From positions 1-15,305 of the forward strand of contig JBFWJG010000052.1 of assembly GCA_050253335.1 (NCBI GenBank): a stretch of 15,305 bases of DNA. Direction: 5' to 3'. How positions within the stretch are numbered: position 1 is the stretch's first letter; every line of letters starts with the position of its first letter. This stretch comes from Deferribacterales bacterium. Its GTDB lineage: Bacteria > Chrysiogenota > Deferribacteres > Deferribacterales > Geovibrionaceae. The position numbers and the translations under genes were made by a program. Shown one piece after another: positions 1 through 15,305 of the stretch. The notes beneath the pieces are model-generated. The model saw only the letters and a program-made list of their open reading frames with translations, was not told where the DNA came from and made no database searches.

Positions 1-90
1 GATCCGCTGAATCTATCAGAAATGGTGCGGAAGGCAACAGATAAAAAAGAGGGGCATGCTAACCCTGTCCGCCTGCGTGTCAGAAATTGA
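1..90 (+). CDS. Possible 3' end of an upstream gene (partial), resembling the C-terminal helix of a receiver domain
   Basis: Frame 1 is open from the window edge: DPLNLSEMVRKATDKKEGHANPVRLRVRN, with TGA at 88-90. The 'P..L..MVRKA.D' pattern resembles receiver-domain ends of hybrid kinases, but the fragment is short. Confidence 0.3.
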   Translation, partial: DPLNLSEMVRKATDKKEGHANPVRLRVRN

Positions 91-700
91 TCAGGTCTGT
101 TTTTGTGAGCGTCACCGCGTTTTTTGTGGCGGGTCCGGTCAGCATAAGCATCAGGGAAGCCTGCTCTGTGTACAGATCCTCCGCGGAGAGTCCGTCAGCG
201 GGAATTATAACCCTGAAGCCGTGCATCGCGGCTCCGGTTGCGGTGTGAAGCACTGCTCCGTGGGCTGCGGTTCCGACAATTATGACTGTTTTGACATGCT
301 TTTCCTGAAGTGCGTCAAACAGCTCGGTCATGAAAAACTTGTTTGCCCCGGACTTCACCACAGTTTCCCCCTCAAGGGGCTTCACCTGCGGAAGAATGTT
401 CTCCGGTGCGCCGCGTGAGGTTGTGCTGTGAAGAACAGGCACGCCGTGGCTTCTGGCGTGCGCGATGAGTCTTTCCACGGCGGGGAGGGTGCTGATGCAT
501 CTGGGTCTGCGCTCCGGACTGCATGTGCGTTCTTCCATGTCAAGCACAAGAAGCGCGGTGACCGAGGGATCTGCATGAACCGCTTCCGCTTCGGGTGCGG
601 CGGGGATTTTTACTTTGTCCCACTCTTCCAGAATATCTCCGGCGAGTGAGCCGCCTGCCGTCAGAAATATGAACAATAAAAGAAGAATTCCGGTTTTCAT
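80..700 (-). CDS. Secreted isochorismatase-like (cysteine hydrolase fold) protein with the nucleophile Cys replaced by Ala
   Basis: Sec signal MKTGILLLLFIFLTAGGSLA. Family motifs TALLVLDM, 'AR..GVPV.H', 'P.EGETVVK' and 'TVIIVGTAAHGAVLHTA..A...GFRV.I..D'. GGAGG RBS upstream of the ATG. Confidence 0.85.
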   Translation of the reverse strand: MKTGILLLLFIFLTAGGSLAGDILEEWDKVKIPAAPEAEAVHADPSVTALLVLDMEERTCSPERRPRCISTLPAVERLIAHARSHGVPVLHSTTSRGAPENILPQVKPLEGETVVKSGANKFFMTELFDALQEKHVKTVIIVGTAAHGAVLHTATGAAMHGFRVIIPADGLSAEDLYTEQASLMLMLTGPATKNAVTLTKTDLINF

Positions 701-720
701 TGCATCCTCCGCGAAATAAT

Positions 721-748
721 ATTATAGCACGTCAGACCGATTCGTCAG
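721..748 (-). promoter_or_regulatory. Sigma70-type promoter (extended -10) for the isochorismatase-like gene
   Basis: The minus strand reads TGcTATAAT at 729-721, with a weak -35-like CTGACG at 748-743. It lies about 20 bp upstream of the start codon. Confidence 0.6.
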
Positions 749-772
749 GTCTGCTTAATATATCTTTACAAC

Positions 773-805
773 TTTACTTCTGCTTTACTCCGAAACTGTT
801 AATTT
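773..805 (+). promoter_or_regulatory. Candidate OmpR-family tandem operator with extended -10 upstream of the response regulator
   Basis: TTTAC-ttctgc-TTTAC-tccgaaac-TGTTAATTT, with the direct repeat at 11-bp period. The same layout recurs at 6028-6060. Confidence 0.5.
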
Positions 806-959
806 ATGATAACATGGGTTATTATGCTCAAAAAAGGGCATGCCCGGGTATATGGGCCGGTGTAAAAATTGTTCAGGCATTATATTTTGTAGTGCAATAA
901 TTCTGCCCGTGCTTATATTCGTATTTAATTTATCTGAAATATGAAGGGGTCGCTGCAAA

Positions 960-1655
960 ATGAGACTTTTGTTGATTGAAGACGATTCGGATCTTGCGGA
1001 AAACGTAATCGATTACTTTGAGATGCAGGGCTGGAGCGTGGACTACGCAATAACCGGCGAGGCAGGCCTGCAGTTTGCGCAGGAAAACCATTATGATGCG
1101 CTGGTGCTGGATATAAATCTTCCGGGCATCAACGGTTTTGAAGTGTGCAGGCTGCTGAGGCAGAAGCTGAGGCTGAACATTCCTGTGATAATGCTCACTG
1201 CCAGAACCATGCTTAACGACAAGCTGGACGGCTTTGAATCCGGCACGGACGATTACCTCCCGAAGCCTTTTGAGCTTGCGGAGCTCAAGGTGCGTCTGGA
1301 AGCCGCTGTAAGAAGAACAAAAAACACCGTGGCGGGCGTTTTTGAGGTTGGCGGACTAAGCCTTGACCCTGAAAACGGCTGTGTTATGAGAAACGGTAAG
1401 ATAATAGATCTCTCCGGCGTCTGTTTCACCATTCTGCGCAAGCTTATGGAGGCGCACCCCGGCATAGTCTCCAAGGAAGAGCTTGAGTATGCCATATGGA
1501 AGGATCAGCCGCCGCAGACAAACGCTCTGAAAGCGCATTTCTATACCCTGCGCCAGCTTGTGGACAAGCCTTTTGAGAAAGAGCTTCTCCACACCGTGCG
1601 GGGCAGGGGGTATAAAATAGCCGAAGAGGCGCCAGAGGAGACAGATGCGGTTTAA
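960..1655 (+). CDS. OmpR/PhoB-family DNA-binding response regulator
   Basis: Receiver motifs LLIEDD, LVLDINLPG, PVIMLTAR and DDYLPKPF. Winged-helix C-terminus LHTVRGRGY. Confidence 0.95.
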   Translation: MRLLLIEDDSDLAENVIDYFEMQGWSVDYAITGEAGLQFAQENHYDALVLDINLPGINGFEVCRLLRQKLRLNIPVIMLTARTMLNDKLDGFESGTDDYLPKPFELAELKVRLEAAVRRTKNTVAGVFEVGGLSLDPENGCVMRNGKIIDLSGVCFTILRKLMEAHPGIVSKEELEYAIWKDQPPQTNALKAHFYTLRQLVDKPFEKELLHTVRGRGYKIAEEAPEETDAV

Positions 1656-3003
1656 GACCGGTCTGCGCAGCAGGATTGTTCTTGTTTTTACGGGCATAAG
1701 CCTTCTTCTCGGTTCACTTATCGTGCTCGGAGTTATTGTTTCGACACAGATAAGCGAAACCAGATCGAAACAGAGGACAATAAAAATGGAGGCGGAGTAC
1801 TATCTCCGCAGTCACATGTCCACCTTCGCCGCGCCCACATCCAACTCCTTTTTCATGCCTAAGCCTTCATCTCCGTTCATAAATGTTTACTACGGGGAAG
1901 AGCTTCTGCCTGCGTGGGCGAAAGGCGAACTGCCCGGGCTTGCTCCGGGGGAATACTCAAGAACCAGCAACCAGCAGAAGTATCATATAATTATAAGAAA
2001 CCTGCCTGACGGCGAAAGGTTCTACATGCTTTACAATGTCACCCGTCTGGATGCCAGCAGGGAGTCGCTGAGCTCTCTCAGGGTGACAATTCTGGGCGTG
2101 CTGATGCCGATCATGGTGTTCGGATTTGTTATGGGGCTTATCACCGCGCATAAGGTTATAAACCCCGTTGTGAGCCTTGCCGACTACATAAAAGAGAGGG
2201 GAACGGGCTCTCCTCTGCCGGATGATTTTGTCAGGAAGTACAGCGATGACGAGATAGGCTTTCTGGCCGCCACGCTGAAAAACACTCTTGATGAGCTTCA
2301 CGCATCGGTTGCCAGAGAAGCGGCGTTCGCAAGGGATGCCTCCCACGAACTGCGCACCCCCGTGGCGACAATCAAAGGTGCGCTGGAGCTTCTGGAAAAC
2401 TCCGGTGCGCTTGAGGATGAAAAAACAGCCCGCATAGCAGGACGGATAGGAAGAGCCACTTCGAAGATGGAGCATCTTATCAAATCCTTCCTGTGGCTTT
2501 CGAGATATGAGACACTGGGAGAGTTTGACTTTGAGGAAACGGATACCCTGACAGTTGTGAATGAAACGGTTCAGGAACACATGTACCTCATAAAAGACAA
2601 GCCGGTTAAGGTTGAAGTCGAGGAACTCTACCCGCAGAAGCTTCCTGTTGCTCCTCAGGTTATGAACATACTTATATCAAACCTTCTCAGAAACGCCTTC
2701 ACCTACACCCAGTCAGGCAAGGTGACGGTTATTATAAGGGAGAAGTGCCTCTCCGTGAAGGACACGGGAATGGGCATAAGCAGTGCGCAGCTTAACCTTC
2801 TCCGGAAAAACTCAGGCAAGTACCATGCGGAAGGCTTCGGCTTCGGCGTCGCTATCGTGAGGCGTCTCTGTTTCAGCCTCGGATGGACTTTCCTCATTGA
2901 ATCCGAAAAAGAAAAAGGCACCATGGTTACACTCTGCTACAACCAGAAAGAGGACTGCGGCTGTGATACAAAAAAAACAGCCAATGACGGAAATCTTTCA
3001 TGA
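1645..3003 (+). CDS. Membrane sensor histidine kinase (two TM helices, HAMP, HisKA, HATPase)
   Basis: Two hydrophobic segments, H-box ASHELRTP, N-box NLLRNAF, G1 DTGMG and G2 GFGFG. Overlaps the regulator gene by 11 nt. Confidence 0.95.
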   Translation: MRFKTGLRSRIVLVFTGISLLLGSLIVLGVIVSTQISETRSKQRTIKMEAEYYLRSHMSTFAAPTSNSFFMPKPSSPFINVYYGEELLPAWAKGELPGLAPGEYSRTSNQQKYHIIIRNLPDGERFYMLYNVTRLDASRESLSSLRVTILGVLMPIMVFGFVMGLITAHKVINPVVSLADYIKERGTGSPLPDDFVRKYSDDEIGFLAATLKNTLDELHASVAREAAFARDASHELRTPVATIKGALELLENSGALEDEKTARIAGRIGRATSKMEHLIKSFLWLSRYETLGEFDFEETDTLTVVNETVQEHMYLIKDKPVKVEVEELYPQKLPVAPQVMNILISNLLRNAFTYTQSGKVTVIIREKCLSVKDTGMGISSAQLNLLRKNSGKYHAEGFGFGVAIVRRLCFSLGWTFLIESEKEKGTMVTLCYNQKEDCGCDTKKTANDGNLS

Positions 3004-3033
3004 AGTATTATTATTTTGCGAGGTCAGCTTTTT

Positions 3034-5427
3034 ATGAACGGTTATGACGGAATAAGCAGAAGAAGCCTGCTGAAAATGGGGCTTTTTTCTTCCGCTATGA
3101 TGATGAGCGGAGCCTATGACCAGCTTTTCGCCATGACAAATTCCGCGGGCGGCGTAAAAATTCCCCATGCGACTCATTTCGGCGCGCTCAAGGCAGTTGT
3201 TTCCGGCGGCAGGTTCATGGGCACGGAACCCCATGATAATGACTACGCTCCGACTTCGATGCTGTACAGCCTTTCGGAGTATGTGCACTCTGGCAACAGA
3301 ATTAAATACCCCTGTGTCAGAAAAAGCTTTCTGGAAGGCAAAAGGGACACCTCGCTGAGAGGGTGCGAGGAGTTTGTCAGGGTTGACTGGAAAACCGCTC
3401 TGGATCTTGTGGCGAAGATACTTCAGGATGTTAAGAAGAATTACGGCAATGAATCAATATACCGCCCCTCGTTCGCCGGATGGTCGCATCCCGGGGTAAT
3501 AGGCCGTCCCGACATACTTCAGGGAAGGTTTCTGGGTCTTCTCGGCGGCTTCACGGACACCATAGGTGACTATTCCGCAGGAGCGGCGACTCATATTCTC
3601 CCCCATGTCATGGGCGGTCTTGAGATATACAGCTATCAGACTACATATGAAATGATAGCGAAACACACAAAAACAATGGTTCTCTGGGGTTCTGACCCAT
3701 TCAAAACTTTCAGGATAAGCTACTCCGTTCCGGATCATGCCAGAATCGAATGGTTCGTGAAAATGAAGAACGCCGGAATGAAGTTCATAAGCATAGATCC
3801 GGTTTACACCGAAACGGCAAAGTTTATGGATGCGGAATGGATTCCCATTAAGCCGAACACCGATGTGGCAATGATAATGGCTGTCTGTTTTGAGCTTTAC
3901 ATAAGCGATGAATACGACAGCTCTTTTATAGATAAATATACCGTAGGCTTTGATATTTTCAAAAACTACCTGACAGGGAAGAACGACGGCGTGCGCAAAA
4001 GCCCAGAATGGGCAGAGAAGATATGCGGCATAAGCGCAGGAACAATAAGGCGCCTTGCCCGCGAATTCCTTAAGTCGGGCACGCTTCTCAACAGCCATTA
4101 CGGCTGTCAGCGGGCTGACAACGGCGAGCAGTTCCACTGGGCGCTGATCACTCTGGCCTGCATGCTGGGGCATGTGGGAACCCCCGGGGGCGGATACCAC
4201 TTCGGAAACGGCGGGCTTGCCTACTCCGGCAAGGTTATGCCCCGCAGAATGTCTCAGGGGCGAAACCCCGCCAGAACTGTTATTCCCGCGTCCAGAATAG
4301 GCGAGATGCTTCTGAACCCGGGAAGAACCATCGACTTCAACGGAAACAAGATTACCTATCCAAAAATATCCCTGCTTCACAACATGGGCTCAAATATAAT
4401 TACCCAGCACCCGAACACCAACGAACTGCTTGAAGGTATGCGGGGAGTGGAGAACATAATAACCCATGAGATTGTCTGGAACGCCACTGCAAGATACTCG
4501 GATATTGTTCTGCCTGTGACATCCACCTTTGAACGCAACGACATAACCTACGGTGACCCTTATTCAAACACCCATGTCTGGGCTATGAAGCAGGTTGTTC
4601 CGCCTCTGCACGAAGCGCGGGATGACTACTGGGTGCTTTCTGAGCTGGCAAAAAGGCTCGGATTCGAAAAGGAATTTACGGAAGGACGCACACAGATGGA
4701 CTGGATACGCTGGAGCTATTCAAACGTTGAGACGGCTGTTCCCTTTGAGAACTTCTGGCGGCAGGGTTTCCTTGAGTTCAAGGTTCCTTCAAAAAACAAA
4801 AGCTTTGTGCGGCTTGCGGATTTCAGGAAAGACCCGAAAAACTCGCCTCTTTTCACTCCGTCCGGCAGGATCGAGATTTTTTCCGAAAAAGTCGCCAGCT
4901 TCGGTTATGACGACTGTCCGGGTCACCCCACATGGATTGAGCCTAAGGAATGGCTCGGCGCGGATATGGCGAAGAAGCATAAGTATCACCTTCTTTCCAT
5001 ACACCCTAAGCACAGGCTGCATTCCCAGATGGATAATATTTCCCTCAAGGAGCAGTACAAGATAAAAGGCAGAGAGCCTGTCGTGCTTAATCCGGATGAT
5101 GCGAGAGAGCTTGGAATAAAGGACGGCGACCTTGTCGAAGTCTATAACGACAGGGGGGCGATAATCTGCGGAGCACTGGTAAGCGCAACCATGAGAAGGC
5201 ATGTCGTCAGGGTTGACGAAGGCGCCTGGTACTCTCCGGAGGATGCCTGCGGGGTCGGGGCAAGGTGCCTCAGCGGAAACGTGAATGTTCTCACGCCCTC
5301 CAGAGCCACATCAAAACTGGCTCAGGCGTGCGCCGCTCACAGCTGTCTTGTATCGTTAAGAAAAGCTCAGGGAAAAATAAAAAACAACGATGCGTACAAA
5401 AATCCGGTTGTAATAACGGAAGAATAA
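3034..5427 (+). CDS. Tat-exported molybdopterin S-/N-oxide reductase, TorA/DorA/BisC family (no Fe-S cluster)
   Basis: Tat motif SRRSLLK. Family motifs HATHFG, RIKYPCVRKSFL, Mo-ligand Ser in GDYSAGA, QRADNGEQ, TPSGRIEI, CPGHPTW, HPKHRLHSQ and TSKLAQ. There is no N-terminal Cys cluster motif. The start is set at ATG 3034 (GAGGT at 3020-3024) rather than TTG 3016. Confidence 0.92.
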   Translation: MNGYDGISRRSLLKMGLFSSAMMMSGAYDQLFAMTNSAGGVKIPHATHFGALKAVVSGGRFMGTEPHDNDYAPTSMLYSLSEYVHSGNRIKYPCVRKSFLEGKRDTSLRGCEEFVRVDWKTALDLVAKILQDVKKNYGNESIYRPSFAGWSHPGVIGRPDILQGRFLGLLGGFTDTIGDYSAGAATHILPHVMGGLEIYSYQTTYEMIAKHTKTMVLWGSDPFKTFRISYSVPDHARIEWFVKMKNAGMKFISIDPVYTETAKFMDAEWIPIKPNTDVAMIMAVCFELYISDEYDSSFIDKYTVGFDIFKNYLTGKNDGVRKSPEWAEKICGISAGTIRRLAREFLKSGTLLNSHYGCQRADNGEQFHWALITLACMLGHVGTPGGGYHFGNGGLAYSGKVMPRRMSQGRNPARTVIPASRIGEMLLNPGRTIDFNGNKITYPKISLLHNMGSNIITQHPNTNELLEGMRGVENIITHEIVWNATARYSDIVLPVTSTFERNDITYGDPYSNTHVWAMKQVVPPLHEARDDYWVLSELAKRLGFEKEFTEGRTQMDWIRWSYSNVETAVPFENFWRQGFLEFKVPSKNKSFVRLADFRKDPKNSPLFTPSGRIEIFSEKVASFGYDDCPGHPTWIEPKEWLGADMAKKHKYHLLSIHPKHRLHSQMDNISLKEQYKIKGREPVVLNPDDARELGIKDGDLVEVYNDRGAIICGALVSATMRRHVVRVDEGAWYSPEDACGVGARCLSGNVNVLTPSRATSKLAQACAAHSCLVSLRKAQGKIKNNDAYKNPVVITEE

Positions 5428-5442
5428 TATTAAGTAATAAAG

Positions 5443-5976
5443 ATGAAACACGCCCTCACTATTTGTTATATATCATTAATAAGCGTTTTATGCATTTTCA
5501 CTGCTTCCGCCTCAGAAAAAGGCTGGCTGAATAAAAATATAGAGCTCACTGACGCAAAAGGGAAAAAGACCGCTCTGCTTCAGTTCGGCTCACCCATCAG
5601 CGACAGCAGGCTCACGGCATGGATGAGAAAGGGTGAAAAGACCCTCTACTCCGAAGACGGAAGAGTGACTTACGGCATACTCTATGACCCCTCTGCCGCT
5701 GTGGAAACAGGGAGAACAAGGCAGGGCATGCGCGAAGTCATGATCAAAGGCTATATAAAAAGCTCATATATCTCGCCCACTCTGGAAGATTCTCTCTCGG
5801 AGTACGAGGATAAGTATTACGATATATGCAGCTCCTGCCACTCCGCCATAAACCTCAGCAGGTTCAGCATCGACCAGTGGGCGGGAATTATGAACTCAAT
5901 GAAGACCCATGCCCAGATATCCGACAATGATTCAGCGGGACTGTACAGGTATATAAAACTTATTATTACCGACTAA
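5443..5976 (+). CDS. Periplasmic monoheme cytochrome c resembling the C-terminal domain of TorC/DorC
   Basis: Signal peptide ending ASA. A single CSSCH is followed by 'F...QW.GIMNSM', which contains the likely distal Met. It lies 15 nt downstream of the molybdoenzyme gene. Confidence 0.82.
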   Translation: MKHALTICYISLISVLCIFTASASEKGWLNKNIELTDAKGKKTALLQFGSPISDSRLTAWMRKGEKTLYSEDGRVTYGILYDPSAAVETGRTRQGMREVMIKGYIKSSYISPTLEDSLSEYEDKYYDICSSCHSAINLSRFSIDQWAGIMNSMKTHAQISDNDSAGLYRYIKLIITD

Positions 5977-6027
5977 TCTCATTTCTTTAATACTTTTCCA
6001 TTTTTCAGAAACTAAACTGACGTTCTC

Positions 6028-6068
6028 TTTACCTAGTGTTTACCCTTAGTGTGTTAAAAAAATCACAA
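6028..6068 (+). promoter_or_regulatory. dmsA promoter region: tandem TTTAC repeats plus a CRP/FNR-family-like palindrome
   Basis: TTTAC at 6028 and 6039, and TGTTA-AAAAAA-TCACA at 6052-6067 (9/10 match to TGTGA-N6-TCACA). Confidence 0.5.
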
Positions 6069-6130
6069 TTCATTCGGAACATGATCTGTTACGGCGACGG
6101 TTGTTCAACCGGCAAACGAGGAGGAAGATT

Positions 6131-8764
6131 ATGTCAGTTTTTCAGAAAGAAAAGCTTAAAAATTTAATGAGTGTTTCCAGACGCTCGTTCCTTAAATGGA
6201 GCGCAGTTCTGGGAACCGCTGCCACGCTTGGCTGCGGAAGCTCAAGCAGCAGTGATGACAATGACGGCGATACCCCCGGAGCTCCGTCATTCGACAGGGA
6301 AGTATGGAACGGCTGCAACGTTAACTGCGGAAGCCACTGTCCCCTGAAACTTCATATTAAAGACGGTGTTGTCGTCAGAGTAAGCACCGACAACGAATCC
6401 CCCGACGAATACGGCGATTACGGCACGAACTTCCAGTTCCGCGCCTGTGTCCGCGGACGTTCGATCCGTCAGAGACTCTACAACCCTGACAGGGTTAAAT
6501 ACCCCATGAAAAGAGTCGCAGGCTCAGTAAGGGGTGAAGGCAGATATGAAAGGATTTCCTGGGAACAGGCAATTGAAGAAATATCTGCTAAAATGATTGA
6601 TGTAAAAGCAAACTACGGTCCCGCCGCTTTCTATATCCAGTACGCAACGGGTACAATTGACGCTGCTTTCGCAAAATCATGGACACCTGCCGCAACCCCC
6701 ATCGCAAGGCTTCACAACCTTTGGGGCGGATGGCTGAACCATTACGGCAACTACTCAACACCCCAGATCGGGCCCTACCTTCCCATGCTTCTCGGCGGTT
6801 CCAGCCAGAACACCATCACGGATGCTGTGAACAGCAACCTTGTGGTTCTCTGGGGCAACAACCCCGCGAACACCCGTATGGGCTCAGGCGCACACTACAC
6901 ATACCACCTTCAGAAAGCGAAGGAGAAAAACCCCAACCTCAAGTTCATCTCAGTCGACCCGCATTACAATGATACGGCGATTGCACTCGAGGCTGACTGG
7001 ATAAGCATCAGACCCGGAACAGACACAGCTCTTGTGGCGGGAATGGCTTACTATCTCCTTGATGAAGGGCTTCTTGACGAGGCATGGCTCAATGAACGCT
7101 GCGTAGGATGGGACGAAGCTTCCATGGCAGGAATAGTTGAGGCCACAGGCACAGCTCAGGGCGCGCCCGAAGGCACAGAGCCCGCAGTGCCCGCCGGAAG
7201 CTCATACAAATCATACCTGCTCGGACTCGGCGCGGACGCAACTGCCAAGACTCCCGAATGGGCATCAGACATCACAGGCATTCCTGTTTCCGTAATCAAG
7301 GCTTTTGCAAAAAGGCTGATAGATGAAAAACCCGCCATGATTATTCAGGGCTGGGGACCCCAGAGGCATTACCTCGGCGGAAACAACTGCCGTGCGATAA
7401 GCCTTATGGCTATCCTCACCAAAAACATAGGCATTCAGGGCGGCGGTTCCGGTTCACGCGAGAGCGGAGCTTCTGTGAGCCTCAGCTTCAGGGGCTGGTC
7501 AACCACTTTCCCCTCTAACCCTGTTTCTCATACCATTTCACACTTCACATGGTATCAGGCGATCCTTGACTACGCGTCAATGACGGGAAGAACATGGGGC
7601 GTGAGAGGACTGGCAACTCCCGATACTCCCCTGCCCACACCCATTAAGTTTATATGGAACTACGCCGGCAACTGTATGACAAACCAGCACGGCGACATAA
7701 ACGAAACAATGAAGATGTACAAAGATGAGTCAAAATGCGAATGCATAGTGACAATCGAAAACAGCTTCACACCCTCTGCGCTTGTTTCCGACTACATTCT
7801 GCCCGACTGTACAAACTGGGAGCAGAACGACGTAACCACAAACGCAGGCGGAAACACAGCCATTATGGTATTCGACACCAAAGCTGTTGAGCCTCTCTTC
7901 GAGTGCAAGACAATTTATGAAATGCTCTCTCTCATTGCTGACAAAATCGGCATAAAAGAGCAGTTCACAGAAGGCAGAACGCAGGACGAATGGCTTGAGT
8001 TCCTCTTCAACGAAATGCTCAGAATAAACGGAGATCAGGGTGTTTTTACTGCCGAGAACAATCTTGACACATACGCCAAGGCAAAAGCCGCCGGCATAGT
8101 CAAGAAATATGTTTCCACTGCAACACCCAGTGTGGCGTTCAAAGCTTTTGTCGATGATCCGATTACAAACAAAGTGTCCACCCCCTCAGGCAAGTTTGAG
8201 ATTTTCTCAAAAAGGCTTTACAACCTCAGCCACCAGTGGGTTCTTCCCGGAGACGGACTGGACAAAATATGCGCTATCCCTGAATTCCACGAAACTCAGG
8301 ACGGCTTCACAAGCACGAAGCGCGCTGAATATCCCTTTCAGGTTGTGGGACACCACTATAAACAGAGAACGCATTCAACCTACTACAACACATCCTGGAA
8401 CAGGGAAGCAAACCCTCAGACCGCGTGGATCAACTCAGGCGATGCCGCAAATCTCGGTATTGTTCACGGCGACACAGTGGAGATCTGGAACGACAGAGGC
8501 AAGGTAAGAGTTAAAGTTAAAGTAACTCCGAGAATTATGCCCGGCGTTATTGCTCTTCCTCAGGGCGCATGGTACAACCCCGGCGGCAAGTGGTATAACA
8601 GCAAGGTTGAACACTCAGGCAGCATCACGGCAGACGAAGTCGGCAACAAAGATGTGATCGACCACGGCGGATGCAACAACGTTCTTACAAGCGTGCGCCC
8701 TGAAGCATTCTCCAAAGGTAACTGCCAGCACAGTGTTCTTGCTAATATCAGGAAAGTCGGCTAA
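6131..8764 (+). CDS. dmsA: DmsA/YnfE-family molybdoenzyme catalytic subunit, predicted Tat-lipoprotein
   Basis: Strong GAGGAGG RBS before ATG 6131. Tat motif SRRSFLK is followed by TLGC and a Ser/Asp linker. FS0 motif CNVNCGSHC...RACVRGRS, Ser ligand YGNYS, plus TPSGKFEI and HYKQRTHST. Confidence 0.93.
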   Translation: MSVFQKEKLKNLMSVSRRSFLKWSAVLGTAATLGCGSSSSSDDNDGDTPGAPSFDREVWNGCNVNCGSHCPLKLHIKDGVVVRVSTDNESPDEYGDYGTNFQFRACVRGRSIRQRLYNPDRVKYPMKRVAGSVRGEGRYERISWEQAIEEISAKMIDVKANYGPAAFYIQYATGTIDAAFAKSWTPAATPIARLHNLWGGWLNHYGNYSTPQIGPYLPMLLGGSSQNTITDAVNSNLVVLWGNNPANTRMGSGAHYTYHLQKAKEKNPNLKFISVDPHYNDTAIALEADWISIRPGTDTALVAGMAYYLLDEGLLDEAWLNERCVGWDEASMAGIVEATGTAQGAPEGTEPAVPAGSSYKSYLLGLGADATAKTPEWASDITGIPVSVIKAFAKRLIDEKPAMIIQGWGPQRHYLGGNNCRAISLMAILTKNIGIQGGGSGSRESGASVSLSFRGWSTTFPSNPVSHTISHFTWYQAILDYASMTGRTWGVRGLATPDTPLPTPIKFIWNYAGNCMTNQHGDINETMKMYKDESKCECIVTIENSFTPSALVSDYILPDCTNWEQNDVTTNAGGNTAIMVFDTKAVEPLFECKTIYEMLSLIADKIGIKEQFTEGRTQDEWLEFLFNEMLRINGDQGVFTAENNLDTYAKAKAAGIVKKYVSTATPSVAFKAFVDDPITNKVSTPSGKFEIFSKRLYNLSHQWVLPGDGLDKICAIPEFHETQDGFTSTKRAEYPFQVVGHHYKQRTHSTYYNTSWNREANPQTAWINSGDAANLGIVHGDTVEIWNDRGKVRVKVKVTPRIMPGVIALPQGAWYNPGGKWYNSKVEHSGSITADEVGNKDVIDHGGCNNVLTSVRPEAFSKGNCQHSVLANIRKVG

Positions 8765-8778
8765 GAGGGAGGCTCAAA

Positions 8779-9390
8779 ATGGCTAAACAATACGGATTTT
8801 ATGTAGATACAAAGCACTGTACCGGATGCAAGGCGTGCATGAACGCCTGTAAGGACAGACAGGGCCTTCCCGAAGGCACCAAGTTCAGAAAAGTTTTCGA
8901 GTTTGCCGGCGGAAGCTGGCAGAATGCTGATACTGCTGCTTACAAGCCTGATGTATTTGCTTTCTATGCTTCCATGGGCTGCAATCAGTGCGATTCTCCC
9001 GCATGTCTTGATATCTGCCCCGGCAAGGTATACAGCAAGCGCGAGAGCGACGGTGTTGTGACCTACAACCCCTCGACATGCATCTCCTGCTTTGCGTGCA
9101 GAGAAGTATGCCCGTTTAAAGCTCCTTCGTATAACTACGAAAAAGGGCACATGACAAAATGCGTTATGTGTACTGATGAAGGATCGGCAGACGGCGTGCC
9201 TGTTCCCGCATGTGTGAAGGCATGTCCTTCAAGAGTTCTTGATTTCGGCGAAATCGATGCTCTTAAAGCAAAATACGGCAGCGTGCAGTCGATAAGCCCG
9301 TTCCCCGCGGCCACAAAGCCCAATATCGTTTACAAAGCCCACAAAGACGCTGACGGCGGAGTACAGGCCGTTAACATCGAAGAAATCTAA
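8779..9390 (+). CDS. dmsB: DmsB-family 4x[4Fe-4S] electron-transfer subunit
   Basis: QYGFYVD, CTGCKAC..AC, CNQCDSPAC..CP, CISCFAC..CP, KCVMC...PACVKACPSR and a TKPN tail. GGAGG RBS. Confidence 0.95.
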   Translation: MAKQYGFYVDTKHCTGCKACMNACKDRQGLPEGTKFRKVFEFAGGSWQNADTAAYKPDVFAFYASMGCNQCDSPACLDICPGKVYSKRESDGVVTYNPSTCISCFACREVCPFKAPSYNYEKGHMTKCVMCTDEGSADGVPVPACVKACPSRVLDFGEIDALKAKYGSVQSISPFPAATKPNIVYKAHKDADGGVQAVNIEEI

Positions 9391-9399
9391 ATAAACACA

Positions 9400-9448
9400 G
9401 GAGAGGGGGAAACCCCTCTCCGCTTTTAAACCGTCTGACGGTTTTTTT
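9400..9448 (+). terminator. Two inverted repeats between dmsB and the chaperone gene (terminator or mRNA-stabilizing hairpins)
   Basis: GGAGAGGGG-GAAA-CCCCTCTCC (9400-9421) is followed by gctttt, then AAACCGTC-T-GACGGTTT running into a T tract (9428-9448). Confidence 0.65.
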
Positions 9449-9467
9449 CATTTGGAAGGAGAAGTTT

Positions 9468-10148
9468 ATGGATAAGCTGCTTAATAAAGACTGCGAAAAG
9501 GTTTATCAGGATCTTCTGGGAGTCACCATAGCTCACAGTTTTATGAATAAGCTGTTTATTGAGGCGCCCACGAAAGAATTTATCGAGAACCTTAAAATCA
9601 CCCACATTCTGGACAGCGACTGGCCCATGTGCGAAAGCCTTGAGTCCGTTACCGGCCTCGGTATGCTGAAAAGATATCTTGCGGCATATACAGAAAGCAG
9701 CTTCGGTGAGCTCACGGATAACTATAATGCCCTGTTCATAGGCCCGGGCGCTCTGCTCGCACCGCCATGGGAATCTGTTTACACAGAGCAGGACAAGACG
9801 CTTTTCGGTAAATCAACCCTTGATGTAAGGGAAATGTACAGAAAAAACGGTCTCCAGATAAACAAGCTCCACAAAGAGCCCGATGATCACATATCTTATG
9901 AATGTGCTTATATCAACTTTCTTTCCCTGAAGGCAATTGAGGCTTTCGAGAAGGAAGAGAGCGAAAAGTGCTGTGCTCTTCTTGAGGATATGCGCCTTTT
10001 TTACGGCCTTCACATGACGAAGTGGGTGATCGAGTTTGCCGATAAGGTGATCGATAACTCTGGAACAGAATTTTACAAAGGAGCGGGATGGCTTCTGAAG
10101 GGCATGATCAAGGAAACATCTTTACTGCTTAATAATATTGACAATTAA
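9468..10148 (+). CDS. dmsD: TorD/DmsD-family redox enzyme maturation chaperone
   Basis: Motifs LFIGPG..APPWESVY and EPDDHISYE, plus 'H..W...F' and FY. AAGGAG RBS. Confidence 0.92.
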   Translation: MDKLLNKDCEKVYQDLLGVTIAHSFMNKLFIEAPTKEFIENLKITHILDSDWPMCESLESVTGLGMLKRYLAAYTESSFGELTDNYNALFIGPGALLAPPWESVYTEQDKTLFGKSTLDVREMYRKNGLQINKLHKEPDDHISYECAYINFLSLKAIEAFEKEESEKCCALLEDMRLFYGLHMTKWVIEFADKVIDNSGTEFYKGAGWLLKGMIKETSLLLNNIDN

Positions 10149-10185
10149 TCAAGACCCCTGTTGGTACCATTAACATATATTTCTT

Positions 10186-10220
10186 TAGAAAAGGCACGCC
10201 TGACCAGCGTGCCTTTTCTA
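10186..10220. terminator. Probable bidirectional intrinsic terminator after dmsD
   Basis: Perfect 14-bp inverted repeat TAGAAAAGGCACGC-ctgacca-GCGTGCCTTTTCTA. Confidence 0.75.
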
Positions 10221-10253
10221 TTTCAGGGGAGCGTTCCGCAAGGCAGCGCATAT

Positions 10254-10287
10254 AAAAAAAGACGGCAGACTTCAAATCTGCCGCCTT
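10254..10287 (-). terminator. Intrinsic terminator of the minus-strand small-peptide transcript
   Basis: The minus strand reads AAGGCGGCAGA-tttgaag-TCTGCCGTCTTTTTTT. The stem has one G-U pair that forms only on this strand, followed by a T7 tract. Confidence 0.8.
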
Positions 10288-10380
10288 CATCTGGTCACTC
10301 CCCTTACATATCTAGGAGTGCGGGCTGCGGGATGGTGATGAAGGGAAAGCCCGGAGGCTTCCCCGAAAATTATCTGAAAG

Positions 10381-10503
10381 TTATTTCATTTCAGTCTGAG
10401 TCTGGTTGTCAGCGGGTTTAGTTTCTTCTTTGTCGCCCGCGAAAGCGGCTACGCTTGTTACAACCATCATGCCGAGTACAAGTACAGTGATAAGTTTTTT
10501 CAT
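10381..10503 (-). CDS. Unannotated 40-aa secreted peptide MKKLITVLVLGMMVVTSVAAFA-GDKEETKPADNQTQTEMK
   Basis: Read manually from ATG 10503-10501 to TAA 10383-10381. RBS GGAGG-aagaa-ATG. Classical Sec signal (MKK, hydrophobic core, AFA site). Has its own promoter and terminator. Confidence 0.82.
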   Translation of the reverse strand: MKKLITVLVLGMMVVTSVAAFAGDKEETKPADNQTQTEMK

Positions 10504-10537
10504 TTCTTCCTCCGAATAAGTTAATTGTATTATATAG

Positions 10538-10554
10538 AGCAGGATATGTGCCAA
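10538..10554 (-). promoter_or_regulatory. Sigma54 (-24/-12) promoter for the small peptide gene
   Basis: The minus strand reads TTGGCACATATCCTGCT, which is GG-N10-GC with a full TGGCAC -24 element. It sits about 35 bp upstream of the ATG, and a sigma54 activator is encoded in the divergent operon. Confidence 0.82.
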
Positions 10555-10630
10555 TTACCGCTAATGTTTATAAGTTCTTGCTGTAGAAGCTTAATATCAA
10601 GCGAATGCGTGTGTCGTGAAACAATCAGGT

Positions 10631-10702
10631 GTATGGATTTACCTTCACTGCTTTTCTGATATTCCTTATTGCAGGGGATTTGGGACGTATGGTAAACCAT
10701 AC
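10631..10702. promoter_or_regulatory. Candidate upstream activator sequences for the sigma54 activator
   Basis: Perfect palindrome GTATGGT-AA-ACCATAC (10687-10702) and a degenerate copy GTATGGATTTACCTTC (10631-10646), roughly 80-150 bp upstream of the -24 element. Confidence 0.5.
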
Positions 10703-10803
10703 AGAGTCCGGAATTGATAAAATCGTTTACCTGCAAATAATTATGGCTAGCGGCAGTGCAAATTGACTGTTGTGCGCACTGTCTCCGTGTGATAAATTAA
10801 ATC

Positions 10804-12246
10804 ATGAAGCTGACAGGCATATTCGGCAGGCTCGCCCTGACAAACCTCATCCTTCTGGTGCTCATTTCTTATTTCATAATCTACGTATTCCACAAAACAG
10901 AGCAGATTCACCGGATTCTTCATGAAGTCACGTCCGTTCATCTCCCTGTTATGGCTGATTCAGACAAGCTGAACACATATGTTCAGAGAATGAACGAGTT
11001 CAGGCTGAAGTATCAGATTACCGGAGACAGGGATTTTCTCGACAGATTCACAGGTTTCAGGAATGAAGCAGCAACAGTGAACGCCCGCCTTGCCGAAACT
11101 GTTATGGGTAAATCAAAATCGGATATTTATGAAAAGGTTGACGAACTATTCTCCGAATTTGAGGATATGTCCGAAGCGCAGATAAACAATATGGAGCATG
11201 ACATTGCCCGGACCAACAGGGAGATTGACGATGCCTCTTTCAGGCTGGCTCAGCAGACAGCGCTTCTTAAAGACACTGCCGATTCCGAGTGGCGCAGCAA
11301 GCTTGAACGCTCCAGCCGAATGGTGGAGAGGGTTCTGCACAGGTCGGTTCTGTTTATGGCTGTCTGCATTCTGGGCGCGGCGGCGGTTGCCTTCTTCAAC
11401 ACGCGCACAATAGCCCGCCCCCTGCGAAAACTGGGCGAAAAGACCAACGAAGTCGCGGCGGGCAGATTCCCCGAGAGGTTCTCCCTCAAGGCTCCCTATG
11501 AGATAGAGAATCTCGCATCTGACTTTAATATAATGATAGCAAGGCTTAAAGAGAGCAGGGAGCAGAAGGAGGAGTTTGTGAGCAATGTTTCCCACGAGCT
11601 TAAAACACCTCTTTCATCCATTAAGGAAGCGGCGCAGATGCTCAGGGAGGGCGCATTTGATAACGAGCCCGAGAGCTCCCGCAGGCTGCTTGAGATAATA
11701 GATGCCGAATCCGAGCGCCTCATAGCCTCCGTGAACGGTATTATTGAAATTTCAAGGCTTGATATAAACGATGCTCCCTACGAAAAGAAAAGATGCAGTG
11801 TGGGGCTGATACTGACGGAGATTGTGAGAAAGACTGCGCCCATTGCATTAAATAAAAAAATAAACGTGACGGTTAATATAGCGGGAGATCTGCCGGATGT
11901 TCACGCGGACGCGGAAATGATAAGCCGTGCGGCGGAAAACCTGATCGGAAACGCGCTGAAATATACTCCGGAAAACGGAACTGTCAGCATCAGTGCGGAA
12001 AAAACAGGTGAACGCCTCCTGCTGGTTTCTGTCAAAGATAACGGAAGGGGAATATCAGAGGCGGATCTTCCACACATATTCGAGCGCTACAGAAGAGGGC
12101 GCAATCAGCAGGGCGATGTCAGGGGAACCGGACTGGGGCTTGCCATCGCAAAGAAGATAATTTCCCGACATGGAGGAGAAATATGGGCAAAAAGCAGACC
12201 GGGGGAAGGAAGCGAATTTCTTTTCACTCTGCCGCTCTCTTTCTGA
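10804..12246 (+). CDS. Sensor histidine kinase, GlrK/QseE-like
   Basis: Two TM helices flank a helical periplasmic domain. HAMP, H-box VSHELKTPLSSI.E, N-box NLIGNALKY, DNGRG and GTGLGLAI. First gene of a kinase-lipoprotein-NtrC triad. Confidence 0.92.
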   Translation: MKLTGIFGRLALTNLILLVLISYFIIYVFHKTEQIHRILHEVTSVHLPVMADSDKLNTYVQRMNEFRLKYQITGDRDFLDRFTGFRNEAATVNARLAETVMGKSKSDIYEKVDELFSEFEDMSEAQINNMEHDIARTNREIDDASFRLAQQTALLKDTADSEWRSKLERSSRMVERVLHRSVLFMAVCILGAAAVAFFNTRTIARPLRKLGEKTNEVAAGRFPERFSLKAPYEIENLASDFNIMIARLKESREQKEEFVSNVSHELKTPLSSIKEAAQMLREGAFDNEPESSRRLLEIIDAESERLIASVNGIIEISRLDINDAPYEKKRCSVGLILTEIVRKTAPIALNKKINVTVNIAGDLPDVHADAEMISRAAENLIGNALKYTPENGTVSISAEKTGERLLLVSVKDNGRGISEADLPHIFERYRRGRNQQGDVRGTGLGLAIAKKIISRHGGEIWAKSRPGEGSEFLFTLPLSF

Positions 12247-12806
12247 TTTTTTCACTGCTCGGCTGTTCGCCCGCGGCAAAGGAGAATGTAGGCGAAAGCT
12301 GTCTGCTTTTTCTGAAACTCGGCGATTATGAAGGAGTTATGACAATGCTCGACAGAGCGGAAGATATAAGGGAAGATGAAAAGCTGTTTATGCGGGTTCT
12401 GGTGGTCTCTGACCCCGGAAGCCCGTATTTCAGTGCGGAGGATGTGAAAGTTTACGCAGACACTCTCACGAACCTTTTTCCTGACAGCCCGTACACGGTG
12501 CAGGCTTCTGTTGTGGCAGGGCTGATGGAGAAATATTCGCAGTCCGCCTCGGAAGCTGAGAATCTGGGAATCAGGCTGAACGGGCTGAATGACAGTCTCA
12601 CGGAAGCGCACACTGAAAACAGCTCTCTGAAAGAGACCGCTGAGGAATATCAGAATATCAGCTCCGAGCTCCGCAGGGAAAACGGAAGGCTCCTTGCTCA
12701 GGAAAGAAAGCTGAGGCATGAGCTTGATGAAATGAAGGCTAGGCTTGAGGCGATCAAGGAGATAGACCTGAAGATCAAGCAGAGCAGGGAAGGCGGGCGT
12801 GACTAG
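12183..12806 (+). CDS. Lipoprotein with C-terminal coiled coil, QseG/YfhG-like accessory protein
   Basis: Basic N-region, hydrophobic core and lipobox LLGC (Cys28). Coiled-coil tail ending RLEAIKEID, similar to the QseG C-terminus. GGAGG RBS at 12172-12176. Located between the kinase and the regulator. Confidence 0.78.
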   Translation: MGKKQTGGRKRISFHSAALFLIFSLLGCSPAAKENVGESCLLFLKLGDYEGVMTMLDRAEDIREDEKLFMRVLVVSDPGSPYFSAEDVKVYADTLTNLFPDSPYTVQASVVAGLMEKYSQSASEAENLGIRLNGLNDSLTEAHTENSSLKETAEEYQNISSELRRENGRLLAQERKLRHELDEMKARLEAIKEIDLKIKQSREGGRD

Positions 12807-14142
12807 GATTCTGGCAGTTGACGATGACCCCAACCTGCTTGAGATAATAAGACTGAGGCTTAAAAGCTCCGGCTTTGAGGTTTTCGCGGCGGACTGCGGC
12901 GAGGCGGCGCTCAGGCTTCTGGAAACAGAAGTGTTTGACGCGGCTGTGCTGGACATGAAGCTGGAAGGCGAGACCGGGCTTGAAGTATTTGAGAATATAA
13001 AAAAGGCTGATCCTGAGCTTCCGGTAATTTTTCTGACAGCATACGGAACAATAGACGAAGCAGTGGAAGCCATGCGCCGCGGCGCATTCGGCTATCTGAC
13101 AAAACCCTTTGACCACAGGGAGCTTGTTATTCAGGTGGAGAAAGCGGTGGAGAAGAACAATCTCTCCCGCGAGAATCTCCGCCTGCGGAGTATGCTCCGT
13201 GAAACGCTCATAGCCGGAAACATCATAGGCCGGAGCGAAAAAATCCGCAGACTCAATGAGCAGATCCTCCTCGCCGCGGGGAGTGACGCCAGTGTGTATA
13301 TTCAGGGGGAGTCAGGCACAGGCAAGGAGCTTGTGGCTAAGATGCTCCACATGAGCAGTGCGCGGAAAGACAGGCCTTTTATAGCCATAAACTCGTCTGC
13401 CATCCCCGAAAGCCTTATGGAGAGCGAGCTTTTCGGCTATGAGAAAGGAGCGTTCACAGGGGCGAACCGCAGGAAAAAGGGCTTCTTTGAGCAGGCGCAG
13501 GAGGGCACGCTGTTTATGGACGAGGTGTCGGAGATGCCCCTGTCCATGCAGGCAAAACTGCTCCGTGTGCTTGAAAACAGGGAGGTTTACCCTCTGGGGA
13601 GCGAGAAGAAGGTCAAGCTTGATATAAGGCTCATCTCCGCCTCCAACAAGGAACTCACAGAGGAGATAAAGAAAGGGGCTTTCAGAGAGGATCTCTTCTA
13701 CCGCATACACGTAATACACCTGCGCATCCCGCCCCTTCGTGAGCGCAGGGAGGATATCCCCCTTCTCGCCGGACATTTTATCAGAATGTATTCGGGCAGA
13801 TACGGCCGCAAGGCGGAGCACCTGTCACCTCAGGCATTTGAGAAACTGATGACATATGACTGGCCGGGCAATGTGCGGGAACTGGAAAACACAATCGAGA
13901 GTGCGGTTGTTCTCACCACAGGCGCGGAGATCGGCGCGGACGCAGTGCGCCTTTCATCGGACACATCTGCACTTCAAAGCTACAAGGAAGCCAAAAGGGA
14001 GTTTGAACAGCGCTATGCCAGAGAGCTTATGGAAATGAGCAAAGGAAATGTCAGCAAGGCTTCCAGAATGGCAGATGTCTACAGGGCGGATCTGTACGAA
14101 CTGCTAAAGAAATACTCAATAGACCCCGAAAGTTTCAGATAA
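12799..14142 (+). CDS. glrR: Sigma54-dependent (NtrC-family) response regulator, GlrR/QseF-like
   Basis: Receiver domain ILAVDDDPNLL. Walker A GESGTGKE, GAFTGA, Walker B LFMDEV, FREDLFYR and WPGNVRELEN. The C-terminal 'YKEAKREFE..Y....KGNVS.A' HTH resembles GlrR. GTG start. Confidence 0.9.
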   Translation: MTRILAVDDDPNLLEIIRLRLKSSGFEVFAADCGEAALRLLETEVFDAAVLDMKLEGETGLEVFENIKKADPELPVIFLTAYGTIDEAVEAMRRGAFGYLTKPFDHRELVIQVEKAVEKNNLSRENLRLRSMLRETLIAGNIIGRSEKIRRLNEQILLAAGSDASVYIQGESGTGKELVAKMLHMSSARKDRPFIAINSSAIPESLMESELFGYEKGAFTGANRRKKGFFEQAQEGTLFMDEVSEMPLSMQAKLLRVLENREVYPLGSEKKVKLDIRLISASNKELTEEIKKGAFREDLFYRIHVIHLRIPPLRERREDIPLLAGHFIRMYSGRYGRKAEHLSPQAFEKLMTYDWPGNVRELENTIESAVVLTTGAEIGADAVRLSSDTSALQSYKEAKREFEQRYARELMEMSKGNVSKASRMADVYRADLYELLKKYSIDPESFR

Positions 14143-14977
14143 GCGAAACCATCCTGTCCACAATGAGCAGCAGAAAAAACGAGGCAATGGATATGTTCAG
14201 TATCATAAATGCCTTATCGGTATCAGCGCGATACCTTAGAAAGAGAATATATGTGACTGCGGCGAAAACGGCGTGGATGAAGTAAACAGGCTTGTTCAGA
14301 TAAATCCCCGCCGGAATGGCGAAAAAGAGGGATGTCGCATAACCGGACATCCACACATTTATGAATTTCCGTGTTTTCAGTTCCCCGAATGTCCCCGTGA
14401 GAGTTTTGAAGCCCGCCTTTGCGTAATCCTCGGCGTATTTGAAGGATAAAAGCGCAAAATGAGGTGTCTGCCAGATGTAGAGTATGCCCGCAACAACAAA
14501 TATCCGCATGTCAGAAGGGCTTCCCCCTGCGGCAAAAAAGCCGATTAAGGGGGGCAGAGCGCCGGAGAAGGAGCCTGTCATGAGGGCGAAGGGTGTCTGC
14601 TTTTTCATCGGGGTGTAGAGAAAGTTATATACAAAAACCGCGGCGGCGCCGGAGGCGAAGAGAGGGATATTCTTCATGCGGAGAATGAGCGTGAACGCCA
14701 CGGCAAGGATGATCGTGGCGGACATCAGCGCCTCCTCCGGTTTTATCCTGCCTGAGGGGAGCGGACGGTTTTTTGTACGCTCCATGAGCGCATCTTCTCT
14801 CCGTTCCTGCCACTGGTTCAGGGCGGAACAGCCCGCCGCAAGGAGAACCGCCGCAAGGATTCCTAGAAGATGTTTTTCTCCTATGACCGGAGAAAAAAGG
14901 CAGGCCCCCGCAAAAGCGGAAAGGCCTACCAGCAAAGTAACTTTAATTCTTATAAGTTTCAGATAATCAGTGTTCAT
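14135..14977 (-). CDS. ctaB: Protoheme IX farnesyltransferase (heme O synthase, CtaB/CyoE)
   Basis: Motifs ALNQ..E...D.LMERTKNRPLPSGR, YTPMK, GALPPLIG, WQTPHF and DYAKAG. Multiple TM segments. Confidence 0.95.
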   Translation of the reverse strand: MNTDYLKLIRIKVTLLVGLSAFAGACLFSPVIGEKHLLGILAAVLLAAGCSALNQWQERREDALMERTKNRPLPSGRIKPEEALMSATIILAVAFTLILRMKNIPLFASGAAAVFVYNFLYTPMKKQTPFALMTGSFSGALPPLIGFFAAGGSPSDMRIFVVAGILYIWQTPHFALLSFKYAEDYAKAGFKTLTGTFGELKTRKFINVWMSGYATSLFFAIPAGIYLNKPVYFIHAVFAAVTYILFLRYRADTDKAFMILNISIASFFLLLIVDRMVSLI

Positions 14978-15305
14978 TCATCCTTCAGTGTGCTGAAAAA
15001 TTCGATGAGCGCTTTCATGTCCTCATCGCTGAGTTCATAGGAGGGCATCATTCCGCCGTCGTAGCCGTCCACGATATAATCATCCGGATTCTTAATTGAG
15101 TCAATGATATATCTTATGTCAGCGATTACTTCGATCTTCTTGCCCATATGCTCCGCGGTGAGCTTTCTGTCCATCATGTTTTTGAAGCTAGGGCCGACTA
15201 TCTCGCTTCCGTCTGTGGAGTGACAGCCGAGACAGCCCTCATTTTCGGCAACCTTAGCACCCGCCGCCCCTTTCTTCTCCATGACCATGCCGCCCTTGAA
15301 GAAGC
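14974..15305 (-). CDS. c-type cytochrome domain of the type fused to caa3 oxidase subunit II (likely partial at the window edge)
   Basis: GCLGCHSTDGS..VGPSFK, 'YI..SI.NP...IV.GY' and distal Met in MMPSY. The frame stays open to the window end, and the gene overlaps ctaB by 4 nt (ATGA). Confidence 0.8.
   Translation of the reverse strand, partial: FFKGGMVMEKKGAAGAKVAENEGCLGCHSTDGSEIVGPSFKNMMDRKLTAEHMGKKIEVIADIRYIIDSIKNPDDYIVDGYDGGMMPSYELSDEDMKALIEFFSTLKDE

Follow-up and report, generated by a model that had tools for sequence, protein, structure and literature searches.

The best explanation for a 123-nt gene in the stretch of DNA analysed here (15,305 nt from a Deferribacterales bacterium; the window) is that this micropeptide gene is the main local output of a QseEGF three-component envelope sensor. 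Its divergent sigma-54 promoter is likely the target of the adjoining activator, in place of GlmY, and a sensor known in E. coli for a small-RNA output would here be wired to an exported, floppy, acidic peptide in anaerobes. No account of such wiring from operon to micropeptide was found in searches of open-access literature.

The micropeptide unit and its control region

On the minus strand a sigma-54 promoter, a ribosome-binding site, a 40-codon open reading frame and a terminator form a unit head-to-head with a kinase-lipoprotein-activator operon. The sequence-only reading had described this arrangement and all parts were found where it had placed them; its -24/-12 box (TGGCAC-N5-CTGCT, read from the sequence) is present but ends at 10553 (10538..10553), position 10554 being a flanking T. 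Transcription would start near 10527. The GGAGG ribosome-binding site (10509..10513, minus strand; GGAG in 11/11 loci) precedes the reading frame (10381..10503, minus strand), which encodes a 22-residue signal and an 18-residue mature part and is followed by an intrinsic terminator (10252..10288, minus strand; hairpin 10288-10258 plus T run). A hairpin after the reading frame is also discernible by eye in relatives. When the intergenic region was resampled 20,000 times with a Markov model, the full unit never arose and the sigma-54 box alone did so in 153 cases.

Eleven of the 16 family genomes carry the operon, and in each of them a promoter-RBS-ATG pattern matches the micropeptide locus, with the kinase ATG 238–252 nt from the sigma-54 box, while the reversed pattern has no match in any genome. 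The conservation that the sequence-only reading had proposed to look for, a signal-peptide frame with a -24/-12 box beside the operon, is found in every operon-bearing genome of the family, and the unit is kept although the flanking genes differ among the 11 loci. In the five family genomes lacking the operon no short peptide gene was found, only weak matches inside frames of 185–363 residues. The gene had been regarded as missed; an identical protein is, however, already contained in public collections including that of NCBI, and in Denitrovibrio acetiphilus its orthologue is Dacet_1621, annotated as hypothetical protein.

Two palindromic activator sites are predicted upstream of the sigma-54 box, each matching 5/6 positions of the TGT-N12-ACA consensus given in PMC6075780. 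The proximal site (10630..10647) lies 94 nt upstream of the box, recurs at -92 to -95 in 11/11 loci and is the top genome-wide match (21.5 bits) to a matrix built solely from other genera. The distal site (10686..10703) lies 150 nt upstream, and the best match within a preset window falls at -146 to -151 in 11/11 loci. Across these loci the consensus of both predicted sites is TGTA-N10-TACA at fixed spacing. Neither the two sites nor the structured 3' UTR of about 125 nt had been part of the sequence-only reading. Between the activator sites and the promoter a possible IHF site with at most one mismatch occurs at -28 to -30 in 10/11 loci, though not at that position in the window; the region is 62–78% AT. 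The operon transcript is probably leaderless and of the sigma-70 type, because an extended -10 element (10790..10798, plus strand) sits 5 nt before the kinase ATG and no Shine-Dalgarno sequence is present; a gap of 5–6 nt, likewise lacking a Shine-Dalgarno sequence, is found in 11/11 loci.

Family membership of the operon

The three overlapping plus-strand genes, in an order common to the window and 10 relatives (in locus L007 the lipoprotein frame was unlisted at the length cut-off used), encode a QseE/GlrK-family sensor kinase of 480 residues (10804..12246; two transmembrane segments, periplasmic four-helix bundle, HAMP, HisKA, HATPase), a QseG-family lipoprotein of 207 residues (12183..12806; lipobox Cys28, a TPR-like head and a C-terminal helix of 100 residues that ends in LExxKEID) and a QseF/GlrR-family sigma-54 activator of 447 residues (12799..14142; REC-AAA+-HTH). 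The operon had been likened to GlrK-QseG-GlrR, and tree and profile comparison make it a true relative of GlrK(QseE)-QseG-GlrR(QseF). In a FastTree phylogeny of 146 activators with midpoint root, 10 family, 24 Desulfobacterota and 40 gammaproteobacterial sequences form one clade with an enterobacterial GlrR (local support 1.0), which excludes all nine paralogues and all but one of 62 further activators, the exception, L057, being GlrR-like too. The activator scores 450 bits against GlrR, its best match of all families; against ZraR it scores 370 bits, and in the tree it groups with GlrR. The score is below the NCBIfam GlrR equivalog cut-off of 763 bits, a threshold that appears to mark enterobacterial GlrR only, since none of 300 sampled Gammaproteobacteria passes it.

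The sensor domain of the kinase, a four-helix bundle in the predicted model, is homologous to QseE. Its profile matches that of gammaproteobacterial sensors (97.8%, E 1e-12, 197 columns), which in turn matches 9M08, 9M07 and 8JWD, and the whole-kinase profile aligns with 9M08_C over 1–457. The sensor-only profile gave no direct match to QseE, and a structure search with the sensor ranked 9M07 43rd (Z 11.4, rmsd 2.9, 108 aligned). The lipoprotein profile matches gammaproteobacterial middle genes with the C-terminal motif aligned (96.3%, E 1.5e-9); by eye this motif can be aligned with that of Buttiauxella QseG, direct comparison with that single QseG being weak (20.5%), and a structure search for a solved QseG returned TPR and BamD proteins in its top rows. 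Judged by these comparisons, the QseEGF family is not confined to Pseudomonadota but also occurs in Desulfobacterota and in the family that includes Denitrovibrio.

Composition, abundance and possible roles of the peptide

Residues 1–22 (10438..10503, minus strand) constitute a predicted Sec signal peptide with a basic N-terminus, a hydrophobic core (mean hydropathy 2.5 over residues 4–19) and Ala-Phe-Ala before residue 23, a cleavage site placed by eye and by hydropathy; small residues occupy -3 and -1 in 11/11 loci, and the absence of cysteine indicates that the product is not a lipoprotein. The predicted mature peptide (10381..10437, minus strand, including the stop codon) comprises 18 hydrophilic, acidic residues (2.05 kDa, pI 4.5). 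In the 11 loci mature parts measure 18–47 residues, the shortest occurring in the window's genus, with pI 4.3–6.5, one relative being near neutral (pI 6.45). Their composition is constant (GRAVY -1.07 to -2.23, no aromatic residues, no cysteine, at most five bulky hydrophobic residues), and no EF-hand or other Pfam family matches the peptide at cut-off. Their sequence is not: signal regions are 46% identical across genera, but the tails cannot be aligned, with none of 38 cross-genus pairs above z 3 against shuffles (mean 0.73), unlike the kinase and the C-terminal motif of the lipoprotein, which are conserved across genera. Within the genus 38–39 of 39 residues are identical (22/22 in the signal), and the tail is conserved within genera too.

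Codon adaptation of the peptide gene is 0.88, compared with 0.66–0.79 for the 20 ribosomal-protein genes of the reference set, and this bias above ribosomal-protein genes points to a very abundant bulk product. Its log-ratio codon score was reached by none of 2221 windows of first 40 codons, one of 2221 random windows and none of 41 signal-peptide starts, and exceeds that of the kinase in 11/11 loci; with weights from the window's genome, codon adaptation in D. acetiphilus is 0.58 for the peptide and 0.59 for the kinase. Synonymous change relative to three genus relatives is 8, 8 and 17% for the peptide, 10, 16 and 19% for ribosomal proteins and 26, 41 and 52% for the kinase. Contigs from RNA-labelled libraries span about 10314–10509 and none covers 10665–11286, which, given that the runs were selected by this stretch, are strandless and come from relatives, is a weak hint that the unit is transcribed.

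How could such a peptide serve an envelope sensor? The outer-membrane lipoprotein would span the periplasm and activate the kinase, by homology with Salmonella, where lipoprotein-to-kinase activation across the periplasm has been shown (PMC12691602). Phosphorylated activator would then bind both palindromes and fire the sigma-54 promoter, as the conserved sites suggest, and a short, strongly translated mRNA would yield a 2–5 kDa disordered, mostly acidic peptide, presumably exported by Sec. In the weakest step the peptide would work through its abundance and composition, as a periplasmic filler, cation buffer or holdase that supports the envelope without a specific binding site. These properties hint at a sensor whose task in this family is filling or buffering the periplasm, not signalling, and there is about an even chance that the product is an abundant disordered periplasmic peptide acting by mass in envelope upkeep. 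Several observations speak against action by mass: the near-invariance within the genus exceeds what a purely compositional role needs, 18 residues are very few for a holdase, degradation or leakage is possible, codon adaptation in D. acetiphilus is not above that of the kinase, and one peptide is near neutral. As a distinctly unlikely extension, the peptide could be a protein stand-in for osmoregulated periplasmic glucans (OPG), exerting physical negative feedback on periplasm width or osmolarity without specific binding. Mass-produced while QseG touches the kinase, it would accumulate as trapped anionic solute until the swollen periplasm draws the membrane-spanning QseG ruler away from the kinase. 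If true, this would supply the off-switch missing according to PMC12691602 and account for the association of the activator, elsewhere, with genes for OpgG, EF-hand and BON proteins. OpgG was found in none of the 16 genomes of the family, whether they carry the operon or not, which fits the stand-in without discriminating.

The sequence-only reading had favoured a ligand or feedback regulator. For a specific feedback regulator or genus-specific ligand in the manner of ZraP/CpxP or pheromones, whose mature part would tune the system by attaching to the sensor of the kinase or to the tip of the lipoprotein, speak the tight linkage in 11/11 loci and near-invariance within the genus combined with divergence between genera, the pattern of group-specific peptide signals. 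A TPR-like fold, such as the head of the lipoprotein, often binds peptides, and QseEGF is described as having no clear negative regulator (PMC12691602). A ligand with a specific interface is nevertheless not favoured, because the mature part is unconserved across genera and the codon bias is that of an abundant product; moreover, the few bulky hydrophobic and absent aromatic residues, a length that varies even inside one genus (45–47 residues in g3), the lack of a conserved processing or transport gene beside the peptide gene and the unrelated exported outputs of homologous systems argue in the same direction. Such a ligand is unlikely though not far-fetched, the near-invariance within the genus keeping a genus-specific form in play. 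Alternatively, the signal peptide or an uncleaved membrane form might be active, as an MgrB-like regulator or through the load on Sec or signal peptidase, with the tail as filler. Five of the six residues invariant after the start Met fall in residues 3–22 and none in the mature part, and the contrast between alignable signals and unalignable tails would agree with this, but such a pattern is generic, with similar signal peptides elsewhere in the genome, the cleavage motif is good in 11/11 loci and the tail is itself conserved within genera, making this quite improbable.

It is rather improbable that the RNA is also an output, as dual-function mRNA or 3'-UTR-derived sRNA in functional parallel to GlmY. 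In its favour, the 3' UTR (fold z -3.5, terminator included) contains a structured element (10296..10364, minus strand) of hairpin 10364-10343, a C/U-rich single strand 10342-10325 and hairpin 10320-10296, kept with its C/U-rich segment in 4/4 genus genomes; Hfq and RapZ are encoded in the genome, short non-coding transcripts seem to arise from five GlrR promoters of Gammaproteobacteria, and the first 19 codons show no synonymous change in the four genomes. The element is, however, not seen in the seven loci of other genera, where the terminator follows soon after the stop codon; only 3/25 pairs covary, in just four sequences, no Rfam family matches 10100–10850 near gathering score, the best predicted target (-28.2 kcal/mol) lies within the range of eight shuffles (-24.5 to -28.6), and the low synonymous change is equalled by 19/66 ribosomal-protein windows. 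Identity of the target with GlmY itself was rejected on the same Rfam result and on the conserved, codon-optimised frame in the transcript. That a once longer exported target, such as an EF-hand or BON protein, has left the gene as a vestige with no present function is hardly credible: the window's genus has the shortest forms and relatives of the system drive longer exported proteins, but conservation and codon bias are at ribosomal-protein level, frame and regulatory sites are intact in 11/11 loci and no trace of such a domain reaches the Pfam cut-off.

Comparison with known systems

Among 40 gammaproteobacterial GlrR loci, a sigma-54 box accompanied by a GlrR-type site lies close by in 23; the layout is divergent in L182 and L189. 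The products checked are exported EF-hand, BON and OmpA proteins, OpgG (its gene follows a GlrR-type promoter in L174, L177 and probably L178) and one 93-residue low-complexity protein. These outputs in non-enteric Gammaproteobacteria share with the present case the activator clade, a sigma-54 promoter with upstream sites and a small exported product; the micropeptide differs in having no EF-hand or other domain, in being much shorter and in its unconserved sequence. Since small exported outputs are common in the activator family, the wiring is less unique than the sequence-only reading held, and GlmY would be one of several QseEGF outputs, most others being exported envelope components. A search of up to 1.3 kb upstream (less than 800 nt in three cases) at 27 Desulfobacterota loci whose kinase scores well revealed no divergent promoter-peptide unit, and the micropeptide output therefore appears lineage-restricted.

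A divergent exported-protein gene under an adjacent two-component system is also known from ZraP-ZraSR, which shares sigma-54, and CpxP-CpxAR. Both ZraP and CpxP fold into helical proteins that have conserved motifs, and a folded feedback protein of this type was rejected, as no Pfam family reaches cut-off and mature parts are unalignable across genera. Pheromone systems of the PapR/Phr/Agr type rely on a conserved active core and on genes for processing or transport that are linked to it; here there is no common core and the neighbours differ between loci. E. coli Asr is a longer, basic protein governed by another regulator, whereas the peptides here have 18–47 residues and are mostly acidic. 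Asr is likewise small, exported and disordered, a likeness without a claim of homology, and according to PMC10746267 is, when induced, among the most abundant proteins and supports outer-membrane integrity; composition and codon bias would fit an Asr-like disordered periplasmic chaperone. With OPG, modelled at 20 mM in the periplasm in PMC10961723, the proposed likeness is that of small periplasmic polymers acting by mass, here peptide instead of glucan. A peptide that keeps its composition but not its sequence would represent a novel type of small effector in the periplasm.

Both the signal sensed by QseEGF and the way the system is switched off are open questions (PMC6075780, PMC12691602). 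They become testable through one minimal output that is apparently very abundant: the system consists of a single short gene, one promoter and two sites, and D. acetiphilus is a cultured relative. The closest parallel is glmY-qseE(glrK)-qseG-qseF(glrR) of Enterobacteriaceae, which shares the gene order and has homologues of all three proteins, a sigma-54 target adjoining the operon and TGT-N12-ACA-type sites (PMC6075780, PMC3045617, PMC12691602). The host lies outside Pseudomonadota, the range given for QseEGF in PMC12691602, and the QseEGF-type family extends to two more phyla. By the same sources, the target in Enterobacteriaceae lies upstream in line behind three TGTC-N10-GACA sites, whereas here it is divergent, has two TGTA-N10-TACA sites and is a protein-coding gene for a predicted Sec-exported micropeptide.

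Anatomy and conservation of the divergent unit

All parts that the sequence-only reading had described could be located. On the minus strand a sigma-54 box (10553–10538) is followed by GGAGG (10513–10509), a 40-codon reading frame (10503–10381) and a terminator (10288–10258); head-to-head on the plus strand, with overlapping gene ends, lie the genes for a 480-residue kinase, a 207-residue lipoprotein and a 447-residue sigma-54 activator. Resampling the intergenic region 20,000 times never produced such a complete unit. At cut-off, neither Pfam nor NCBIfam offers a family that the micropeptide matches, and no paralogue of its gene or of its 3' UTR was found elsewhere in its own genome. Public protein collections already contain it, and the orthologue in D. 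acetiphilus, Dacet_1621, is annotated as hypothetical protein.

Within the order, 11 of 41 genomes have the kinase and 11 of 61 have the activator; all belong to one family, of which 11 of 16 members in three genera carry the operon. At each of these 11 loci a sigma-54 box 238–252 nt from the kinase start precedes a ribosome binding site and a signal-peptide reading frame of 40–69 codons; the small gene and its -24/-12 box, for which a search beside the operon in relatives had been proposed, recur at all 11. The flanking genes on either side differ among the 11 loci while the unit itself is constant. A pattern search matched the unit at the homologous locus in all 11 genomes, with three further matches to longer exported proteins; the reversed pattern, used as control, gave no match. 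In the window (10790–10806) and the ten related loci (L001–L010) the kinase gene is preceded by an extended -10 element 5–6 nt 5' of the ATG and lacks a Shine-Dalgarno sequence; this layout, seen in 11/11 loci, suggests a leaderless operon transcript.

In 11/11 loci there are two palindromes, chosen as best matches inside preset windows, one at -146 to -151 and the other at -92 to -95; their consensus is TGTA-N10-TACA. For QseF, TGT-N12-ACA is given in an excerpt of PMC6075780 and TGTC-N10-GACA in one of PMC3045617. A matrix built from outside the genus places the proximal palindrome of the window at rank 1 genome-wide. In the 40 best-scoring of 75 matrix matches, a sigma-54 box recurs at just one further site, lpxC; as second activator target it was rejected because its A-rich box near -90 is kept in six genomes without the operon (G004, G007, G010, G012, G013, G016). 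With lpxC ruled out, the micropeptide gene is the sole strong predicted target among these 40 matches. The lpxC sigma-54 box itself occurs in 19 of 20 genomes of the order checked (G000:C2:86947–87052; L191–L210), at most of these loci with an A-rich palindrome near -90 that is independent of the QseEGF-like operon and resembles the Desulfovibrio DVU2934/Dde_3003 site in excerpts of PMC4045070 and PMC3333781. Two operon-less genomes of the family, G010 and G012, encode sigma-54-driven exported Gly-rich proteins of about 140–155 residues with different upstream sites (L215, L216).

Elsewhere the window holds an isochorismatase-family protein (80–700), an OmpR-type pair (960–3003) and, at 3016–10148, two molybdopterin oxidoreductases of 803 and 887 residues, the second with a TAT signal, together with a cytochrome-c-like protein, a 4Fe-4S subunit and a DmsD/TorD-like chaperone, a cluster terminating at a hairpin (10189–10217). 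A UbiA-family prenyltransferase and a cytochrome c domain (14135–15288, minus strand) converge with the activator gene and share its last 8 nt. The genome has two Hfq loci (G000:C2:53278–53709 and C17:28687–28872), one of them a 171-residue frame with two tandem Hfq matches.

Kinship of the operon and outputs of related activators

The proposed likeness to GlrK-QseG-GlrR is supported. In the tree, the activator and the GlrR proteins of Gammaproteobacteria and enterobacteria make up a single clade, in which it is nested among sequences from Desulfobacterota; it scores below the NCBIfam GlrR cut-off. For the kinase sensor, a four-helix bundle, the profile agrees with QseE-type sensors; a direct profile search with the sensor domain alone did not match QseE. 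The lipoprotein shows QseG architecture and the C-terminal motif; direct sequence and fold comparisons with enterobacterial QseG were weak or absent, and QseG was not among the listed matches of PDB sequence or fold searches. PMC12691602 places the QseEGF cluster in Pseudomonadota. All three genes are intact in 22 of 40 hand-picked Desulfobacterota loci, and the nested tree position together with the patchy distribution suggests that the operon may have been acquired by transfer from Desulfobacterota. A genome-collection scan with the activator alignment gave mostly unrelated activators, 50 of 80 loci being kept merely as handles.

A broad family of lipoproteins of 170–240 residues was also seen (P0009–P0150), in which the head is TPR-like and the C-terminal part has the motif LxxLKxID. 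With an E-value limit of 0.001 it counts 670 representatives, some of which are other TPR proteins; of five clusters inspected, three are labelled BamD or TPR. At 11 Desulfobacterota loci (L118–L128) a QseG-like lipoprotein lies downstream of a 445–507-residue protein that reaches just 52–73 bits with the kinase profile. No activator gene follows at these loci, which may represent another output module sharing the lipoprotein.

A sigma-54 box with a GlrR-type site lies nearby in 23 of 40 gammaproteobacterial GlrR loci, drawn from top-scoring matches, and a box alone in one more. Ten of the products are small exported proteins with an EF-hand, in one case fused to BON. The others are OmpA-domain lipoproteins (assigned by Pfam for L156, by likeness for L159), OpgG (by Pfam for L174 and L177, by eye for L178), one large lipoprotein, a 93-residue low-complexity exported protein (L155) and two of no clear type; five loci have predicted short transcripts without convincing reading frame. 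At these five (L152, L154, L165, L185, L186) a GlrR-type sigma-54 promoter lies 130–190 nt 3' of the activator gene, and the predicted transcripts of about 100–350 nt end in terminator-like hairpins and have no Rfam match, making them candidate new sRNAs. Four of the five directly precede a gene resembling ybgC of the tol-pal operon.

No divergent unit was found in 27 Desulfobacterota upstream regions, and the strict site and promoter pattern occurs in 3 of 401 Desulfobacterota genomes, none with a micropeptide. Among 20 regions downstream, sigma-54 boxes are located ahead of genes for a BON protein (L136), an exported 126-residue protein (L149) and receiver-domain proteins, the first two with a site type identical to that of the window. 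Outputs preceded by a sigma-54 box near the operon were noted at L136, L137, L139–L141, L149 and L229, including an exported protein that is Cache-like by eye.

Codon use and predicted expression of the micropeptide gene

The codon adaptation index of the micropeptide gene is 0.88, compared to 0.66–0.79 for 20 ribosomal-protein reference genes and 0.56–0.59 for the operon. In an auto-called gene set its log-ratio codon score is reached by 0/2221 first-40-codon windows, 1/2221 random windows and 0/41 signal-peptide starts; by CAI, 10/2221 random windows reach its level. Using the weights of the window's genome throughout, it exceeds the kinase in 11/11 loci by log-ratio score and in 10/11 by CAI. 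Its synonymous change is on par with that of ribosomal proteins, and both features together are the best evidence that the gene is translated, probably heavily.

Contigs of RNA-labelled metagenomic libraries from relatives span about 10314–10509, a weak hint at transcription. Depth over the micropeptide gene was 53 in run X2, with 2.5–6.2 over the listed neighbours, which did not repeat in run X1 (3.4 versus 2.1–6.3); read depth was not used for gene ranking, X3 and X4 are a single data set of ambiguous RNA or DNA status, and missing contig cover over the activator sites carries no evidential weight.

Possible roles of the micropeptide

How might such a peptide act? In Salmonella, according to PMC12691602, membrane-anchored QseG bridges the periplasm and holds QseE on, and periplasm expansion, outer-membrane damage or proteolysis are proposed as off signals. 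By homology, the micropeptide gene would be on during normal growth, in agreement with its codon bias. The simplest reading, to which we give an even chance, is a bulk envelope component, since the peptide would be abundant and exported, its make-up is conserved and its gene appears evolutionarily interchangeable with EF-hand, BON, OmpA and OpgG genes. Every mature part is hydrophilic, without aromatics or Cys, with a pI of 4.3–6.5. Anatomy, conservation, homology and codon bias can be read directly from the sequences; regulation, export, abundance and function of the peptide are inferences drawn from them.

The peptide-signalling idea of the sequence-only reading, though possible, has less support than the bulk component, and a specific ligand appears unlikely. 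Inside the genus the micropeptide is nearly invariant. Between genera the mature part varies from 18 to 47 residues and 0/38 pairs align better than shuffles, while the signal regions share 46%; this lack of a common mature sequence together with the codon bias makes a bulk component the simpler account. When the 47-residue mature peptide from L010 was co-folded, alignment-free, with the kinase sensor and lipoprotein dimers of that locus, the score was 0.00, which is uninformative either way; in the ESM Atlas the top score, 0.83, fell on hypothetical proteins, at lead level only. A function as RNA in the window's genus is distinctly unlikely. A genus-specific structured 3' UTR (10296–10364) with a conserved C/U-rich single strand is a possible sRNA or stability element, and no mRNA target of this segment scored above shuffles; RNA-level constraint is unneeded as source of the DNA conservation, as ribosomal-protein genes behave in the same way. 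That the signal peptide itself is active seems improbable, and that this conserved gene with its extreme codon use is a vestige is highly improbable. The bulk component remains our preferred reading of a unit that is real and conserved, and that represents a variant of the known QseEGF system with a micropeptide gene as its probable target.
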